Origin: a virus
Lineage: Duplodnaviria; Caudoviricetes
Direction: 5' to 3' (one strand)
IMG/VR virus record: IMGVR_UViG_3300035396_000186
Location: 1 to 64,000 of that record
DNA: 64,000 bases
Shown here: positions 1 through 64,000 of the stretch, piece by piece
How positions within the stretch are numbered: the stretch's first letter is position 1
Layout: the number at the start of each line of letters is the position of its first letter
Program-made: the position numbers and the translations under genes
The notes under the pieces: model-generated
What the model saw: only the letters and a program-made list of their open reading frames with translations
Database searches by the model: none
What the model was told of the DNA's origin: nothing

Positions 1-2
1 CT

Positions 3-224
3 CCAAAACCTGTAGCAACTCCTGAATATACATTACTAAATGAATTAAGTATATGTGGTAGAGTTGAAGGTAATATTGGAGATAATGGAGTTGTACGATA
101 TAGTATCAAAGTATTTGGTAAGAAAGCTGATGTTGATGAGTTAAGTAATCTAAAGATAAATATATATGATCAACGAGGCAAATCTCTAGATAAAGTTGAT
201 TGTGGAGATTATAAGGGTTTATGA
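3..224 (+). CDS. Partial (5'-truncated) hypothetical protein
   Basis: Open frame from the window edge (PKPVATPEY...DYKGL*); its TGA overlaps the ATG of the next ORF (ATGA), a coupling common in this genome. Confidence 0.55.
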   Translation, partial: PKPVATPEYTLLNELSICGRVEGNIGDNGVVRYSIKVFGKKADVDELSNLKINIYDQRGKSLDKVDCGDYKGL

Positions 225-433
225 AAAAGATTGTAGGATTTAGAAGTATTAGTGATAGTTGTATTAATTGTAAATATTGTCAATTACAACGAAGTGAAGA
301 TTGTTATGGACATTTAACAAAGATATTCTTCAATTGTGAGTTGGATATTAATAATGAGTATATGATATCAGATTCAACCGTATGTGAATCTTTTACAGAC
401 AACTCAATAGAAGATGACGATATTAAACATTGA
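221..433 (+). CDS. Small Cys-rich hypothetical protein
   Basis: 70 aa, CxxCxxC (SCINCKYC) plus distal Cys; ATGA coupling. Confidence 0.6.
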   Translation: MKKIVGFRSISDSCINCKYCQLQRSEDCYGHLTKIFFNCELDINNEYMISDSTVCESFTDNSIEDDDIKH

Positions 434-478
434 TTAAAATTATACTATATGGTATTATACTAAAGAGGAGAAAATAAC

Positions 479-823
479 ATGGATAATGAAAAAGATGACT
501 TATCGTTAGAATCGACACTAGCAATGGCACAAAGCTCTTACCTATCGAATGTAGGGGTTTATAGTGCCCTAATAGGTAAACTATCATCTAGGGCTAAATC
601 TAGAGTCCTACAGATGATGGTACAGTATCCTTTTAATGACAAAGAATATAAGTCAACAAGTGCTATAGAGAAATCTTGTTTAGCCTTTGGACTTAAAGCA
701 TTAGAGGCTAAGTTCTTAATGGAGATGAACGGGTATTTATCTGCTGCAGGAAAAGCCTTGACAGATGAAACTGAAATGAAGTATAATGATAAAATAGAAG
801 AGATTAATGGAGAGAGTAAATGA
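479..823 (+). CDS. Hypothetical protein
   Basis: 114-aa ORF with GAGGAG SD upstream. Confidence 0.7.
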   Translation: MDNEKDDLSLESTLAMAQSSYLSNVGVYSALIGKLSSRAKSRVLQMMVQYPFNDKEYKSTSAIEKSCLAFGLKALEAKFLMEMNGYLSAAGKALTDETEMKYNDKIEEINGESK

Positions 824-1194
824 ATAAAGAGTTTAGTTTATCAGATATAAAGGAAATCAAGAGAATCATTAAGGATTTCTGGAAGCAAATGAAGAAGACT
901 GGAACATATAAAGTTGATTCTAGAAAAGATCCTGATACGGGTATGAATATATGTAATGATCGAATTGTACACGGATATGGATTGCAAGGACTTAATGACT
1001 CTCTTAAAAAAGAGTATAGAAATTACTATAAAGCTCTTCATTCAAAGAAGTTTGATTGTTTTATATTACCGACAAAAGTTCAATTTTATCGTTTTGTATT
1101 ACAACAAATGATGCCAGATAGATTTTCGAATCAATTATGGTCCGATATAAAAGATTATTATTGGAATAAAGCTGAAAAGGGAGAAATTAAATGA
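820..1194 (+). CDS. Hypothetical protein
   Basis: 124-aa ORF, GGAGAG SD, ATGA overlaps at both ends. Confidence 0.7.
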   Translation: MNKEFSLSDIKEIKRIIKDFWKQMKKTGTYKVDSRKDPDTGMNICNDRIVHGYGLQGLNDSLKKEYRNYYKALHSKKFDCFILPTKVQFYRFVLQQMMPDRFSNQLWSDIKDYYWNKAEKGEIK

Positions 1195-1460
1195 GTAAGT
1201 ATAAAAGATTTGTAGTGGGTTCAGTATGTAAAGCTAAAGATGCAGGTAAACCTGATTATATTAAAATGGGTGCAGATATCAATTTGAAGAAAGGTGATAT
1301 TCTAAATCTAGAATCAGCTAAGGCTCAACTAGAATCATTAGAAGCATCTATGGCTAATGGTAAACTAAGTGCAGAACTTGGTGCTAAGATTAAAGAACGA
1401 TTGGAGAAGATACCTTCGTTTGTTAGATTTCAAATAGTTAAGATATCAAAAGAAGATTAG
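1191..1460 (+). CDS. Hypothetical protein upstream of the primase-helicase
   Basis: 89-aa ORF, GGGAG SD, followed by a terminator. Confidence 0.75.
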   Translation: MSKYKRFVVGSVCKAKDAGKPDYIKMGADINLKKGDILNLESAKAQLESLEASMANGKLSAELGAKIKERLEKIPSFVRFQIVKISKED

Positions 1461-1506
1461 TCCTTCATAAGCTAATCTTTGGTCCTGTCCTCTCATAAAT
1501 AAGATT

Positions 1507-1536
1507 GGGGTTGTTTTCACAGCAACCCCTTTTTTT
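1507..1536 (+). terminator. Rho-independent terminator
   Basis: GGGGTTG...CAACCCC stem followed by T7. Confidence 0.8.
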
Positions 1537-1563
1537 ATTGTATGATATATTTAATTTTTTCAA

Positions 1564-1592
1564 TTGACATGGATGTTGTAGTATGTTACTTT
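1564..1592 (+). promoter_or_regulatory. Sigma70-type promoter for the primase-helicase
   Basis: TTGACA-17-TACTTT with extended TG. Confidence 0.7.
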
Positions 1593-1613
1593 TAATGTAA
1601 GTGGAGGAGAAAC

Positions 1614-3587
1614 ATGTCATTATATAATTTTAAGAAAGGGTTAGCATCAAAACCTATGTTGGTTCATGTTGATGAGATATCTAACTTAATGGATGATCCT
1701 GATAAAGATTACTATCAAAGTATATTCAAATACACAGCCGAACATCAAAAGATCTTAATCGAGAAAGGTTCACTTGCCGGAATTAAAGATGTTAAGACTG
1801 ATATACTATACTTCGACTTTGATAACAAAGAAGATATAGAACAAGCAAGAAAAGACGCTATTGAAGTTGTATACAGATTAATTGAAGCTACAGCAGTAGA
1901 GGATTCAATTGAGGTATTCTTTAGTGGAGCTAAAGGATTTGGAGTTATGATACATCTCAATGAAGAATTAACTCCTGATCAGTTTAAGGAAGCTATTAAT
2001 TACTTCGCTAAAGACTTAAAGACATTCGATCCTGTAGTATGTGATCCACAAAGAGTTATTCGATATGTTAATAGTAAACATAACAAAAGTGGATTATTTA
2101 AGATACCACTTGAACTATCCGAATTAGATGAGATGAATGTTGATGAGATTAAAGAGTTGGCTAAGAAACCTAGATATAACACTATACCTAAAACACAAAT
2201 CAGTATATATAGTGATATGATACTTCCCGAAAAAAAGAAAGAAAAAGTTAAAGCTGAGAAACCTAAAGCTCAAGTTGATGAATGGGGAGAAGTAGTAGAC
2301 TCTGAATATTCAATGGATATTAAAACTTGTGACTTAAAGATTAAGCCTAATAATTTTGATGATGCTAGATGGTTATTAAACAATGGGTTCTTCTCAGAAG
2401 GAGAAAGATCTACAGCATTATTATGTCTAGCTAGTTTCTATAAAAGTATTGGATATGCAAAAGAACAGACATATCGATTATTAAAAGGTACTGCTGAACT
2501 ACAATCTAAACGTAGTGGACAAGATAGGTTTCCAGATGTAGAGCTTTGGAATAATGTTGTATCTCAAGTATATGGACCGAATTGGAAGGGTGGTATATTT
2601 AGTTATAAAGATCCTAATTCATGGTTATACAAGTATGCAACTAAACATGGTATCAATGTAAATCAAGTAACTTCCGTTATGAAGTTTGAGGATATAGAAG
2701 CACAATTTAGAGACTTTGTAATTAATATAGATAAGAATACTGTGAAGACCGGGATACGCCAATTAGATGAAGCTATGCCTTTGACAGTAGGAATGGCGTG
2801 TGGACTCGTAGGAGCTGCTTCTAGTGGTAAGACGAGCGTTGCATTAGACATACTAGCTAATACTTCTAAGATGAACGTAACGAGCGTTTTTGCATCTCTA
2901 GACATGTATCGTACAAGAATCTTTGAAAAGTTGACATATAGAGTTACTGGAGGTAAATCTCGTAAAGAAATATATGAAGCTTTCCAACAAGGTAAACATG
3001 CTGAGATTACTCAGAAGATCAAGGATCAATTTGGGAATGTATTCTTTTACGATAGAAGTTCTCCTACAGTTCAGAATATAAAGGATTATGTAATTGATGT
3101 ACAACAAAAAACTGGTGAGAAAGTTAAGCTAGTGATGATCGATTACTTTGAACGAGTTAGTTCTGAAATGTCAGATGATACTGCGGCAAGTAAGCAAGTA
3201 GCAGGAGAGATACAGGATTTAGTAAACGACCTTAACGTTTGCGTAGTAGTATTGTTTCAACCAAATAAACAAGCTTTATCTGGCGGACCGGAAATGCCTA
3301 TACTTAACTATGCATCGATTAAAGGTTCATCATTCGTGTTTCAATCACTTAGAACTATCTTTAGTATATGGAGACCATTCTTTACACCGTTAACTAAAGA
3401 GAAGGATCATTATCTAAGTCTTGGTATTTTGAAGAATGACTTAGGAGTATTAGATACTTTCGACTTTGGGTGGGAAGGTAAGACTGGTAGAATATATGAA
3501 CTAGAGGATTTCCAACGAGAAGAGTTAAAGGAATTGCTAGATCAGAGAGATAAGAAGAAAAAGGAAAAAGATGATGAGTGGAAGTAG
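1614..3587 (+). CDS. Bifunctional primase (AEP/PrimPol-like) - SF4 (DnaB-like) helicase
   Basis: N-terminal YFDFD and FFSGAKGF motifs; C-terminal Walker A GAASSGKTS and Walker B LVMIDY; 657 aa. Confidence 0.85.
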   Translation: MSLYNFKKGLASKPMLVHVDEISNLMDDPDKDYYQSIFKYTAEHQKILIEKGSLAGIKDVKTDILYFDFDNKEDIEQARKDAIEVVYRLIEATAVEDSIEVFFSGAKGFGVMIHLNEELTPDQFKEAINYFAKDLKTFDPVVCDPQRVIRYVNSKHNKSGLFKIPLELSELDEMNVDEIKELAKKPRYNTIPKTQISIYSDMILPEKKKEKVKAEKPKAQVDEWGEVVDSEYSMDIKTCDLKIKPNNFDDARWLLNNGFFSEGERSTALLCLASFYKSIGYAKEQTYRLLKGTAELQSKRSGQDRFPDVELWNNVVSQVYGPNWKGGIFSYKDPNSWLYKYATKHGINVNQVTSVMKFEDIEAQFRDFVINIDKNTVKTGIRQLDEAMPLTVGMACGLVGAASSGKTSVALDILANTSKMNVTSVFASLDMYRTRIFEKLTYRVTGGKSRKEIYEAFQQGKHAEITQKIKDQFGNVFFYDRSSPTVQNIKDYVIDVQQKTGEKVKLVMIDYFERVSSEMSDDTAASKQVAGEIQDLVNDLNVCVVVLFQPNKQALSGGPEMPILNYASIKGSSFVFQSLRTIFSIWRPFFTPLTKEKDHYLSLGILKNDLGVLDTFDFGWEGKTGRIYELEDFQREELKELLDQRDKKKKEKDDEWK

Positions 3588-3589
3588 AA

Positions 3590-3618
3590 TTGACATTAAA
3601 CAATAATACTGGTATAAT
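3590..3618 (+). promoter_or_regulatory. Consensus sigma70 promoter
   Basis: Exact TTGACA-17 nt-TATAAT. Confidence 0.85.
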
Positions 3619-3623
3619 ATGCT

Positions 3624-3833
3624 ATGAGTTTTGAATACTTTTTTCTAGATAGAGATATAGATGTCATATGGATTATAATATGTATGTTAGCATATGCTAT
3701 ATCGTACAAAGCTTTAGATGTAAGGGAATCACATAAGGATTGGTACGTTCCTTGTTTGATTGCTGGGACTGGTATAATAGGGTTATGTATATCAATAGTA
3801 TTGTATATATTTAAATTAGTTGCGAAGGAGTAG
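3624..3833 (+). CDS. Small membrane protein
   Basis: 69 aa with two hydrophobic segments, directly after the promoter. Confidence 0.6.
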   Translation: MSFEYFFLDRDIDVIWIIICMLAYAISYKALDVRESHKDWYVPCLIAGTGIIGLCISIVLYIFKLVAKE

Positions 3834-3836
3834 TAA

Positions 3837-4169
3837 ATGTGTGATAATGTCAAACTTATAAAAGATAGCGATCGACCGTCTATTTCATTAGATAATAGTG
3901 AACCTTGTACTATTATATTCAAATGTGAAAGCGTTGATGATGCTAGAGTATATGCTAATGCTTTTAGATATAAAGATGCATTTGAAGAAGTGTGGATGAA
4001 GCTATTCAGACCGAGACTGAAACATGGGTATAACAGTAAGAAGATCAACGACTTACTAGAAAGAAATGGATCTGAAGATAAAGATGGCGATTTCTCAAGT
4101 CCATGTCACGAGTTGATGGATGAGTTAGAGAAACTATATCACGAGATTAGAGAGGATATCCAAGAATAA
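3837..4169 (+). CDS. Hypothetical protein
   Basis: 110 aa, AAGGAG SD. Confidence 0.7.
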   Translation: MCDNVKLIKDSDRPSISLDNSEPCTIIFKCESVDDARVYANAFRYKDAFEEVWMKLFRPRLKHGYNSKKINDLLERNGSEDKDGDFSSPCHELMDELEKLYHEIREDIQE

Positions 4170-4190
4170 CTACAAACAAAGGGGAAAAAA

Positions 4191-4502
4191 ATGAAAGACT
4201 TAATCGGTTTGTATTATCCTATTAGAAATGATAAAAATCTAATAGTAGGGAAAAAGTTAATTCGGGATGTAGCTTTATACAAAAATACAAAAGGTAAAAC
4301 TTTAGGTTTATGTCTTAAATTCGATGAACATTCAGAGTGGAAGGACGTATTTCAAGGAATGGAACTATACGATTATCAAGGAGAAGCAGTTCAAACATCA
4401 TTTAATTGCGTTCATCTTCTCGAAACGATACAAGATTTGCTTCGAGACTATCCAGAAGTTAAACGAAAAGGTAAGAGAAGCATATTCGTTAAAAAATCTT
4501 GA
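4191..4502 (+). CDS. Hypothetical protein
   Basis: 103 aa, GGGG SD. Confidence 0.65.
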   Translation: MKDLIGLYYPIRNDKNLIVGKKLIRDVALYKNTKGKTLGLCLKFDEHSEWKDVFQGMELYDYQGEAVQTSFNCVHLLETIQDLLRDYPEVKRKGKRSIFVKKS

Positions 4503-4546
4503 TAATACTGAATAATATGTTATACTATACTCTAGCGAGGTAGTAT

Positions 4547-4676
4547 ATGAGATTATGGTCAGTACATCCTAAACATCTAGATTCAAAAGGTTTAGTCGCT
4601 TTATGGCGATGAATATTTACCTAATCCATTATTTTCTCTTGTAGATGGAGATATTGAATCCTGGGAGATATTATAA
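4547..4676 (+). pseudogene. Internally deleted pyrimidine-dimer DNA glycosylase (endonuclease V family) remnant
   Basis: After a GAGG SD: MRLWSVHPKHLDSKGLVALWR* (family-typical N-terminus); in the +1 frame EYLPNPLFSLVDGDIESWEIL* resembles the family C-terminus; the middle is missing. Confidence 0.75.
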
Positions 4677-4714
4677 TAGTAGATCTTTAATAATTTTTAG
4701 AGTAGAATATAGTT

Positions 4715-6256
4715 ATGTATAGTAATGCTTTAATATACGGTAAAAATCCTTTAGAACGTATTGTCTCGCTTGAAGTTGTAGATGATCAATTAGAAGTCTT
4801 TCAACAACAAGATGATGGTTCTATCCATTCAATATTCTTTCCTAATAGATTCTGGCTGTTATCGCCTAAATGGTTTGGAGACGGTTCAGTTAAACTACAA
4901 GGTAATCAACATTACTGTTACGGTAAACAATATAAAGAACGTAAAGAATTTATGTCAGAACGTGGTAGGATGTCTAAATCAGATGTCTTTAGTATATTCA
5001 ATCCTAAAGAAGCTATAATGGTAAAAGATGGATATACTTACTTCAAAGGACTTAAACCTAATGAAGTATCAATACTATCATTCGATATTGAAACTACTGG
5101 ACTTAAGATGAATGATACATCTAAAGTATTACTTATATCAAATACATTTAGAGATAGCAAAGGTAAAGTAACTCGTAAACTATTTTCATATGAGAACTAT
5201 GCTTGTTGTGGTGAGATGATACTGGATTGGAGTAACTGGGTGCAAACTGTAGATCCTAGCATTTTATGCACACACAATGGTATGTGTTACGATTTACCGT
5301 ATATGCATTATTGTGCAGGTAAGACTGGACATAACTTAGAGATAGGTAGAGATGGATCTAATATTCAATTTGAAGAGTTCGAACGTAAATATCGAGTAGA
5401 TGGTTCTAGGGAGCTTAGTTATAAACGAGCTAGTATATATGGAAGAGAAATAGTAGATACAATGTTCCTAGCTTATAAGTATGATGCAGCTAGTAAGAAG
5501 TATGAATCATATGGATTAAAGAATATCATTAAGCAAGAGGGATTAGAGAAGAAGGATAGACAGTTTTACGATGCTGGCAAAATCAAAGATAATTATCGAG
5601 ATTCTGCTGAGTGGGAGAAGATTAAGAAATATGCAATTGAAGATTCTGATGATGCGTTGATGTTATACGATTTAATGATACCAGCATTCTTTTATATGAC
5701 ACAATCTATCCCTAAGAGTTTTCAGATAATGATTGAAAGTGCAACTGGAGCACAGTTAAATAGTCTATTAGTACGTTCTTATTTACAAGAAAAGTATAGT
5801 ATTCCTAAAGCTGATGATGTAATTCAATATGAAGGTGCGATAAGTTTTGGGATTCCTGGGATATATAGAAATGTCCTTAAGGTCGATGCAGTTTCAGAGT
5901 ATCCAAGTTGTATGATACAGTACGAAGTTTATGATAAGAAAAAGGATCCTAAGAAAAATTTTTTTAAAATGGTTGAAACATTTACATCTCAAAGAATTGC
6001 ACATAAGAAGTTAGCTAAAGATACTGGAGATAAATATTATAAAGATATGGAACAAGCAGAAAAAATCGCAATTAATTCTGCATATGGTCTACTAGGCGCT
6101 CCAGGACTTAATTTCAATAGTCCTCAGAATGCAGCACTAGTTACTAAACTAGGAAGAGAATGCATCATGAAGTCTATAGAATGGGCATCTGGAAAATCTT
6201 CACAGTATTGGATTGATAAATGTAAAGGAGAAAATGAAGATGAGTCGTCAGAGTGA
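4715..6256 (+). CDS. polB: Family B DNA polymerase, N-terminal part (3'-5' exonuclease plus pol motifs A and B)
   Basis: ExoI SFDIETTG, ExoII HNGMCYDLPY, ExoIII YAIEDSD, motif A DAVSEYPS, motif B KIAINSAYG; no DTD motif in this ORF. Confidence 0.9.
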   Translation: MYSNALIYGKNPLERIVSLEVVDDQLEVFQQQDDGSIHSIFFPNRFWLLSPKWFGDGSVKLQGNQHYCYGKQYKERKEFMSERGRMSKSDVFSIFNPKEAIMVKDGYTYFKGLKPNEVSILSFDIETTGLKMNDTSKVLLISNTFRDSKGKVTRKLFSYENYACCGEMILDWSNWVQTVDPSILCTHNGMCYDLPYMHYCAGKTGHNLEIGRDGSNIQFEEFERKYRVDGSRELSYKRASIYGREIVDTMFLAYKYDAASKKYESYGLKNIIKQEGLEKKDRQFYDAGKIKDNYRDSAEWEKIKKYAIEDSDDALMLYDLMIPAFFYMTQSIPKSFQIMIESATGAQLNSLLVRSYLQEKYSIPKADDVIQYEGAISFGIPGIYRNVLKVDAVSEYPSCMIQYEVYDKKKDPKKNFFKMVETFTSQRIAHKKLAKDTGDKYYKDMEQAEKIAINSAYGLLGAPGLNFNSPQNAALVTKLGRECIMKSIEWASGKSSQYWIDKCKGENEDESSE

Positions 6257-6809
6257 AGCGAATAGAAGAAAAGATACTTGTATTGAATGTGGTAGGTTCA
6301 TGCCTATTAAAGCTAAGAATATGTGTCAAAACTGTTGGCATAAACATAAAAGACGCTATGATTTAAATTTCTTTCTACGAACAAGATATGTAGAATTAAA
6401 AAACCGATGTTCTAATCCGAATGAACCGAAGAATAATTATCTAGGAATGAAATATTGTTCGTTAATGGAATTCTATTCTTTTTTTATAAATGATAATAAA
6501 CTCAAGAAACTATTTAAGAATTGGCAGAAATCGAATTTTGATTTTAAACTAGCACCTTCTATTGATAGGATAGACCCTAAAAAAGGGTATATACTCGGTA
6601 ATATGCAATTTATTACACATTCTGAAAATTGTACTAAAGATCAAATAATGACGAAAATAAGAATGTTCTCTAAGGATAGGATATATATTCGTGATTTTAT
6701 CTCACAAGGAGAAGCTGAACGACAATTAGGAATACCTCAAGCTAATATTTGGAAAGTTTTAAATAAGGAAAGAAATAGTGCAGGAGGATATTACTTTGAA
6801 TACGCATAA
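6240..6809 (+). mobile_element. Free-standing HNH-family homing endonuclease with C-terminal NUMOD1-like domain, inside the polymerase locus
   Basis: N-terminal CxxC...CxxC; KNRCSNP...SIDRIDPKKGY..GN.QF.T..EN HNH-like core; C-terminal EAERQLGI..NI..VL...SAGGY; start at 6240 chosen from GGAG SD at 6227-6230. Confidence 0.8.
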
Positions 6810-7476
6810 TTTTATTATTACTAATTGTGACACAGATAGTATTAGCTTTTGTAAACAAGATCAAACTAAATTTTCTTCTGATGAAATTAGTAAATTAATT
6901 GATGATCTAAATAGTAATTTCCCAGAAAAGATTCGATTTGCAAATGACGGTTACTTCCCAGTATTCGTAGTATTGAAAGCTAAGAACTATATCATGTGGG
7001 ATGGAACTAAACTTAAGTTCAAAGGTTCTGCTCTTAAAGATGCTAAGAAAGAACCTGCGCTTAAAGAATTTCAAAAGGCAGTTATCGATAGTATCATTTT
7101 CGAGAAGAATGATTATACTGAGATCTATAATAAATATATACGAGAAGCTATGAACATCACAGACATTAAACGTTGGGCTTCTAAGAAGACGATATCTAAA
7201 ACTGCAATGGAATCTACTCGCAGTAACGAGACCAGAATCATGGACGCTTTAGTAGGTAAAGACTTTAGTGAAGGCGATAAAGTATATATGTTCTTTCGTG
7301 AGAAAGAGAAGTTAGCTTTAGTTGAAGATTTTGATGGAACATATGATAAGGATAAAGTATTAGAGAAGTTATACAAAACAGTACAAGTATTTAAATCAGT
7401 TATAGATATTGAGAAGTATTTTCCTAATTATAAACTTAGGAAGAATAAACCTTTATTAAATAAGATCATAGACTAA
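6796..7476 (+). CDS. polB: Family B DNA polymerase, C-terminal part (motif C and thumb)
   Basis: NCDTDSISF motif C, KAKNYI, LKFKGS thumb motifs; likely TTG start at 6796 with AGGAGG SD at 6782-6787. Confidence 0.88.
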   Translation: MNTHNFIITNCDTDSISFCKQDQTKFSSDEISKLIDDLNSNFPEKIRFANDGYFPVFVVLKAKNYIMWDGTKLKFKGSALKDAKKEPALKEFQKAVIDSIIFEKNDYTEIYNKYIREAMNITDIKRWASKKTISKTAMESTRSNETRIMDALVGKDFSEGDKVYMFFREKEKLALVEDFDGTYDKDKVLEKLYKTVQVFKSVIDIEKYFPNYKLRKNKPLLNKIID

Positions 7477-7483
7477 GTTTTGT

Positions 7484-7512
7484 TAGACAAATCTATAGTT
7501 TTATGTTATCAT
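7484..7512 (+). promoter_or_regulatory. Sigma70-type promoter
   Basis: TAGACA-17-TATCAT with extended TG. Confidence 0.55.
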
Positions 7513-7529
7513 ATATCAGAGGTGTTTAT

Positions 7530-7679
7530 ATGGATTATAAAAATACAGTTTCCGAATTCTTCAAACGATATCGTAAAGAGTTTCGTACTTATAAACGTGA
7601 AGTTATAGGTAAGCTCATCCCGAAGGGTCTTCGTCTTACAAAAAGAATAAATTTTAGTAAGAAAAGGACAATTAAATGA
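7530..7679 (+). pseudogene. Frameshifted small basic protein (or sequencing error)
   Basis: ATG with GAGG SD; one extra A in the A4 run at 7539-7542 would give MDYKNTVSEFFKRYRKEF...KRTIK*, whose TGA overlaps the next ATG. Confidence 0.45.
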
Positions 7680-7861
7680 ACGGACTAAAAACTATTTTAG
7701 TTGAATATTTTAACAAACAACCGTATGTTAGTCTTTCTGAAGTTCAGAGGGTTATTCGAGAATATGATAAAGAAATAGAAAGATTGAAAGTTGCTAATGA
7801 TACATATAATGAATTAGAGATGTATGATTGGGATATGCATAATGGAGATGAATATGAATAA
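7676..7861 (+). CDS. Hypothetical protein
   Basis: 61 aa, AGGA SD. Confidence 0.6.
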   Translation: MNGLKTILVEYFNKQPYVSLSEVQRVIREYDKEIERLKVANDTYNELEMYDWDMHNGDEYE

Positions 7862-8060
7862 TTTTTATAAACTAGTTCAAGAATATGAAGATTTAGTCAA
7901 ACGAGTAGCTAGAAGAACTGGTGTAATAGTTGAACCGACTCGTTATTCATTTTTCTTAGAAATGATCGAACGTAGATTAAATAAAGGACTTCCAGTAGAA
8001 GAATCTGATTTATTTACATTAGCTAATAATATAAACAAGGTAAATTTATGCGAAGAATAG
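7824..8060 (+). CDS. Hypothetical protein (true start probably ~7854)
   Basis: Tightly packed ORF with GGAG SD near the internal Met. Confidence 0.6.
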   Translation: MIGICIMEMNMNNFYKLVQEYEDLVKRVARRTGVIVEPTRYSFFLEMIERRLNKGLPVEESDLFTLANNINKVNLCEE

Positions 8061-8209
8061 ACAAACCAGTAACTCTTAAAAATCTAATAGATATTAAGTA
8101 CCAAGAACTATTGAAGAAGTTGAAAAATTAAATCATTATACTAATTTACAATTATTAAAAGCTAAAGATAATTTATGTAAATCAAGTAAGATATTTTAGA
8201 AGGTATACT

Positions 8210-8398
8210 ATGAAGAAAGAAACGGATGACTATTTAGATCCGAAAATTTGTACTAAATGTATAAATTATATGTGGATACAAGATGAATATGGATCTAATA
8301 GAAGAGCTCTAGGAAGAGAATGTGGAAATTGTTTCAAACAACAGAAACGTTTTAAAGTAACTAAGTTTAAAAGTAAATCTAGGAGGAAGGCTAAATGA
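8210..8398 (+). CDS. Small zinc-finger-like protein
   Basis: CxxC (CTKC) ... CxxC (CGNC), basic tail. Confidence 0.65.
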   Translation: MKKETDDYLDPKICTKCINYMWIQDEYGSNRRALGRECGNCFKQQKRFKVTKFKSKSRRKAK

Positions 8399-8862
8399 GA
8401 TTAGTATCGTTCATTCTTAGTTTGTTTATACTATCTAGTTCAGCTTTTTCATATGACTTTAATATTCATCAAAAGTTATTTAATATGATTACTGGTTATG
8501 AGACTACTATGCCAATCAAGGTAGTCATGTCTAGACCCTTTCAAAACTGGTCAGCTCTATGTTATAAAAAACGAGAAGTGTATATTACTGAAGAACTTAT
8601 GAGAATCGTACAGAAGTCATATCCCACAGTTAACTGGATAGTATTACATGAACTAGGTCATTGCGAGTTAGGACGTAAACATGAATCGGCTATGATAGAG
8701 TATAATCAAATATTTATACCAGTATCTATCATGCATCCTAGTTTATTATTACCAGATGATATCTACATGACATTACATGAATACTATTGGTGTGAGTACA
8801 ATAGAGGATTATTTTGCTTGAAATATCTTCCAGGATATGTTAGAGTAGGAAGAATACCATAG
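8395..8862 (+). CDS. Secreted metzincin-like zinc metalloprotease
   Basis: Signal peptide, HELGHCELGRKH zinc motif and SIMHP Met-turn. Confidence 0.75.
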   Translation: MRLVSFILSLFILSSSAFSYDFNIHQKLFNMITGYETTMPIKVVMSRPFQNWSALCYKKREVYITEELMRIVQKSYPTVNWIVLHELGHCELGRKHESAMIEYNQIFIPVSIMHPSLLLPDDIYMTLHEYYWCEYNRGLFCLKYLPGYVRVGRIP

Positions 8863-8870
8863 GAGAAGAA

Positions 8871-9047
8871 ATGTCTAGAGAGTATAAGAATCTGAACATC
8901 ATCGAAGTAAACTATGGGTTCGGTTGGGCAAGAGAAGGAGATCCTTCGACTTATCCAATTAGCATGGTACTTGAACAAGTGGATAAAGAAGTTGGTGAAC
9001 TAAGAGAACATATAAGGATATTGGAGGAGAAACTAAATGAAAAATAA
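8871..9047 (+). CDS. Small hypothetical protein not in the ORF track (58 aa)
   Basis: AGGAG SD; MSREYKNLNIIEVNYGFGW...LEEKLNEK*. Confidence 0.6.
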   Translation: MSREYKNLNIIEVNYGFGWAREGDPSTYPISMVLEQVDKEVGELREHIRILEEKLNEK

Positions 9048-9690
9048 GATTGATGTATTCCTAAAGAATTTATTTAAGAAGAGACAGAAAGGACCAAAAG
9101 AAGGAATTGTCGAATCTCATATCGAAAAATTATCTAAAAAGATCAGATCTTCGGGTAATTATGATTTAAATTTACAACTACTTAAAAATCCTCCTGCTGC
9201 TCCAGATAAGGAATACTATAAAAAAATAGAAGGCAGTGAGTACTACGTTTCAAACTTCGGAACAATATTAAGTTGCTATAAGGATAAGAAAAAATTTTTA
9301 TCCAATAAGTTCAGTCATAATCGTTTATTTATTGATAATAAGTACTATACTATAACTCGTTCAAATTTAGTATATGAATTATTTAATAATGAAAAACTAA
9401 AATCAAAATCTATTATATCCTTGTTTGATAAAGATCGAGGTATAGATAGTAATAATTTATTCCAAGAGAATTTCGGAGATATACTAAGAAGACGTAACAC
9501 TCAGAGAAATCAAAAACGGGGTGTATATAAGTGGTCAGATAAAAACGGTTATAGTAAATGGCGAGCTATAATCAAAATAAAGAATAAAGTAACTACTATT
9601 GGTTATTACAATAAAAGAGAAGATGCAGAGAATGCATATCATAGTGCTTTTACTAAAATATTCGGATATGAGCCGTATAAGAAGGATTAG
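9037..9690 (+). CDS. NUMOD4 / degenerate HNH / AP2-domain homing endonuclease-like protein
   Basis: YKKIEGSEYYVSNFG (NUMOD4); RGVY...KWRA.IK....IGYY..REDAENAY (AP2); central HNH histidines absent. Confidence 0.75.
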   Translation: MKNKIDVFLKNLFKKRQKGPKEGIVESHIEKLSKKIRSSGNYDLNLQLLKNPPAAPDKEYYKKIEGSEYYVSNFGTILSCYKDKKKFLSNKFSHNRLFIDNKYYTITRSNLVYELFNNEKLKSKSIISLFDKDRGIDSNNLFQENFGDILRRRNTQRNQKRGVYKWSDKNGYSKWRAIIKIKNKVTTIGYYNKREDAENAYHSAFTKIFGYEPYKKD

Positions 9691-9692
9691 TC

Positions 9693-9941
9693 ATGATAGA
9701 AATTTGTGGATGGATAGGTTCTCTTTTACTTGCATTGCGAGCTATTCCACAATTAGTTAAATCTATTAGAACTAAATCGTCTAAAGATATATCTCGTTTA
9801 TTTCTAATAATGTGGATAATTGGTAATATACTTTCTATATTATATGTGATACATTCAAATGATATTCCACTATTATTGAATTTTAGTTTGAATACTATTA
9901 TTCCAAGTATAATATTAGGAGTGAAACTTAAATATGATTAG
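9693..9941 (+). CDS. PQ-loop / SemiSWEET-like small membrane transporter
   Basis: GWIG...AIPQLVKSIRTKSSKDIS; three TM segments; 82 aa. Confidence 0.8.
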   Translation: MIEICGWIGSLLLALRAIPQLVKSIRTKSSKDISRLFLIMWIIGNILSILYVIHSNDIPLLLNFSLNTIIPSIILGVKLKYD

Positions 9942-10185
9942 ACTATTATTACTTTTATTACTAGTTAGTTGTTCTAATGGTAATAGATATAACTTAGGAG
10001 ATACTGTTAAAATCGTTGAAGGAACATATAATGGTATGTATGGAACTATTAGAGATATATTATGCTTTCAACGGATATGTGATTACAATGTAGTACTAAC
10101 ATATCCAAATAGAAAAACTGTAGTAATTAGTGAATCATATGTTGAGAAGATAGATTTAACAAATGTATATGGAATGGGTAGATGA
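9934..10185 (+). CDS. Lipoprotein with KOW motif
   Basis: Lipobox LVSC at Cys13, then LGDTVKIVEGTYNGMYGTI. Confidence 0.65.
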   Translation: MIRLLLLLLLVSCSNGNRYNLGDTVKIVEGTYNGMYGTIRDILCFQRICDYNVVLTYPNRKTVVISESYVEKIDLTNVYGMGR

Positions 10186-10448
10186 AATTAATTTTATATG
10201 TTCTAATATCTTTATTTAGTCTAAATAGTTTTAGTGGCGAGTTCTTCATTCGATTTAAACGTATATTCCCAGCAAAGAAAATCTTCTGTAAATACGAACC
10301 TTATAAATATAAACAAAGAGCTTATTTTGAAATGTGTGGAGAACATCTAATATGTTTTCCTGATATGTACAATAATAATTATATACTAATTAATCCAAGA
10401 ACAGGTGAAAGTAAAGAAGTTGAAAGAGAATGGTTTTTGACCCATTGA
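10182..10448 (+). CDS. Putative exported protein
   Basis: Hydrophobic signal-like N-terminus, 88 aa. Confidence 0.55.
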   Translation: MKLILYVLISLFSLNSFSGEFFIRFKRIFPAKKIFCKYEPYKYKQRAYFEMCGEHLICFPDMYNNNYILINPRTGESKEVEREWFLTH

Positions 10449-10473
10449 TAATATAGAATTTATATGTTATACT
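10445..10473 (+). promoter_or_regulatory. Sigma70-type promoter
   Basis: TTGATA-17-TATACT with extended TG. Confidence 0.7.
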
Positions 10474-10492
10474 TTTTAAAAAGGAAATAGAG

Positions 10493-11863
10493 ATGAAGAG
10501 ATACGTCATTACTAGCTATATACCGAACAGTAAAGTTGATGATGCATTTATCAGAACATTGATAGCTTACTGTAAACGAACGGATGCTAAATTATTAATT
10601 AGTCAAACACAACCTAATTATAGAGAAGATATTGAAAATGATAGAAGTAACTTCCTAAGTTCTTTAAAATCTAATAATCCCGGTCTTGTTAATATAGTTA
10701 AAGAAAATCAATCACTTAACGATAACATTATGATCTCTCAGGTTAAAGTTAATGTTAACTTGACAGATCCAGTATCTGGTCTAGAAGGAATCGCTGCGAG
10801 GCAAGGAAGCCTCATCATTCCATACCCACGTCAAAGAGCTAAAATGGTACCTAGAATGCTTAAAGAGAACAGAGCTCCTAGAGGTATATGGTGTACAGGA
10901 ACTGTGTCAGAACCGTATTATAAAGATACTAAGAGTGGTTCAAGAATGGCTGAGTTCCATTTGAAGGGAGCTCTAATAGTAGAGATACTAAATAAGTCTT
11001 ATTTTAATGTTAGACAACTTCAATGGGATGAACAATCTAAAGGGTTTTATGACCTAACTACTTTTTATTCTGGAGCAAAAAAAGTGGTTGAAGTAATAAA
11101 GAATGTTCCGATTGAAGCTTTATCTCTGGGTGATGATCACGCAGTATTTCTAAATAGAAAGATAGTAGAGAAGACTAAACAGTTAATTAAACAATTAAGT
11201 CCTAAGAAGATATATCATCATGATACTTTAGATTGTGCTAGTATATCACATCACGTTCAGTATAAACATATTACTAAAGCTTTGATCAATATGACTTTAA
11301 CTGAAGAGATTAAAGTAACTTCTGATTATCTTAAAGAAATGATAGCTTCATCTAAAGCTGAACATTACTTAGTAGCTTCTAACCACGTAGAACATTTAGA
11401 TAAATATCTTGAAGAAGCTAGATATGTAAATGATACGTTCAATCATATTATCGGATTGGAGTTAGCACTTGCTAAAGCTAAAGGACATAATCCGTTAGAA
11501 TGGGCGTTAAACCGGATTCATAAACTTGAACGATTTAATGTTATGACTCGTAAAGATACAATGAAAGTTTGTGGCTATGAAATGTTATGTCATGGAGATT
11601 ATGGTTCAAATGGATCTAGGGGTAATGCTAAAGATGTAGGATTAGTTTATGCAGGTAAAGTAGTTACTGGACATTCACACAGTCCAGAGATTTCAGTATA
11701 TAATAACCCAGTAAATGGTACTATGACAGATCTTAATTTACCGTATACTAACGATAGTGCTGGAAGTAAATGGTTTTGGACTCATACTATAATATATAAG
11801 AATGGAACCTTTAGTCAGATAGCGTTATTACCGGACGATATCTATAAAGATAAACAGGAGTAA
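10493..11863 (+). CDS. Calcineurin-like metallophosphoesterase domain protein
   Basis: C-terminal motifs GDDH, HHDTLD, SNH, CHGD, GHSH in canonical order; 456 aa. Confidence 0.75.
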   Translation: MKRYVITSYIPNSKVDDAFIRTLIAYCKRTDAKLLISQTQPNYREDIENDRSNFLSSLKSNNPGLVNIVKENQSLNDNIMISQVKVNVNLTDPVSGLEGIAARQGSLIIPYPRQRAKMVPRMLKENRAPRGIWCTGTVSEPYYKDTKSGSRMAEFHLKGALIVEILNKSYFNVRQLQWDEQSKGFYDLTTFYSGAKKVVEVIKNVPIEALSLGDDHAVFLNRKIVEKTKQLIKQLSPKKIYHHDTLDCASISHHVQYKHITKALINMTLTEEIKVTSDYLKEMIASSKAEHYLVASNHVEHLDKYLEEARYVNDTFNHIIGLELALAKAKGHNPLEWALNRIHKLERFNVMTRKDTMKVCGYEMLCHGDYGSNGSRGNAKDVGLVYAGKVVTGHSHSPEISVYNNPVNGTMTDLNLPYTNDSAGSKWFWTHTIIYKNGTFSQIALLPDDIYKDKQE

Positions 11864-11865
11864 TT

Positions 11866-12204
11866 ATGAGGTCGATAACTCTCAATGTGAAAGGAACGGA
11901 CTGGACATTTAGACTCCTAGGCGATAAAGCTTTCACTAAGAAGCATAAATCTGAAGAAGGTGAAGTAACCGAAGCTATAACTATATTAGAGAGTAAAGTC
12001 GTCGAGTTCAATAAGATATATTTGAAACCCACCGTTGTGATTCATGAGCTAACTCATGTGTTCTTTGGATCATCGTTAGTTGAAACTGCATCGTTAGATA
12101 AAAATCAAGTTGAGGAAGTTATGTGTGAAATAAATGCTCATCATATTATGGATATTGTTGCAATGACAAATAAGATACTCCAAGCATTTATGATACAAGA
12201 TTAA
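11866..12204 (+). CDS. HExxH zinc-metallopeptidase-like protein
   Basis: VVIHELTHVF plus downstream EEV. Confidence 0.65.
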   Translation: MRSITLNVKGTDWTFRLLGDKAFTKKHKSEEGEVTEAITILESKVVEFNKIYLKPTVVIHELTHVFFGSSLVETASLDKNQVEEVMCEINAHHIMDIVAMTNKILQAFMIQD

Positions 12205-12261
12205 GCTTGTAATTTAAATCAAAATACTATACAATAAATATAAGTTAAAAGGAGTCTATAA

Positions 12262-12903
12262 ATGTTATTATCTTTTAGTGGTGAAAGACTAGTAGGTAAG
12301 GATACAGCAGCAGAAGTTTTAATAAACGAATTTGGTTTTAAACGGAAAGCATTAGCTGATCCCTTAAAAGAAATATGTTCAGAAGTATTCTGTATAGATT
12401 TAAAGTATTTCCATGATCAAGAACTAAAGGAGAAGCCATTCAAAAAACCTTTACAAGTAACTAAAGGACATCTAAAAAGGCTACTAGATTACTGTGCTCA
12501 ATATGAAGATGTATCAGGTAGAGCGTATGTCCAAGTACTTAATACTTGTTGTGTTCAACTAGAAACGCCTAGAAAGATATTACAATATATAGGTTCAGAT
12601 GTTATTAGACAGTATATAAGTAGTTCTTTCTGGTTAGATTTAGCTATGAAGACATTACCGTTTAATGATAGCAATGTTGTTGTAACTGATTCTAGATTTG
12701 CTAATGAACGTGACTCTCTTAAGAAATGTGGAGGTCAGTTATGTTTAATACAAAGACCTATGGATAAACCTAAAGATGTACATCTAAGTGAAAATGATTT
12801 AGGAACTTTAAATGACTATCATCACGTTATAAATAATAATAAGTCATTAGAAGAATTTAGATCTTCAGTAAAGGAATGGTATAAGGCTAACTTTGGAGGT
12901 TAA
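12262..12903 (+). CDS. Deoxynucleoside monophosphate kinase
   Basis: SGERLVGKDT P-loop, ALADPLKE, RKILQYIG, VVVTDSRFANE, HLSE. Confidence 0.9.
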   Translation: MLLSFSGERLVGKDTAAEVLINEFGFKRKALADPLKEICSEVFCIDLKYFHDQELKEKPFKKPLQVTKGHLKRLLDYCAQYEDVSGRAYVQVLNTCCVQLETPRKILQYIGSDVIRQYISSSFWLDLAMKTLPFNDSNVVVTDSRFANERDSLKKCGGQLCLIQRPMDKPKDVHLSENDLGTLNDYHHVINNNKSLEEFRSSVKEWYKANFGG

Positions 12904-12906
12904 TAC

Positions 12907-13203
12907 ATGAGTCGAACTCTTAGACACATCTCAGCAAGTAGTGGTAAAAAAGAAGAGGAACTCAGTCGGCTAAGGAGATTAGTAAGTGATCAAAAACAAG
13001 TAATTTTAAGATTAGAAAGAGTTATACGGGATTTACAAAAAGTTATAGATAATAAAGGTTACAAGATAAAACCTGAGAAAGTAAAACCTGAAGAGAAAAA
13101 GATAAGTAAAGAATTAAAGAAAGAACAAGATTTTGAGGAGTTTAGAAGGAAACTAATTGAACAAGTTAGAAGTAAACCTAAACCTGATAATATACCAGAT
13201 TAA
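12907..13203 (+). CDS. Coiled-coil basic hypothetical protein
   Basis: 98 aa, heptad-rich. Confidence 0.6.
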   Translation: MSRTLRHISASSGKKEEELSRLRRLVSDQKQVILRLERVIRDLQKVIDNKGYKIKPEKVKPEEKKISKELKKEQDFEEFRRKLIEQVRSKPKPDNIPD

Positions 13204-13211
13204 GGAATATA

Positions 13212-13547
13212 ATGGCTAAGATAATTACACTTAAAGCATTTATCATATCAACATTAAGACGTGCTAGTTATAGATGGCCAGCTAGAAATAATGCACAGAA
13301 ACGAGCTAGGATATCTAGGGGTATATATAAATGTGAATTATGTGGCAATGAGATGAAAGCTAAAGATACAGTGAAAGATCATATACATCCAGTAGTAGAT
13401 GTCACTAAAGGATTTACTACCTGGGATGATTATATTAATAGAATGTTCTGTGATGAATCGGGGTTTCAAGTTATATGCAGTACATGTCATACAAAAAAGA
13501 GTGATAATGAACGTGAATTGCGTAAATTATATAGGAAGAAGAAATGA
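13212..13547 (+). CDS. HNH endonuclease
   Basis: CELCG...DHIHPV...N...QVICSTCHTKKS. Confidence 0.85.
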   Translation: MAKIITLKAFIISTLRRASYRWPARNNAQKRARISRGIYKCELCGNEMKAKDTVKDHIHPVVDVTKGFTTWDDYINRMFCDESGFQVICSTCHTKKSDNERELRKLYRKKK

Positions 13548-13699
13548 AAGAACTAACTCTGTGCTGTGAACATTGTAATCAAGAAACTCAAGATATTGAT
13601 TTATATGATATTGAAGAAGAGATTGTATGTTACAAATGCTTATGTGAATTATTTAATAAAGATGAAGATGTAACCGCTGTTCGTCTTTGTAAGGAGTAG
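13544..13699 (+). CDS. Small zinc-finger protein not in the ORF track (51 aa)
   Basis: MKELTLCCEHC...VCYKC; ATGA coupling, AGGA SD. Confidence 0.6.
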   Translation: MKELTLCCEHCNQETQDIDLYDIEEEIVCYKCLCELFNKDEDVTAVRLCKE

Positions 13700-13701
13700 T
13701 C

Positions 13702-13953
13702 ATGTCAGGTGGAAGTTGGAATTACAAGGAACATAATATATACGCAATTATTGAAGATATATGTGATGATGAACGTATGAAGAAGAAAGTACCTAAACTA
13801 ACTAAATTGATATATAGACTAGGTTTAGAGTTATCAACTACTCTTCATGATTTAGATTACGATTTTGCAGGAGATACTGAAATAGAAGACTTTAATAAGT
13901 TCGAGAATGAAGCGATGGATAAACTATTGAAATGTTTTAAGTTTAAGAAGTAG
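13702..13953 (+). CDS. Hypothetical protein
   Basis: 83 aa starting MSGGSWNY, AAGGAG SD. Confidence 0.7.
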   Translation: MSGGSWNYKEHNIYAIIEDICDDERMKKKVPKLTKLIYRLGLELSTTLHDLDYDFAGDTEIEDFNKFENEAMDKLLKCFKFKK

Positions 13954-14004
13954 TTTGACTTTAATATAGATTTTATGATAATATGTACTAATTAGGAGTT
14001 AACA

Positions 14005-14256
14005 TTGAATTACACATACTATTTAGTAGCTAATGAAATTGTAAATGAATCTCAAGAAAAACCGGAGACTTCAAAATCAATTTATAATAACTCTGTCAGT
14101 ATTGTAGCTAAAAAAGAAATAACAAAACAAGATAATCAAGAAAATAACTCTCTGTATATTCCCTTTTGTATATTAATTTTATTCACTTTTATATTTTTAG
14201 TTTTCACAAAAAGTTTCGATTCAATGACATCAATAACAAAGAAAAGGAGTTGCTAA
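14005..14256 (+). CDS. Membrane protein
   Basis: TTG start after AGGAG, single TM segment; TTGACT promoter-like site at 13955. Confidence 0.5.
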   Translation: MNYTYYLVANEIVNESQEKPETSKSIYNNSVSIVAKKEITKQDNQENNSLYIPFCILILFTFIFLVFTKSFDSMTSITKKRSC

Positions 14257-14486
14257 TGTATAAAATTCTTAAAGAAGGTATTAAAAATTATTGGACATTT
14301 TTTATCAATGTGTTTTGTTTAGTCGGTATATCCTATATGTGGTTGAAACATCATTATCCGTCATTTTATTTAATCGACTTATATCTTTTTTTAATTTGGT
14401 TAACATTTAATACGTTAAACGCTTTCGGCTTGATTGAAATAAAGTATAATTTTAAAATCAAATTTTTTACTAAAAAGACAACGTGA
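14256..14486 (+). CDS. Two-TM membrane protein
   Basis: AAGGAG SD, TAATG coupling, two hydrophobic helices. Confidence 0.55.
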   Translation: MYKILKEGIKNYWTFFINVFCLVGISYMWLKHHYPSFYLIDLYLFLIWLTFNTLNAFGLIEIKYNFKIKFFTKKTT

Positions 14487-14620
14487 GGTATATATGAAAA
14501 CATTTACATCAATTATAGGATTCTGTTTTATTACTGGTACAATTAGTATGTTCGTATTAGCTATATTAGTTAATATTTCGACAACATTAGAGAGTTACTC
14601 AACTTATATATAGGAGTTTT

Positions 14621-14899
14621 ATGCAGACTATCAAATCAATATTCTTGGGCATTATAGGCATTATTGGTGCAATTTGTGCATTCTTATTCTTTAGGAATAA
14701 AGGTCTAGATAAAGACCAAGAGGAAATGAATAGAAAGATCCGTGAAAAAGAAGCGCTTATATCTAAGACATCTGCTGATATTATTGCCGAAGTTGAGAAA
14801 CAACAAAAGATAGTTGCTGAAGGTGAAACTAAGAAAGACACAACTAAAGATATGTCAGGAGAAGACTTAGCTAAAGACTTTAACGATAGGTATAAATAG
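14621..14899 (+). CDS. N-terminal TM plus coiled-coil protein (inner-spanin-like topology)
   Basis: TM at residues ~7-24 followed by a long charged helix. Confidence 0.55.
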   Translation: MQTIKSIFLGIIGIIGAICAFLFFRNKGLDKDQEEMNRKIREKEALISKTSADIIAEVEKQQKIVAEGETKKDTTKDMSGEDLAKDFNDRYK

Positions 14900-14900
14900 T

Positions 14901-15272
14901 ATGAAATTAATATCTCTAATAATCGCAATATGTCTATTTACAGAGGTTTACGCTCAAAGTACTTACTTAAAAAAAGGTGATATAACCCCGAATGAAGGTA
15001 TATTATTTGACATAACTACTGCTAAGAAAATGCGTAATGATCTAATAGATAAAGATACTAATGAGAAGATGATTGACTCATATAAAAAGTCAATTGACCT
15101 AAAAGATCTATCAATCAAAATACGTAAAGAACAAGTCGATATGCTTATGGAGCAGAATGATAAACTTATTAAACAGAAAGAAGCTAGTGAATATGAAAAG
15201 TATTTATGGTTTGGCTTAGGCATATTTATCATGGGTGGAGCAGTTTGGGGTGCTGGACAACTGCGTAAATAA
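14901..15272 (+). CDS. Signal peptide, coiled coil and C-terminal TM protein
   Basis: Signal-like N-terminus, heptads, LWFGLGIFIMGGAVWG anchor. Confidence 0.55.
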   Translation: MKLISLIIAICLFTEVYAQSTYLKKGDITPNEGILFDITTAKKMRNDLIDKDTNEKMIDSYKKSIDLKDLSIKIRKEQVDMLMEQNDKLIKQKEASEYEKYLWFGLGIFIMGGAVWGAGQLRK

Positions 15273-15274
15273 AA

Positions 15275-16003
15275 ATGAAAGATACTAAAGACTTATTAAA
15301 CTTTCTAGATTCCGATTTGGAATATCTTGATGTTGATCTAAAGGTCGAAGAAAATCCACTTGAAAAAATGGTCATTAAATTTATAACCGATAACGAGTTA
15401 ACTGATGGTGAATATGAAGTTCATGGTTCTTTCTTATTCAGAGCTTTTCAGTATACATACGTTGATTATAGTGTAACCCGACAAGAGTTTTATGAGGTTA
15501 TCAGATCTAAGCTTAAAAATAGTCCTGGAAGAAATGTATACTTTGTTAATCAAGCTCCTTTATTCTTTAGTAGTAAATACTTAACTAAAGGAATACAACG
15601 AGTCGTTAATAAACCCATGAGAAAGTATCATCGTAAACAAATTGAAGAGTTCACTAAACAATATGAATTGGATAAGAACCCTGAAGGTTGGATTCATAGT
15701 CATATACTATATGCCATATTTAAGCATACTCATCCTAAAAGTTGGATTACGGTTGTTCCTTTTACTAAAGGGATAGCTCTATATCTTAAAACTAAAAGAG
15801 TTAAACATCACTGGTATTTTTATATTAACTGTGGTAAACTAGATTCATTCATCAAAATAATTGATACGGATAAAATCAATTTAGGTATAAACAAAGGATT
15901 GTTAAATGAAGAAACGAGGAACAAAGAAGAGCTCCAAAAAAAATTCACAAAGGGAAAGAACCAAATATCCGGCATTAGACCCCTCTTTAAACTTAAAAAC
16001 TAG
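15275..16003 (+). CDS. Hypothetical protein, possibly tandem winged-helix DNA-binding domains
   Basis: 242 aa with two similar segments (KFITDNEL..GEYEVHGSFLFRAF / EFTKQYEL...EGWIHSHILYAIF). Confidence 0.5.
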   Translation: MKDTKDLLNFLDSDLEYLDVDLKVEENPLEKMVIKFITDNELTDGEYEVHGSFLFRAFQYTYVDYSVTRQEFYEVIRSKLKNSPGRNVYFVNQAPLFFSSKYLTKGIQRVVNKPMRKYHRKQIEEFTKQYELDKNPEGWIHSHILYAIFKHTHPKSWITVVPFTKGIALYLKTKRVKHHWYFYINCGKLDSFIKIIDTDKINLGINKGLLNEETRNKEELQKKFTKGKNQISGIRPLFKLKN

Positions 16004-16397
16004 ATTTGAAGAAATAGAAGATATGCATAGTTATGCGCATAAACTATCTCCTGCTGAGAAGGATTGGTTAAATCGATTCTCTCAAGAGTATGTCTGTGCT
16101 AATCCTAATCATAAAGGTGAGAAAATACATACTTCTAAAGAAGATTGGAAAGCTATATACTTAAAGAATAATGGTAGAAATAGATGTATCTTTACGAAAG
16201 AGAAAGCACAAGGTTGTTTGAATTACTTAAATGATTATTTATCAGAAACAGATTTTGATCTTTTAAATGCTTCCATTCTTTCAGAAACATCAGAAAGTCC
16301 AGGAATGGATGAAGACTTACCTATTGTCTTAGCTTCGGATTTACCAGAAGAAGGTTCGATCTTATTAGATGCTCCAGCTTCTGAAGAAGAATCCTGA
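15906..16397 (+). CDS. Hypothetical protein, last early-strand gene
   Basis: 163 aa, basic N-terminus and acidic tail. Confidence 0.7.
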   Translation: MKKRGTKKSSKKNSQRERTKYPALDPSLNLKTRFEEIEDMHSYAHKLSPAEKDWLNRFSQEYVCANPNHKGEKIHTSKEDWKAIYLKNNGRNRCIFTKEKAQGCLNYLNDYLSETDFDLLNASILSETSESPGMDEDLPIVLASDLPEEGSILLDAPASEEES

Positions 16398-16801
16398 GAA
16401 TTTTGTTTAATATCTTTCATATCAATACCAGCAGATTTAGTAAACTTTTGTATTAATACTGTAAATAGATTAGATCCATATACTAAATTAAGATTTTCAA
16501 ATATACTGATTAACTCAACAAATCCTATTAACCCACCAACCATTTTAGTTACTGGAAGTGTATCTCCTAGTAAATACTTTTCAACTAGAAAAGAAGAAAC
16601 TATAGCTAATTGATATACTATTACTTTGTATATAGTCTTTCTTAGTATCTTAGATTTGATAGATTGTTTGTTCTTTAGAGCTGCTACGAAGCCTGCAGTT
16701 AGATCAAAGAACACTAATACTAGAACTGTTAGTATAACTGTTTGGATAGGAGCTAGAACTCCTACAACGCTAAAGAATGATGCGTTGATTAAGTTCTTCA
16801 C
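16235..16801 (-). CDS. Phage holin (holin family 4-like)
   Basis: Three TM segments; DLTAGF.AA......SK.LRK...K...Y and ELISIFEN signatures. Confidence 0.75.
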   Translation of the reverse strand: MKNLINASFFSVVGVLAPIQTVILTVLVLVFFDLTAGFVAALKNKQSIKSKILRKTIYKVIVYQLAIVSSFLVEKYLLGDTLPVTKMVGGLIGFVELISIFENLNLVYGSNLFTVLIQKFTKSAGIDMKDIKQNSQDSSSEAGASNKIEPSSGKSEAKTIGKSSSIPGLSDVSERMEAFKRSKSVSDK

Positions 16802-16803
16802 AA

Positions 16804-18816
16804 TTACTCCTCAGTTTTACCCATTAATTGTCTAGCTTCTTTATCTTGGTTTAGAATGAACATTGTTTTAGTTTGAAGATCTTTGTTTTTACTATCTATT
16901 GCTTGTTTTAATGTAGTACCTAATTTTTGTAATCTAGGATTACTAGAAGTTGTCATAGTAGTAGCAACTTCGTTATGTCTTTGTGTTTGATCATCATTTA
17001 TTGTATGTTGTGAAGCAACTTCGGCAACTGGAGCAGCAACTATAGGTTTAGTAGTTATAGCTTTATTTGTAGTTTGAGTAAGGGTTTGCATTAATGGTTT
17101 AAAATTCTTAAGAGTTAATAGTTTTTCTTGAAATTCAGGTTTTTTCGTTAAAAAATTAGTAATTGTATCACTACGTTTTAGTAAAGCTGTTGAAATTGGT
17201 TTACTTAACATACCAACTCCTGCTCCTACTGCAGCAGCTTTAGGATCAAATGAACCGCCTGACATACCACCTACTGCAGCACCTAATCCCATTCTTAACC
17301 CCATAGTTGCACCTTGATTATAGAATTTTTCTTTATCTATTTTATTAGATAAAACCATACCTTTCAATTTATCAACCAATTCGCTAGCATATTGCGGATT
17401 ATCTTGAGCGATAGTTTCTAATTTATTTCTTGCTTCAAATTTTTCGGGAGATATTAATCCTTTAGTTTTAGTAACAGTCGTATCTGTGGGTCTAAATATA
17501 CGTTCTCCATCAATTTTTTTACCTTGCAAATTGAAAAGTTTTTGTAAATCTTGAGCTTTATTGATTAGATCCTCTTGTTTTAAACGAATATCACTATATT
17601 CACTTATTCCTTTTTCCTTCAATCTTTCTTTTAAAGGATTTTTGAGATCATGATGTAAACTATTAAAAAACTTCGCAGCATCTTTTTGTTTTAAATCATA
17701 AAAAGTATCAGCTTTTTCTAGAAGCATCTTAGAGATATCGTTATACTCTTTTTCGGAAATCATGTCAATTCCGTTAATCTTATCTCCACCATACTTTTTG
17801 TTTACATCTTCTAACATCTCAGTAAGATCTTTTTGGTACATTACTTTAGATTTAGGAATAAATGTTTCTCCGGTATTAACATTAGTCTCTTTTAATTTAC
17901 TTTGAATAATATCGTCAATATCTGTTAATTTAATGTTCTTTTCAGTACTCAATAAATTATCCGCTTGTTTTCCAATATCAGTAGCTTCTTTATGTAACGT
18001 ATTTGTTAAGTCTGAAATTTCTGATACATATTTCTTAAAAGCATCAGGTTCTTTAAGAACTGTGTCAGCTTGACGAATAAGAGGTGCTAATTTCTTAATC
18101 TCTTCAACTTCTTCAGCAGTTCTACCTGTTAGAAATTTGCGTACACTTGGAGCAACTTTTTTTCCAAGTTCAACAACACTAGTTCCTGCTCCACCTAATG
18201 CTCCACCTATTGCTCCACCTTCGGCTGTAGCTTTAAGTGTGTCAATAGTTGCTTCGCCTAATTCTTTTCCTTCAGATTTACCAATAGAAGCAAGACCTGA
18301 TAGTCCTGCACCACTAATAAGACCTGATGTTGCATTAAGTGCAATTTTATTAGCAGCTATTTTCGGAGCTAGCTTAGTCAATACCTTACCAGCTAATCCA
18401 ACTCCACCAACTCCAGGCGCTAATGCCAGTCCAACATTACCGGCAATATCTCCAGCCATATAACTTTTAGGATTAGCTTCTTCAGCAGCCTTATATGCAG
18501 CACGACTTTCTTCTAATGATTGTTGACGGGTTTTATCTGTAAGAAGACTTTCGAGTATAGCAGTTCCTTCATCGGCAAATCCTAAAGTTGCACCTTGTGC
18601 CCCACCTCGTAATAATGATTCTAGTTTAGATACTTCAGGTTTAGTTTGTTCAGATACTGGTTGTTGAACTTTAGGCATAGAAGACGCAGTTTTAAGATGA
18701 TTTTCAACTTCATCTAATTCAGAGTCACTTAGTTTAGAATAGTCAATAGGTTTACCAGATTTAAAATGATCTTCAACCATGTCTAAGTTTTGATCTGAAA
18801 ACTTTGAATAATCCAT
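16804..18816 (-). CDS. Internal virion / DNA ejection protein (large)
   Basis: 670 aa, GAAQGATLGFADE motif, Gly/Ala-rich helical segments, end of the tail module. Confidence 0.65.
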   Translation of the reverse strand: MDYSKFSDQNLDMVEDHFKSGKPIDYSKLSDSELDEVENHLKTASSMPKVQQPVSEQTKPEVSKLESLLRGGAQGATLGFADEGTAILESLLTDKTRQQSLEESRAAYKAAEEANPKSYMAGDIAGNVGLALAPGVGGVGLAGKVLTKLAPKIAANKIALNATSGLISGAGLSGLASIGKSEGKELGEATIDTLKATAEGGAIGGALGGAGTSVVELGKKVAPSVRKFLTGRTAEEVEEIKKLAPLIRQADTVLKEPDAFKKYVSEISDLTNTLHKEATDIGKQADNLLSTEKNIKLTDIDDIIQSKLKETNVNTGETFIPKSKVMYQKDLTEMLEDVNKKYGGDKINGIDMISEKEYNDISKMLLEKADTFYDLKQKDAAKFFNSLHHDLKNPLKERLKEKGISEYSDIRLKQEDLINKAQDLQKLFNLQGKKIDGERIFRPTDTTVTKTKGLISPEKFEARNKLETIAQDNPQYASELVDKLKGMVLSNKIDKEKFYNQGATMGLRMGLGAAVGGMSGGSFDPKAAAVGAGVGMLSKPISTALLKRSDTITNFLTKKPEFQEKLLTLKNFKPLMQTLTQTTNKAITTKPIVAAPVAEVASQHTINDDQTQRHNEVATTMTTSSNPRLQKLGTTLKQAIDSKNKDLQTKTMFILNQDKEARQLMGKTEE

Positions 18817-18829
18817 TATTAACTCCTAA

Positions 18830-20272
18830 CTATTTTTTATTTCTTCTAGCTCTTTCAGCAGCAATTGCATCAAGTTCGGTTCCGACTGATGGTGTATTAC
18901 TAGCAGCTTCTTTAGCATAAGCTGACGAAGGATTTATATTACTAATTCCTAAATTTTGTACATCGATTAAGTCGTCACTTTTATATGGCGAATTTAATGC
19001 TTTAGCTTGTTTATCGAATGTTGATAACTGATCTTTTAAATCAGCAGCTCTTCGAGCTTTAATAGTTTGAACAATAACTCTCATATTTTTTAAATCGTTA
19101 TCAGTGATATTTTTACCAGTAGCTGCTCTATTTATTAATTTATTTAAAGCATCACTATTTAATCCAGTTTTAGATGAAAGAGTTGCCATATCGCCTTCTC
19201 GTACAACAGAATTATCACCTTGAGCAATTTTAGCAAATAACATGAAACCCGTACCAATTTTAGCAGCTCTATCTGCATCATCTTTTGTATTTAGTATATC
19301 CATTAATACAGCATCAGCATCACCAGCAGCCTTCATAGCTTTAACATTATCAGATTTTTGTATCTCACTTGCTTTGGACATTAAAACTCTAGTATTTACA
19401 TCATGTTTAGTATTGTCATGGGAAGCTTTCGCTTCAATCATTTTTTGTTTAGTTGTTTCTTGTGCTATTTCTTTAGAAACAATAGCTTTAGCTATGTCAC
19501 TAGCTTCTACCATTTCAGAATAAGACATACCTTCATATGTTCTTTTTGGATCAAATTGTCGCATTAAAGCTCTAAGTCTAGTCGATGCTGCACTATTTGG
19601 ATCGTTACGTTCTTGATCTTTTTGTAATTGTCGTTGCTTAGATTCTTGATCGGATAGTTGTCTAGCATTAGTTACACCAGTTTCACCAATCCCTTTTAAT
19701 CCTTCAGCAACGGTATAATCAGCTTTCTTTCCAGAAAGATCTGAATATATTTTCTCGCCAAGTCTAGAAAATACTGAAGCCATATCAGTATTAGCTTGAG
19801 CTTGTTGAGCTTGACCTAGTAATTGTAATGCAGTTGGTGGTTCTTTTGTAGGATCTTTTGATGGATCTTTTGGAGGTATTATATCTTGATTTATACCTCT
19901 TCCAGTTTGTACTGGTTGAGTATTGCTAACTACAGCTTTAGGTTCAGGAGTAGTATCGATATTTATTGTATTTGCAGTAGTAGGTTTACGTTCAGTAAAT
20001 GGAACACCTTGTAACATAGAATAAGGTTCAGCAGCTTGAACACTAGAAGGACTGATATTTGAATTTTCGGAATCACTAGATGATAACTTATTTTTTAAGG
20101 CATCAAGATTTTCAGCCCACATACCCTTAGTTGATAATCCTTCAGGTCTGAATTGTGCTTCAGCTATATTTTGATTCTCAATACTAGAAGGAGGAGTTAT
20201 TTCTTCATTTAAACCAGCTTGAGCCAATTTAAATCTTTCCATTAAATCTTTATAATAGTCATAATCAGCCAT
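18830..20272 (-). CDS. Internal virion / DNA ejection protein
   Basis: 480 aa, helical, DNSVVREGD motif, position among core proteins. Confidence 0.6.
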   Translation of the reverse strand: MADYDYYKDLMERFKLAQAGLNEEITPPSSIENQNIAEAQFRPEGLSTKGMWAENLDALKNKLSSSDSENSNISPSSVQAAEPYSMLQGVPFTERKPTTANTINIDTTPEPKAVVSNTQPVQTGRGINQDIIPPKDPSKDPTKEPPTALQLLGQAQQAQANTDMASVFSRLGEKIYSDLSGKKADYTVAEGLKGIGETGVTNARQLSDQESKQRQLQKDQERNDPNSAASTRLRALMRQFDPKRTYEGMSYSEMVEASDIAKAIVSKEIAQETTKQKMIEAKASHDNTKHDVNTRVLMSKASEIQKSDNVKAMKAAGDADAVLMDILNTKDDADRAAKIGTGFMLFAKIAQGDNSVVREGDMATLSSKTGLNSDALNKLINRAATGKNITDNDLKNMRVIVQTIKARRAADLKDQLSTFDKQAKALNSPYKSDDLIDVQNLGISNINPSSAYAKEAASNTPSVGTELDAIAAERARRNKK

Positions 20273-20283
20273 ATATAACTTCC

Positions 20284-21384
20284 TTATGTAGGTTTTCCTA
20301 AATTAGCGTAATAGTTTTCTTGTTCTTCAACACTACCAACATTAGCCGGTGTTGCATTTGATTTAATTGCTGGTGAGCCGGCTCTATCGTAATATCCAGC
20401 TTGAGAACTAGATAGTTTTGATTGATTATATGCACCTATTGCTGCAGGAACTGCTTGACCTAATCCACCTATTATTGTGCCTAATACACTTTGTGGTGCT
20501 CCCATTTGCATAGTTTGTCCAGCAGCTCCTAATCGAGCATTTGCTCGAGATTGAGCACGTTGCATTTCCCTATCCCATAATGCTCCCTGTTCTTGTTTTT
20601 GTCTTAGAAGTTCTGCGTTATATAAACCAGCATTTTGATTCGATATTTGTTGTTTGGAAGCTAAATTAGCAGCTTGAGCTTGGTTTTGTGCAGCAACATT
20701 TCTAGCTTGAACTTCTCTCGAATTAGAAGTATTCCACTGACTTATTATATCTTCAGACTTTGCTTTATCTGTATCAAAAGCTGTATCTTGTGAACGTAAT
20801 TGTGAACCGGCACTTCCTAATTTAGCTAAAGCTTCTATACGAGCTTGAGAACGTAGAGCAGCTAATTCATCTCCACCTTGTGACATTTGATCTGCACCAG
20901 CTTGAGCTGCATTTAATTGTGCCATTAATTCATAACCACTACCAGATTGTCCTCTAGCAGCAGCTTGTTGTAGAATTTGTTGTCTTTTAGCTTCAGTATC
21001 TTTACCTACCATCTGACGAGTTTTATTAAGAGCTGCCATATCTTGCGGAGATAGACCTTGTTCGGTAATTCCTCTTAATTTATTTAAAGCATCTATTTGA
21101 GTTTCTCGACCTTCACTTCTCTCTTTTAAATTTGCCATTTCAGAATGTTGAAGGTTAATTTCTTTTTCTAGTTCTGGAGTGAGAGTTCCTTGTTGTTTTA
21201 ATTCTTCATAAATTAATTTAGCACTTAGATCAGGCGGCATACCAACGGCGTCAAGCTCTTGCATTGCTGCACCAATTTGAGCTTGCATCTGTGCTCTAAA
21301 CTTTTTATTTTCACTCGACTGCATTAAACCGCCAACAACACTTCCACCAACTCCTGCGGCTAATCCACCAGCTATTGCTGCCAT
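20284..21384 (-). CDS. Internal virion / pilot (ejection) protein
   Basis: 366 aa, Gly/Ala N-terminus (AIAGGLAAGVGG), Gln/Ala-rich. Confidence 0.65.
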   Translation of the reverse strand: MAAIAGGLAAGVGGSVVGGLMQSSENKKFRAQMQAQIGAAMQELDAVGMPPDLSAKLIYEELKQQGTLTPELEKEINLQHSEMANLKERSEGRETQIDALNKLRGITEQGLSPQDMAALNKTRQMVGKDTEAKRQQILQQAAARGQSGSGYELMAQLNAAQAGADQMSQGGDELAALRSQARIEALAKLGSAGSQLRSQDTAFDTDKAKSEDIISQWNTSNSREVQARNVAAQNQAQAANLASKQQISNQNAGLYNAELLRQKQEQGALWDREMQRAQSRANARLGAAGQTMQMGAPQSVLGTIIGGLGQAVPAAIGAYNQSKLSSSQAGYYDRAGSPAIKSNATPANVGSVEEQENYYANLGKPT

Positions 21385-21385
21385 A

Positions 21386-21826
21386 TTATTTTCTCCTGAC
21401 TAATTGTAAAAAATTAAAAGTGTACATCTTATCTATAGTAAAGTTGTTATTTAACAAGAACTTAATACATCTACGGTTTTTAATGAATACTGTTAAACGA
21501 ATAGGTAAATTAAAATTGATTAGTATTGAATTAAATATATTTCGTTTATCTTTTCGATATTTCGGATGTATGAAAAATCCAATTAAATGGTTTTCATTTC
21601 CAATAAACCCTTTACCAAAATAAGCGACTAATTTACGATTCTTCATAACTACATAAGTCTTGGTATTTGTTGAAGTTAAAACTTGATGTGAAGATTGAAT
21701 AGGTAAATCTACACAATAATTAGCATCTTGATGCATAGTTGTATAGAATTCTTTATCAGTAGGATAAAAGTATTTGAGTAATAATAAAGACTTATCGTAT
21801 GGAATACATCGGTACATATAATCCAT
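21386..21826 (-). CDS. GNAT-fold acetyltransferase-like protein
   Basis: GFFIHPKYR motif A and NRRCIKFL..NNF motif B; position like T7 gp13 between nozzle and core genes. Confidence 0.65.
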   Translation of the reverse strand: MDYMYRCIPYDKSLLLLKYFYPTDKEFYTTMHQDANYCVDLPIQSSHQVLTSTNTKTYVVMKNRKLVAYFGKGFIGNENHLIGFFIHPKYRKDKRNIFNSILINFNLPIRLTVFIKNRRCIKFLLNNNFTIDKMYTFNFLQLVRRK

Positions 21827-21858
21827 TATAAACTAGTTTTAGATACTAGTCAATTAAA

Positions 21859-23646
21859 TTAACCCGTAATTATGTTAGCTAATCTTTCTTCTTCAGCTTT
21901 TGCGGCTGCAGCATCTTGATCTGCAAATAGTTTGTTAGCACCAGTTTGATATTTACTACGTAAAGCTTCAATTGCTGCCATTTTATTAGCCGTTTGAGAA
22001 GCAACACTATTAGCTTGATTATATTGATCTGGAGATTGAACTAATTGCATTAAATTACCAGTTCTAGCTAAGTTAGTAGTATCTAATTCTTTCTTAGCAT
22101 TCATTATATCATTTATATATTTACCACTTCGTTGATCTTGATTCATAGTTGAGCCACCAGCAAAGTATTGTGAACCTAGGAGTGTACTTAACATATCTTT
22201 ATCTTTTGCGATACCTTCACTAATTGGATGTAATTCTCCAGTCCATGCAGGAACAACATTCCTAGTGCTCTTCATTATTTCAGCTTCTTTAGCTCTATCA
22301 ATATCAGTTTGTCTTAAAGTTCTAGCAGCTTGATATGATTCAGTTCCCGAACCTGCAATTTGACCTTGTTTAGTTGGATCTTCTGAAGCTAGTAAATTAA
22401 CATCAGTACCTAAATATTGTCCTAATTGTCTTCTATCTAATTGTGATGGATCAAATCTTGATAAGAATGAACCTTGTCTTTGTCCTAATGCTTCTAAAGC
22501 TTTTTGACGTTGAAATTCATCATTTCTAGCTAATCTAGCTAAGTCTGCTTGATTGTTTAAGTCTAAATTACCAACATCTTTAATAGTTTTAGTTGGATCG
22601 AATCCTGCCATATCTAATGACTTCTCAGAACCATATTTATATTTAGCAGCAGCTTCTGGTCCTGAAGCTAATGTTCCTTTACCCATAATACTATTTAAGT
22701 AATCTTGAGCAGGTTTAGATAGCTTATTAAAAGCATCTTGAGTTAAAGCTCCTGAAGATAAGCCTTGACCTAATTGTGCAGATAAATCTTTCATACCTTG
22801 ACTATATTGTCCAGCTCTAGCTGTTACATCTGAAGTAATACCAGATAAACCTGAAGTTAATTGTTCTTCAGTGTCTGCTCCAAATTTAGCAGCTTCATTT
22901 CTATATAGATCAGCTAGTCCAGCAGCAGATTTTTCTTTATTAGTAATATCTTGTGTAATACCAGTTAGACCTCTTCTAGCTTTTGATAAAGCTGATTGAT
23001 CTCCAGCACCCATTAACATCGTATCTAGTTTTTGTGAACCTTGACTATATCCTGGACCACCAATAAATCTTTGAACTAAAGCTTGTCTACCACCAGCATC
23101 TGAAGATAGATTAGCTAATGACTCAAGTTCTTGAGCACGTTGTTTAAGTTGATCAATTCCTTGACCTTTAATTTCACTTAAAGCAGAAGGACCTTCATAT
23201 TTACCTGCTCGAAACTTAGAGAACATATCTATTTGTTCTTGATTAGGATCAGCAAGATTTTGAAATTGTTGTGGAGTTTCAGAAGAAGTAGCTGCAGCAG
23301 TACTAGCTGGAGCAGGATTTGTAGCATTCTGTTCATTTAAAGCTGGTTGGTTAGGATTAACATACTGACCTAAAACTTGTTGTCTCTTCGCAGTATTTTC
23401 TTGTGAACCTAGTCTATTTTGTTCAGCTTGTGTTTTGAATTTACCATATTGACCACTAACTGTACCTTTTAGTTCCCCTGATACATTTTGTAAACCTTGA
23501 CCAACAGCTTGTCCGATTCTATTATTTCCACTTGCTCCCATAATTTGTTGCAAATTGGTAAAACCAGTTAACTTTTTTTGTGGAGTTACTGGAGATGTAA
23601 CACCTTGAACTTGCTGATTTGGTTGATTGGGATTATTAATAGCCAT
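21859..23646 (-). CDS. Internal virion / ejection protein
   Basis: 595 aa, Gln/Ala/Gly-rich helical protein. Confidence 0.55.
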   Translation of the reverse strand: MAINNPNQPNQQVQGVTSPVTPQKKLTGFTNLQQIMGASGNNRIGQAVGQGLQNVSGELKGTVSGQYGKFKTQAEQNRLGSQENTAKRQQVLGQYVNPNQPALNEQNATNPAPASTAAATSSETPQQFQNLADPNQEQIDMFSKFRAGKYEGPSALSEIKGQGIDQLKQRAQELESLANLSSDAGGRQALVQRFIGGPGYSQGSQKLDTMLMGAGDQSALSKARRGLTGITQDITNKEKSAAGLADLYRNEAAKFGADTEEQLTSGLSGITSDVTARAGQYSQGMKDLSAQLGQGLSSGALTQDAFNKLSKPAQDYLNSIMGKGTLASGPEAAAKYKYGSEKSLDMAGFDPTKTIKDVGNLDLNNQADLARLARNDEFQRQKALEALGQRQGSFLSRFDPSQLDRRQLGQYLGTDVNLLASEDPTKQGQIAGSGTESYQAARTLRQTDIDRAKEAEIMKSTRNVVPAWTGELHPISEGIAKDKDMLSTLLGSQYFAGGSTMNQDQRSGKYINDIMNAKKELDTTNLARTGNLMQLVQSPDQYNQANSVASQTANKMAAIEALRSKYQTGANKLFADQDAAAAKAEEERLANIITG

Positions 23647-23669
23647 ATAGAAACCTCTTTAAAAAGTTG

Positions 23670-24083
23670 TTAATTAACTGCTAGAAAAGTCACACGATAG
23701 CTATGTCCAGGTATTAAACCTGTAATATAACTTATTGAAATTCCATATTGTGTTTGTTCCCAACTAGGAAAAGGTGCGCTATAGAAGTAAGATGCTGGAT
23801 TTGTTAGGTTTTCACACTTAATTACTATAATACCAGTAACTTGAGTCATTCCCTCATTTAATTTAAAAGAAGCATTTCCAGTAGGTTTACCATTATTATC
23901 TACTATAATAGTAATATCTTTAATAGTACTCTGCATATTATCAGCAAATGTTAATTTACGAGATAAGGCTTGGTATATAGCCTCGATACCAGAATTTATG
24001 GAAATAGATAATTTCGCAATCAAAGCTTGATCATCAGGTTCATAGTCTTTTTCCCACAATCTTTTAAAATTAGGTAATTTCAT
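23670..24083 (-). CDS. Virion structural protein
   Basis: 137 aa, translationally coupled to the nozzle gene. Confidence 0.55.
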   Translation of the reverse strand: MKLPNFKRLWEKDYEPDDQALIAKLSISINSGIEAIYQALSRKLTFADNMQSTIKDITIIVDNNGKPTGNASFKLNEGMTQVTGIIVIKCENLTNPASYFYSAPFPSWEQTQYGISISYITGLIPGHSYRVTFLAVN

Positions 24084-27000
24084 TATCTATATGCCCTTGT
24101 GCTAAATGGATCTCCAATTAAGTTAATTCCAAATAGACTAAATTTTTCTCTAGCTATAATATGTTCAAATTTAATTGATACATATGTACATCTTTGACAA
24201 TCTCTTGGTATATAAGTTCTTATCGGAGCAGAATGTGATGCACCACCAAAATAATTACTACCGAATAGATTAGATCCGAAAATTCCATTGCCATGTCCAT
24301 AAAAGTCTACTGAGTTAAACATAGGAAGTAAATCTGTTGCAAATGAAACTCTACCTTGTGTAAACTTTTTATCCTCAAAAAATAATTGTAACTCTCTTAA
24401 GTGTTTAAACGAACTAGGATCTTCCATAACCATTGGAGTATAAATTATCTCACAAGCAATTCCTTTGAATATTGTATATACTCCTAAATAAAAATCTAAT
24501 GGATCAGCTAATGTTATTTCTTTAGTTAATCGATTAACATTAGTTATAACAGTTTCTAATGTAGTATATTGAGTAGATGATTGATAATTAGAAAATACCA
24601 CATATGGATCATTATTTAACTTATTAATTATTATATTATAGGCAGTTTGTATATCACCAAATGTCTCACCATAAGGAGATATCAATTGTGTAAAGCTTGT
24701 AGGTCCTGAATAACCCAAATCGCTATCCAATTTGTTAGCTAGACGGGTTATCTGTGTTCTTATGTTTTGACCTTTTATCATGATTAACGACGAATAATAA
24801 TCATTACTAGGTAAACCAAGATCATCGTCTAGCTTTTTTAATGTCATATTAAAGCCGTATACAGTCAATGGCTGATTTTGAATAAATACGTCACCCAATT
24901 CGTACTTATCTATATCAGTAACTCGTATTTTACCATTTACATAAGCATTGGTAGCTATCGAATAACTATACTCTCTGTCTGCATAGTCAGTTCGAGTAAA
25001 TGATTTTCGTTCTTGCTCTAAATATGCCACGTCACCAGCACCTAAATATATTTTATCATCTACAGGATTAATAATACCACAAGTAGCAGTCTTCTCAATT
25101 GTTGTCCAAGAATTAGTTAAATTACTAAATCTCCAGCCCTTAGTAGCATATGTGTCAGAAGTATTACTAACAGAATAAACAGTATACGAATTGTCCGATT
25201 CATAACCTAAGCCCCATGTCGCAGTTTTAAAGTTTGGATAATTAGATGATGCTAATAATAGTATATCAACATCTATTGGTCTAGATATTAGTTGTACGTT
25301 AGACTCTGAAGTCATAACGATACCTTGAGTTGACCAACCATAAACGAAATTATTTGTTACATCTATTGAGTCAGGAGCAATAACAATACAAGAACTATCA
25401 AATAGTGCAACATTAAATGGTGCGTATTCTCCAGATACTCTATATAATCCATCTTCTTTAAAAACGAATAAACTATCTCTTAAAGGATATATACGAACAA
25501 TTGCCTTATCTTCAGAACCAACATCAAAATAGTTAGGTATCGGAACCGCTTCAGGCTGTAAGTACTTGGAATAATATATCCTATTCTTTTTAATTTCATT
25601 TTCAGAAACTTGAGCAGTAGTCAAATCTGGGTTAAAAGAAGAACCTGTAGTACTGTTATTTGCTATCATACTAAACGAAATGTCAGATAATGATTTAGCT
25701 TCAAAATACATTTTACCAGGAACATCAATTGAACTAGATATATAATAACCATATACTTGTTCAGCAGAATTTTGATTAATTACTCTAACTAATGATTTAG
25801 CAGTTAATTCAACTGCTGTACCAACGGATATTAGATTTGATAATAAAACTTGTTTATTAGCAGCACTTTCTCCGATACCTTGAACTATTGTATAAGTAAA
25901 TCCTGTTGAATGTGGATTAAAATCTGTAGTATAACCTTCAGCAGTACATGATACTTTAATACTAGGTAAAGTAGTAGTTTCAACATTAAAATCTACAACA
26001 TATAAAGAAATTGCATTTTTTGTGTAATCTGAAACTTGATTAGCTGTACTATTTTTAGCTATGATTATCTTCTGTAATATCTTACCATCATCAGGAATAA
26101 CGGGAGTTACTTCACCAGTTACATAATACCAAAATCGATAAGATCTTAAATCGTTTGCTGAGTATATATCAAAGTATTTTCCATTTAAACTAGCATTAAC
26201 ATCTGCAACACAAGTAATAGTAGTTTGTTCTATTTCTCCAATTACAAATGTATATGTTTGAGAACCTGATGAACTAGTTATAGTTAAAGTACTAGTTCCT
26301 CCAGTTGAAACTTCATCAATCATATTCTGAACGCCAATTAGTGATAATATAGATTTATGACGTGTTTTAGTGTTTGCGTAAAAGATTACATTTTTAAATC
26401 TATTTAAGTCCTTACAAAAAGGAGGTATATCATTCGATTGGGTAATACCTTCACCAGTAGAAGCATTAGTATATAGATTAGCTCCTCGAAATTCATCAGG
26501 AGTTATATCTTCTAAAACTATTTTTTGTGCAGTTAATTCTGCAGGTGTTGGATATGCTTCGTATATTAATTGTAATTCGTCATTAGGTGATAAATCTTGT
26601 AAAGATGTTGCATCTGTTGCTTGAGATATACTTGATCTATATATTTGATAGAAATAATCAGAAGTTATCGCTTCTGGGATAGCGAATTTTAGCAAAACTG
26701 TACTTGTTTGTGTAATATCAAGAATACTAATAAATTCGTCTTGATTAGCAGTTGTAATAACTATACCAGTTAATGATGTATTAGGAGGTTCTTGTTGTAA
26801 CCTAGCTAATATATTATTCATATAATTTTGTATCTCAACTAACATAGCATTAGTTGTAGGTACACCAGGAATAGTAGGTTCTGTAATAGAACGATATTCA
26901 CCTGATTTTATACTAGTACTTACAGTATTAACAGTACCATGTGCAGTTGTTGTAAATGTAATAGAAGTTGCATCTGATGTAATAACGTTCTGAATACCGT

Positions 27001-27991
27001 TAATATCTCCAGCACTACCTGAACCACTAATAGTAAAATTAGTTAAGAATATCTTACTACCTGGTTGAAAATACATATCAGGAGTACTATATCCAGAAGT
27101 ATTAAATACTATATTACAAGTATTTCCGGTTGAAGTTGTTGTAATTGTAGCTGAAGCAATTCTTAACGGACAAGGAGTTCCTGAAGAAGTTCCTGTATCA
27201 GTTGCATATAAAATATCATTATCTAATTTACTAGCTAATGAAACTAAATTTGTTCTTAATGATGCAGCAGTTGCATTTATTGGTAAATGTAGAGTACTAA
27301 AGTAATCTCCATCTGAAATTCGAGCTGTAGTAGTATTATCAGTAATAAGGTCTAGGTTATATATGATTCGACTAAAGTCTTGAATCATCATGTCCATCAT
27401 TGGGTTATATACAACACTACGTTGACTTGGAGCACCTAAAATTAAGTTATTATTAGCATCTCTTGTTGCCCATACAATTCTATAAGCAACTGTACTATCT
27501 TGTGGTAGGAATGCGGTTTGTGATCCAGCTTTATATAATATAGATGTTTCTAAGTCTAAAGCTTTAACTCCGCCAGCATTTGTAATCTTAGCTGTAGCAT
27601 ATTGTGAAGGATCTTTAAGTGATAGTTTCTTAATACCATCTGAAGTAGTAAAATAGAAATTACCATTAGCTTCAATTGATTTTATTCTTAACCCAGTTTC
27701 AGTTTCATTATAAGTACCAGCAAAGTCTGTGAAACTACCATTACCATCATCCCATGCTAATAAATTAGTATAGTGACGAATAATTCTTTGTCTGTATTGT
27801 TTTATTTGTTTAACTCGAAAAGCTGGATCTGATAACTCTGAACCATAGATTTTAAATCCACGTCTAGATTCAATAACGCCATCTCTACGGATAATAACGT
27901 TCTTTGCTTCATCTAATGCTCCAGGCTGTGTAGTTAACTGGTTATTAGAGCGGACTAAACCTAGTGCATTATAAATTGCCTGATTTGCCAT
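24083..27991 (-). CDS. Tail nozzle / tubular protein B (T7 gp12 / P22 gp10-like) with insertions
   Basis: 1302 aa, beta-rich; NVIIRRDGVIESRRG N-terminus; IYYSKYLQPEAVP segment; position after adaptor. Confidence 0.7.
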   Translation of the reverse strand: MANQAIYNALGLVRSNNQLTTQPGALDEAKNVIIRRDGVIESRRGFKIYGSELSDPAFRVKQIKQYRQRIIRHYTNLLAWDDGNGSFTDFAGTYNETETGLRIKSIEANGNFYFTTSDGIKKLSLKDPSQYATAKITNAGGVKALDLETSILYKAGSQTAFLPQDSTVAYRIVWATRDANNNLILGAPSQRSVVYNPMMDMMIQDFSRIIYNLDLITDNTTTARISDGDYFSTLHLPINATAASLRTNLVSLASKLDNDILYATDTGTSSGTPCPLRIASATITTTSTGNTCNIVFNTSGYSTPDMYFQPGSKIFLTNFTISGSGSAGDINGIQNVITSDATSITFTTTAHGTVNTVSTSIKSGEYRSITEPTIPGVPTTNAMLVEIQNYMNNILARLQQEPPNTSLTGIVITTANQDEFISILDITQTSTVLLKFAIPEAITSDYFYQIYRSSISQATDATSLQDLSPNDELQLIYEAYPTPAELTAQKIVLEDITPDEFRGANLYTNASTGEGITQSNDIPPFCKDLNRFKNVIFYANTKTRHKSILSLIGVQNMIDEVSTGGTSTLTITSSSGSQTYTFVIGEIEQTTITCVADVNASLNGKYFDIYSANDLRSYRFWYYVTGEVTPVIPDDGKILQKIIIAKNSTANQVSDYTKNAISLYVVDFNVETTTLPSIKVSCTAEGYTTDFNPHSTGFTYTIVQGIGESAANKQVLLSNLISVGTAVELTAKSLVRVINQNSAEQVYGYYISSSIDVPGKMYFEAKSLSDISFSMIANNSTTGSSFNPDLTTAQVSENEIKKNRIYYSKYLQPEAVPIPNYFDVGSEDKAIVRIYPLRDSLFVFKEDGLYRVSGEYAPFNVALFDSSCIVIAPDSIDVTNNFVYGWSTQGIVMTSESNVQLISRPIDVDILLLASSNYPNFKTATWGLGYESDNSYTVYSVSNTSDTYATKGWRFSNLTNSWTTIEKTATCGIINPVDDKIYLGAGDVAYLEQERKSFTRTDYADREYSYSIATNAYVNGKIRVTDIDKYELGDVFIQNQPLTVYGFNMTLKKLDDDLGLPSNDYYSSLIMIKGQNIRTQITRLANKLDSDLGYSGPTSFTQLISPYGETFGDIQTAYNIIINKLNNDPYVVFSNYQSSTQYTTLETVITNVNRLTKEITLADPLDFYLGVYTIFKGIACEIIYTPMVMEDPSSFKHLRELQLFFEDKKFTQGRVSFATDLLPMFNSVDFYGHGNGIFGSNLFGSNYFGGASHSAPIRTYIPRDCQRCTYVSIKFEHIIAREKFSLFGINLIGDPFSTRAYR

Positions 27992-28007
27992 ATTCCACCT
28001 ATTTTAA

Positions 28008-29237
28008 TTAGTATCTTCTGTACGGTCTGAATCTATTGTATCTTAGTAAACCATAATGAGCAACAATCTTTTGAGCAGCTCCATCATTTCTATTATCAAT
28101 TAATTTACTTTGATTATCACTAGTTTCAGCTAATTTCGCATTTGTAGCCATTAATCCAGCTTGATCACCTTGAGCTGCTAATATTCTAGCACATACTCTA
28201 TCAACTAATATAGTATGTAGATCATCTGGAATTTGAGGGATTATACATTCATATTGTTCACAAACATAATCACCTACTTTAAATTGAACAGGTATTTCTG
28301 ATTGTGGAAATTGAATATATAAACCACTAATTCCATTACTAGGAATTTGAACATCCATTGCATATAATCTATGACCACTGTTAGTTTGTAGGATATCAAC
28401 TACCATACCAGATTTAAAATTATCTGGCATCTTATCGAATCCTAAACTAATATTTGTATCAACATTAATTCCAGCACTATTTGAAGAGAAAGTATATTTC
28501 AAATCTGAATATTGGATAGTTATTTTATTAGCACTGATTGTTGTTGTAAACAAATTTAGAGCATTGATAGCATTCTGTAAGTTCATAGCTGTTACATCAG
28601 AAGTAATACCGATCATAAAATCAGTACCCGCTACTAAATAACGAACATTTAAACTTCCATTTGGATTTGTATAAGTAATACTTAGCCAATCACCAATCAC
28701 TAAAAGTGAATTACTAATAGTGATAAGCTTAGTAAAATCTGTACAAATTGCTGCTCTTGAATTAGGAACTAACATATTCGGTCGTAGATAATATGTAAAT
28801 ACTAAATAACCTGTAGCTGATACAGAATCGTTACCAGGAACTAAAACTATATCATTTCCTTCATGATAATACGAATAGATATTACTACTATTTGTAGAAC
28901 CTCTTTGGAATATAGATTTATCATCTGGATTGATTCTAACCATTGGATACATATTACCGTTAAAATCTTTAAAGAATAAGTCTCTAAGTTTTTGACCAAT
29001 AGCTCTTTCAGGTATAACATAACGATATTGAGCATTCGCTAGAGGAACGTCCATAGATACATTGAAGTACTCTTCATGATATTGAAGAACACTCGGAACT
29101 TGTTCACTCATCATTACTTCATTAGTAAATGCTAATATATCATCTTCAGTAAACGTATTTTGAGCAATTGGAATAGCAATCTTTCGTTTAACCGAAGCGA
29201 TTACATCCGAACTGGTCATGTAAAATTTAGCAGACAT
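28008..29237 (-). CDS. Head-tail adaptor / tubular protein A with inserted domain
   Basis: 409 aa, N-terminal helices (DVIASVKRKI...DILAFTNE), C-terminal IPQIPDDLHTIL, position before nozzle. Confidence 0.65.
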   Translation of the reverse strand: MSAKFYMTSSDVIASVKRKIAIPIAQNTFTEDDILAFTNEVMMSEQVPSVLQYHEEYFNVSMDVPLANAQYRYVIPERAIGQKLRDLFFKDFNGNMYPMVRINPDDKSIFQRGSTNSSNIYSYYHEGNDIVLVPGNDSVSATGYLVFTYYLRPNMLVPNSRAAICTDFTKLITISNSLLVIGDWLSITYTNPNGSLNVRYLVAGTDFMIGITSDVTAMNLQNAINALNLFTTTISANKITIQYSDLKYTFSSNSAGINVDTNISLGFDKMPDNFKSGMVVDILQTNSGHRLYAMDVQIPSNGISGLYIQFPQSEIPVQFKVGDYVCEQYECIIPQIPDDLHTILVDRVCARILAAQGDQAGLMATNAKLAETSDNQSKLIDNRNDGAAQKIVAHYGLLRYNRFRPYRRY

Positions 29238-29249
29238 AATGTATTCCTA

Positions 29250-29636
29250 TTATTTACTAGCCAATTTCTTTTTCATTTCCATTAATTTAGCAAGTTTAGC
29301 ATCTATTTCTTCTTCTGAAAGATTTTCCATAGAATCATCTTCTGACATTTCACTTTCAGATTCTAGTTCTGAACCTTTATCTTCCATACATTCTGATTCT
29401 TTTTCTTCAGAATCGTTCATTTTTTCAGGATCTTTTTCAGACATACCATGTTCTGAAATCATTTCCTTAGCTTTATCTAATCCCTTTTCTAGACCTTCTG
29501 GAGAATTAGAAGCAACTGTAACTTTCTTCAAACCATCTTTAAGTTTGTTACTCATAGCATCTGAAGCAAGACCGCTAATACCTTTAAGGACGTCCATTTT
29601 TGCAATTCGTTCTAAATCACCTAGTTTCTTTTTCAT
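29250..29636 (-). CDS. Acidic low-complexity hypothetical protein
   Basis: 128 aa, E/S/M-rich. Confidence 0.65.
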   Translation of the reverse strand: MKKKLGDLERIAKMDVLKGISGLASDAMSNKLKDGLKKVTVASNSPEGLEKGLDKAKEMISEHGMSEKDPEKMNDSEEKESECMEDKGSELESESEMSEDDSMENLSEEEIDAKLAKLMEMKKKLASK

Positions 29637-29646
29637 ATACTTTCCC

Positions 29647-30102
29647 CTATTTCTTAATTAGTATTGCAACGATTAGTAACGCTGTCAATACTTGTGATAT
29701 AACGGATAAAACATTAGTTAGATTCCATTTATCAGTAATTATCTTTTCAATTATAATCGGTTTATCTATATAAACAGGTTTCTCTACTATTGTAGGTATT
29801 TCTATTGTTTTAACTTCTGTTAATGTAATTATTTTATCAATTTCTTTAACTTCGGTTTTATATACTATCTCAGGAATACGAAGTTCTACCATTTCTTTTA
29901 CAATAACAGGAACTTCAATTCTTTCTATCTTAATTTGTTCAATTATTTTCGGAACTTCAATTGTACTAAATTTCATATTATCAGGAAACTTAACTTCAGG
30001 AATAACTATCTCACCACCAACGATTTTAACACGCTTAGCATTAAGTACTTCGTCATGCTCATATCGGGAAATTACATTTGGATCTCTTTGACTAATTGAC
30101 AT
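29647..30102 (-). CDS. EVP/IEIP-repeat protein with C-terminal TM
   Basis: Repeated IEVP/IEIP/EKP units, hydrophobic C-terminus. Confidence 0.6.
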   Translation of the reverse strand: MSISQRDPNVISRYEHDEVLNAKRVKIVGGEIVIPEVKFPDNMKFSTIEVPKIIEQIKIERIEVPVIVKEMVELRIPEIVYKTEVKEIDKIITLTEVKTIEIPTIVEKPVYIDKPIIIEKIITDKWNLTNVLSVISQVLTALLIVAILIKK

Positions 30103-30129
30103 ACTATTCCTCTTTGAAAAGTTGTTAAA

Positions 30130-31668
30130 TTAAATACTTAGAGTTGTAGCTCGGAACTTTAAAACTGATGATGTAAACCCTGAATAATTAAGGTTTGTGT
30201 ACTGTAATTGACCACTTGAAGTAATACTAAAAGTATAACCTGTTGAATCTCCAGTATAATCTTGAGATATTTCCCAACTACTTGATTTCTGTATACCTTT
30301 TATTTCGTATACTGCATACAAAGGACTTGTCGCATTAACAATTATAGATACTTGTGCAATAAAACTTCTAACTACTGAATTTGAAAAGACAAAGCTTGTT
30401 ATATTAGTAGCAACTGAAACATTATTTGATGCTCCAAAACTAGTTTCATTTAGATCACCTGAACTTGCAATAGGTAGATTAATTTGATCTAGAGTTTCTA
30501 ATGCTGTTTGAACTGTTGTATCAGTTGGTCCAAGATTTTTAGTAAAATTTGCCGTATTAGTAGTAACTAAAGCTGCTGAATTTGTCACTGAAGCTGAAGA
30601 AGTTATTGAACGTAACACATCTTTAGCTATTTGTAATTCAGAGATAAATCCACCACCACTATTTTGAACTATAGCATAACCTAACTGTGCGAATTCTAAA
30701 GCAGCTAATTCATTAGTTGCTGAGTCAATTCCATTAGTTATTGCAGTTCGAGCTGCTCCAATGTTATTATACTCAGCATTAGACATTACAGTATAATATG
30801 TGGGATTTGAACTATTTAGATCATCTTTAGATACATATACTCTAAAAGCTCCAAATTTACCAGCACCAATTGTAGTGGGAGTACCTGCTGAATTGAATTT
30901 CATCGGTAATTCGGATTGTTGAGAATCTCTAATCCATTTACCTGAACTATTTGTATAATAGTGATTAAAAGCAACAGCAGCTCCTGCAGTATCAGGTATA
31001 CTAGTGTATAATCCATGATCTGCAACAATATCTTCCCCGACTATCTTAATTTCTCTATCTGTGGCAACACCACCAGTACCTGTAGTTACTCGTGTTATAA
31101 CAGCACCTGAACCTTGTACGATAGTTCCTACTGAACCGTGTAAATACCTAGATAATGAAGTTGAGAAACTATATGGATGGTTTTCTTTAACGGTAACATA
31201 ATTAGTACCATCATACAGAACTTCAAATAAAACAATGTTATTTGAATATAAAGTAGATGTAACAGAAGTTGATGAACCAATTATTCCGTTAGCATCAATA
31301 TAAACATAATTAATAGTATTAGCTGAAAAGACTGGACTAATTTGAGGTGCAGTCCATGATACAGGTACATTTTGTACATAACCTGTTCCTGGTCTCAATA
31401 TATTAAGTGAGCCAGAAGAAATAGAATAATAATTACCTGATCCGCCCCAGGAGACAAATCCAGTATTTAATTCATTTTGAATACTAGTATCGATACTACC
31501 TATAATATTATCAATACCGTTTAAATGTGCTGAAACTTTATCATTACCTTCAGAGGACACTTGAGTAGGTATGTAAGTTGTAGGAGTAAAATTGGCTGGC
31601 ATAGAACGAGAATTAACATCTGTTGTGCCAGTACCCCATTTTATAAATTTACTTTTTATCTGACTCAT
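30130..31668 (-). CDS. Fibre/spike-like virion protein
   Basis: 512 aa, S/T/G-rich beta-structure. Confidence 0.55.
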   Translation of the reverse strand: MSQIKSKFIKWGTGTTDVNSRSMPANFTPTTYIPTQVSSEGNDKVSAHLNGIDNIIGSIDTSIQNELNTGFVSWGGSGNYYSISSGSLNILRPGTGYVQNVPVSWTAPQISPVFSANTINYVYIDANGIIGSSTSVTSTLYSNNIVLFEVLYDGTNYVTVKENHPYSFSTSLSRYLHGSVGTIVQGSGAVITRVTTGTGGVATDREIKIVGEDIVADHGLYTSIPDTAGAAVAFNHYYTNSSGKWIRDSQQSELPMKFNSAGTPTTIGAGKFGAFRVYVSKDDLNSSNPTYYTVMSNAEYNNIGAARTAITNGIDSATNELAALEFAQLGYAIVQNSGGGFISELQIAKDVLRSITSSASVTNSAALVTTNTANFTKNLGPTDTTVQTALETLDQINLPIASSGDLNETSFGASNNVSVATNITSFVFSNSVVRSFIAQVSIIVNATSPLYAVYEIKGIQKSSSWEISQDYTGDSTGYTFSITSSGQLQYTNLNYSGFTSSVLKFRATTLSI

Positions 31669-31716
31669 ATGAACCCCGTTTTTAACATCAGCTTGCGCTG
31701 GTAAGGTTTATAAGAA

Positions 31717-31736
31717 GGGCTAGTTTTACCTAGCCC
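31717..31736 (-). terminator. Rho-independent terminator
   Basis: Minus strand GGGCTAG-GTAAAA-CTAGCCC-TTCTT. Confidence 0.7.
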
Positions 31737-31750
31737 CATATTTGAGAAAA

Positions 31751-32902
31751 TTAAGCAGCTTTAGAATATCTAACTACCACTTTATCACCAACTTCTGCTA
31801 TTGTTGCATAGTTTCCAGCAAAAGTCAATTTACCAACTCCACCAGTTCCACCATTGATACTAATAGTAAAATCTGATCCAGGTTCTTGTTCAAGACCACC
31901 AGCAGACATACTAACAGCATCAGAAGCTGAAATAGGGAAAGATAATTCAACAAATGCAGCAGAAGAAAGAGTTATTACTTCAACTTTTTCAACTCTAGCA
32001 GCAGCAGAAATAGCTCCTGAAACATATGATTTCATTGAACTAACTGAAGCAGCTTGATCTGTTTGTGATCCAGCAGTACTGTTTACAACAGCAGCAGTTT
32101 TAGCTCGACTATCTAGGAAATATAGGTTAGTTGATCCTTCAGCAATGTCATCAGTATCAATCGTTACAGCTCCGGCTGTAGGACTAACACCGTTAACACT
32201 TTTTACAACGATAGAATCGTTAGCTTTAAGTGCTAAAGCATCAAATACTGAATTACCATCTGGAGCATGAGTAGTATCTCCATCAACAATTGAACTAGCG
32301 ATGATATCGCCTCTAGCAGTAGCAGTTACATAATATTTATTGGTTCCTTCAGAAATATCAGAAGTTGAAAGAACAACAACGCCTGTTTGACCGTTCACTG
32401 ATTGAACTGGAGACATAGGAGTTAAGAGTTCTTGCCAATTAGCTAATACTGATGGAAGACCGCTAACTAAGATGTAAGATTTAGAAACATCTGTTCTAAC
32501 AGCAACATCACCTTGTTCGCAAGTTAATGCTAACATAGCAGCTTCAGAAGCAACAACAAATGTATCTGTAATTGCAATAGCTGGAATTTGTGATGCAGTT
32601 AATTTAGAATCAGCACCTAGAGTTGCAACACCATTAGCCGCACCTTTCTCAGAATTATTAACTTTCGTTCCTAATCCTGTGTCAAATTGTGACTTTCTAA
32701 CTAAGTCATTTGCAGCAGAAGCATCTGATGTAGCTTGTGGTACGCTAGAAAACTCCACTTTGTCTGAAGCATTGACTTTTAAAATACTAATGTCTGCATC
32801 ATCTGCAGCATTACGACCTTTTAGAACTTCATTGTTGTCTAAACGGATCTTTGATCCATTGACAGCATTGTTCTCGATGAATTTACGTTTGAGTTGTGCC
32901 AT
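31751..32902 (-). CDS. Fibre/decoration virion protein
   Basis: 383 aa; VQSVNGQTGVVVL and VKSVNGVSP fibre repeats; KGAANGVATL. Confidence 0.65.
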   Translation of the reverse strand: MAQLKRKFIENNAVNGSKIRLDNNEVLKGRNAADDADISILKVNASDKVEFSSVPQATSDASAANDLVRKSQFDTGLGTKVNNSEKGAANGVATLGADSKLTASQIPAIAITDTFVVASEAAMLALTCEQGDVAVRTDVSKSYILVSGLPSVLANWQELLTPMSPVQSVNGQTGVVVLSTSDISEGTNKYYVTATARGDIIASSIVDGDTTHAPDGNSVFDALALKANDSIVVKSVNGVSPTAGAVTIDTDDIAEGSTNLYFLDSRAKTAAVVNSTAGSQTDQAASVSSMKSYVSGAISAAARVEKVEVITLSSAAFVELSFPISASDAVSMSAGGLEQEPGSDFTISINGGTGGVGKLTFAGNYATIAEVGDKVVVRYSKAA

Positions 32903-32919
32903 TTAAAACCTCCAAAAAG

Positions 32920-33246
32920 TTAATATACATAGATAATAGTGATCTTATCATTCATACTTATAAGACCATCTAAGCCCAAACCTACCCAGGATAATCTCTT
33001 CCCACCGTCATCTGAAGTAACTGTATAATCGGAACCATAAAACTGTCCTACAGCGCCTTCAATTTCTATTGAAACTTGATTAGCATACTTAGGGGTATAT
33101 TGTAATACTAGATATTTATTAGTAGCTTCTGTTATTGTAACTGTTCTAGTTTCAGTATTAACTGTATCACCAGCAGGAGGAACTGGACCAGAACCTTCTC
33201 CTGTCATATCAAAGAATCCACTTAATGGATTTAACTTCTGACCCAT
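32920..33246 (-). CDS. Virion protein
   Basis: 108 aa; C-terminal module similar to that of the 383-aa protein (GSDYTV / GSDFTI). Confidence 0.55.
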   Translation of the reverse strand: MGQKLNPLSGFFDMTGEGSGPVPPAGDTVNTETRTVTITEATNKYLVLQYTPKYANQVSIEIEGAVGQFYGSDYTVTSDDGGKRLSWVGLGLDGLISMNDKITIIYVY

Positions 33247-33401
33247 ATAAAACTCCCATTATTTAATATAAAACATGTAATAAGTATCAAATTAACGATA
33301 GTTGACAATAAAAAATAACGATAATATCTCAACCCTTGAGGTGAGTATCTTTTATAGATCGGTTGATCTGGCATTTCTTTTCTAATTGTTATTCTAGCCA
33401 T
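33231..33401 (-). CDS. Small single-TM protein not in the ORF track (56 aa)
   Basis: MARITIRKEMPDQPIYKRYSPQGLRYYRYFLLSTIVNLILITCFIL...; fills the gap between neighbours. Confidence 0.45.
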   Translation of the reverse strand: MARITIRKEMPDQPIYKRYSPQGLRYYRYFLLSTIVNLILITCFILNNGSFIWVRS

Positions 33402-33852
33402 TTTTTCTCTTTTCTAATATATCATGAACCTCTTGAGGAGTAAGAAAATCATTAGCTCCATCAAGTTTCAATGCCTTACTAACTAATTCTGAACAGATAA
33501 AACTTTGATTATCATCTTTACCTATCTTAGCTTTTAATAATATACCAATTAATGTTAAAAATCCATATGGTTTATTACTATTATCTATGCAAAATCTCAT
33601 CAAATCTAGTTTATGTTCATCAGTAATTTCTAAAGTGAATTCATCTACTATCTTATTTCTTTTTGACCAGTTTGTCAATTCTTCAAAGTGTACATCTCCA
33701 TGACTTGCTTCATAAACAACATCTCTATCGATCTTGTCCATATTGAACTGTAAATAAGTATGTGAAAATTCACTCATACCTTGGTATAAACGTATTAACC
33801 AACTTACAATATTAAATTTCTGAGGTCTTGAAAACCCAACTTTAATCTTCAT
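33394..33852 (-). CDS. Permuted papain-like (NlpC/P60, YiiX/YaeF-type) amidase/peptidase
   Basis: FSHTYL His, YEAS, KPYG, FICSELV Cys in permuted order. Confidence 0.75.
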   Translation of the reverse strand: MKIKVGFSRPQKFNIVSWLIRLYQGMSEFSHTYLQFNMDKIDRDVVYEASHGDVHFEELTNWSKRNKIVDEFTLEITDEHKLDLMRFCIDNSNKPYGFLTLIGILLKAKIGKDDNQSFICSELVSKALKLDGANDFLTPQEVHDILEKRKNG

Positions 33853-33860
33853 ACTTTCCT

Positions 33861-34544
33861 TTATAGTTTTTTAGTCAAATGATAATTCATGACAACTTGT
33901 CTTTCAACTCCTTCTTCTGTAGCACAATATGTAACTCTAAGATATAGATTCTGGCTTATTTTTGCGGTTAATGGCATAGTATTTAAACAATATGTAGTCA
34001 CTTCACCATCAATTGGAAGCCATGCTTTTTCTACGTATCTAGCGACTGTTGGATAGTTTTCACATAAAACTGGACGATATGGTGCAGGGATAATTCCTAA
34101 TAAATCCACAACTTCTGCTGTTATGTAATCTCCAAATTGACCATTTTTAATTATTAATTCTCCACCAGAAACAAATCTTTCATCAATCATTTTAAAATCG
34201 ATATTAGTACAAGAATTAGGTGAGACATGAGATATACTATCTGTAGCATTTCTTTTAGTTCGATGAGAAGGAACGGCAAATGGGTTTGAATCTATCGGAT
34301 TAGTATTTGAAACTCTTAATGGATTAGTTGTTGTTGAATCTAATAATTGACCGACAGAACCTTCATCAATTAATGCTTGTTCATATTCGACTAGTGATAT
34401 AGAGTTAATTAACGTTTGATAATCAGTTTCAGTTATTTCTAATTCTATATCTTCAGTTTTGATATAACTAACAGTCCATGGATATTCATTAGGCATTTTA
34501 GGATGTTTAATTGGATTTAACGATTGGGGTTTATAATACAACAT
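33861..34544 (-). CDS. Virion-associated hypothetical protein
   Basis: 227-aa ORF in the fibre cluster. Confidence 0.55.
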   Translation of the reverse strand: MLYYKPQSLNPIKHPKMPNEYPWTVSYIKTEDIELEITETDYQTLINSISLVEYEQALIDEGSVGQLLDSTTTNPLRVSNTNPIDSNPFAVPSHRTKRNATDSISHVSPNSCTNIDFKMIDERFVSGGELIIKNGQFGDYITAEVVDLLGIIPAPYRPVLCENYPTVARYVEKAWLPIDGEVTTYCLNTMPLTAKISQNLYLRVTYCATEEGVERQVVMNYHLTKKL

Positions 34545-36361
34545 TAGTAACTCCTTACTTCACAAGTAGAACCAATCATTACAGAAACTTGTGTACCATT
34601 AGACTCTGACCTAAATTGTGGAATCAATGTTAATGGTGTTCCACTAGCTCCTGAACAATTAAATATACCGTCTATTCTACATATGTAATCAGTATTAACT
34701 GCTGGAGTAGCAGTAAAAGTTGTTGCAGTATTTAATGCTTTCATTGGTAATATTGTTCCAGATGTTGTTGTAGTATTAGCTATTGTTACAGCAGATAATG
34801 TACCTGTTGCTCCTCCAGTGGTTGTAAATGCGACTACAATACCTGTACCTGTTGCTGCTGACCTATATCTTAACATAATCTGAAATTTATAATAACCACC
34901 TATAGCAATTGGTATAGTTAAATTTGATATATTAACAAATACTGAATTAGAAGAATTATTTAATTGAGCTGTAGTATGATAGAATACGTCATTCGTTATA
35001 CCATCAAGTTTAGCTTTATCAGTAGTTGACATAAATCCTGGAACTAAAGTAGTTGCTTCATTATGAGCATTTGAACTATCTACATTTAGTAAACTATTAT
35101 GGTCTACACCAGCAGGCAATACTGTTGCTGAAATTGTATTAGCTGTATCATTATAAGTCAAATCTACTGAAGATGAATCAGTTAGGATATTACCTACAGC
35201 ATCTTGAGCTTGTTCATCTGTATATTGAGTAATAGTAGAAGCAACAGTTAATGTATTTGATGGATCATTATAAGTTAGAGTAATTCCTGTTCCAGGTTGT
35301 AATAAAGCGGCAACTCTATCATCAGTAGCTTCAGCAAAATCACTAATGGTAGTTGATAATTGCGTACCTGTATGATTAGCTCTTTGTATAGCAAAAGCTT
35401 GAGCACTTGATGCTGCACCTAAAACATCTGCTCCAACTTGAGCAGCAGTTGTACTATGTGGATTAGATGTACTAGCTATATGAGCTTGAATATTACTATT
35501 AGCAGGTTCTTTTCCAGCTAAATCTGTAACTAAGTTAGTTACTTGTGATTCAGGTATTTGAATAGGAGTATTTGTAACTCCACTAACTCGACCTTGTGTA
35601 TCAGTAGTTAATACTGGAACATTTGTTGCAGATCCATAAGTTCCTGCAGTTCCAACATTTGGCATAGCTAAAGTTCTATTAGTTGAAAGATCTCCACCGC
35701 CAGTTAAACCTGAACCTGCACTAATAGTAGTAACTTTATCAGCTTTAAGAGCTATTGCAGCAGAATTAGCAGATTGAGCCGCAGTTGTAAAATCTGATAT
35801 TGTAGAAGATAATTGAGTACCAGTATGATTAGCACGTTGAATTGAGTATGCTTGTGCTGTTGCCGCAGCTCCAGCAACATCAGCTCCAACTTGTGTATAT
35901 GTTGTAGCATGAGGATTTGAAGTGCTAGCTATATGTGAATCAATTTGTGCATGAGTATTAGTTCCTGCTCCAGATAAACTTTGATGAGCAATACCAGCAG
36001 GTAATACGTTAGCTGTTATATGATTATTTACATCATCATAAACAAATTGTACTGTTGAACTATTTAATAGAGCAGCAGCTATTGCATCTTGTGCTTGTTC
36101 ATCGGTATATTGAGTAATGGTTGAAGAAATTGTAAGGGAATTATTTGGATCATCATATACTACTGAAATTCCAGATCCAGCTTGTACTAAACTGGCTACT
36201 ATATCTTGTACTTCTTCAGGAGTTATACCTGTCGAATATACTCTAGTGAGTCCATCAGAACCAACACTTTTCAATTGATTATTTTCAACATAAATAATGG
36301 AATTACCCGTTGAAGGTGTTGCCGGAGTTGCTGTTTCATTTTGAATTCTTATTTTACCCAT
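34544..36361 (-). CDS. Tail fibre-like protein with duplicated repeat blocks
   Basis: 605 aa; two copies each of TITQYTDEQAQDA and HIASTSNPH...QRANHTGTQLS.TISDF. Confidence 0.7.
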   Translation of the reverse strand: MGKIRIQNETATPATPSTGNSIIYVENNQLKSVGSDGLTRVYSTGITPEEVQDIVASLVQAGSGISVVYDDPNNSLTISSTITQYTDEQAQDAIAAALLNSSTVQFVYDDVNNHITANVLPAGIAHQSLSGAGTNTHAQIDSHIASTSNPHATTYTQVGADVAGAAATAQAYSIQRANHTGTQLSSTISDFTTAAQSANSAAIALKADKVTTISAGSGLTGGGDLSTNRTLAMPNVGTAGTYGSATNVPVLTTDTQGRVSGVTNTPIQIPESQVTNLVTDLAGKEPANSNIQAHIASTSNPHSTTAAQVGADVLGAASSAQAFAIQRANHTGTQLSTTISDFAEATDDRVAALLQPGTGITLTYNDPSNTLTVASTITQYTDEQAQDAVGNILTDSSSVDLTYNDTANTISATVLPAGVDHNSLLNVDSSNAHNEATTLVPGFMSTTDKAKLDGITNDVFYHTTAQLNNSSNSVFVNISNLTIPIAIGGYYKFQIMLRYRSAATGTGIVVAFTTTGGATGTLSAVTIANTTTTSGTILPMKALNTATTFTATPAVNTDYICRIDGIFNCSGASGTPLTLIPQFRSESNGTQVSVMIGSTCEVRSY

Positions 36362-36367
36362 ATATTC

Positions 36368-36724
36368 CTACCAGTTGTTGATGATTACATCACCACTTAG
36401 AGATAAATTACCATCTATTTTTAAATCACCATATACTATCATTTGTTGAGTCTCAGGTATTGCAACTAATTGCGTTCCTGTTATAGTTTTAATATTAAAG
36501 TTATTACCAGTCCAATCTATCTTAGCTAATGTCGATTCAGCGTCGTAATCTATAGAACCGTCATTGTATACTATTGTACCATCTAATATGCCATTTATCA
36601 ATTGATCGTCAAACATCTTAGCAATATCAGAAACTTGTACTTCAGTATAATTTATTGATATAACAATACCACTACTTTCATGTAGTATGTCAGATCCTGT
36701 TGTACTTTTAAATAAATTCTTCAT
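36368..36724 (-). CDS. Virion-associated hypothetical protein
   Basis: 118 aa in the fibre cluster. Confidence 0.55.
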   Translation of the reverse strand: MKNLFKSTTGSDILHESSGIVISINYTEVQVSDIAKMFDDQLINGILDGTIVYNDGSIDYDAESTLAKIDWTGNNFNIKTITGTQLVAIPETQQMIVYGDLKIDGNLSLSGDVIINNW

Positions 36725-36725
36725 A

Positions 36726-37430
36726 CTATGCTGGTATTAAATAAATCATAAATACAATATTATTTGTTGTACTTCCCGATTTATTATACGCCCCTATTTC
36801 ATAATTCGGACCTATATTTATATCTAATCCAATCGATACAGCTTTGTATGTACCTGCTGGAATAACAATATATGCATTTGGTATATCTACAAATGTAGCT
36901 AAACCTGTTCTTCTAGTTATTTGTATTCTTGTTGTAGACCCAACATTTGCTGATGTTGAAACACCAAGTTTTACTATTTTATTCGTTCCATCTATTGTTT
37001 GTCCAGTTAAATTTGTAGGAACTACACCTGTTCTTAAAGCTGTACCTACAGTACAGTTACCATCTTTTGATAAAACGAATGGTGGTGTAACTCCCGAACC
37101 TCCACCAGCACCCATAGGACTTTGGAGTTCAAATTTACTAGTTACTGAGTTCCATGTTAATACGTAACCATTAACTAAATTAGCTAGATCTACATCTTTC
37201 CTAGCTATTCTATCTATTGCATCTTTAAGAGAAGCAACAACTGTTTCACTATCTTGTAATGCTATTTTGTTATTGATCGATTCAATAACGGCAATTTCTT
37301 GACCTTCAAAAGTAACACCCTTCGCATCAAGAAAATCTTGAGTTGGATCGGCTTCAGTAGGAGCGAAATTCAGTTGGGTACCTTCTGAAGGTGTCTCCAT
37401 CTTGAGGGGTTTAATTTTATCTCGTGCCAT
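36726..37430 (-). CDS. Fibre-like virion protein
   Basis: 234 aa; GYVLTWNSVTSKF fibre motif and Gly linker. Confidence 0.55.
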   Translation of the reverse strand: MARDKIKPLKMETPSEGTQLNFAPTEADPTQDFLDAKGVTFEGQEIAVIESINNKIALQDSETVVASLKDAIDRIARKDVDLANLVNGYVLTWNSVTSKFELQSPMGAGGGSGVTPPFVLSKDGNCTVGTALRTGVVPTNLTGQTIDGTNKIVKLGVSTSANVGSTTRIQITRRTGLATFVDIPNAYIVIPAGTYKAVSIGLDINIGPNYEIGAYNKSGSTTNNIVFMIYLIPA

Positions 37431-37692
37431 ATTTTCCTATAAAAGCAGGAGGGATTTTACACCCTCCATCAAACAACTCAGAACTAATCTTGTTTGTCCT
37501 GAAGTTGAAGGTGTTTATATATTTGTCTAACTCTGTCCAATATTCATTTCGACAGATATTGCATCGACATAGATATAGATTGGTTGATTTTTTTTTCATA
37601 ACATTCTTAACATCGAGAATAGTTAATAGACCATATGTCTTACCTATAAACTTTGATCCGAATTTATACCATTTTTTATTTATATTACTCAT
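37417..37692 (-). pseudogene. Truncated homing endonuclease (N-terminal domain only)
   Basis: FIGKTYGLLTIL...YLCRCNIC matches the typical HNH N-terminal domain; no nuclease core follows. Confidence 0.55.
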
Positions 37693-37714
37693 ATCTATAC
37701 TATATCATATTAAG

Positions 37715-37732
37715 GGGAGTTTTGCAACTCCC
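37715..37732 (-). terminator. Terminator-like hairpin with GCAA loop overlapping a promoter
   Basis: Minus strand GGGAGTT-GCAA-AACTCCC; TTGCAA-17-TATAGT spans 37727-37699. Confidence 0.55.
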
Positions 37733-37740
37733 CAGTTTTA

Positions 37741-38550
37741 TTAAGCTCGTTTAGCTAAATATTGAAGTTGAAGTTGCATTTCTGTAGTAGATTTAGCATA
37801 ACCTAAACTAACAATATTATGTCCAGAACCTGTTGGTACACTAGTTGTTGAAGCGCCAGCAGTTGCTGCTGATAAGTAATATCTTGATCCAGCAGTTAAT
37901 CCTGTAAAACCTGATAATACGCCATCAGATGTAATGTTACCTTGAGCTGCAGATAAAATCGCAGCTTTTGCTGCACCGATAGCTCTTGCTTTAACGTCAT
38001 CATTAGCAATAGCTTTTGATACGGTATTAGCAGCACTAATGTATACAAAATCGCATGCAGAGATTGCTTCTCCAGCAGTGTACATGTTAGTAACTCTATT
38101 ACTGTCTGAAACGGTATTCATGTTGTCCCATTCAGTTCCATTCCATAAATACAAGTTCTTTCCTGCACTATCGAATACTAATTGTCCAGATCCACTTGTT
38201 GGGACTGCACTAGGTACTCCAGCTAGTGCTGGTAATCTGAAAGCTTCAACTTCACCAGTAACATCAGTTACTACTGGAAATTGAATAGATGCTCCAACAT
38301 CCATAACGTTATCTTTACTTTCAGCCATATATTTATTAACGATAATACCGTTCAATAAATCTACTGCTGGGTTGTTGAAAGAAACATCTTTGATGTCTGA
38401 GATGTCAGTGTTGTTCATATCAAGTCCTGTTGAACTTAATACTGCACCACCGTTAACTGTGAAAGATGATAGTGTAATATCATCTGCGGTTGAATCGAAC
38501 TCTTGTGGAAGACCATCAGAGTTGATTTTTAAAAGTTTAATTTGAGCCAT
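37741..38550 (-). CDS. Virion protein with DUF2190-like C-terminal module
   Basis: 269 aa; AGEAISACDFVY...KA.A...AIG...SDG...GLTAGSRYYLS. Confidence 0.6.
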   Translation of the reverse strand: MAQIKLLKINSDGLPQEFDSTADDITLSSFTVNGGAVLSSTGLDMNNTDISDIKDVSFNNPAVDLLNGIIVNKYMAESKDNVMDVGASIQFPVVTDVTGEVEAFRLPALAGVPSAVPTSGSGQLVFDSAGKNLYLWNGTEWDNMNTVSDSNRVTNMYTAGEAISACDFVYISAANTVSKAIANDDVKARAIGAAKAAILSAAQGNITSDGVLSGFTGLTAGSRYYLSAATAGASTTSVPTGSGHNIVSLGYAKSTTEMQLQLQYLAKRA

Positions 38551-38610
38551 TGTAAATCCTTGTTTTTATTAGTCTTTTGGACTAATTTGTTGTTTTGTAA
38601 CCAGTAACAA

Positions 38611-38928
38611 TTAACCTTTCTCGATTTCTTTAACGTCTTTAACCTCGAAAGTGTAAGGATCAATAGCACAGTTTTCCAATTTGACTCCTAGTTCCTCACT
38701 TAGTCGATTTCTGAATTCCTCGTAATGTTTCTTTAAGTCAATGAATTCTAAATCACGAGTTCTTACTTCTTCTTTATGTAAGACAGCTTTTAAACGCATT
38801 ATTTCAATTTCTTTTTCTAATAGATTTTGTGTAAGTCTAGTCAATTTAGCTTTAGTTTCACCATGTGACATTTCTTCTATGGTCGTTCTCCATTCCCAGT
38901 ATTTCTCAGGTTTTAAGAAAGTAGACAT
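38611..38928 (-). CDS. Coiled-coil hypothetical protein
   Basis: 105 aa, GGAG SD. Confidence 0.6.
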   Translation of the reverse strand: MSTFLKPEKYWEWRTTIEEMSHGETKAKLTRLTQNLLEKEIEIMRLKAVLHKEEVRTRDLEFIDLKKHYEEFRNRLSEELGVKLENCAIDPYTFEVKDVKEIEKG

Positions 38929-38976
38929 ACAATTATCTCCTATCGTATAGTTGTTTAAACTAGTAAAATCACTTTA

Positions 38977-39186
38977 TTACCAAGCCAAATCTTTGATTTG
39001 ATCTATAGTTGATTTTAGTTTAGATACATCACTCTTCTGGAATTCTAATTTAAGAGTTCTCCATAAAGAATCTTCTATCTCAAATTGGGCTTTAATCTTA
39101 CCCCTAGCTATAACACTATAGGATTTGATTTCATACCCCTTTAAGACTAGGAACGCCATAAGCCATACATCTGTCGTTTCTTTCAT
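38977..39186 (-). CDS. Small hypothetical protein
   Basis: 69 aa, ETTDVWLMAFL..KG. Confidence 0.6.
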   Translation of the reverse strand: MKETTDVWLMAFLVLKGYEIKSYSVIARGKIKAQFEIEDSLWRTLKLEFQKSDVSKLKSTIDQIKDLAW

Positions 39187-39198
39187 AAAAACCCCTAA

Positions 39199-39606
39199 CT
39201 AGGCACGAACTAAGCGTTGCCCTATATTAACTAATAATCTATCTGCTGTAACAGCTCTAGCTACTGGAGTTATAATAGATCCAGAACTAACCGTCACATT
39301 TAAGGTCATTTGACCTAAAACCATATCACTTAAATAATATTGTCTATTTAGTGTAAGTCCTGTAAATACCGATTTAGATAAACCACATACTAAAACATTT
39401 GCTAATGTAGAAGCAGGTTTCTCTTCAATAATTCCAATAACTTCACTATTATCTCTACTATCAGCTATAGCTTTGATCAGGAAGCCAGTAGACGGATCAA
39501 TTCTGACCCAATCTCCGACTTGTAAAGACGAATCGCATGTAGCTTCTCTTAATACTACTCGACCATCTTCAAATAAGGAGGTTTGACTAATAAATGACAT
39601 TAACAA
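39199..39606 (-). CDS. Virion protein, DUF2190-like (paralogous to the 269-aa C-terminus)
   Basis: GDWVRID...KAIADS...VIG...GLTLNRQYYLS. Confidence 0.6.
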   Translation of the reverse strand: MLMSFISQTSLFEDGRVVLREATCDSSLQVGDWVRIDPSTGFLIKAIADSRDNSEVIGIIEEKPASTLANVLVCGLSKSVFTGLTLNRQYYLSDMVLGQMTLNVTVSSGSIITPVARAVTADRLLVNIGQRLVRA

Positions 39607-39620
39607 TAACCCTTAATATA

Positions 39621-40154
39621 TTAACTTACTTCTAAAATACGAATCTCACATGATTTACCAGGCTCACATACAGCCCATAATTCAACTGCTGCAGTATCTT
39701 TAATATCTAACATTACTTCTTCTCTTTGATACTTAGGATAGCCGTTTATGTACGTTACAGAGCTATTCCCTATGAATATAGTATTTATACCCAATACTCT
39801 TACTGAAATACCATTTCTATTAGTAAGAGGTATAGCTGGTATCTTTTGTGCTACATCAGTAACTACCATTGTAGTATTTTTTAATCCAGCAGATAAACCA
39901 CTAGTTGAAACAATACCGCCAATAATATTAACATCTAACCCAGTTTTAGTTAGTATATTACTGACTGATACATAATGACCAGAACCATCACCAATCTTAA
40001 TACTATCATCAATATCTGATATAATAACTTCAAACTTACCACCTTCGATAGTAGCAATTGCATCTGTTCTTAAACGATCGGTATCGTTCTCAAACACACG
40101 TTGAAGAATTTGTTGTAGATCTAAAGAACTTCTATTTGGATTGGGAGAAGCCAT
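39621..40154 (-). CDS. Virion-associated hypothetical protein
   Basis: 177 aa in the late operon. Confidence 0.55.
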   Translation of the reverse strand: MASPNPNRSSLDLQQILQRVFENDTDRLRTDAIATIEGGKFEVIISDIDDSIKIGDGSGHYVSVSNILTKTGLDVNIIGGIVSTSGLSAGLKNTTMVVTDVAQKIPAIPLTNRNGISVRVLGINTIFIGNSSVTYINGYPKYQREEVMLDIKDTAAVELWAVCEPGKSCEIRILEVS

Positions 40155-40165
40155 TTAAACTCCTC

Positions 40166-40447
40166 TTATGCTATACGTTCAGAATAAAGCATTAAATTTC
40201 TTGTTCCATCAGTATAGACATTTCTTACTTGAAGAATATCAACTCGAACATTCTCATCGTTTAGTTCTGAATATGAATATACTTCAGTATCATTAGCTAT
40301 TGTAGTTGTAGTAATTGAAACTGATATCCTACGTCCTACTAAGCCAAAGACCCAGCCTTCTACACTGATAGCACCAGCTTCTCCATATATTTTACGGAGT
40401 ACCTGTGTATGATCATAATCTGTTGTTTGTTTGAATGTTTGTGACAT
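40166..40447 (-). CDS. Virion-associated hypothetical protein
   Basis: 93 aa, AGGAG SD. Confidence 0.55.
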   Translation of the reverse strand: MSQTFKQTTDYDHTQVLRKIYGEAGAISVEGWVFGLVGRRISVSITTTTIANDTEVYSYSELNDENVRVDILQVRNVYTDGTRNLMLYSERIA

Positions 40448-40459
40448 ATTAACTCCTAA

Positions 40460-40762
40460 CTATTTATCGGATTTGGCATCATCTTTAGATTTTTCACCTA
40501 AATCAATTGTTTTACCATCACCTTGCATTTTTCTACCAAAATATAGAGCACTCATACCGAATAATACATAAATACTAGATTGTAGATCTGGACTACCAAA
40601 TAAGTTAGCTAGTTTATTAATTAAAGCCAACTGAACTTGAGCAAACGCTATAAGCATCATAGTTAATGATACTGAAGGTTTACCTGTTAGTGGATCACGA
40701 ATAAACGGTAGAGGTACACCAAGTCGATTTAATTTGTCCATGAATTCTTTGAACTTTTCCAT
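40460..40762 (-). CDS. Two-TM membrane protein (holin-like)
   Basis: GTGAGG SD before MEKFKEF; two hydrophobic helices, charged tail. Confidence 0.55.
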   Translation of the reverse strand: MEKFKEFMDKLNRLGVPLPFIRDPLTGKPSVSLTMMLIAFAQVQLALINKLANLFGSPDLQSSIYVLFGMSALYFGRKMQGDGKTIDLGEKSKDDAKSDK

Positions 40763-40840
40763 AAAAATCCTCACTTTATCTATAATAGAGTTGTTATTAT
40801 TGAATATCAATAAGTATTATTTATCTAACTAATAAATCGG

Positions 40841-40869
40841 TTGACTTTACTATTTTTCTAATGTAATCT
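40841..40869 (+). promoter_or_regulatory. Sigma70-type promoter of the counter-oriented island
   Basis: TTGACT-17-TAATCT. Confidence 0.6.
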
Positions 40870-40975
40870 ATTAGTGAGCATGGGAAGATCTAACCCGTCA
40901 TATGATCCGGTGTTGATATCACTAGTTACCCAAATATCCCTTGTGCATGAGGTTACATGCACTTTTAGGAACATT

Positions 40976-41215
40976 ATGAAATATACTGAAGAACAATTAG
41001 ACCTATTACAAGAACTTATAGCTGATGAGATGGAACGTCTTGTATCTGCAACTAATCAAAGTAATAGAGTATTAACTGAAGAAGAAGTTCGTATATTATT
41101 AGATTTAAAAGTAGATTCGGATGTAACTCCTGAGAAACACGAATGTGTGTGTAGTAGTTATCATCTATTCCAACGAGGTTGTACTTGTGGATTTATGAGG
41201 AAAAAGAATGTGTGA
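40976..41215 (+). CDS. Small Cys-containing protein
   Basis: AGGA SD before MKYTEEQL; HECVC...CTCG. Confidence 0.55.
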   Translation: MKYTEEQLDLLQELIADEMERLVSATNQSNRVLTEEEVRILLDLKVDSDVTPEKHECVCSSYHLFQRGCTCGFMRKKNV

Positions 41216-41465
41216 TCAATCAGATAAACCATTTACTAATGATTTACTAGATACTCTTGATGAGTTACATAAACAAGTTGAATTAATGAAGAATTGTCAT
41301 AATTGTAAACATTACTACTATTGTTGTAAGGGATTTCATCCAGCTAGAATGTTATGTACTAGGTCGTTAAAGTTATTACCCGGGATGCCTTTACCAACTC
41401 ATGTAGAATGTGGTGACTTTTGGGAGTTAAAAGTGTCAGAAAGTGACACTAAGGATATTATATGA
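41208..41465 (+). CDS. Small Cys-rich protein
   Basis: CHNCKHY..CC...C...C. Confidence 0.55.
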   Translation: MCDQSDKPFTNDLLDTLDELHKQVELMKNCHNCKHYYYCCKGFHPARMLCTRSLKLLPGMPLPTHVECGDFWELKVSESDTKDII

Positions 41466-41713
41466 GTAGTATATATGATCCAAATAAACTGAACTTTATT
41501 AGTTACAAAGTTACAACAGTATCTGGAAAAGAATATAACTGTATCTCAGTTATCGAGTTTCCTGCTTATTTTGATGAAAATAATGAACGATTTTATGATG
41601 CAGTATTAGAGAGAACAGCAAGCCTAATACATCACAGAATTGATGGTGAAAAGGCTATTATTTGTAATGGGAAAGTTGAATCTATCGAAATAATAAAGAC
41701 TTGGACAGCATAG
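41462..41713 (+). CDS. Hypothetical protein, tandem paralogue A
   Basis: YKVTTVSGKEYNC..VIEFPAYF...VESIEI. Confidence 0.65.
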   Translation: MSSIYDPNKLNFISYKVTTVSGKEYNCISVIEFPAYFDENNERFYDAVLERTASLIHHRIDGEKAIICNGKVESIEIIKTWTA

Positions 41714-41737
41714 AGCATTTTAGAATGGAGTAACTTT

Positions 41738-42001
41738 ATGATTAAATTACCAGATGGATGTAACTCGTATAAAATAGAATATACTATATCTACTGTTTCT
41801 GGAAAAGAATATTCATGTTCAACTATAGTAGAGTTTCCAGCTATTTTTAAGATGAATACCAATAAACTACATGATGACTATTATACTTTGTATGAAAAAT
41901 TACATAGTATATTGTTTCATACATCTAATGATAATAATATGACAACGATAATTAAAAGTGCTGTAGAGTCGATTACAGTATTAACCGTAATTAGACTATA
42001 G
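41738..42001 (+). CDS. Hypothetical protein, tandem paralogue B
   Basis: YTISTVSGKEYSC..IVEFPAIF...VESITV. Confidence 0.65.
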   Translation: MIKLPDGCNSYKIEYTISTVSGKEYSCSTIVEFPAIFKMNTNKLHDDYYTLYEKLHSILFHTSNDNNMTTIIKSAVESITVLTVIRL

Positions 42002-42102
42002 AATTTGAGGCTAATGTTAAATATTGAGAGAAATTTAAAGAAATTAACAAAATTTGAGTTAAAGCTAAAGTATTGAAAATAAATTAAAGGAGTTAACATA
42101 AT

Positions 42103-42489
42103 ATGTCTCTAACATTTGAAGAATGGATCGAAGATACTTTAGTTAAATCGCCTTTTTATATGGAAGGAATCGATGAATCTGGAAAAGAATATGTTTCTTT
42201 TAAATATGCATATCTCGAAGAAATGTGGCAAGGTTATATTGAACATATGAAATTTATTTACGATTCACAACAAGCTATAATTGAAGAATTGGAATATAAA
42301 TTAACAGAATCTGTTCATGGTAAGGAAATGTTAGTTTCGACTTATGAAACCGAAATTCAAAATCTTGAAAAACAGATCAATAAAATGAAGTCATGTGATA
42401 ACTGTAAATTTTCTGATCCTCATATTATGTGTCATTATAGAAAAACATGTAAAAATAATAATCTAAATAATTGGGAGTTTAATAAATGA
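42103..42489 (+). CDS. Coiled-coil plus CxxC protein
   Basis: 128 aa, AAGGAG SD, SCDNCKF...C...C. Confidence 0.6.
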   Translation: MSLTFEEWIEDTLVKSPFYMEGIDESGKEYVSFKYAYLEEMWQGYIEHMKFIYDSQQAIIEELEYKLTESVHGKEMLVSTYETEIQNLEKQINKMKSCDNCKFSDPHIMCHYRKTCKNNNLNNWEFNK

Positions 42490-42680
42490 AGAAAGAAGAA
42501 TTTGTAGCTTTATCGGAATGGGATAAGATTAAAGAACTAATGTTATTACAACCTGCTGATGAAAAACAAGTTAAGTCTATTATGTTCTTAATTAACGTAT
42601 TTAGTGCTAATAGTTTAGGATTAATACAGAAGCAAGAATATGATAAAGTATTAGACAGTTATATGAAGTTTACGGAGTAG
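42486..42680 (+). CDS. Hypothetical protein
   Basis: 64 aa, ATGA coupling. Confidence 0.55.
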   Translation: MKKEEFVALSEWDKIKELMLLQPADEKQVKSIMFLINVFSANSLGLIQKQEYDKVLDSYMKFTE

Positions 42681-42785
42681 TATGTTCTATATTAATACGA
42701 TGGAAAGATTATTGTATTTCGATTTGTTTCAGACTATTGTAGTAGTTTTGTTTATGTATTTGTTATTGAGAAGGTTTTTGAAGTA

Positions 42786-42804
42786 GGAGGGAATTTCACC
42801 CTCC
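42786..42804. terminator. Hairpin between convergent transcription units
   Basis: GGAGGG-AATTTCA-CCCTCC between the island and the fibre gene ends. Confidence 0.6.
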
Positions 42805-42816
42805 AAATTAATTAGA

Positions 42817-45774
42817 TTAATCGATCGTTAATGTAAGAAGATTATTTGCAGAAGTTGTACTTAGCGCAATTGCTGATCCTGATATATTTCTACAAGTAAC
42901 TGCAACAGATGTTGTTTTAGTTACAGGATACCCACTAACATTGATTTGCATAGTTGGTGCTTCAAAATTACCAGCTTGAGTCGCTATTGCTACCCATTTA
43001 TTTTCAGCAACAGTTACTCCACCAATAACTAATTGTATAAACAATTCGTCTAAAGCCGTCCAAGCTGTTGATGCTGCAAGTTTAAATGTTGCAGATAAAC
43101 TTAATTTACCAGATCTAGGACAAGAATAAATTCCTGTTGTCTGATTGTATGCAGAATTTGAATCAGAAATTGCATCTTCATAGACAATAGTTGTCACAGT
43201 TCCATTTCCTGGAACTGATAATCCTGCATTAGTAGAATAAGCAGCATAAGATTGAGCATTAGCTGCTATAGTTTGTGGATTATTTATTTTTGTTATTTCC
43301 CACCTCGATAAATTACTACTGAGAATATCAGCAGTACCTACTTGAGTACTTGCCCATAGTTCGACATAATCATTCACTTTTAAATAAACTTGAATTGCAA
43401 ATTGTTGGGTTAGACTTGCTGTTGCCCACCTTGCTAGTACTTCTTTTAAATATACCCCGTTTTTATAAACAAAAATATTCACGGTTGGAGAAGAAGCAAA
43501 ATTGTAAATATATGCCATGCCGGTAATTGTATATAATCCAGTCTCCTGAATTTTAACTCTAGAATTTGCAGCATCAAAAGCGCCAGTCAGATCTCCAATA
43601 TTGGATGTATCTAAAGTAGATGTTAGTTTCGCCGGAGTTGTTGTTATGGATGATGCAGAAGACATCGCCATTGAAACGCCTATTTGTCTCCCTGGAGCAT
43701 CTTCACTTAGAACTAAATTAGATGACCAACCAACAACGGGTAATGTTAGTATTCCACCAAATGAATCACCATTATTGATTACGGAACCATCCAGAAGACC
43801 ACTCGATACAACACTAGTTGGTACTAGAAAATATACAGAAGTCGTAGTTCCGAATATAGCTATTGCTGAATATCTGACTCCTGATTTAAAAAATTCTGCA
43901 GCACCTAAACCCATATCATTTGTTGCTGACATTTTACTTGAATCTAGCGTAACTCCCGAAGGTAGCGTAATTGACACTGCGCCCGACCCCGGATTTGAGG
44001 TATAACTACACCTAAAGTTAATTTCTATTGAATCACCTACCCTGCGATAGTAACAATTATTCGATGCTGGAGTTACTGGAGTAAATGTTGGAGTATAAGT
44101 TTTCCAGTCAGTAACTACCGCTCCTTTAACTCTTGGAGTAGCAGGTCCTACTGAAATATTATCAACATAAACATTAAACGCTGTAGTTGTAGTTGTATTT
44201 ACAATAAAACGTAATTGATATTGAGTTCCTGTAGCACTAGATTGAGAATTAACTGCAATATGATTTACAAGCGTACTAGCATAGATATTAGCATCAGCAG
44301 GTTCTATGTATGCACTATTAGTTACATCATACAACTTCATTTGCATATAACCGTCTACGTAATTAGCATCACTAAATAAACCATCTAATGAAACTGCAAG
44401 TAACGAAGCTTTATAAGCATTGTCAATAGTAAATGTATTACTATAAACATATTGTCCATTTAAATTAGATGCAGCTTTATCAATTTTCATGCTATTAGCA
44501 CCAACTAATTTAGAAGTAGTATCTAATGATACAACTAAGCTACCAGAAGATGATGTCCAAAAGCTTGTTCCATTTGCAAAATTAGGATCTGATATATAAT
44601 TAATAATACTAGAACTAGATACTTCAACTAATGCATTATCAATAACTTGATATGTTTTCTTTTCATCAGTAGCAAATACTAATTGTCCATTAGCAGCAGT
44701 TGATGCATAAGTAACTAAGTTTGATTTAGTATCTTGTTTCATATCCAATCTGGTTGGAGTTTGAATTGACTTATTAGATAAAGCTTGTGAATCTGTTGTA
44801 CCTACTACATCACCAGTTGGAACTGCTTTTGTATTTGATATAACAATACCACTAGCATCTCTAACAAGAAATTTACTTGCATCTGTAAGATTAGTTTTTA
44901 ATGTAGATAAAGCTAAATCTTGAACTGTATTTAAATCACCATCAATAGTTTTATTAGATAAAGCTTGTGAATCAGATGTTCCAACTATATTTCCAGTAAC
45001 TCCATGAGCTGATGTTGCTGAAACGTGAGCATCATAACTACATTCTTTAACGAACTTACCCGAAGAGACATCTGTAGCAAATGTTCCTGAAGTATGAGCA
45101 ATAGCGCAACGATATATGAACTCATCAGTATAATATATAAAATCGTCTACTATATAAGATTTACCAGTTATCCATGCTGATATTCCTGAACCACCAGCTT
45201 TATATTCATTACCAGAAGCATCTTTTAAATATAATGCTCCATCACTTTTTACATAAAGTCTATTCTTTCCAGAAGCAGGATCTGCTGGAGTAGATATCTG
45301 ATCTAATAGTAATGAATCACTAAATTCTTTATTACTAAGAGATTGTGCATCAGAAGTTCCAACTACTGAACCTGTAACACCATGTACTCCAGAAGAAGCA
45401 CCAGTATGTGCAGTTAATGCTCCAGAAGAAGCAGTATTATTCAATTGTGTTTGGATATTTGATGATACACCATTTAAATAACTAAATTCAGTATTATCAA
45501 TAACTCCTGTTCCAAGTTTAGATACATCTATTGCAGCAGTTGCTGAAATATTACTATCTACAATGTTTGAGACAGTATTACTCGACATATCAATAGTTTT
45601 ATTTGTTAATGTAGCACTATGTGCTTCAGTAACGACTGGCGAAGCTGAAGTTCCATTATGGTAGTTTAATTTACCACTAGTTTCATCAACTTGCATTTCA
45701 CCTTTGGAGTTTAAACCTAATGCAGTAACTGCTTTAAGCTTAATTCCTAAAAAAAATTGTCTTAAACCTAACAT
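42817..45774 (-). CDS. Major tail fibre / receptor-binding protein
   Basis: 985 aa; three VVGT(S/T)D(A/S)Q(S/A)LSNK repeats, carbohydrate-binding-like INYISDPNF..G module, C1q-like distal repeats. Confidence 0.75.
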   Translation of the reverse strand: MLGLRQFFLGIKLKAVTALGLNSKGEMQVDETSGKLNYHNGTSASPVVTEAHSATLTNKTIDMSSNTVSNIVDSNISATAAIDVSKLGTGVIDNTEFSYLNGVSSNIQTQLNNTASSGALTAHTGASSGVHGVTGSVVGTSDAQSLSNKEFSDSLLLDQISTPADPASGKNRLYVKSDGALYLKDASGNEYKAGGSGISAWITGKSYIVDDFIYYTDEFIYRCAIAHTSGTFATDVSSGKFVKECSYDAHVSATSAHGVTGNIVGTSDSQALSNKTIDGDLNTVQDLALSTLKTNLTDASKFLVRDASGIVISNTKAVPTGDVVGTTDSQALSNKSIQTPTRLDMKQDTKSNLVTYASTAANGQLVFATDEKKTYQVIDNALVEVSSSSIINYISDPNFANGTSFWTSSSGSLVVSLDTTSKLVGANSMKIDKAASNLNGQYVYSNTFTIDNAYKASLLAVSLDGLFSDANYVDGYMQMKLYDVTNSAYIEPADANIYASTLVNHIAVNSQSSATGTQYQLRFIVNTTTTTAFNVYVDNISVGPATPRVKGAVVTDWKTYTPTFTPVTPASNNCYYRRVGDSIEINFRCSYTSNPGSGAVSITLPSGVTLDSSKMSATNDMGLGAAEFFKSGVRYSAIAIFGTTTSVYFLVPTSVVSSGLLDGSVINNGDSFGGILTLPVVGWSSNLVLSEDAPGRQIGVSMAMSSASSITTTPAKLTSTLDTSNIGDLTGAFDAANSRVKIQETGLYTITGMAYIYNFASSPTVNIFVYKNGVYLKEVLARWATASLTQQFAIQVYLKVNDYVELWASTQVGTADILSSNLSRWEITKINNPQTIAANAQSYAAYSTNAGLSVPGNGTVTTIVYEDAISDSNSAYNQTTGIYSCPRSGKLSLSATFKLAASTAWTALDELFIQLVIGGVTVAENKWVAIATQAGNFEAPTMQINVSGYPVTKTTSVAVTCRNISGSAIALSTTSANNLLTLTID

Positions 45775-45783
45775 ATATTCTCC

Positions 45784-46236
45784 TTATTTGGTTGGTAGTG
45801 GATACTTAGCTTTAACTGCCATACAAGCTTGAGCAATTGCTTCTAATTGTGAATTATCACCTAATGCTACAGATTTCATTAATGCATCAAGTTGATCTCC
45901 AATTTTAGCATATTCTCTTTCTCGTTTAGCATGACATACATCTAGAAGATAATCATAATCAGTAGTTAGATCTACTTTATTTATAATATAATCACAAGCA
46001 TATGAATATTTTCTCATAGGTATATCATCAACACTGATATCTTCAACTGAAACATAATCATCTTCGATTGTACTTTCAGCAACATTATCAGCATGGATAA
46101 TAATTTCTCTTGCTTTCTTTCCCCATGAATTTTTATCGATCTGATCAGCAACCCATAAATCACCATCTGACTCTTTCTCAAAACGTGCTCCATATTCGGA
46201 ACCGTTTTTCAAGTTTTTAATTTCATACTTAAACAT
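45784..46236 (-). CDS. Fibre-associated / chaperone-like protein
   Basis: 150 aa; KREREYAKIGDQLDAL...VKAKYP C-terminus typical of fibre-adjacent genes. Confidence 0.55.
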   Translation of the reverse strand: MFKYEIKNLKNGSEYGARFEKESDGDLWVADQIDKNSWGKKAREIIIHADNVAESTIEDDYVSVEDISVDDIPMRKYSYACDYIINKVDLTTDYDYLLDVCHAKREREYAKIGDQLDALMKSVALGDNSQLEAIAQACMAVKAKYPLPTK

Positions 46237-46378
46237 TTGAAACTCCTTTATTTGAAGGAGTAGTATTTGAAAGATAAATAGGGTAAAAATTTGATGAGCG
46301 AGGTATTTTGAACTACGTATTACCCGATTTAAACCAATTCTTCAACTTACTACCACTTCGGTTTAATCTTATATTGTA

Positions 46379-46867
46379 CTAATTGTTTAATACACTCAAT
46401 GCTCTAAATGATATAATTCCTGAATGGTTTATACCACTTATAGCTTCGGTTGTAAAAAACATTTGTCCATTATCGTGCATTATAAAAGTCATTTTAGCAT
46501 CACCAGCTCCACCACGAACTATTTCCCATTTGGAACCTGCTGATCTAGTATTATCATAATTTAATTCAAGTTGACCCATTTCTACTAATTCAGTTATTGT
46601 AGTTTTTCTATATACTGAATAGAAGATAGTGATTGCTCTTACTTCACTTACAGGGAAGAAAAGAGACGGCATTTCAACCTCACTAGAAGTTGGATTATAG
46701 GGATCAATGTTTTGTATTTGTGGTGCAACATCATAAGTCGATATAGCAGCATTTAAGGCTCCTTCTACAGCCTTAGCGAATGTAACCATAGCTGGTGCCC
46801 AATCTGGAGATTCACCACTTGTTGGAAATTCGATAACTGTACCTTTGATATTGACAGTGATAGACAT
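46379..46867 (-). CDS. Virion structural protein
   Basis: 162 aa, GAGG SD, preceded by the late motif. Confidence 0.6.
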   Translation of the reverse strand: MSITVNIKGTVIEFPTSGESPDWAPAMVTFAKAVEGALNAAISTYDVAPQIQNIDPYNPTSSEVEMPSLFFPVSEVRAITIFYSVYRKTTITELVEMGQLELNYDNTRSAGSKWEIVRGGAGDAKMTFIMHDNGQMFFTTEAISGINHSGIISFRALSVLNN

Positions 46868-46933
46868 GAATATACCTCGCTAAAAAATGCTCAAATATAG
46901 TTGTTAATTAGCGGATTTTACTATAGAAATGGC

Positions 46934-47194
46934 TTACTTAGATTCTCTACATATTCGTAGGAAGTTCTCACATAGATCAATGTAATAGTCACGGAAATGA
47001 CCACATGATTCTAAAGCTTCAACTTTTTTAACACAAGACTTATGTAAATCTAAACATTTATCTAGTTTAGCTGGAGCTTCTATAGGTTTAACTGATTGAT
47101 ATTCTAATCGACACTTAATAATAGCAGTAACTAAGGCAATAACGACCATAGTATACTTGATATAACGGATACTTAAGCTATATTTGTTCAACAT
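46934..47194 (-). CDS. Membrane-anchored Cys-containing protein
   Basis: TM segment then several Cys; last gene of the receiver-domain operon. Confidence 0.5.
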   Translation of the reverse strand: MLNKYSLSIRYIKYTMVVIALVTAIIKCRLEYQSVKPIEAPAKLDKCLDLHKSCVKKVEALESCGHFRDYYIDLCENFLRICRESK

Positions 47195-47750
47195 TTAATA
47201 TCCATCTATCTTCATTTGCTAGATTTTCATTCAATCTAGCACTAGTTATCTCGATTATCGGTATATTTACCTTATATTTTTTACATAATCGTTTAAGATG
47301 TTTTAATACAACACTATCAGCATAAAATCTCATAGAAAGAAATGGAAAGATCTTCGGTAATGCTGTAGCAATAGAGAATTTGTTTCTTAAGTTTAATTCT
47401 AAATCCATTTTATTGAACTCTATATTTAAACCATTAATCTGTTCTATTATATGAAAATCTGGGATAATATCTAGATTAGTTCGAACGTAAACTTTAGTAG
47501 TTCTTGGAACTGTTGATAGAAGAACATTTAATAAGTTTAAATCTATAAATGGTTCTCCTCCTGTAATAGTAATTGATTCATAATGACGTATTTGAAAATC
47601 GAATAAATTAATACACTTAAACGTATCTAATACTTCAGGTTTTGTGTTTAAACAATCTTCACATCGTCGAGTACATTTAGAAGTGATGAATAGTTTAGAG
47701 TGTAGTTTGTCAGTTTTGAATAAGAATAACTTGTCATTTTTATCATTCAT
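47178..47750 (-). CDS. Radical SAM protein (NrdG/QueE-like)
   Basis: CTRRCEDC (CxxxCxxC) and ITGGEPF. Confidence 0.85.
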   Translation of the reverse strand: MNDKNDKLFLFKTDKLHSKLFITSKCTRRCEDCLNTKPEVLDTFKCINLFDFQIRHYESITITGGEPFIDLNLLNVLLSTVPRTTKVYVRTNLDIIPDFHIIEQINGLNIEFNKMDLELNLRNKFSIATALPKIFPFLSMRFYADSVVLKHLKRLCKKYKVNIPIIEITSARLNENLANEDRWILNVEQI

Positions 47751-47992
47751 TCTGTATAACTCTTTCTCATAACCTTTCGGATATCATGTATCATATCCTG
47801 AGAGGTTCGATCTTTTAGATTATTAATATTATCTTTATATAATTCAAGAAACCATTTTTCACCATTTAGAAAAAAGTTTATCGAGTGTCCATAGCATAAG
47901 TATACTCTATGTTTAGGAAGTTGTCTACCATAGAACTGCATTAGTTTTCCAAGTTCGTCGCATAGTAAACATTTACCTACTGTATCACTCAT
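47747..47992 (-). CDS. Small zinc-finger-like protein
   Basis: CLLC...LCYGH. Confidence 0.55.
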   Translation of the reverse strand: MSDTVGKCLLCDELGKLMQFYGRQLPKHRVYLCYGHSINFFLNGEKWFLELYKDNINNLKDRTSQDMIHDIRKVMRKSYTE

Positions 47993-47995
47993 ACA

Positions 47996-48373
47996 TTATT
48001 TCTTACTTTCCTTATCTAAGAATTTTCTAACAATAGAAGCTATTGTTTCAGGAACAAAAGGTTTAGTTATCCATACTTTAGCACCTAGAGCTTTAGCCTT
48101 AGCTTTCATCAAAGGACTATATTCAGATGTTAAAAAGAATATATTTATATAACTAAATTCTGGATTTTTCTTAATAGTTTCACAAAACTTAACGCCATCA
48201 TCGCCAGGCATATTAACATCGAGAATCATTAAATCGATCTTATTGTGACTAATATACTGTAATGCATCAAGTGCGTCTTTAGCTTCAATAACATCTAATC
48301 CTTCTTTAACTAAAGCTTTTTTAAGAACGGTTCTAACGACTTCCGAATCATCAACGAGTAATATTTTATACAT
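47996..48373 (-). CDS. Stand-alone CheY-like response regulator receiver
   Basis: LLVDD acidic pair, ILDVNMP phospho-Asp, FLTS Thr, TKPF Lys; no output domain; AGGAG SD. Confidence 0.92.
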   Translation of the reverse strand: MYKILLVDDSEVVRTVLKKALVKEGLDVIEAKDALDALQYISHNKIDLMILDVNMPGDDGVKFCETIKKNPEFSYINIFFLTSEYSPLMKAKAKALGAKVWITKPFVPETIASIVRKFLDKESKK

Positions 48374-48391
48374 AGACTCTCCTGTGATTAT

Positions 48392-48420
48392 ATTATACTA
48401 GAACTATTAGATAAAGTCAA
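48392..48420 (-). promoter_or_regulatory. Sigma70 promoter of the receiver/radical SAM operon
   Basis: TTGACT-17-TATAAT on the minus strand. Confidence 0.8.
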
Positions 48421-48427
48421 CATAAAT

Positions 48428-48451
48428 AAAAAGCCCCTCAGAACGAGGGGC
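48428..48451 (-). terminator. Terminator after the major capsid gene
   Basis: GCCCCTC-GTTCT-GAGGGGC-TTTTT. Confidence 0.85.
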
Positions 48452-48477
48452 AAATCGTTGAAGATTTTTAGAGCAGA

Positions 48478-49710
48478 TTAAGATTTATTTTTGATGTTTT
48501 TGATTAGAACAGATTTTCCTGGAGCTGAACAGAAAATTGCTTGATCTGTATAAGCTCTAAGTTCGTATCCTGCACTATTTTCCAAATCTCTGAAGAACTC
48601 ATCGCCTTTTCCTGGTCTTTGGAAAGTAATATCAGTAGAACCAATTCTTGCAAAGTATTCGATAGCTAAACAATAAGCATATCCTTCTTTTACGTAGATA
48701 GATGGTTCAATTTCCATCTCACCATTTTGAGAGAAGAATTTGATTGCTGTAGCACCGTTAACTAGTTCAACTGAACCAAATGATTGATCATATCTTCTTA
48801 AAGCAGCTTGATCTGACATTAGATCAGCCCATGTTTTTGGAGATATGTAACAAACTACTTTTCCATCCAAACCTTTAGCTACTGCAAGAGCAAGAGCTTG
48901 ATTTAGTTTAGGGAAAGAAAGTTCAGCAGCAGCAGCGTCATAAACGTTACCTTTGAACAAGCTGTAATCAGCTACGTTGATATCGAAAAGTGTACCAGTT
49001 GTTTGAGAAAGAATGTTATGGATACCAGTAAATTCATTTCCGAAAGCACCAGCATGGAATATTGAATCGCCAACAGCAACTGAAGCATCAACAGCAGAAG
49101 CCATAGTAATTTTTTTACCTTCGAAATCTACTGATTTTACAGCATAATCAACACCATGTTTAGTAGAAGTAGCAACATCATAAAAAGATACTGGCATTTT
49201 TTCAGCACCAGCCCAGATTCCTGAAGCCCATTCTGCATCATCAATAGTGATTATTGTTTTAGTTCCATCGATAGCTTTAACGATACCGTATCCAGCTTGT
49301 CCGTAAAGTATTTCAATTTCTAGTTTTTTGCTGATTGATCTCATCATATTAGCAACTAGGAATTTTAATGAACTTTCGAAAGCTTCTTTTCCACCAGAAA
49401 CTGCTCTAGAAGCTGCAGCATATCCAAGTACTGATCTAAGTACTAATGGGTTACCACGAACTTTAGCATCTTTGATTGATCCAGCAACTGGAGCAGCCAA
49501 AGAAAATGCATCATCATCAGATGAAGCAAAAGTTACACCATGTTCTTGTCCAACAATTACTGGTTGGTGATACATGTTACCAAGTTTGTCTTTAGCTGAA
49601 AAAGCTATTTTTTTAATAAGTTTAAGAAACTCAGGCACTAACTGAGCCATTTTTGATGCGTAAATTTCTTTGAAATTCGCATTCATGCTTTGAAAAGTGT
49701 TAGATGACAT
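48478..49710 (-). CDS. Major capsid protein
   Basis: 410 aa after the scaffold; strong AGGAG SD, flanking terminators, strongly biased codons. Confidence 0.85.
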   Translation of the reverse strand: MSSNTFQSMNANFKEIYASKMAQLVPEFLKLIKKIAFSAKDKLGNMYHQPVIVGQEHGVTFASSDDDAFSLAAPVAGSIKDAKVRGNPLVLRSVLGYAAASRAVSGGKEAFESSLKFLVANMMRSISKKLEIEILYGQAGYGIVKAIDGTKTIITIDDAEWASGIWAGAEKMPVSFYDVATSTKHGVDYAVKSVDFEGKKITMASAVDASVAVGDSIFHAGAFGNEFTGIHNILSQTTGTLFDINVADYSLFKGNVYDAAAAELSFPKLNQALALAVAKGLDGKVVCYISPKTWADLMSDQAALRRYDQSFGSVELVNGATAIKFFSQNGEMEIEPSIYVKEGYAYCLAIEYFARIGSTDITFQRPGKGDEFFRDLENSAGYELRAYTDQAIFCSAPGKSVLIKNIKNKS

Positions 49711-49886
49711 AAAAAAATTCTCCTAAAAATTAATAATTAAATATAAAACACATTACATGGAATATACCTTCTACCAATCTTTCTTATCTTCGGTATCCCT
49801 TCGCCACTTAAGGTAGAAAGAAATCTGGAAAATACTGAATTGATTTACAGTCGTCCAATTTAAGTTGTTAAAATTAATGAGTATTA

Positions 49887-49913
49887 AAAAGAAAACCCCT
49901 CAGAACGAGGGGC
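49887..49913 (-). terminator. Terminator after the scaffold gene
   Basis: CCCCTC-GTTCT-GAGGGG-TTTTCTTTTT. Confidence 0.8.
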
Positions 49914-49936
49914 TATGTTTGAATAATTTCAGTGGG

Positions 49937-50923
49937 TTAGAACAATCCTCCACCGAAAAAGTCCTTATAACTGACCTTTTTATCGTCTTTCTTCTCATCT
50001 TTAGTAATATGTCCTACATCTTTAGTCAAATTGCTTGTTGTTACTGGCGGTTTCTCTTTAGCTTTAGACATATTATGTTTTCGTATCTTATCGAGGTTAT
50101 CTTTACCAATAACTTCTTTTAATACTTCAGCAGGCATAACTCCGAACATAGATTTAATGTCTGATAGTATCTCCTCTCTAACTATTGGTAATACATCAGC
50201 AGGTTGTAAATCCATACCCTTATTAAGCCCTGCAATCATGATATCTGCCATCTTCTTAACGACATATGGACTCTTAGGTAGATCAGACTTTTCAAGGGCT
50301 TGTGACATTAATGTATCATATCTAGTAACTTCAGCCTCTTGTAGTCTTTCTAGTTCTCTAGTTCTAAACTCTTCTTCTTTAGTTTTCTTTTCGTCTTCTA
50401 ATTCCCTTAACTTAGCTTCAAGTTTTTCTCTTTCAATAAGTTCGGGTGATTTCTGAGAGTTAGCTATCTCTTCTTCTAAGATCTCTGCTGCCATCTTCTT
50501 AAGATCTACTCCAATGTTTGGATTACTTAATGCCTTACGTGGATTAGTCTTTAATTCGTTTAGAAATGATGTAACAGTCTTTTCTAGATCAGCGTACTCT
50601 TGAGCTTTCGAATTTCCGAGTTTAGCCATTTGAAGTTGTTTTTGCATAAATTCAATAGCTTTTGGGTCATCGTCAATTTCGAACGGTAATTCTTCTTCGA
50701 CTTCTTTCCCGTTGAATTTAAGTTTGAGTTTACTGATTCTTTTTTTAATTTCTTTCTTTTCATCTTTTTTCTCCTTAGCTGAATCATCAGCACTGGCACT
50801 AACATCATCAGCTAGACCATCATCTAGATCTGAAGACTCATTACTTTCAATTGATTTTGCTTCAATAGAAGCATCGGCTGGGGTACTAGCTGCAACTGGT
50901 GCAGCATTAGCTACATCTGACAT
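49937..50923 (-). CDS. Capsid scaffolding protein
   Basis: 328 aa, acidic coiled coil, KLKFNGKEVEE motif, directly upstream of capsid. Confidence 0.75.
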   Translation of the reverse strand: MSDVANAAPVAASTPADASIEAKSIESNESSDLDDGLADDVSASADDSAKEKKDEKKEIKKRISKLKLKFNGKEVEEELPFEIDDDPKAIEFMQKQLQMAKLGNSKAQEYADLEKTVTSFLNELKTNPRKALSNPNIGVDLKKMAAEILEEEIANSQKSPELIEREKLEAKLRELEDEKKTKEEEFRTRELERLQEAEVTRYDTLMSQALEKSDLPKSPYVVKKMADIMIAGLNKGMDLQPADVLPIVREEILSDIKSMFGVMPAEVLKEVIGKDNLDKIRKHNMSKAKEKPPVTTSNLTKDVGHITKDEKKDDKKVSYKDFFGGGLF

Positions 50924-51017
50924 AGTTTACTCCTTGACTATCCTTATAGGGTAAGTCATCATAGGTTAAAGCGTCCGTTATGGATAGCTCCATCATAAGT
51001 TGTTAGTATTATAGAAA

Positions 51018-51194
51018 CTAATCTCTTTTGACTTCTAAGATAACGATATCATTGAATAATTGAACATCACCTAGTTTGACTCTCTTCTCACATAAAGTAC
51101 GTTGTAAGAATTTGTCCATCTTTTTTGAACCTTTTAATTTGTTTAAAGCATCATAAGACAAACGGTCAATACTAACAAACGATTTCTTTTTCAT
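51018..51194 (-). CDS. Small ribbon-helix-helix-like protein not in the ORF track (58 aa)
   Basis: MKKKSFVSIDRLSYDALNKLKGSKKMDKFLQRTL; ATGA-coupled to the upstream gene. Confidence 0.5.
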   Translation of the reverse strand: MKKKSFVSIDRLSYDALNKLKGSKKMDKFLQRTLCEKRVKLGDVQLFNDIVILEVKRD

Positions 51195-51943
51195 AATAAC
51201 TCCATTACTTTAGGATATAGACTCATAATAATTTCAAATGTAATTAATCCGATAATTATCAGTTCTAATAAAGTAGACTTATTGTTATTAATAAGTTCAA
51301 TTAGAATATTAAGATTTGATTGTATCGTATCTAAATTCTTTTCTATCGCTTTATATCGAGGTATGATATCGAACGTAGTTTGAACTGAACGAAATGTTTC
51401 TTCTAGCTTATCATCATCCCAAACTTCATCAGGATAATCATTGATATACAAGTTATTTAGTATTTCTTGTTTTAAATAAATACAAGTACCTACAAATTTG
51501 ATTAAACCTTTTTTAGAAAAAGAATGTTTGCCATTTGTTGCAAGATCTTTTGAATACTTTAGAGAAGTCGTTAATAGATCGTCAATCTTTTCTTCGTAAT
51601 AATCTAATGTTACAGATTCAGCTAAGACGAGTGACACTATTCGTATAAATTTGATACTATTTGAATCTGAAGGCAAATCTTTTGAACTAAAATGTTCGAC
51701 TGAGTGATTAGTTAGCTTATTAGTAAATTTTTTAGTAAATAGATCTGTAATTATTTTTTTATTATCGTCAGATAAGTTGATTAATACATAAGCACCAAAA
51801 GTATACACAATAACATATTGATTTTTCTCAATTTGATAGACGACTTCATGACTTGATTCATAAATATTGGTATATACCGATAATATTTCATCATATTCAT
51901 TACGTTTAATCTTTTGATAGATGTTATGAGCAGTTAACTTCAT
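51191..51943 (-). CDS. RMD1/DUF155 (YagE-like) family protein
   Basis: VYTFGAYVL.N...VLAESVTLDYYE...DYPDEVWDDDKLE..F...FDI..RY..IE..L...S..LELIIIGLI.FEI. Confidence 0.8.
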   Translation of the reverse strand: MKLTAHNIYQKIKRNEYDEILSVYTNIYESSHEVVYQIEKNQYVIVYTFGAYVLINLSDDNKKIITDLFTKKFTNKLTNHSVEHFSSKDLPSDSNSIKFIRIVSLVLAESVTLDYYEEKIDDLLTTSLKYSKDLATNGKHSFSKKGLIKFVGTCIYLKQEILNNLYINDYPDEVWDDDKLEETFRSVQTTFDIIPRYKAIEKNLDTIQSNLNILIELINNNKSTLLELIIIGLITFEIIMSLYPKVMELL

Positions 51944-51957
51944 GTTCTTAGTATAGC

Positions 51958-51986
51958 ATGATAACTGGAGATTGTCTAATTGTCAA
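51958..51986 (-). promoter_or_regulatory. Sigma70 promoter of the RMD1-like gene
   Basis: TTGACA-17-TATCAT, ending 15 nt before the ATG. Confidence 0.7.
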
Positions 51987-51989
51987 GTT

Positions 51990-52442
51990 TTATTTAGAAG
52001 AAAGGCGTTGTTTAAGTAAATAGATTCTATTTTGTGATTTATCTGCAAGATCTGCGACCATATTCTTACAACCAACAGAGTTAGCTTCAGAATCATATTT
52101 AGCACAGTAGTCTTGTAGTTCATTTTCCATAGCAAGAGCTGCTTCACAGTATACTTTATTCTCAGAAGCTAGATATGGTAATGATTTAGTCTTTTCATAT
52201 ATACCTTTAAGTATAACTGGAAGAGATAATTTATCAGCTCCATCGCCTACACCAATCATTTTCTCAGCAATTGAATCTATAGCAGAACTAGCTTCACCAT
52301 ATAATCTTTCAAATAATAAATGATCTGCAAAGAATGTAGAATTTTTACAAGTCCAGTGTGCAACTTGATAATATTCTGATAAAGATCTAACGCAAATTAG
52401 AATTGTTTGGAGTGACATAGATTTTACTGGTAGTATTTCCAT
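51990..52442 (-). CDS. Dps/ferritin-like protein
   Basis: AHW...F..DHLLFERLY......DSIAEK ferroxidase-type pattern; four-helix size (150 aa). Confidence 0.75.
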   Translation of the reverse strand: MEILPVKSMSLQTILICVRSLSEYYQVAHWTCKNSTFFADHLLFERLYGEASSAIDSIAEKMIGVGDGADKLSLPVILKGIYEKTKSLPYLASENKVYCEAALAMENELQDYCAKYDSEANSVGCKNMVADLADKSQNRIYLLKQRLSSK

Positions 52443-52444
52443 AA

Positions 52445-53101
52445 TTAGAATCCTCCCATTATTTTACGTAACAATGGATTAGGTGGTTGTTTATTTTTAT
52501 CAGCTAAATCTTGAATATATTTCTGCAACTCTTCATTTGATTGAACATCTTCAGAAGGTCGTTTTGAAATATCCGCTATATGATTAGTTAAAGCTTCCAC
52601 TGATGACATTGGATCTTCTTTTACATATGGAGCAGTAAGATCTTTTAGATAGTTATCTCTATTTTCAACACTACCCATAGCTTTTCTTAATGTATGAGCA
52701 ACAGAATTCGGATTTTCAATATTCTCATCTGTAGCAATTTCACTTGATGGACCAATAGGCGTTGCTGCTAATAGATCTCCACTAGAAGCTACTGAACCTG
52801 CACCAATTATTGCACCTAATCCTGGTAGTTTAGTTAATGCCCCTTTTAGATATTTATTAATCTTACCCATATTTCCAGCTTTAGCTACTTGGATTTCAGC
52901 AGGAGCATTCTTTACTACTTCTTTTACTTCATTATCAGGCATTTCTACTAATTTTCTTATTAGGTTCCGATCTAATGCTTTATCTGGATTTCTTTCTACA
53001 TCAGCAGCCATTATATCCTTACCTCTTTGTTTGATCTTTTCAAGTATTTCAGGTGGTAATACAAATCCTTTATCACTAATATCTACCATATTTTCCTCCA
53101 A
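52445..53101 (-). CDS. Hypothetical late protein
   Basis: 218 aa with a LPGLGAIIG hydrophobic patch. Confidence 0.6.
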   Translation of the reverse strand: MEENMVDISDKGFVLPPEILEKIKQRGKDIMAADVERNPDKALDRNLIRKLVEMPDNEVKEVVKNAPAEIQVAKAGNMGKINKYLKGALTKLPGLGAIIGAGSVASSGDLLAATPIGPSSEIATDENIENPNSVAHTLRKAMGSVENRDNYLKDLTAPYVKEDPMSSVEALTNHIADISKRPSEDVQSNEELQKYIQDLADKNKQPPNPLLRKIMGGF

Positions 53102-53708
53102 GTAAACTATTGATTGCTAATTTTTTTCTACTAACTTCTTCTGGCGATAAAGCTCCAGCGACAGGAGTTTGTTCATCAGATCTTCCTAACGCCATAAGAT
53201 TGTCGTAATTACTAGCTTCACCCATATTACCAGGATTGATTGGTTCTCTACCAGGTATATATTCTTTTTCTATTGGAAGGTTATCACCTGCTGGTCTTCT
53301 TTGAGCTTCAGGTTGACCAGGAACAATATCAGATCCTTGACCAACATCTTCACTAGCAAGTAATGAACCAACAACGGGAACTTGTCCAGCTAATTCTTCA
53401 GCCGCAGCAGCAGGACCAGATTCTAATCCTTTATATGCAGCTAAACCTAATCCAAGACCGGGAACTAATGACATTAATTTCTTACTACCTTTCATTCTAG
53501 CAGCAGGATTTCGAGCTAAAGCATTATCTAAAGCTGAAGCATTCATTGGAGGAGCTTCTTTTCCCGATAAACTTCTAATATAATCCATATGACTTTTAGC
53601 CATTGATCGTTGAGCTTCTAGTCCTTTACCGATATTTCCAGTAGCTTCTTTATCTTTTAACACTTTTAAAAATTCTTGAGTTTTTGCATCTTTTTTGTTG
53701 TCAGCCAT
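53076..53708 (-). CDS. Hypothetical late protein
   Basis: 210 aa with a VPGLGLGLAA patch, directly after the portal. Confidence 0.6.
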   Translation of the reverse strand: MADNKKDAKTQEFLKVLKDKEATGNIGKGLEAQRSMAKSHMDYIRSLSGKEAPPMNASALDNALARNPAARMKGSKKLMSLVPGLGLGLAAYKGLESGPAAAAEELAGQVPVVGSLLASEDVGQGSDIVPGQPEAQRRPAGDNLPIEKEYIPGREPINPGNMGEASNYDNLMALGRSDEQTPVAGALSPEEVSRKKLAINSLLGGKYGRY

Positions 53709-53716
53709 AAGGTCTC

Positions 53717-55777
53717 CTATTGTGGAATATTGTCTGCTGGATTAGTTGGAAGGTTTTTAAATTCTCCTGGAGGAGTTGGAACTTGAGGCAGCGATTGTGT
53801 TCCGTTTCCTACAGTTTGTATTTCATTTGTTTCAGTTTGATATGGATTACCTTGAACGTCAGGATTTACACTACCTTGAAGAACATGTTTATTCCCCATA
53901 GGTTGATTTGGACCTTGTGGTCCTGGAGGAGCACCTGGAGGTTGTTGTTGAGCTAATGGTGTTTCTCCTATCATTTGTAATATCTCAGGATCACCTTCAC
54001 GTAATTGTTGTAAATGTTGTTGTATATGATCTTGAGCAACTCTTAATAATTCAGGATTAAATCTTAAATCTGGATCAGCTATAACAGTTTTATGTTCAAG
54101 TATATGCATTCTATGTTTATCTAATAAATGAACTGGAAGATTTTCACCATCTAATAGTTTTTCATTTTCTTTCTTAATTAAAAGAAGTTCATTCATTTCA
54201 CCTTCAAATGCAACATCTAATTTACCAGTGTTGATAATTTGAAAATATTGTTCAGGATTCTTAAGTAGTTTCATTTGAGCCAATTGTTCTGCCATTTGAA
54301 CTCTACCTGCAGTAGTTTTAGCTAATGGATTTCCAACATCTACTACAACTCTACAAATATTACTTATATCATCACCAATAAATTCTTTTAGAAATGGTTT
54401 CTGATTCTTACCAACAATTGCAACAAGTCTAGGAGTATGCGCAAAATCTTTAATCATTTGAACCATTGAAGTTCCAACTGATTCTATAAGCTTAACATAA
54501 CTTTGTTGTAATCCAGATATAAATTGAATTGCCATTGATTGAACCATAGCAAGGGCTGTACCAGATTTTAATGAGCTTTCAGGATTTCCTCTAGCAACAC
54601 TATTAATACCGGTTAAAGTTTCCATCTGTCTTTGTAATGCTTCAACAAATGTAAATGTTTCTGGAGCAGAACTTGTAAAGTTAATCGGTTCAGGTTTAAC
54701 ATTACCTTCAATTAAATTCATACCACCTTGAAGTGATGCAAAACTTATCTCAGAATCTTTTTGAACAAATAAACTTTGAACAGCAAATGCATTATTGTTT
54801 GTCATTATAGAACCATATAAAGCATTTATAGCCTCTTGTAATGGATATATATCAAACAAAGGAGAATAACCATAAGGAGTTCCTAAAATTTCAGCAGGAA
54901 CTATACGATAGACTGGAATATTAGCATATGGCATCTTCATGTCCATAAGAACACAATCAGGATCGACAAATAACATGTAACGACCTTCAGGCATTGCTTC
55001 TGTTTTTTTATGAAAGAATTCATATACAGGAACATCATCAGTTCCATCATTAGAAAACATTGTAATTCTAAAAATAGATGAATACTGTTTACTATCCATC
55101 TGCCTTAATTTATCAGCTAGATCTGGAAACTTAGCAGCTAGATCATGTCTATTTTTATATGTTCTAACTAACATCCATTGATTATCCCAAGTTTCTTTAC
55201 TACCATCAACTACAACATCATATGGACTTAAATTACTAAATTCTAAATCTCCATTGTAGTTATATTCACCACTTTCTGGATCAAAATCGTATGTATCACC
55301 AGCAGTAGCATTCCAAGCTAATTTAACATAACCAGCACCAAGAACTACAGAATATTCTACAGCTCTTCTTAATGCTTCTTCTAGTCCTTTCTCTCGCATA
55401 TAGTATTCTAAGATACCATTTGCTAAATAAGTTTGAGAAAGAGATTTACCGTCAGTATTAACTGCCTTAGCTTCCATAGTTGGTCTATTAGCAGTTATCA
55501 TTCTAACTATATGTTCTCCGAAATTTCTTAAGTGATTAACATTTAATGAAACTAGTTCACCTTGTTCACCAGTAAAACTAATTCTATGGGTATCAGCACC
55601 ATAGATACCATGATATGCCATCCACATTCTTCTTAACTTTTCCATGTAGTCATTGGAATATAACATACTGAAGAATGTATTGCCTTTATTTAATAAGATA
55701 TTAGCAGCTTCTTTAGCTTCTCTAGCTGCAAAATATTCTTTCGATAGATCTGGATTTTTATAACCGTCCGAAGCCAT
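53717..55777 (-). CDS. Portal protein
   Basis: 686 aa after TerL; P22-like features (LSPYDVVVD, LTGINSVARG) and Pro/Gln-rich tail. Confidence 0.85.
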   Translation of the reverse strand: MASDGYKNPDLSKEYFAAREAKEAANILLNKGNTFFSMLYSNDYMEKLRRMWMAYHGIYGADTHRISFTGEQGELVSLNVNHLRNFGEHIVRMITANRPTMEAKAVNTDGKSLSQTYLANGILEYYMREKGLEEALRRAVEYSVVLGAGYVKLAWNATAGDTYDFDPESGEYNYNGDLEFSNLSPYDVVVDGSKETWDNQWMLVRTYKNRHDLAAKFPDLADKLRQMDSKQYSSIFRITMFSNDGTDDVPVYEFFHKKTEAMPEGRYMLFVDPDCVLMDMKMPYANIPVYRIVPAEILGTPYGYSPLFDIYPLQEAINALYGSIMTNNNAFAVQSLFVQKDSEISFASLQGGMNLIEGNVKPEPINFTSSAPETFTFVEALQRQMETLTGINSVARGNPESSLKSGTALAMVQSMAIQFISGLQQSYVKLIESVGTSMVQMIKDFAHTPRLVAIVGKNQKPFLKEFIGDDISNICRVVVDVGNPLAKTTAGRVQMAEQLAQMKLLKNPEQYFQIINTGKLDVAFEGEMNELLLIKKENEKLLDGENLPVHLLDKHRMHILEHKTVIADPDLRFNPELLRVAQDHIQQHLQQLREGDPEILQMIGETPLAQQQPPGAPPGPQGPNQPMGNKHVLQGSVNPDVQGNPYQTETNEIQTVGNGTQSLPQVPTPPGEFKNLPTNPADNIPQ

Positions 55778-55893
55778 GATAACTCCTAATTGAAAATTTT
55801 TATGGTAATATTATGTACAATTAAGTATAATATATATTTACGAATTAAACAAGTGTTCAACGTAAATTCATAGAAACTCTCTTAGTATAGTTG

Positions 55894-57342
55894 TTATTTC
55901 CGACGCTTAGATGAGAATATCTGATTGAAGACATCTACTACAGTATTCTGACTATTCTTCTGATTAAAAGCATTGCGATCTTTAATATGCATGTTCTCAG
56001 TATTGATATACCCTAAAGGGTATGGGTTACGTGTGTAAGTTATTGATCTTATTAGATAAATCAATGCATCTACTGCATCATAATGTCCGTCATCTGGTGA
56101 CCTAGCGAAGATATCTTTATTCTTATCTTTCCATCGACAGTTCTTTAAGTGTCTAATTAAAGTAGTGCATGATGGATGAATAACAATTTGTTCTTGAGAT
56201 AGGAGAGTTCTTGTTTGGTTTATTGCAGCTAACTTATCATCTTTCTTAGGAATGGAAAATGTCAGGTAACCATTACTCTTTCTACTAATTTCTGAGGTAA
56301 CTATATGATTTATATCTGATACTCTACGATATGGTTTTTGTAATTCGAATGTATATGGATGTTTCCATAGTTCAGCTTCTTTATCCATTATCAATCTGGC
56401 TAACTTTTCAATTTGAACTTCGTGTCCTTTTAAAACTATCTCAGATTCAATTACAATCTTAGAATATCTAAAGTCATAGTAACCGAATAATATGACTGTA
56501 AGATCTCGAAATCCCAAGTCCATGCTCACATATGAATCATAATACGGCGGTTTTGTCCAAACCTGGACTATTTTATCTAATAGTAATTCATCAACTTCAG
56601 GTAGAACTGTAGAAGTTTCAGATCTAATAATCTCACAAAGGTATTCTCTTCTAAACTGTTCAGACTTTTCTCCACCCATTTGTTTAATTATGTTCTGTCT
56701 TTGAGCTGGACTAATAATAGGAACATCATAAATATTCTTCTTATAAAAACAATTATTAATTTCAGCTTCCTCAATAAATTTTATAAATTCATGATCTGGA
56801 TCGGTAGGTGGAGTTGAAACTAATATTACTTTACCACCAGTGTGAGTAGTAGTTGGTATTAATACTGACTTAACAATCTTCTCTAAGTTATCAACAAAGC
56901 CAGCTTCATCAATTAAAGCTAAGTGACATTTAGCACCTCTTAGTTTTTCAAAGTTTTGAGCATCAGATCCGGCTAAATGTATCTCTGAACCATTTTCAAA
57001 TTTATACATGTGTTGACTAGCGTTGTAAATAGGTTTCACATCATCAGGACAATCTTCTAATATTTCTCGCATCTTAGGTTCAAGAACGCTTCGCATGTGC
57101 AACTTAGTATCAGTAAGTATCTTCACAACACTATTAGGATGTTTAATACATTGCATTAACGCTAATGTTCCAAGCATCCAAGTTTTACCTGTTTGTCTAC
57201 TACATAAAAATACTAGAGTTGAATGAGCAGGAGCAGCTCGCATAATGTCTAACATTTCCTTTTGAAGTTTATGGAGTTTAAATTCTAATTCTCCTCTTCT
57301 CCAAAGTAAATCTTTTACATTTTGTTTTGAAAGTTGAGCCAT
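55894..57342 (-). CDS. terL: Terminase large subunit
   Basis: CSRQTGKT Walker A, ALIDEAGF Walker B, VSTPP, FRREYLCE, nuclease SMDLG and HYDAVDALIY. Confidence 0.93.
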   Translation of the reverse strand: MAQLSKQNVKDLLWRRGELEFKLHKLQKEMLDIMRAAPAHSTLVFLCSRQTGKTWMLGTLALMQCIKHPNSVVKILTDTKLHMRSVLEPKMREILEDCPDDVKPIYNASQHMYKFENGSEIHLAGSDAQNFEKLRGAKCHLALIDEAGFVDNLEKIVKSVLIPTTTHTGGKVILVSTPPTDPDHEFIKFIEEAEINNCFYKKNIYDVPIISPAQRQNIIKQMGGEKSEQFRREYLCEIIRSETSTVLPEVDELLLDKIVQVWTKPPYYDSYVSMDLGFRDLTVILFGYYDFRYSKIVIESEIVLKGHEVQIEKLARLIMDKEAELWKHPYTFELQKPYRRVSDINHIVTSEISRKSNGYLTFSIPKKDDKLAAINQTRTLLSQEQIVIHPSCTTLIRHLKNCRWKDKNKDIFARSPDDGHYDAVDALIYLIRSITYTRNPYPLGYINTENMHIKDRNAFNQKNSQNTVVDVFNQIFSSKRRK

Positions 57343-57344
57343 AA

Positions 57345-57728
57345 CTATTCCTTAATGAAATCTTCAGTGTTAAGAATAGCTAGGAGTTTAGAACTTGACA
57401 TTGCTTCTATATCTGATTTCTTTTTCTTAGGTACACTCTTTACTAAATTCAAAGACTTGATATAAATTTCAGCTTTCTTACATTCTTCTAATGTTAATTC
57501 TTGAACTAATGCTCTATCTTTTAATAATTGTAATTGTTTCATACATAAAGCTTCAGCATCAGATATAGCAACTTGTTCTTCTTTATTTTCTAATGAAGAA
57601 AGATCTTGAATATGTTTACGAAGTTTCTCGTTTTCGTGTTCTAAATCTGAAATCTTATTTTTTAACGAAAGAACTTCGATAGATCCTTTCTGATTTTCAA
57701 ACATATCACCTAAAGATTCTATTTTCAT
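57345..57728 (-). CDS. Hypothetical protein upstream of TerL (possible small terminase)
   Basis: 127 aa, helical, position only. Confidence 0.45.
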   Translation of the reverse strand: MKIESLGDMFENQKGSIEVLSLKNKISDLEHENEKLRKHIQDLSSLENKEEQVAISDAEALCMKQLQLLKDRALVQELTLEECKKAEIYIKSLNLVKSVPKKKKSDIEAMSSSKLLAILNTEDFIKE

Positions 57729-57745
57729 GATTGCCTCTTGTTATA

Positions 57746-58039
57746 TTAGAATACCCTGCTCGTAGGATCTTTCATTGCAGCACCCATTTTAAATTTAGTT
57801 AAGTCTGTTTTATATTGTTCAAAACTTTTTCTTTGTTCTAGCAATGCAAGTTCAAAGACTTTTAGTTTATTTTCAAACTCAACGAGCTTACTTTTTTTAG
57901 ATTCATATTCCGAATAAGCAACTGAGAAAACTAATGTTAAAAGAATTCCAACTTCTACAAAAGAAGGAGCGATAAACATCAATTTAATAAAAAATGCTAA
58001 TAATAATACATACGGCAGGTACTTCAGACTGATCTTCAT
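57746..58039 (-). CDS. Two-TM plus coiled-coil membrane protein
   Basis: GGAGGA SD before MKISLKY. Confidence 0.55.
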   Translation of the reverse strand: MKISLKYLPYVLLLAFFIKLMFIAPSFVEVGILLTLVFSVAYSEYESKKSKLVEFENKLKVFELALLEQRKSFEQYKTDLTKFKMGAAMKDPTSRVF

Positions 58040-58173
58040 TAATCCTCCATAACCTAACGAACTAAAAGAAAAGAAGGTATCAAACGTATTCCACACTTTT
58101 TTTAATTTTGCCTTATAAAAGGCTGTTGGTTTTGTTGTATAACCTTTAATCCAAGTTGTTAAGTAACTAATAT

Positions 58174-58368
58174 TCATATATCCTCAGGGTCCATAATCTT
58201 ATTTTGTTTATACTCATCAAAAGCATAAGCGTATAGCGTTAAAACATTATAACCCATTTGTTCTAACATTGCAAGATGCTTACTAGCTTTAGTCATATTA
58301 TCGAATCTCATATAAAATTCGACGTTATTTGACTCTCTCCAAACTAAATATACATCTTCACTACTCAT
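58174..58368 (-). CDS. Hypothetical protein
   Basis: 64 aa in a coupled string. Confidence 0.55.
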   Translation of the reverse strand: MSSEDVYLVWRESNNVEFYMRFDNMTKASKHLAMLEQMGYNVLTLYAYAFDEYKQNKIMDPEDI

Positions 58369-58369
58369 A

Positions 58370-58795
58370 TTACGGCTTAAACCAGCGATTACCTGATGCT
58401 GGTGGATTTATTTGTAGATGTACCCAGTTCTTATTACCATCCTCACACCATAATTCATTATCAACTAATATCTTACTACCATCTTTTTTTAAGAAAGCAG
58501 TTAATTCTAAATGCGAATCGGCTATATCTATAGCACATCCATTCAAATGACTCGACTTCATTGGTATCTTTTTTAAATCAGTAATACCTTTCTGTGCGTA
58601 TATTCGTAAATGATCTTCCATAGTCCTAAGACCTGATGTAACGATCATAGCACGACCCCAGATATCCCTAATCTTATTGACACGTTCTAAAAGAATCTTA
58701 ATATTATCCTTAATTTTTTGATCAAGGACATCATAATTTGCACCTCTAAGAAACTCATTTAGTGTAATCATACTAAATATCTCCAGCTCGATCAT
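58370..58795 (-). CDS. Peptidase M15 family endolysin
   Basis: VTSGLR, SSHLNGCAIDI, WVHLQ zinc-peptidase motifs. Confidence 0.85.
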   Translation of the reverse strand: MIELEIFSMITLNEFLRGANYDVLDQKIKDNIKILLERVNKIRDIWGRAMIVTSGLRTMEDHLRIYAQKGITDLKKIPMKSSHLNGCAIDIADSHLELTAFLKKDGSKILVDNELWCEDGNKNWVHLQINPPASGNRWFKP

Positions 58796-59087
58796 ACATA
58801 TATTCTATATATCTAACAGTCTCAGGATCAGTTACCTTTTTATTAGCAACTAGATCGACTAATACTTCTTCTAATTTCCGAACTCTCTTTTCCATTTTAA
58901 CTAATTCTACTTCTAGATACTCGTGAGGACTAATTGCTTTATAACATTTATCATGAAAACAAACATGACATAAAAATAATTGTAGACCTTTATACTTTTC
59001 ACCAAGAACGTAATTCTTACCACAGATATTACATTGTTTAATGATCGGTTCTTCAAAAAAGTCCTTAATCCTTTTACTTATCGCCAT
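58773..59087 (-). CDS. Zinc-finger plus coiled-coil protein
   Basis: CNIC...CHVC. Confidence 0.55.
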   Translation of the reverse strand: MAISKRIKDFFEEPIIKQCNICGKNYVLGEKYKGLQLFLCHVCFHDKCYKAISPHEYLEVELVKMEKRVRKLEEVLVDLVANKKVTDPETVRYIEYMYDRAGDI

Positions 59088-59310
59088 GACGTTTTAACCT
59101 CATCCTCATCTTAGCAGCCTCTTTAACACAGTCTGGACATTTATGACCTACCCATTGCTTTCCGTTCTCGTCTATCCATCGTTTGTTTTTAGAAGGGAAC
59201 TTACCTTTCAATAGTCGGGTCTTCTTATTGCCACAAACTTTACATACAACTATAGATGATTCTACTATGGTTTCATTTTGTTTGCAAGAATCTTTCATAA
59301 AATCTACCAC
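59074..59310 (-). CDS. Zinc-finger protein
   Basis: CKVC...CPDC, basic tail. Confidence 0.6.
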   Translation of the reverse strand: MVDFMKDSCKQNETIVESSIVVCKVCGNKKTRLLKGKFPSKNKRWIDENGKQWVGHKCPDCVKEAAKMRMRLKRHGDK

Positions 59311-59498
59311 TCACTATCATCTTTATGAGATCGCTCTATATACTGAATCTCATTTTCATACCAGATATTATTATCATACAACTTATTAGTTTTAGAAGAT
59401 GCAAATATACTCTTCATAAAATTAAACAGTCCTAGTTTATTCTTACCTACAGGTATATTAACAAGTCCCTTATCTTCGTTTAAAATTTTATCTTCCAT
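59304..59498 (-). CDS. Hypothetical protein
   Basis: 64 aa, coupled. Confidence 0.45.
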   Translation of the reverse strand: MEDKILNEDKGLVNIPVGKNKLGLFNFMKSIFASSKTNKLYDNNIWYENEIQYIERSHKDDSEW

Positions 59499-59499
59499 A

Positions 59500-59688
59500 C
59501 TACCCTTCGATTCTTACGAATCTGATTTTACTTTCATTAAGATACTTAGTTAGTATTAAATCTTTATCTTGATCGACATAGATACTAAGACTAACTTCGT
59601 ACATTCGTATATCAAATCTCCAATTTAAAAGAGTCATAAGTTCAAATAATCTTTTATGATCAATTTTGGGAATAAGAAATTCGATCAT
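59500..59688 (-). CDS. Hypothetical protein
   Basis: 62 aa, GAGGA SD. Confidence 0.55.
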   Translation of the reverse strand: MIEFLIPKIDHKRLFELMTLLNWRFDIRMYEVSLSIYVDQDKDLILTKYLNESKIRFVRIEG

Positions 59689-59690
59689 GT

Positions 59691-59903
59691 CTAATCCTCA
59701 AAATCATCTATACTATCTTGGTCTTCATCATCTTTATCTAGGATTTGAATACTGTTAACGCAATCAGGATGAAACCCAACGCCTAATAGGAACTCCTGGA
59801 ATCTCTTAACTACATCATCCATAAAGTCAGCTTTGAATGTCATCTTCATAACTCTTCCACTGTACTTGTCGACATATATTAATTTATAGTAACTCTTGTC
59901 CAT
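59691..59903 (-). CDS. Hypothetical protein
   Basis: 70 aa, FQEFLLGVGFHP, AGGAG SD. Confidence 0.6.
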   Translation of the reverse strand: MDKSYYKLIYVDKYSGRVMKMTFKADFMDDVVKRFQEFLLGVGFHPDCVNSIQILDKDDEDQDSIDDFED

Positions 59904-59911
59904 AAGTACTC

Positions 59912-60589
59912 CTATTCAACCTTATCGATTAAACCTAGTTTAAGTGCATCATTAGCTTTTAATACTGTATCAACTTTAAGAAGACCACGTATGATATCTT
60001 TCTTATCTTTAGCTTTCATTCTACAAGTATAAATCTTTTCCATTGTCTTCATAACTCGTATATCATCTTTAACCCAGTTATAGTTAGATTCGGAAGTTCC
60101 CTGTAACCATCTGTAGATACCATGAATCATCATCGTACAATTCTGTGACATAATCCGTATATCACCAGCTTGCATGATTAGAGATGCTCCTGACATTACT
60201 GCACCATATGCCTTAATAATAATCGGACATGGACATTCTCTCAATAAATCATATATAGCCAAAGATGAATACACATCTCCACCAAAATTGTTTATGATTA
60301 TGAAGATAGGTGCTTTTCTGTTTACGTATACTAGATAGTTAACTCTACTAGCAAACTCTCCGAATGTTTCTTGAGATATCTGCTCACTGGAAGAAAATAT
60401 AATCATTCTGGTCGCTATGAAAAAATCGTCACCAAATGGAACGAGTTCATGCGCTTCAGCTTTTGCTTCAATATTTTTACATTCTTCCTTTTTGTTATCC
60501 TCGGTGGATGGCGTTTGACTTTTCTGCTGACTATGCTTCTCATGTTTTTTATCTCCCTTAATTTTTCCAAATCCCATTTTGAACCCCAA
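59912..60589 (-). CDS. clpP: ClpP-like serine protease
   Basis: INNFGGDVY...IYD, GAVMSGASLI (Ser), MMIHG (His), A.DALKLGLIDKV. Confidence 0.85.
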   Translation of the reverse strand: MGFKMGFGKIKGDKKHEKHSQQKSQTPSTEDNKKEECKNIEAKAEAHELVPFGDDFFIATRMIIFSSSEQISQETFGEFASRVNYLVYVNRKAPIFIIINNFGGDVYSSLAIYDLLRECPCPIIIKAYGAVMSGASLIMQAGDIRIMSQNCTMMIHGIYRWLQGTSESNYNWVKDDIRVMKTMEKIYTCRMKAKDKKDIIRGLLKVDTVLKANDALKLGLIDKVE

Positions 60590-60853
60590 CTTCCAAATTG
60601 TTTCTATTAGTTTCTACGATATAAGTTGTTAAGTTTCTATAGTGTATAATAACTAGATTACCATCATAATAACAAAAAAATGATACAATGACGAATATCT
60701 CTTTACAATGGTAATTTTTATAAGTTTACTACAAAACTAGCTATAAATCTCTGTGTAATGTGAATCATATTTCATCGTGTTAACTATATGAAATTAGAAT
60801 CTAAATAAACCATTATAGAAAAACCCTCTATAAGGTACTTATATATGTACATA

Positions 60854-60924
60854 TAGATGTACTTCTATATACAATAGATGTACATCTATTCGTATTAGAT
60901 GTACTACTATTACGAGTAGATGTA
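60854..60924. repeat. Four TAGATGTA iterons at an exact 21-bp period (candidate replication origin)
   Basis: Copies at 60854, 60875, 60896 and 60917; perfect 18-bp palindrome at 60873-60890. Confidence 0.8.
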
Positions 60925-61115
60925 TATCTATTACTATATTAGTATATTAATATGTACTAGTATAAATAGTAATACTCTAGTACGTTTTAAACGTACATAC
61001 AACAAATGAATTTTCTGTATTCTTCTCACCTAGGCGTAGGATGCGCCTCTCTACCTGTACATATTACCGTACACCAGAGCGTACACTACGACCTCACGAT
61101 GTACTTTCTCCAACG

Positions 61116-61679
61116 TTAAGATCGTAGTTTTACTTTGACGTAGTCTCGTTCTTTCAGAAAGTACTCTTTAGTTTCTCTATTGTTCGCATATACTATCCAC
61201 GGATACTCACCACTATAATAATCAACAATGAAACTCTTTGCATCGGCAATTTGACCAAACACTCCTACGACATATTTGTTCTGTCTATTTGCACCGACTA
61301 AATAAACAAATACTAGAACCTTACGTCCTACGTCTAATATTCTCATCTTCGGTGTCAAATTTATGCTTCGCTGTTCAGATAGTATTTTATATTCTTTTTG
61401 TTTATACTGATCTATTACATAACGATATTGAACTAATCTTGAAAGTCTATCTGATACAGAAGTAAATAATACTAATTTAATATCTTCTAGTTTAATATTG
61501 AAATCGTTGATACTAAACTCACATGCCTCTATTTCGCACAGAATACGCCCTAGAATCAATTTAGTTTGATTACTGTGTAGAATGTACACCCTATTAGGAT
61601 TAGTCAATTCTAGGGCTATTACAGAAGCTGTGGGAAGGCTCTTAATTTGTAACAGGATATCGGAATAGTCAGTATTCAT
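61116..61679 (-). CDS. Hypothetical protein, first gene on the late strand
   Basis: 187 aa, GGAG SD, TTGATT-17-TAATAT promoter-like site near 61770-61798. Confidence 0.6.
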   Translation of the reverse strand: MNTDYSDILLQIKSLPTASVIALELTNPNRVYILHSNQTKLILGRILCEIEACEFSINDFNIKLEDIKLVLFTSVSDRLSRLVQYRYVIDQYKQKEYKILSEQRSINLTPKMRILDVGRKVLVFVYLVGANRQNKYVVGVFGQIADAKSFIVDYYSGEYPWIVYANNRETKEYFLKERDYVKVKLRS

Positions 61680-61877
61680 GTTTCTATACTCCGTAGGTTA
61701 TCACAATTTGCTATAACCTCAATACTATAAATAGAAATACTTTAAGTTTCTATAAGAAGTTGTTACTTAATATTACAATATAAGATCGGGAAAATCAAGC
61801 GTATGTATGTAACCGAATTTGTTAGGAAGTAAAATTATGTTTCTATAGTTAGAATTTACTAAAAATTGTGCTAGCTA

Positions 61878-62035
61878 AGCCTACACCACACCAACCACCA
61901 AGCCTACCCTACCCCCCCTACCTACGTCCTGCCATCCCCATGCCATAGACCTAGCCTCAACCCATAGCCTATACCCTAGCCCATGCCTCATCATGCTGAT
62001 ACTACAGGCATACCCATAGACTATACCCTAAGCAT
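61878..62035. repeat. C-rich strand-skewed short-repeat tract
   Basis: CC(C/T)A-rich top strand; 17/19 direct repeat at 61961-61979 and 62013-62031. Confidence 0.7.
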
Positions 62036-62120
62036 ATACTATTTAGATTATAATACTATAAGCTATTATTGTTTATAGATATACTAAACGTTTTATATAC
62101 TAGACTATATGTTATTGCTA

Positions 62121-62184
62121 ATTGCATAATGCAATATTCTTGCATGAAGGAATTGCAGATTGCAAGATAATTGCACCGTGCAAT
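62121..62184. promoter_or_regulatory. Three palindromic TTGCA-N3-TGCAA operator-like sites
   Basis: TTGCA starts at 62122, 62153 and 62171, plus a half-site at 62140. Confidence 0.65.
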
Positions 62185-62376
62185 AGTGGATTTGAGGTGA
62201 GGGATAAGTGTTGTTGACCACATCTTTATCCATTCTTTTTATTTATATCCTATTTAGTCTTATCCCATTTGGGATCAGTATATTTTATTTATATATTGAT
62301 TGTTATATAAACGTATTATACGACACTAAACTTGTTATAACTTGTATTCCTGCTCAACATATTGTACACTGTCAGT

Positions 62377-62901
62377 ATGATTATATTCCTACTATCTCTA
62401 CTAATTTCGTTTAGCTACTCCGCAGATCAACTTGAGTTATCATATTCGTTTCTAAGTTATCATGTTCCTAATAACCCCACAGACTCACACAAGTACTCCA
62501 ACAAGCTCGGCAATGGTCAAGCCATAACTAATCCACTCTTAGGACTAAGACGTACCAGAACTAGTAAGAACGGCTCATATGAGGCGTTAACTGTGTTCTC
62601 TGGTTCTAACAGCGTTGGTACTAATATGTCAGGACTTGTATACTCTACAGGTGAGTTCATCGATTCTAACTGGTACATTGGTTTTGTAGTTGGTGGCTAT
62701 ACTCAATCTCGTAGTGAGTTCAGACACAGAGGTATTGAGACTATGGGAGTTGGGATCACTCACGATCAAGAGATTCAACCCATTGTTGGGGCAGAAGTAG
62801 GCTACAAGTATGATATCAATTCTAAGTGGTTTATTAGACAGAACAATGTTATAACCCCATTTATAACTAATCATAGTCTGTCCATAGGGTTCTCGTTCTG
62901 A
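62377..62901 (+). CDS. Small outer-membrane beta-barrel protein
   Basis: Signal peptide, alternating amphipathic strands, terminal LSIGFSF BAM-type signal. Confidence 0.7.
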   Translation: MIIFLLSLLISFSYSADQLELSYSFLSYHVPNNPTDSHKYSNKLGNGQAITNPLLGLRRTRTSKNGSYEALTVFSGSNSVGTNMSGLVYSTGEFIDSNWYIGFVVGGYTQSRSEFRHRGIETMGVGITHDQEIQPIVGAEVGYKYDINSKWFIRQNNVITPFITNHSLSIGFSF

Positions 62902-63004
62902 TTGACTAGAGCTGCGCAGTTTGTCACTGATTTAGTATCTCTTTGCTACCAGTTTAGTGTCAATCTGATACCGATGTAGTCAGTATGATACCATCTAGTT
63001 TTTA

Positions 63005-63200
63005 TTGAACATCCCTGTTATTAAGTACATCCCATTTTCCTAGAGTTGGCATTAAGCTTGCAATGTATATTGTTAAGCAGGACGAAGCGAGCAGCTTCAT
63101 GGAGAGTCGAAGGCGAGCTAGTAGAAGCTCAACGTCTTTAACTCTAAGTTCTAACCGGATAGCTCAAGGGTAACGCTATAGGGGATAACATCCCTACAAT
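63005..63200 (+). ncRNA. Candidate structured RNA upstream of the ribozyme
   Basis: Non-coding, GC-enriched, several nested complementary stems (see findings). Confidence 0.5.
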
Positions 63201-63210
63201 CAATCATAAC

Positions 63211-63282
63211 AAGACGAAATAAGGCGAGTACGTTTAAACGTAGTTGCCTTATAGTACGTTGATAACGTACCTGAAGAGTCTT
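63211..63282 (+). ncRNA. Hammerhead ribozyme, type II
   Basis: AAGAC-GAAA-stem III-TA-stem I (GTACGTT/AACGTAC)-CTGAAGA-GTCTT; all core nucleotides and the G10.1-C11.1 pair present; predicted cleavage after 63253. Confidence 0.9.
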
Positions 63283-63300
63283 AATAACAAGGGAGTATAT

Positions 63301-63378
63301 ATGACATTTGAAATATTCTTTTACACAACTGCAATCCTATTAGTATTCAAGTCTATCATAATAACAATGAGCAGATAG
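63301..63378 (+). CDS. 25-aa hydrophobic peptide
   Basis: GGGAG SD; MTFEIFFYTTAILLVFKSIIITMSR. Confidence 0.55.
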   Translation: MTFEIFFYTTAILLVFKSIIITMSR

Positions 63379-63398
63379 TTTATAACTAAGAGGTATTT

Positions 63399-63584
63399 AT
63401 GTGGTATTGCACAGAACATTTCAATTTAAGAGTGAGACAACGTGGGTTCTGCAAACAAGATATACTTAGTACTCTTAGACATGGATACAAGGTTTTTATA
63501 GCCGATAGTGTCCATGTATGCTACAATGGAATCACTATTGTAGTTGATGGCAACAAACTAATAACTATTTATAGAGGTAATTAA
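63399..63584 (+). CDS. DUF4258-like small protein
   Basis: TEHFNLRVRQRG....I...L..G...IVVDGNKLITIY; GAGG SD. Confidence 0.6.
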   Translation: MWYCTEHFNLRVRQRGFCKQDILSTLRHGYKVFIADSVHVCYNGITIVVDGNKLITIYRGN

Positions 63585-63603
63585 TTTAACAATAGGAGTA
63601 TGT

Positions 63604-63864
63604 ATGAAGACATTTATAGGCAAAGTATTATGGTTCGAAAAACTAAGTGGTGAGGGTCTTGTAGTTGATTCCAATGGTATTGACTATAGGATACATTTCA
63701 CAGCTTGGGAGCCGACAAGAGGTATCTTGAATGAAACTAGGAATCATTCGTTTCCGTCGGATGGTATGTCAGATCTGTTTCCTATTAAGGGTCAGTCGAT
63801 CGAATGTTCTCTATATGAATCATCGTACGCTGATCTAATTGACAGAGCATGGCCCATAAAATAG
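63604..63864 (+). CDS. Cold-shock domain (OB-fold) protein
   Basis: GKVLWFEKLSGEGLV (RNP1-like) and DYRIHFTAW (RNP2-like). Confidence 0.75.
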   Translation: MKTFIGKVLWFEKLSGEGLVVDSNGIDYRIHFTAWEPTRGILNETRNHSFPSDGMSDLFPIKGQSIECSLYESSYADLIDRAWPIK

Positions 63865-63873
63865 AGGTGTATT

Positions 63874-64000
63874 ATGGATGCATGGGATAAATACGATGAT
63901 TATAAATTAGATACTCCATCGAGCTACGATGCAACTACATTCGAATGCGATCGCTGCAATGCGCAGTGTAGCATTGACGACTTGAATGAATCAAGTTGCG
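63874..64000 (+). CDS. Partial zinc-finger-like protein (3'-truncated)
   Basis: GAGG SD; MDAWDKYDDYKL...FECDRCNA runs off the window. Confidence 0.55.
   Translation, partial: MDAWDKYDDYKLDTPSSYDATTFECDRCNAQCSIDDLNESSC

Follow-up and report, generated by a model that had tools for sequence, protein, structure and literature searches.

The only DNA polymerase of this uncultivated phage is likely to be made as two polypeptides, encoded on either side of a homing endonuclease gene (HEG). The HEG most likely settled in a junction already split, and gene conversion would have spread the split module from phage to phage. Although such arrangements have been described before, the site of the break is new: it falls in the palm, immediately before the motif C strand, within a derived insert made up of a tail helix and a short leader. 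It was found in the window, the 64,000-nt stretch of viral DNA analysed here (positions 1 to 64,000 of IMG/VR record IMGVR_UViG_3300035396_000186). Neither a PolA nor a second PolB was found in the record as a whole (82 kb, about 95% complete). Megablast of positions 4000-8200 against GenBank phages gave no match, and at the protein level the nearest cultured relatives, at 27-29% identity, are phages of Salinibacter and Nostoc/Anabaena.

The three genes lie on the plus strand. The N-terminal half of polB (N-half) runs from ATG 4715 to a TGA ending at 6256 (513 aa, coordinate mod 3 = 2) and the C-terminal half (C-half) from TTG 6796 to a TAA ending at 7476 (226 aa, mod 3 = 1). Between them is the HEG, intact and free-standing, with its likely start at ATG 6240 and its end at 6809 (189 aa, mod 3 = 0); in-frame alternative starts are present at 6234 and 6213, giving a full ORF of 6213-6809. 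The three genes are in three different frames, as an earlier sequence-only reading of this DNA had stated. The same reading had the endonuclease filling the space between the polymerase halves, and all 539 nt of the gap (6257-6795) do lie within the HEG ORF, which overlaps both halves.

The N-half possesses the N-terminal domain, the 3′-5′ exonuclease (ExoI FDIET, ExoII and ExoIII), palm motif A (VDAVSEYPS), the fingers and motif B (KIAINSAYG). In motif A, E replaces L (SEYPS vs SLYPS). The protein matches the Pfam models DNA_pol_B_exo1 (PF03104) and DNA_pol_B (PF00136), both over their cut-offs, as well as a PHROG DNA polymerase family, and 2191 homologues were identified at E <= 0.001 among the candidates scored. 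The C-half possesses the motif C strand NCDTDS (6823-6840), the KxY motif (KAKNY) and the thumb. Its family profile aligns to residues 531-642 of archaeal PolB (KOD/9N), starting just before motif C, and 318 proteins match it at E <= 0.001 among 50%-identity representatives, the best of these being mostly free-standing C-halves of 220-260 aa. A search for related loci with the C-half alone found none, and with alignment A1 it gave at least three. The exonuclease motifs I-III, the polymerase motifs (consensus Dx2SLYPS for A, Kx3NSxYG for B and DTDS for C) and a PolB fold identify the enzyme as a family B DNA polymerase, the predicted structure of a relative (P0040) matching KOD/9N/Tgo at a TM of about 0.70 (archaeal-PolB-like fold).

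The assignment of the exonuclease and motifs A and B to 4715-6256 and of motif C to 6796-7476 had been made at first reading, and every position given then was correct. As the aspartate of motif A and those of motif C are on different chains, the active site must be composite, which had also been proposed. In the free-standing halves the catalytic residues are invariant at only 36-61% mean column identity, residues D12, D14, K63, N64 and Y65 of the C-half being unchanged across 41 free-standing C-halves; this invariance in such diverged proteins argues that the split form is functional. Judging from the conservation of the free-standing halves, the two would bind each other as a heterodimer, the 513-aa subunit supplying exonuclease, motif A, fingers and motif B, and the 226-aa subunit motif C and thumb, so that non-covalent assembly would complete the composite active site.

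The N-half ends in a derived C-terminal tail (6191-6253), GKSSQYWIDKCKGENEDESSE, whose last residues, DESSE, are encoded by DNA that is also read, in another frame, as the 5′ end of the HEG. A GKxx(Y/F/E)W-like tail is present in nearly all of 50 split N-halves, and its conserved GKxxxYW part is a predicted helix in the P0040 model (block pLDDT 89-95). The tail is missing from compact fused polymerases and is homologous to the in-frame insert of a second fused type, the fused-with-insert forms. This insert is not present in outgroup or compact fused polymerases. The motif B to motif C spacing is 52 residues in two outgroup phage PolBs and in a compact member of the clade (L001), and one uniform compact spacing is common to 55 of the 70 fused forms; on these grounds the insert is considered derived. 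The conserved tail helix probably helps the halves to assemble.

The endonuclease has a CxxC...CxxC zinc finger, a putative nuclease core of the beta-beta-alpha-Me (HNH) type (SIDRID..N..H..N) and an I-HmuI-like C-terminal DNA-binding domain. It matches PHROG HNH families (E = 1e-9) and no Pfam HNH model, while its C-terminal module is detected by PF22083 (I-HmuI NUMOD-like) at E = 2e-5 and its profile matches residues 108-171 of I-HmuI (PDB 1u3e), which places this module with the I-HmuI/NUMOD-type DNA-binding domains. About 40 full-length homologues, beginning MS(R/H), were identified. The family-invariant core is S107 D109 R110 ... N121 ... H127 ... N130, and all 14 invariant residues of the family are present in the window's protein; the canonical first HNH His is lacking in the family, with Arg in its place (SIDRID). 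Members were at the polB junction in all six further loci examined (among them L014, L016-L018 and L021), and at this one site the gene is polymorphic for presence and absence in close relatives, with co-converted flanks (L021 vs L022). It may be regarded as a putative selfish, site-specific resident of the polB junction.

The N-half gene and the HEG each appear to contain the translation signal of the gene that follows. The GGAG Shine-Dalgarno sequence (SD) of the HEG (6227-6230) lies within polymerase tail codons, 9 nt before ATG 6240, and the AGGAGG of the C-half (6782-6787) lies within the HEG codons AGT GCA GGA GGA, 8 nt before TTG 6796; both of these borrowings, noted at first reading, are confirmed by the sequence. 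A second possible start for the C-half is GTG 6778, with AAGGA 8 nt upstream, but TTG 6796 is favoured because homologous C-halves start 1-5 residues before "HNF". In scans, promoter-like sites were no more frequent than chance, and none of the gaps between the three genes showed a terminator. RNA folds at both junctions were no better than those of shuffled sequences (z = 0.2-0.5), giving no evidence for a regulatory hairpin. The three genes would seem to form one operon with overlapping ends, each being translated separately: the HEG would start from the SD in the polymerase tail, and the C-half from the AGGAGG in the last HEG codons, possibly also by coupling to HEG termination 9 nt downstream. 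An alternative code with TGA as Trp was considered; under it a TAG would end the N-half just 3 codons further on.

The first reading had polB split by the endonuclease, and the relatives do not bear this out. Of the 120 best N-half homologues, 50 (about four in ten) have their break at precisely the same position. Junction contents were compared in ten split loci chosen without regard to the HEG, a small sample, and comprised nothing in four, this HNH family in two, a GIY-YIG HEG in two and other ORFs in two. Where there is no HEG, the cistrons overlap by 14 nt (L006 and L007) or are separated by a short spacer (L011 and L013), and split relatives without the HEG carry the homologous tail and leader. 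In L004 and L012 the same junction is occupied by the unrelated GIY-YIG HEG. It had been suggested that relatives lacking the endonuclease be checked for fused or already split polymerases; many proved to be already split at the same site and others are fused. The HEG is therefore probably not what split polB in this lineage, and would most likely have entered a junction that was already split.

How the junction changes can be followed in two comparisons. Relative to a HEG-less split junction, the window carries a clean indel unit of 562 nt (6239-6800), flanked by ATGAA (6234-6238) and TTGAA (6796-6800). Its removal in silico gives ...ENEYA* followed by MNTHNF..., comparable to ...ENESA* and MNQHNF... 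in L006; the indel reads equally well as an insertion or a deletion. The second comparison is between L021 (split, with HEG) and L022 (compact fused). Their flanks are 96-100% identical on either side of a tract that cannot be aligned, which measures about 1.1 kb in L021 and 0.5 kb in L022; the L021 tract reaches about 390 bp beyond the HEG on its upstream side and about 170 bp on its downstream side. That this near-isogenic pair differs only by the replaced tract indicates that the cassette moves by gene conversion. The split module (tail, stop/start and leader), with or without an HEG, would in this way pass between phages and turn a compact fused polB into a split one. On the N-half tree the split/fused state changes at least 19 times, at least 12 of these being forced by well-supported branches; the tree was built with FastTree from sequences all about 55% identical, and many of its deep nodes are weak.

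The same data leave some room for the view that the HNH HEG itself made the split: a compact fused polB would have received HEG, tail and leader together by homing, and split relatives now without the HEG would have lost it by later deletion. This is possible, if rather unlikely. In L021 and L022 an HEG-bearing cassette and a compact allele are seen to swap in one conversion tract, a deletion between ATGAA and TTGAA would give exactly the L006-type junction, the compact geometry is ancestral, and in phage Aeh1 it was the insertion of mobE that gave the split nrdA its tails (PMC3045599). However, the tail and leader are homologous at the junctions occupied by HNH and by the unrelated GIY-YIG endonucleases, which means that no more than one of the two families can be the original splitter. 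Four of the ten loci sampled without bias have no HEG, and the window's own well-supported clade is split in ten of ten members yet includes the HEG-less L013. HEG divergence (46-60%) is also similar to that of the polymerase halves (41-55%), and nothing points to a recent arrival in the window's lineage.

Beyond entry into an existing split, a more far-reaching reading of the junction may tentatively be offered, to which we give a little less than even weight. The tail helix and leader would be a portable "split-tolerance" cassette of single origin, carried into compact polB by at least two HEG families, so that one gene-conversion event yields a working two-chain enzyme; the module would outlive its HEG and could heal into the fused-with-insert form.

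That the halves are rejoined in one polypeptide or mRNA, whether by a group I intron, protein (trans-)splicing, ribosomal frameshifting or bypass, is very improbable. Motif C and its surroundings are classical intron and intein sites in PolB genes, and the leader end His-Asn or His-Asp (THNF) faintly resembles an intein end. Against this, the HEG ORF spans the whole 539-nt gap and overlaps both halves, no Rfam intron match was obtained in 5900-7100 even at E <= 10, and neither junction has significant RNA structure. The first reading had found no room for a group I intron and, from the stops and frame changes, had excluded an intein. Both conclusions stand: the gap has no non-coding sequence and HEG-less relatives have overlapping cistrons, while the three frames contain stops, and neither the tail nor the leader is anywhere near long enough to be part of a split intein. 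The tail is of about 20 aa without Cys/Ser at position 1, and the leader is of 4-5 aa followed by Phe rather than Cys/Ser/Thr. Relatives show overlaps, 50-180 nt spacers or 0.6-0.7-kb inserts at the same spot, and with such variation separate initiation alone works in all. No ribozyme core (P3-P9) of a group I intron was found with the endonuclease ORF, and intein blocks A, B, F and G and a +1 nucleophile are lacking. A vestigial intein in the "HN-F" leader was rejected on size and for want of a nucleophile.

A dead polymerase gene or assembly artefact, which a metagenome-assembled sequence of modest depth (word depth about 9) might suggest, is likewise very improbable, since the catalytic motifs are all intact, dozens of split relatives show conservation of both halves, no other polymerase was found in the 82-kb record, and a homologous HEG is at the same junction on five other contigs from other samples. 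Among the sequencing runs listed, the locus is present in a single DNA run, from a microbial mat and probably the source sample, and in no RNA run. An independent Logan assembly of this run reproduces 5700-7300 with zero differences, which disposes of the assembly error that the first reading had named as a possible refutation.

Similar arrangements have been described elsewhere. In the T4-related Aeromonas phages 44RR2.8t, 31, and 25, gene 43 is described as split into 43A and 43B, with a seg-type GIY-YIG endonuclease present or absent (Petrov et al., 2006, 2010, as reviewed in PMC2988022), and gp43A and gp43B are stated there to co-purify and to be active. Like the window, these phages have a family-B replicative polymerase in two adjacent cistrons, and, as in the window's clade, some junctions are a short spacer and others hold a free-standing HEG; both systems raise the same question of whether the HEG made the split or invaded it. 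The sequence-only reading had cited this precedent, which stands for a family-B polymerase in two cistrons but not for the site: in the record translations of 44RR2.8t, gp43A (498 aa) stops within the fingers and gp43B (391 aa) opens ahead of KILINSLYG, placing the break between motifs A and B, whereas the window's polymerase is broken after motif B and before motif C. The two systems also belong to different phage clades, polymerase subfamilies (archaeal-PolB-like fold in the window) and HEG families.

In Aeh1, nrdA-a, mobE and nrdA-b are "genes in pieces" in which the tails of the split NrdA are essential (Crona et al., 2011; PMC3045599). Like the window, Aeh1 has an HNH-type free-standing HEG between the halves of an essential gene of nucleotide metabolism or replication in one operon, and short extra tails at the break that are missing in uninterrupted homologs; RNA and protein splicing are absent, as is predicted for the window too. 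However, the host gene differs, the tails of Aeh1 have been shown to be essential whereas that of the window has a putative role, and the window's split also persists widely without the HEG.

The two-gene PolB of Methanothermobacter has its catalytic domain on two polypeptides, both needed for activity (Kelman et al., 1999, as cited in PMC2677866 and PMC4104785). The division of a family-B catalytic domain between two polypeptides is as in the window, but this enzyme is archaeal and chromosomal, is thought to come from faulty intein excision, and has no HEG. Its small C-terminal subunit is similar in size to the window's C-half. In the "fractured genes", split inteins flank a free-standing HEG, and the gene-breaking model proposed for them includes later HEG loss (Dassa et al., 2009; PMC2677866). 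As in the window, phage-like DNA from the environment has an HEG between the two parts of a replication gene; the window, in contrast, has no intein parts, its tail and leader being too short and without intein blocks.

The locus is a well-documented addition to the few essential phage genes that function "in pieces" with a selfish endonuclease among them. Two features distinguish it: the break leaves motif C on a different chain from motifs A and B, and every intermediate state is found among related phages, which include a near-isogenic split/fused pair. With all states present in one clade, the question raised for gene 43 of phage 25, whether endonucleases create splits or invade them, becomes testable there. 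Should the tail and leader prove to be a portable cassette, the clade would hold a natural series of compact, split with HEG, split without HEG and re-fused polymerases. These phages also offer enzymology natural two-chain family-B polymerases with defined assembly tails, and for annotation, "polymerase fragments" of about 500 aa and about 225 aa in such phages should not be called pseudogenes.

The window covers positions 1-64,000 of an IMG/VR virus record of 82,209 bp, recovered from a microbial-mat metagenome and judged ~95% complete. Downstream of a DnaB-type primase-helicase (1614-3587) lie three overlapping ORFs on the plus strand, each in a different frame, whose layout and domain content, as first read from the sequence, were confirmed by ORF, Pfam and PHROG results. 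The 5′ polB cistron, or N-half (4715-6256, 513 aa), possesses the Pfam domains DNA_pol_B_exo1 and DNA_pol_B with motifs ExoI-III, A and B. The 3′ cistron, or C-half (TTG 6796-7476, 226 aa), opens with (L/M)NTHNFIITNCDTDS, and the profile of its family can be aligned with KOD/9N polymerase starting at residue 531, just upstream of motif C, and on into the thumb. Between them is a putative homing endonuclease gene, HEG (ATG 6240 to stop TAA 6807-6809), with a start conserved across its family and a product matching PHROG HNH endonuclease families and an I-HmuI NUMOD-like domain, its C-terminal domain also matching I-HmuI itself (1u3e). Both Shine-Dalgarno overlaps of the sequence-only reading can be read in the sequence: GGAG (6227-6230) lies within codons of the polymerase tail (the C-terminal end of the N-half), 9 nt ahead of ATG 6240, and AGGAGG (6782-6787) within the HEG codons S-A-G-G, 8 nt ahead of TTG 6796. 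The latter is favoured as the C-half start because homologous C-halves begin 1-5 residues ahead of 'HNF', the alternative GTG 6778 being weaker.

The primase-helicase is 657 aa in length with a DnaB_C domain at 377-626, and all related loci keep the succession of helicase, small ORFs and polB. In the N-half, motif A reads SEYPS where the clade has SLYPS, with Glu for Leu beside the steric-gate Tyr (residue 395, 5897-5899), while L004, a related phage locus, has Cys at the equivalent position. An effect of this Glu on nucleotide selection is possible.

The break in polB is not an artefact, a recoding event, an intein or an intron. Assembly error was checked against an independent Logan assembly of the probable source run, which is identical to the window over 5700-7300, and the three-gene arrangement is also present on contigs from other samples. 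Reading TGA as Trp lengthens the N-half by three codons only. RNA folding at both junctions was no better than for shuffled sequence, and a terminator scan found none between the cistrons. An intein, discounted from the outset, is excluded by an N-half tail of ~20 aa and a leader of 4-5 aa at the start of the C-half, followed by Phe, both far too short for split-intein parts. Equally, there is no room for a group I intron, as had been noted, the 539-nt gap being wholly HEG coding sequence, and an Rfam search of 5900-7100 gave no intron-like match even at E ≤ 10. No PolA or second PolB was found in the 82,209-bp record.

The split belongs to the clade and not to the window's HEG. The best 120 homologues of the N-half share 54-60% identity with it; 50 of them are 497-546 aa with the same end point, nearly all with a WA[ST]GKxx(Y/F/E)W...-type tail, and free-standing C-halves (220-260 aa, query start residue 1-8) are the majority of the best matches, counted as 50%-identity cluster representatives. 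Catalytic residues including D124/E126, D193, D310, D391 and K450 are invariant in 43 split N-halves, and others including D12, D14 and K63-N64-Y65 in 41 free-standing C-halves, so purifying selection acts on the split form. Ten split loci, picked via the polymerase, were surveyed at the junction: the halves overlap by 14 nt with nothing between in L006 and L007, are separated by a spacer of ~80 or 95 nt in L011 and L013, and flank a GIY-YIG endonuclease in L004 and L012 and a member of the window's HNH HEG family in L014 and L021. L008 has an unrelated 69-aa ORF at this position and L015 (5278-5859) an unrelated collagen-like ORF of 193 aa, rich in Gly and Asn, whose start resembles a signal peptide and which is not an endonuclease. 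In six further loci (L001-L003, L009, L010, L022) polB is uninterrupted. The earlier claim that the HEG split polB therefore holds for the two genes with a HEG between them, but four of the ten split junctions have no ORF between and two have GIY-YIG; relatives without the HEG, proposed as a check, proved to be both split (L006, L007, L011, L013) and fused (the six loci).

The L015 C-half has a 65-aa N-terminal extension. Some split N-halves (P0018, P0065; 538-546 aa) differ in their tail, which is longer and of another sequence (...ELIPVKIPKKTEKGKDKFLWLDP...), and the C-half match at 939-1102 of P0238, a 1218-aa relative, suggests a large insertion upstream, possibly an intein.

The HEG family has ~40 full-length members (43-63% identity), in which C14, C17, C29, C32, S107, D109, R110, N121 and N130 are invariant, all being present in the window's copy, and the three members in loci picked via the HEG (L016-L018) all lie between polB halves. 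In the family alignment (A4), SIDRID replaces the HNH catalytic first His, with Arg at that position, and H127 is nearly invariant; the core may be a variant beta-beta-alpha-Me core, and nuclease activity is putative. Set against HEG-less L006, the window shows an indel of 562 nt, bordered by ATGAA (6234-6238) on one side and TTGAA (6796-6800) on the other. Leaving out these 562 nt in silico gives ...ENEYA* overlapping MNTHNF..., L006 having ...ENESA* overlapping MNQHNF..., and the HEG start therefore corresponds to the L006 C-half start position and the HEG stop to the L006 N-half TAA. The last five residues of the window's tail (DESSE) are HEG DNA in another frame. Insertion and deletion fit this pattern equally well, and the HEG is a separable unit within the split junction.

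A relative of the HEG N-terminal 130 aa (30% identity) is located in L011 (9166-9552), ~2.4 kb downstream of the HEG-less split polB, so the family is present outside the junction too. Many other nuclease genes lie close to the replication module of related phages, including Endonuclease_7 directly upstream of polB, GIY-YIG/NUMOD adjoining ERF, and HNH_3/AP2 (L012 3113-3499; L014 1-128, 8233-8551).

From the motif B Lys to the motif C Asp there are 52 residues in compact L001 and likewise in Salinibacter phage M31CC-1 and Anabaena phage A-1(L), two cultured phages that serve as distant outgroups. A single uniform compact spacing occurs in 55 of 70 fused forms, and split alleles have 23-26 extra residues. 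The compact form is therefore ancestral and the tail/leader insert derived. An in-frame insert with homology to the tail and leader combined (WASGxxYxxWxxKFY...YQHDFII.PSDTDS) is present in nine or ten of the fused proteins. In the AlphaFold model of one of these, P0040 (mean pLDDT 91; TM ~0.7 to archaeal PolBs), the tail motif is predicted as a confident helix (residues 498-509) with a linker running into the motif C strands. Being shared, the insert probably arose once. As it is common to HNH- and GIY-YIG-bearing alleles, at most one of the two HEG families could have made the split, and the other must have entered an already existing junction.

On an N-half tree built with junction columns left out, the split/fused state changes at least 19 times, against ~39 with shuffled labels, and well-supported branches force at least 12 changes. 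The window's clade (10 members, support 99) is all split, HEG-less L013 among them. L021 and L022 have the same gene order and 96-100% DNA identity in the flanks on both sides of a non-alignable tract (6146-7241 and 6146-6642 respectively), which in L021 contains the last ~130 N-half codons, tail, HNH HEG (38% identity to the window's), leader and 56 codons of the C-half. Along the N-half, protein identity drops from 100% to 55%. Such a pattern, expected for intron-less homing, is what gene conversion leaves behind when flanks are co-converted, and it shows that compact and split alleles can swap in one step.

From the gene layout and its conservation, both observed directly, we infer that one transcript would carry all three genes, with three initiations, independent or coupled. 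The halves would pair non-covalently as a heterodimer, bringing the N-half's motif A aspartate and motif B together with the C-half's thumb and motif C aspartates, assembly perhaps being aided by the tail helix by analogy with split NrdA of Aeh1, where tails are essential (PMC3045599). The HEG would cut HEG-less alleles in co-infection and then be copied in.

It is established that phage genes can be broken up around free-standing HEGs, as in nrdA-mobE of Aeh1, 39/60-mobA of T4 and gene 43 of Aeromonas phages 25, 31 and 44RR (PMC2988022, PMC2677866); for phage 25 it has been asked whether the split was created or invaded by the HEG (PMC2988022). The precedents cited in the sequence-only reading stand to that extent, but gp43 of 44RR2.8t, checked directly, breaks between motifs A and B, whereas the window's break lies between B and C, and the two-gene PolB of Methanothermobacter is another functional precedent. 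Overall, the observation was confirmed and its interpretation only partly supported. The split polB is a known kind of arrangement with a new break site, and the large clade of uncultivated phages to which it belongs gives an unusually complete natural series of polB states. Seven proteins (P0040, P0066, P0073, P0079, P0081, P0088, P0092) form a tight fused-PolB clade with tail and leader in frame as a 35-aa insert; they may have arisen by re-fusion of split genes, and represent the two-subunit enzyme in a natural single-chain form.

Follow-up and report, generated by a model that had tools for sequence, protein, structure and literature searches.

The gene-free DNA at positions 63005-63300 of the window is, on balance, probably the non-coding 5′ leader at the head of an early operon, with a sigma-54-type start and a hammerhead ribozyme that cuts it off before the first gene. 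The window, i.e., the 64,000-nt stretch of DNA that was analyzed, is the initial 64 kb of an IMG/VR virus record that is 82,209 bp long and has an estimated completeness of 95%. In the proposed pathway, transcription would start at approximately 63073 from the promoter at 63047-63062, and the first ~137 nt of the RNA would form a few modest hairpins, after which the type II hammerhead at 63211-63282 would fold and cut after A63253. Given the type II geometry, a stem III hairpin is predicted at the end of the upstream RNA and a stem I hairpin at the beginning of the mRNA. The 5′ product would be ~181 nt long and carry a 2′,3′-cyclic phosphate at its end, after the stem III hairpin, while the 3′ product, the early mRNA, would carry a 5′-OH, the stem I hairpin at its tip, and a fixed 48-nt UTR before the start codon. 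The ribozyme would define the 5′ end of the mRNA whatever the transcription start, and the leader would be discarded or, at most, be a by-product with a side role. In read-through transcripts, the best reading of the leader is that it constitutes an intercistronic spacer.

This layout, with one or more sigma-54-type promoters, a long untranslated leader, a hammerhead, and a ribosome-binding site (RBS) within ~20 nt, is testable. It fits a natural "insulator" that would give the early mRNA one defined, hairpin-capped 5′-OH end. That the promoter is used, that cleavage takes place in vivo, and that both affect mRNA stability and translation is what we infer from the features described below.

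As far as 61.7 kb, the minus strand carries the structural genes (terminase, portal, and major head protein), and a long file of small plus-strand genes extends from 62.2 kb to the end of the record. The ribozyme and the leader sit inside a 400-nt gene-free gap, and no ORF led by a Shine-Dalgarno (SD) sequence was found in 62902-63301. A 179-aa plus-strand ORF (62362-62901) adjoins the gap upstream. It gave no Pfam or PHROG match; a structure-based look-up returned a PagP/OmpX-like 8-stranded outer-membrane beta-barrel (Atlas feature score 0.96, TM 0.76). On the basis of this modeled resemblance, the ORF would be a moron-type gene, pointing to a Gram-negative host. On the other side of the gap, the first early ORF encodes a 25-aa hydrophobic peptide (plus strand, ATG at 63302, stop ending at 63379) and has its SD, AAGGGAG, at 63289-95. 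No relatives of the neighboring 86-aa, 179-aa, and 187-aa ORFs were found in IMG/VR, and a 61-aa protein has no companion among 5.8 billion protein clusters.

The hammerhead ribozyme and its counterparts in relatives

A sequence descriptor together with folding identified the type II hammerhead at 63211-63282 on the plus strand. Stem II is an open helix of 5 bp between AAGAC (63211-15) and GTCTT (63278-82), and GAAA at 63216-19 supplies G12A13A14 together with A15.1. Stem III is a 34-nt two-part hairpin of 9+5 bp (63219-63252), stem I pairs GUACGU(U) with (A)ACGUAC over 7 bp (63254-63270), and the core sequence CTGAAGA (C3-U4-G5-A6-N7-G8-A9) is positioned at 63271-77. Loops close off stems I and III while stem II is open, i.e., the topology is type II, with 7, 5, and 9 bp in stems I, II, and III, respectively. 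According to published acceptance rules, the core-adjacent pairs should be standard and H17 should not be G (PMC3088659). In the window, these pairs are all standard [G63278-C63215 (G10.1-C11.1), G63254-C63270 (N1.1-N2.1), and A63219-T63252 (A15.1-U16.1)] and H17 is A63253, thus not G. The original prediction that a non-coding stretch runs into a type II hammerhead is borne out, with severing predicted at 63253|63254.

The descriptor has a single match on the two strands of the window (128 kb), and among 200 dinucleotide-shuffled versions of the window, none contained a hammerhead match with stems of at least 6/4/6 bp. Judged from its sequence, the type II hammerhead is real and well beyond chance. 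Moreover, the predicted fold of a transcript covering 63073-63340 contains the complete hammerhead with all three stems, stem II having a pair probability of 0.5-0.6.

The Rfam Hammerhead_II model (RF02276, gathering threshold 37 bits) left the ribozyme unreported even at E <= 10, while it scores the ribozyme of one relative, L125, at 45.8 bits. We attribute the miss to the length of stem III, the AT richness of the stems, and the absence of the consensus tail. At 21.6 bits (E 3e-4), the ribozyme site was the best match in the window for a model seeded from two relatives. This model mis-threads the 5′ side of the ribozyme, and the match is therefore only loose support; it also produced a false match in coding sequence at 723-772. 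An alignment of 12 family hammerheads made with MAFFT was too poor and was rejected as a model basis. Type II hammerheads mostly carry a loop I pseudoknot, in which at least 4 pairs are formed with nucleotides just after stem II. By eye, UUG in loop I of the window copy can pair with CAA at 63287-89, with two more pairs past a mismatch and no run of 4 pairs. No other CUGANGA core, which could represent a second ribozyme upstream and hence a circular or excised RNA, was found in 62902-63400, nor does the phage encode an RtcB ligase. A hammerhead-specific pattern had 0 matches in metagenomes, and a generic type II pattern gave 119 stretches in IMG/VR, nearly all of them acidic coding sequence, with a few real hammerheads and none like the window copy; these stretches were rejected.

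The related sample comprised 85 loci around the terminase genes of relatives of the large terminase protein (TerL). Hammerheads of type II or III are present on the early-gene strand at ~17 distinct loci in this sample, where they occupy matching positions. Most of the 17 tabulated ribozymes end 1-29 nt before an SD-led start codon, the distance in the window being 18-19 nt.

Several arrangements in these relatives deserve a description of their own. In the type III hammerheads at L123:6277-6329, L145:5141-5195, and L155:1310-1361 (minus strand), the 3′ strand of stem III is the RBS (AAGGAA), and a start codon follows within 1-5 nt. With the RBS inside stem III, cleavage and loss of the 5′ fragment would uncover it. 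Two distant relatives carry a pair of type II hammerheads around a conserved gene of ~90 aa with the motif SVYGLQ(R/K)FPV(T/S)LY (L139:2204-2630 and L174:3097-3554, minus strand), and such a pair around one gene fits a role in mRNA processing. In the window, in L125:5236-5430 (minus), and just below the 5141 ribozyme of L145 (minus), a small hydrophobic peptide of membrane type is the product of the first gene that follows the hammerhead.

The probable promoter and transcript start

A sigma-54-type -24/-12 element, TGGCAT-N5-TTGCA (TGGCATTAAGCTTGCA), is located at 63047-63062 on the plus strand, 149 nt 5′ of the ribozyme. The pattern scanned was TGGCAY-N5-YTGCW, the consensus being TGGCAC-N5-TTGCW with exact -24/-12 spacing. 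The element is an exact consensus match and the only one in the window, where 0.17 would be expected. A single exact site also turned up in 17 of 100 shuffles of the window, and one sigma-54 site alone is not compelling. The 85 related loci, however, hold 73 sites of this type (64 distinct) vs 3-4 in shuffles, an ~18-fold excess. These sites cluster where the early genes begin, in the control region, mostly on the strand of those genes, and several of them lie 25-40 nt before an SD and an ATG, as expected of working promoters. The recurrence of the promoter site and of the hammerhead in relatives, like the features of the window and their statistics, is a direct observation. The sites in relatives are often tandem, 18-19 nt apart, and are sometimes found on both strands (L179:3650-4050, L173:120-290, and L149:5780-5895, minus); many are followed by (G/A)CATGA at the expected start.

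Since the relatives carry the same sites at the same place, the RNA probably starts near 63073, in which case the 5′ product would be ~181 nt rather than ~250 nt long. With this start, TAGAGTT and the first GCTT..CAAT strand, which the original prediction had included in the RNA, would be promoter DNA. The start at ~63001 that had been deduced from an extended -10 element is not supported. The element, TGATACCAT, is present at 62986-94 and represents the second copy of a tandem dyad; the sigma-54 site takes its place as the likely promoter. In addition, an RNA starting at 63001 is predicted to lose stem II of the hammerhead (see below).

The dyads, GTCA-N3-TGATACC, extend over 62959-62992, and exact copies occur only at 62959 and 62979 in the 64-kb window. 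They are 20 bp apart, at approximately -114 and -94 relative to the predicted start, where activator sites classically lie, which makes them candidates for an activator (enhancer) site. Genes for a sigma-54 activator (PF00158 protein) are absent from the phage, and use of the promoter would hence depend on a host factor. A sigma-70-like sequence, TTGGCA-16-TATTGT, overlaps the sigma-54 site.

The shuffle statistics and the missing activator gene could also be accommodated if there were no promoter here. The stretch would then be the 3′ tail of the 179-aa gene plus a spacer, and the hammerhead would split two cistrons, which we regard as quite unlikely. The sigma-54-like site would either be fortuitous or bind a host factor without making RNA, and this too we consider distinctly improbable. 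The absence of a terminator in the DNA searched between the 179-aa gene (after 62901) and the ribozyme agrees with such a reading, as does the finding that a type II hammerhead directly follows a gene in L123, L155, and L161. Against it, the site falls where the relatives have dense clusters of the motif, several of the relatives' sites are at promoter distance from an SD and ATG, and the tandem dyads are positioned upstream as described above. Our preferred reading keeps the sigma-54-type start.

Folding and conservation of the leader

The original prediction saw a structured RNA of ~200 nt fused to the hammerhead. On the plus strand, 63001-63300 indeed folds better than its shuffles (z -5.4), but this signal is borne by the hammerhead. 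The hammerhead alone gives z -5.3 whereas 63005-63209 alone gives z -0.9, and the claimed upstream structure is therefore weak. For 63038-63172, the z is -2.0, and for 63074-63209 it is -2.2 and -2.35, values that are reached in 1 of 25 control windows (4%) taken elsewhere from this genome. The strong score of the 300-nt fold is the hammerhead itself plus one marginal long-range helix. In this respect, the leader is a control case, illustrating that an apparent "structured RNA" signal can come from an adjacent ribozyme and promoter DNA. The leader body has a GC content of 0.46 vs 0.25-0.36 in nearby non-coding DNA, and this excess is a mild point in favor of structure.

In the predicted fold of the leader body (63073-63209, plus strand; z -2.2 to -2.35), a Y-shaped domain covers 63079-63152. 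Its P1 pairs 63079-83 with 63148-52 and its P2 pairs 63084-88 with 63094-98, while the long arm is built from 63103-07/63141-45, 63109-14/63134-39, and 63115-19/63126-30. Two hairpins are predicted 3′ of this domain, 63159-63/63175-79 and 63181-86/63190-95. The words quoted in the original prediction are all correctly placed, i.e., TAGAGTT at 63041-47, AACTCTA at 63140-46, AGGACG at 63079-84, CGTCTT at 63133-38, and ACATCCC at 63009, 63027, and 63188. Its GAAGC/GCTTC, GAGCT/AGCTC, and TAGGGGAT/ATCCCTA hairpins are part of the minimum-free-energy fold, and the ATAGC/GCTAT hairpin appears in the fold of the transcript with the sigma-54 start. For the enclosing helices, the strands are present, but the fold prefers other partners, AGAGU 63103-07 with ACUCU 63141-45 and AGGAC 63079-83 with GUUCU 63148-52.

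The long-range helix that closes the 300-nt fold has two of the ACATCCC copies in its 5′ arm (63009-63031, upstream of the sigma-54 site). Its 3′ arm (63276-63296) overlaps with G8-A9 as well as with the 3′ strand of stem II and the RBS (both arms, plus strand). Its energy is -19.3 kcal/mol vs -14.5 +/- 2.4 for shuffles (p ~0.05). With 63009-63031 upstream of the sigma-54 site, the 5′ arm would be RNA in read-through transcripts only. No terminator was found before the ribozyme, so read-through RNA may exist, and this raises the idea of the leader as a cis-acting switch. In read-through RNA, 63009-63031 would pair with 63276-63296 and block both stem II and the RBS, a reading that we hold to be rather unlikely. 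Its corollary, that only transcripts started at the sigma-54 site are cut and translated, is likewise rather doubtful.

The predicted folds agree with the switch. In 63001-63340, the pair probability of stem II drops to 0.00, and the SD is paired with 63010-63016 at 0.97-0.99, while the fold from 63073 forms the hammerhead. CGUCUU at 63133-38 can, moreover, pair with AAGACG at 63210-15. The long-range helix, however, barely beats shuffles and is only 19th among the inverted repeats of a 1.85-kb stretch. Co-transcriptional folding would, in addition, favor the local hammerhead. We therefore retain the reading of a leader that is removed by the ribozyme and serves as a spacer in read-through RNA.

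Searches for relatives of the leader covered several collections. Rfam reported no family at gathering scores, either in the window or elsewhere in the genome. Over 62850-63450, where the threshold was relaxed to E <= 10, there was no riboswitch, intron, or RAGATH model; ARAGORN found no tRNA or tmRNA. The original prediction had likewise been unable to place the stretch in a riboswitch, tRNA, tmRNA, or intron family. Its suggested search for a known family thus returned none for the leader, and the RAGATH models that it had named as the nearest precedent did not match either. Two Rfam candidates, Yfr20 (E = 1) and TMV_UPD-PK3 (E = 9.8), were rejected as chance-level matches on the minus strand. 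Blastn against 50,697 phage records revealed no homologue of the leader. Comparison with the leaders of relatives (81 related loci, blastn and nhmmer) gave no similarity outside the hammerhead core. A covariance model, R1 (63073-63209 with its predicted structure), was run against related loci totaling 1.13 Mb and gave no match at E <= 10. A pattern for the leader had 119 matches in metagenomes, all at chance level and 0 fitting R1. The word CAAGCCTAG, which is shared by the leaders of L125, L127, and L139, was also rejected, as it occurs at chance frequency overall and its version in the window is loose.

The suggested comparison of homologous loci therefore turned out negative, with no homologue of the leader in the 81 related loci by blastn, nhmmer, or covariance model, and the status of an RNA gene finds no backing in conservation. 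The best TerL relatives among 5.8 billion protein clusters have 54-56% identity, many of them on contigs of ~80 kb, and the best TerL match in cultured phages has 30% identity. The phage thus has no close relative. The leader appears to be without detectable conservation, and the relatives (TerL <=56%) are so distant that absence is weak evidence, too weak to speak strongly against an RNA gene. Nothing shows that the stretch is a conserved RNA gene of its own, and the leader as an RNA gene has too little support to matter yet.

Long leaders are nonetheless a feature of the phage group. In L125, L139, L157, L174, and L179, 140-425 nt of non-coding DNA separate the last sigma-54 site from the first hammerhead. 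These five leaders share no sequence, and their z ranges from +0.3 to -2.8. Taken as a class, the leaders have slightly more structure than control windows, a hint of some role for a leader as such. A GC-rich, slightly structured leader in the window, together with long leaders in relatives, would be odd for pure waste.

These features can also be read as signs that the 5′ product, ~181 nt long with a start at 63073 or ~253 nt with a start at 63001, acts as a stand-alone regulatory RNA of the phage, the hammerhead giving it a precise, hairpin-protected 3′ end. This we consider unlikely. The ~181-nt RNA would then belong to a set of ribozyme-bounded non-coding RNAs that evolve fast and are encoded where the early genes of this uncultured ~80-kb phage group begin, the L123/L155 RNA being another member, a view to which we also give a low probability. 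If true, it would mean an RNA 3′ end that is formed by a ribozyme and not by a terminator or a host nuclease. The elevated GC content, the z of the leader body, and the 9+5-bp stem III hairpin in which the product would end are in keeping with such an RNA, and ribozyme-bounded non-coding RNAs seem to exist in the phage group (L123/L133/L134 and L155).

On the other hand, no homologue of the leader was found in the 81 related loci, the phage records, Rfam, and the metagenome scans, and 63005-63209 does no better than shuffles. A scan for antisense targets across the phage genome yielded two 13-mers, with 0.4 expected, neither of them near a start codon, i.e., no target beyond chance. Moreover, the leader is unlike the L123/L155 RNA, which sits on the opposite side of its type II ribozyme. 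As stated at the outset, we prefer a leader that is discarded or at most persists as a by-product.

Minus-strand DNA at L123:6270-6660 (with identical copies in L133 and L134) and at L155:1300-1645 contains a type II and a type III hammerhead that surround 230-275 nt devoid of ORFs. The segment between the ribozymes has a z of approximately -4. When the two sequences are aligned with the ribozymes included, 28 of the 85 predicted pairs persist despite two-sided changes. The segment is a candidate for a non-coding RNA excised by ribozymes. Nhmmer detected no similarity between this RNA and the window. A pattern scan for further copies was set aside, giving only chance matches in coding sequence and the two contigs already in hand.

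Comparison with known systems and neighboring putative control elements

Hammerheads are known to flank genes in prophages, and the type II topology is common in bacteria and phage DNA [PMC3088659 (Perreault et al. 2011)]. In the haloviruses HF1/HF2, a hammerhead is located 13 nt before the first early gene, and a mapped 5′ end coincides with the cleavage site (PMC3088659). In the published picture, phage messages are cut into gene-sized pieces (PMC3088659). Two features link the window to these systems. Its ribozyme is positioned a few nt before the RBS of the first gene in an early polycistron, and among its relatives are some with two ribozymes around single genes. In contrast to the published cases, cleavage of the window copy is predicted, and the Rfam type II model fails to report it. 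It has a two-part 34-nt stem III and shows no clear pseudoknot between loop I and the tail, and upstream of it lie a ~137-nt leader and a sigma-54-type promoter.

The role proposed for the window ribozyme has a counterpart in synthetic biology. RiboJ ribozyme insulators, reportedly described by Lou et al. in Nat Biotechnol in 2012, operate on a principle that we take to be the same. A hammerhead removes the 5′ leader added by the promoter, and a hairpin with a fixed short UTR remains. RiboJ is, however, engineered and derived from a type III satellite-RNA hammerhead, whereas the element in the window is natural and of type II, and its insulating effect is something that we infer.

RAGATH motifs, said to have been reported by Weinberg et al. 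in 2015, are structured RNAs found beside self-cleaving ribozymes, some of which are reportedly in Rfam. Their definition rests on conservation and covariation over many loci. The window resembles them in having a foldable non-coding segment that adjoins a hammerhead in phage DNA. It differs from them in that the segment fits no Rfam model at E <= 10 and lacks a detectable homologue.

In enterobacteria, GlmY and GlmZ are sigma-54-dependent small RNAs of ~150-200 nt, and GlmZ is processed by RNase E. The putative window RNA would be alike in size and in being made from a sigma-54 promoter that overlaps a sigma-70-like sequence, the one mentioned above. Unlike GlmY/GlmZ, it has no sequence or model match to them, and its processing would be carried out by a ribozyme.

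Other repeated elements are present upstream of the gap. The divergent control region of the window carries C-rich direct repeats at 61877-61922 (AAGCCTAC...), in two copies 23 nt apart, and similar CCTACCCCCC repeats are found upstream of the sigma-54 sites in six relatives (L125, L127, L138, L143, L146, and L149). Between the divergent gene blocks, at 62119-62185, there are three AATTGCA-N3-TGCAAT-like palindromes, spaced by 31 and 18 nt, which likely represent an operator set.

Follow-up and report, generated by a model that had tools for sequence, protein, structure and literature searches.

The 64,000-nt stretch analysed here (hereafter, the window) belongs to the genome of an 82,209-bp uncultured tailed phage from IMG/VR, which originates from a microbial-mat sample and has a GC content of ~32%. 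Comparison of this phage with 50,697 cultured phage records returned no nucleotide match, and the nearest cultured terminase is merely 30% identical to its own. Queried singly against IMG/VR, the 187-aa, 86-aa, and terminase proteins each retrieved no relatives, and zero homologues of the 86-aa early protein were found among 5.8 billion proteins. Among sequencing runs, the ribozyme sequence described below was listed for the probable source DNA sample alone and for no RNA run.

The structural genes and a block of small ORFs are divergently encoded, and the intergenic region between them contains a plus-strand tract of ~160 nt (61870–62030) that is G-poor, rich in C, A, and T, and marked by recurrent CCTA/CCATAG-like words. 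A 174-aa ORF follows, whose product was placed by ESM Atlas with small outer-membrane β-barrels of the PagP/OmpA-like type (cosine 0.96, TM 0.76) and for which a Pfam match was absent. As a lead only, we regard this ORF as a candidate phage-borne outer-membrane protein gene just 5′ of a promoter-like motif; an outer-membrane-type protein would imply a Gram-negative host. The 310 nt between the end of this ORF (62901) and the ribozyme are non-coding. They include the promoter-like motif itself, TGGCATTAAGCTTGCA at 63047–63062, which is the single exact TGGCAY-N5-KTGCW match in the 82-kb genome, lies on the same strand 150 nt 5′ of the ribozyme, and agrees with TGGCAC-N5-TTGCW, its GG and GC being one helical turn apart. 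The leader between motif and ribozyme had no Rfam match. On the other side of the ribozyme, a Shine-Dalgarno-like (SD) element and a first small ORF are succeeded by dozens of further small plus-strand ORFs (Table 1).

Table 1 Features of the ribozyme locus, the wider phage genome, and related loci.
Feature	Position	Strand	Basis or remark
Terminase, portal, and head genes		−	source phage genome
Primase-helicase and polymerase genes		+	source phage genome
174-aa ORF	62377–62901	+	signal-peptide-like start; C-terminal ...GFSF
−24/−12 (sigma-54-type) promoter-like motif	63047–63062	+	exact TGGCAY-N5-KTGCW match
Non-coding leader, GC-richer and hairpin-rich	63073–63210	+	predicted hairpins; inferred boundaries
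Stem II, 5′ strand AAGAC (C11.1 = 63215)	63211–63215	+	pairing with GTCTT; covaries in relatives
Core G12 A13 A14 A15.1 (GAAA)	63216–63219	+	invariant in relatives' alignments
Stem III hairpin, A15.1 to U16.1	63219–63252	+	9 bp, G·G mismatch, 5 bp, loop UUAA
H17 = A	63253	+	motif position; predicted scissile bond 63253/63254
Stem I hairpin, 7 bp, loop GAU	63254–63270	+	GTACGTT 63254–63260 / AACGTAC 63264–63270
Core C3 U4 G5 A6 A7 G8 A9 (CUGAAGA)	63271–63277	+	sequence
Stem II, 3′ strand GUCUU (G10.1 = 63278)	63278–63282	+	pairing with AAGAC
SD-like AGGGAG, 8 nt past the ribozyme	63290–63295	+	sequence
First small ORF, 25 aa, hydrophobic	63301–63378	+	ATG at 63301, 18 nt past the ribozyme
Motifs in relative L023	2423–2548	−	example of −24/−12 motifs
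Motifs in relative L029	5767–5892	−	example of −24/−12 motifs
Motifs in relative L019	3133–3166	−	example of −24/−12 motifs
Motifs in relative L037	3693–4052	−	further example of −24/−12 motifs
Motifs in relative L025	6145–6759		further example of −24/−12 motifs

A first-pass annotation of this DNA had called a complete type II hammerhead ribozyme at 63211–63282, and every element it listed is present there, base for base. The order of the helices is that of type II, with stems I and III capped and the 5-bp stem II open, and none of the invariant hammerhead positions deviates. All three junction-closing pairs are in place (G63278–C63215 as 10.1–11.1, G63254–C63270 as 1.1–2.1, and A63219–U63252 as 15.1–16.1), and the cleavage triplet reads A-U-A (63251–63253), with U16.1 at 63252 and an H17 other than G. 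Beyond A15.1–U16.1, stem III is built from TAAGGCGA paired with TTGCCTTA, including one G·U, and its distal part comprises a G·G mismatch (63228/63243), the helix TACGT/ACGTA, and a TTAA loop. Both the minimum free energy (MFE) and the centroid structures computed by RNAfold correspond to the hammerhead three-way junction (−27.7 kcal/mol, z −5.94), a stability reached by none of 200 shuffled sequences. Stem III has a pair probability of 0.98 in every folded context, and stems I and III both stay at 0.88 or above throughout; stem II, in contrast, loses by ~2 kcal/mol to competing pairings in long-context thermodynamic folds.

As a control for chance occurrence, we applied a lenient hammerhead descriptor to 300 dinucleotide-preserving shuffles of the whole genome. 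These yielded 1.5 matches per shuffled genome with a maximum of 16 contiguous stem pairs, versus 21 contiguous pairs in the window element (26 when stem III beyond the G·G mismatch is counted). Since such a scan covers very many windows, we do not take the shuffle statistics as the sole basis for the identity of the element. A descriptor scan of the full 82-kb genome in any topology revealed no second credible hammerhead, and allowing an extra base after A9 added none in the window or in the rest of the genome.

The first-pass annotation had also proposed a search with Rfam type II models as a check, and here the ribozyme scored no match. None of the Rfam hammerhead models reported the element at gathering score. 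Relaxing the threshold to E ≤ 10 for a 301-nt slice did not change this, and RF02276 run on the whole source phage genome returned nothing; 63211–63282 thus stays below the 37-bit gathering threshold of this family. However, three textbook-perfect type II hammerheads on viral contigs elsewhere (L004, L006, and L007) escape this library as well, and even a pseudoknotted hammerhead from a relative of the phage (the upstream copy in L026) obtains 31.7 bits with RF02276, below the cut-off of 37. Because these models overlook clean hammerheads elsewhere, we attribute the negative outcome to narrow models and do not count it as evidence against the ribozyme.

Homologous elements were sought in two ways. 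A pattern search of IMG/VR with only the letters of stem II and the core gave four loci, at least three of which fold as perfect type II hammerheads; their stems I and III are unrelated in sequence to those of the window, while the 7-bp length of stem I is kept and its loop measures 3–4 nt. Relatives of the phage itself were reached only through terminase alignment. The terminase has more than 1,600 homologues at ~50–55% identity, many on contigs of 78–94 kb. With an alignment of these we fetched 80 related loci (terminase 43–56% identical) and called hammerheads by a strict descriptor scan together with a covariance model (R1). Fourteen distinct loci (terminase ~45–55% identical) carry hammerheads of type II or III, all of them on the strand opposite to the terminase gene and at the start of a divergent small-ORF block, so that the place of the ribozyme relative to terminase and strand switch is the same in the source phage and in all 14 positive relatives. 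Among loci holding at least 6 kb upstream of the terminase, 13 of 32 (~40%) are positive, a proportion that argues that the hammerhead is dispensable. In seven relatives without a hammerhead, the corresponding site showed no other ribozyme class at Rfam gathering score.

In an alignment of 22 distinct sequences, 95.1% of the cells at 16 modelled pairs are standard pairs, compared to 63% in shuffles and 27–40% with slid partners. Changes on both sides of the helix occur in 14 of the 16 modelled pairs, and the stem sequences are unrelated between relatives. This alignment was fitted to a model, and an alignment-free descriptor scan returned the same stems. A covariance model constructed from the relatives only, that is, without the window (R2), recognized the ribozyme with 43.4 bits (E 7.8e-11), the runner-up match within 84 kb scoring 12.1 bits. 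This match settles the identity of the element: 63211–63282 belongs to a family of hammerheads that has been conserved within this phage clade. The original call of a complete type II hammerhead consequently stands, with an intact core, the fold as described, and syntenic homologues that show compensatory stem changes.

Several relatives possess paired ribozymes, 265–390 nt apart, with either a single small ORF or conserved non-coding sequence between them. Such pairs combine a type II with a type III hammerhead in L013, L035, and L063, and two type II hammerheads in L019, L051, and the L026 group. The cleavage triplet of the relatives ends in UC or UA.

With its GAU triloop, the window element has no complementary 3′ tail, and a pseudoknot between loop I and the 3′ tail is therefore absent from 63211–63282; a substitute tertiary contact was looked for in this segment and none was identified. 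Pseudoknots of 4–7 bp do occur in relatives with larger loops (both copies of L019, L055, and L051), and one is also present in the upstream copy of L026. Most type II hammerheads have this loop I–3′ tail pseudoknot, which is not obligatory but was shown to be needed for fast cleavage at low, physiological Mg2+ (PMC3088659). With the pseudoknot missing and no other contact identified, the in vivo rate could be low. Yet the triloop form—a 7-bp stem I and a 4–5 bp stem II of the type AAGNC/GNCUU—recurs with an intact core and different stems on at least eight independent contigs. Decay would not preserve such a form, and its recurrence argues that the triloop, pseudoknot-less hammerhead works.

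Across 1.0 Mb of the relatives' loci, we counted 41 copies of the −24/−12 motif; shuffles averaged 2.2, and the reversed control gave 0 (~19-fold enrichment). Of the 41, 33 share the strand of the hammerhead; tandem copies are frequent, a few hundred bases 5′ of the first hammerhead, where the small-ORF operon begins. Neither sigma-54 nor enhancer-binding genes were found in the phage genome (no PF00158 or PF04552 match), and a literature search for natural sigma-54 promoters in phages found no report with the terms used. The motif at 63047–63062 probably serves as a promoter, with transcription predicted to start near 63073. The site had originally been labelled an "early operon leader", and it is the operon-leader part of this label that holds up as plausible, given the lone motif 150 nt 5′ of the ribozyme and its enrichment in relatives. 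On the 3′ side, 12 of 21 hammerheads examined are followed by an A-rich spacer, an SD-like purine-rich motif, and an ATG within 12–23 nt (18 in the window). On the 5′ side, many relatives have the ribozyme 0–20 nt after a protein-coding ORF; a Pfam search of the ORFs preceding hammerheads gave no families. The leader at 63073–63210 had no sequence in common with the regions 5′ of the relatives' hammerheads.

Type II hammerheads were described in 2011 and are abundant in bacteria and prophages (Perreault et al., PMC3088659). Arrays of them flank prophage genes, cleavage was observed in vitro and in vivo, and a transcript-processing hypothesis was put forward; in a halovirus, moreover, a transcript 5′ end was mapped ≤3 nucleotides from where a hammerhead variant cleaves (PMC3088659). 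Still, the role of self-cleaving ribozymes in phage and bacterial transcripts is regarded as open (review PMC6765202). The window element equals the known type II hammerheads (PMC3088659, RF02276) in its catalytic core, its permutation, and its phage polycistronic setting by small genes, but differs from the typical representative (RF02276) by a 3-nt loop I, the lack of a pseudoknot, and an unusually long, 14-bp stem III. Clustered prophage hammerheads (PMC3088659) find their like in the relatives with two copies 265–390 nt apart, whereas the window has a single copy, which sits within a leader 3′ of a promoter-like motif rather than separating two cistrons. The window ribozyme is a clean new example of an arrangement known since 2011, not a new kind of element, and a single further phage-operon hammerhead would be no surprise to specialists. 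What we add is its clade-wide positional conservation, the ribozyme–SD–ATG layout, the association with sigma-54-type promoter motifs, and a subclass lacking the pseudoknot, which recurs on viral contigs and goes undetected by the curated Rfam type II model.

The layout invites comparison with RiboJ-type insulators, in which an engineered hammerhead sits between promoter and ribosome-binding site, and cleavage trims the promoter-derived 5′ sequence to leave an mRNA with a hairpin-capped 5′-OH. Both share the order of promoter, leader, hammerhead, and ribosome-binding site; unlike the engineered parts, the window element is natural, has type II topology, and lacks an added downstream hairpin, and its insulating effect would be a matter of analogy. 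With promoter-like motif, leader, ribozyme, and ribosome-binding site in this order, the hypothesis that the hammerhead defines the mRNA 5′ end becomes directly testable.

We consider it likely that 63211–63282 specifies a functional type II hammerhead located within the 5′ leader of a phage small-gene operon, with cleavage and promoter use as predicted components. Transcription, probably from the motif at 63047–63062, would generate an RNA in which a structured leader of ~140 nt is followed in turn by ribozyme, ribosome-binding site, and first small ORF. The three-way junction would fold as soon as stem II has its 3′ strand transcribed, and the RNA would cut itself between A63253 and G63254. 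As the two products would be joined solely by the 5-bp stem II, they would be expected to separate. The 5′ cleavage product, predicted to comprise the leader (63073–63210) plus 63211–63253, would then have the long stem III hairpin as its 3′ end, bearing a 2′,3′-cyclic phosphate, and the 5′-OH of the downstream mRNA would sit immediately on the 7-bp stem I hairpin, with 47 nt remaining to the start codon. The presumable outcome is a defined, promoter-independent 5′ untranslated region, with mRNA stability and translation uncoupled from the leader. A 5′-OH end would also be a poor substrate for 5′-monophosphate-dependent RNase E or a 5′ exonuclease. By analogy with 5′-end-dependent decay and with synthetic ribozyme insulators, cleavage may thus stabilize or insulate the mRNA.

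Alternatively, the upstream RNA might be the main product—a discrete, structured species of ~180 nt (~63073–63253) acting as a decoy, sponge, or regulator—with the effect on the mRNA being secondary. The GC-richer, hairpin-rich nature of the leader and the very stable stem III hairpin at its end would suit such a role, as would the ~200 nt between the paired hammerheads of L026, L023, and L029, which are conserved, apparently do not code for protein, and include a few compensatory changes. However, we judge this unlikely: the leader has neither detectable sequence in common with the upstream regions of relatives nor an Rfam match, many relatives carry the ribozyme within 20 nt past a protein-coding ORF, and the conserved side is that of ribozyme, SD, and ATG. 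It is less probable still that cleavage is slow or lost and that the hammerhead, lacking a stem I–stem II contact, is a copy in decay of which just the two hairpins are retained. The GAU triloop without the 4–7 bp pseudoknot of L019, L055, and L051, the failing Rfam models, and the many relatives devoid of the element are what such decay might look like, but the core has suffered zero mutations, the triloop architecture recurs with an intact core on at least eight independent contigs, and, as Perreault et al. point out (PMC3088659), recognizable contacts are missing from many natural hammerheads.

A regulated switch appears very improbable. Here, a helix between 63013–63025 and 63280–63292 would make the SD and the 3′ arm of stem II inaccessible, such that cleavage and translation would depend on whether the transcript is a read-through or a local one. 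Its arms are complementary at 12 of 13 pairs, the helix is used in the MFE structure of 62990–63300, and its duplex energy has a z of −2.9 against shuffled upstream sequence; against this, comparable complementarity was found in 0 of 10 relatives' modules, the same 570-nt region has eight inverted repeats of similar quality, and the 5′ arm is upstream of the inferred transcription start. Being found only in the window and not conserved, this pairing probably arose by chance. That the hammerhead itself is a chance resemblance, with two unrelated hairpins lying beside core-like letters, has next to no probability. Lenient descriptors do hit shuffled genomes and the curated Rfam models are silent, but the element has 21–26 stem pairs, more than the 16 that 300 shuffles reached at most, and covariation among syntenic relatives together with the 43-bit match to the relatives-only model effectively refutes a coincidental origin.

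Beyond the single locus, the functional type II hammerhead that we favor could form part of a larger unit, a reading that is tentative and, to our mind, somewhat doubtful: a fixed module across a large clade of uncultured phages of 80–90 kb, in which a pseudoknot-less type II subclass serves as a natural 5′-UTR insulator. The module would open with one to three promoters of the sigma-54 type, continue through a leader or an initial small ORF to one or two hammerheads, and end in the SD–ATG unit. Its ribozyme subclass would be characterized by a 7-bp stem I with a triloop, a stem II of the AAGNC/GNCUU type, and an A-rich 3′ tail, and would strip off the promoter-proximal leader using an undescribed stem I–stem II contact. 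If true, phage hammerheads would gain a testable biological role, along with a structural subclass that has so far escaped both description and Rfam.

The L026/L023/L029 subgroup displays some particularities of its own. An extra U is inserted between A9 and G10.1 (CUGAUGA-U-G...), a conserved core-adjacent variation present in L026 (3023–3085), L023 (1819–1881), and L029 (4965–5025) as well as in upstream copies (e.g., L026 3288–3350). In these relatives, two type II hammerheads flank a stretch of ~200 nt (L026 3086–3350, L023 1882–2144, and L029 5026–5291, all on the minus strand), which is 86–89% identical, GC-rich, and marked by four compensatory pair changes, and in which no ORF of at least 55 aa was called. 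The two ribozymes may excise the bracketed stretch as a non-coding RNA. In the same group, the upstream ribozyme is preceded by a CT-rich tract. Finally, in an unrelated viral contig (L005; 10579–10965 and 11448–11522, both on the minus strand), we noted a hammerhead-pattern match with a weak stem I along with two tRNA-like genes, the match lying ~500 nt upstream of both of them on the same strand.
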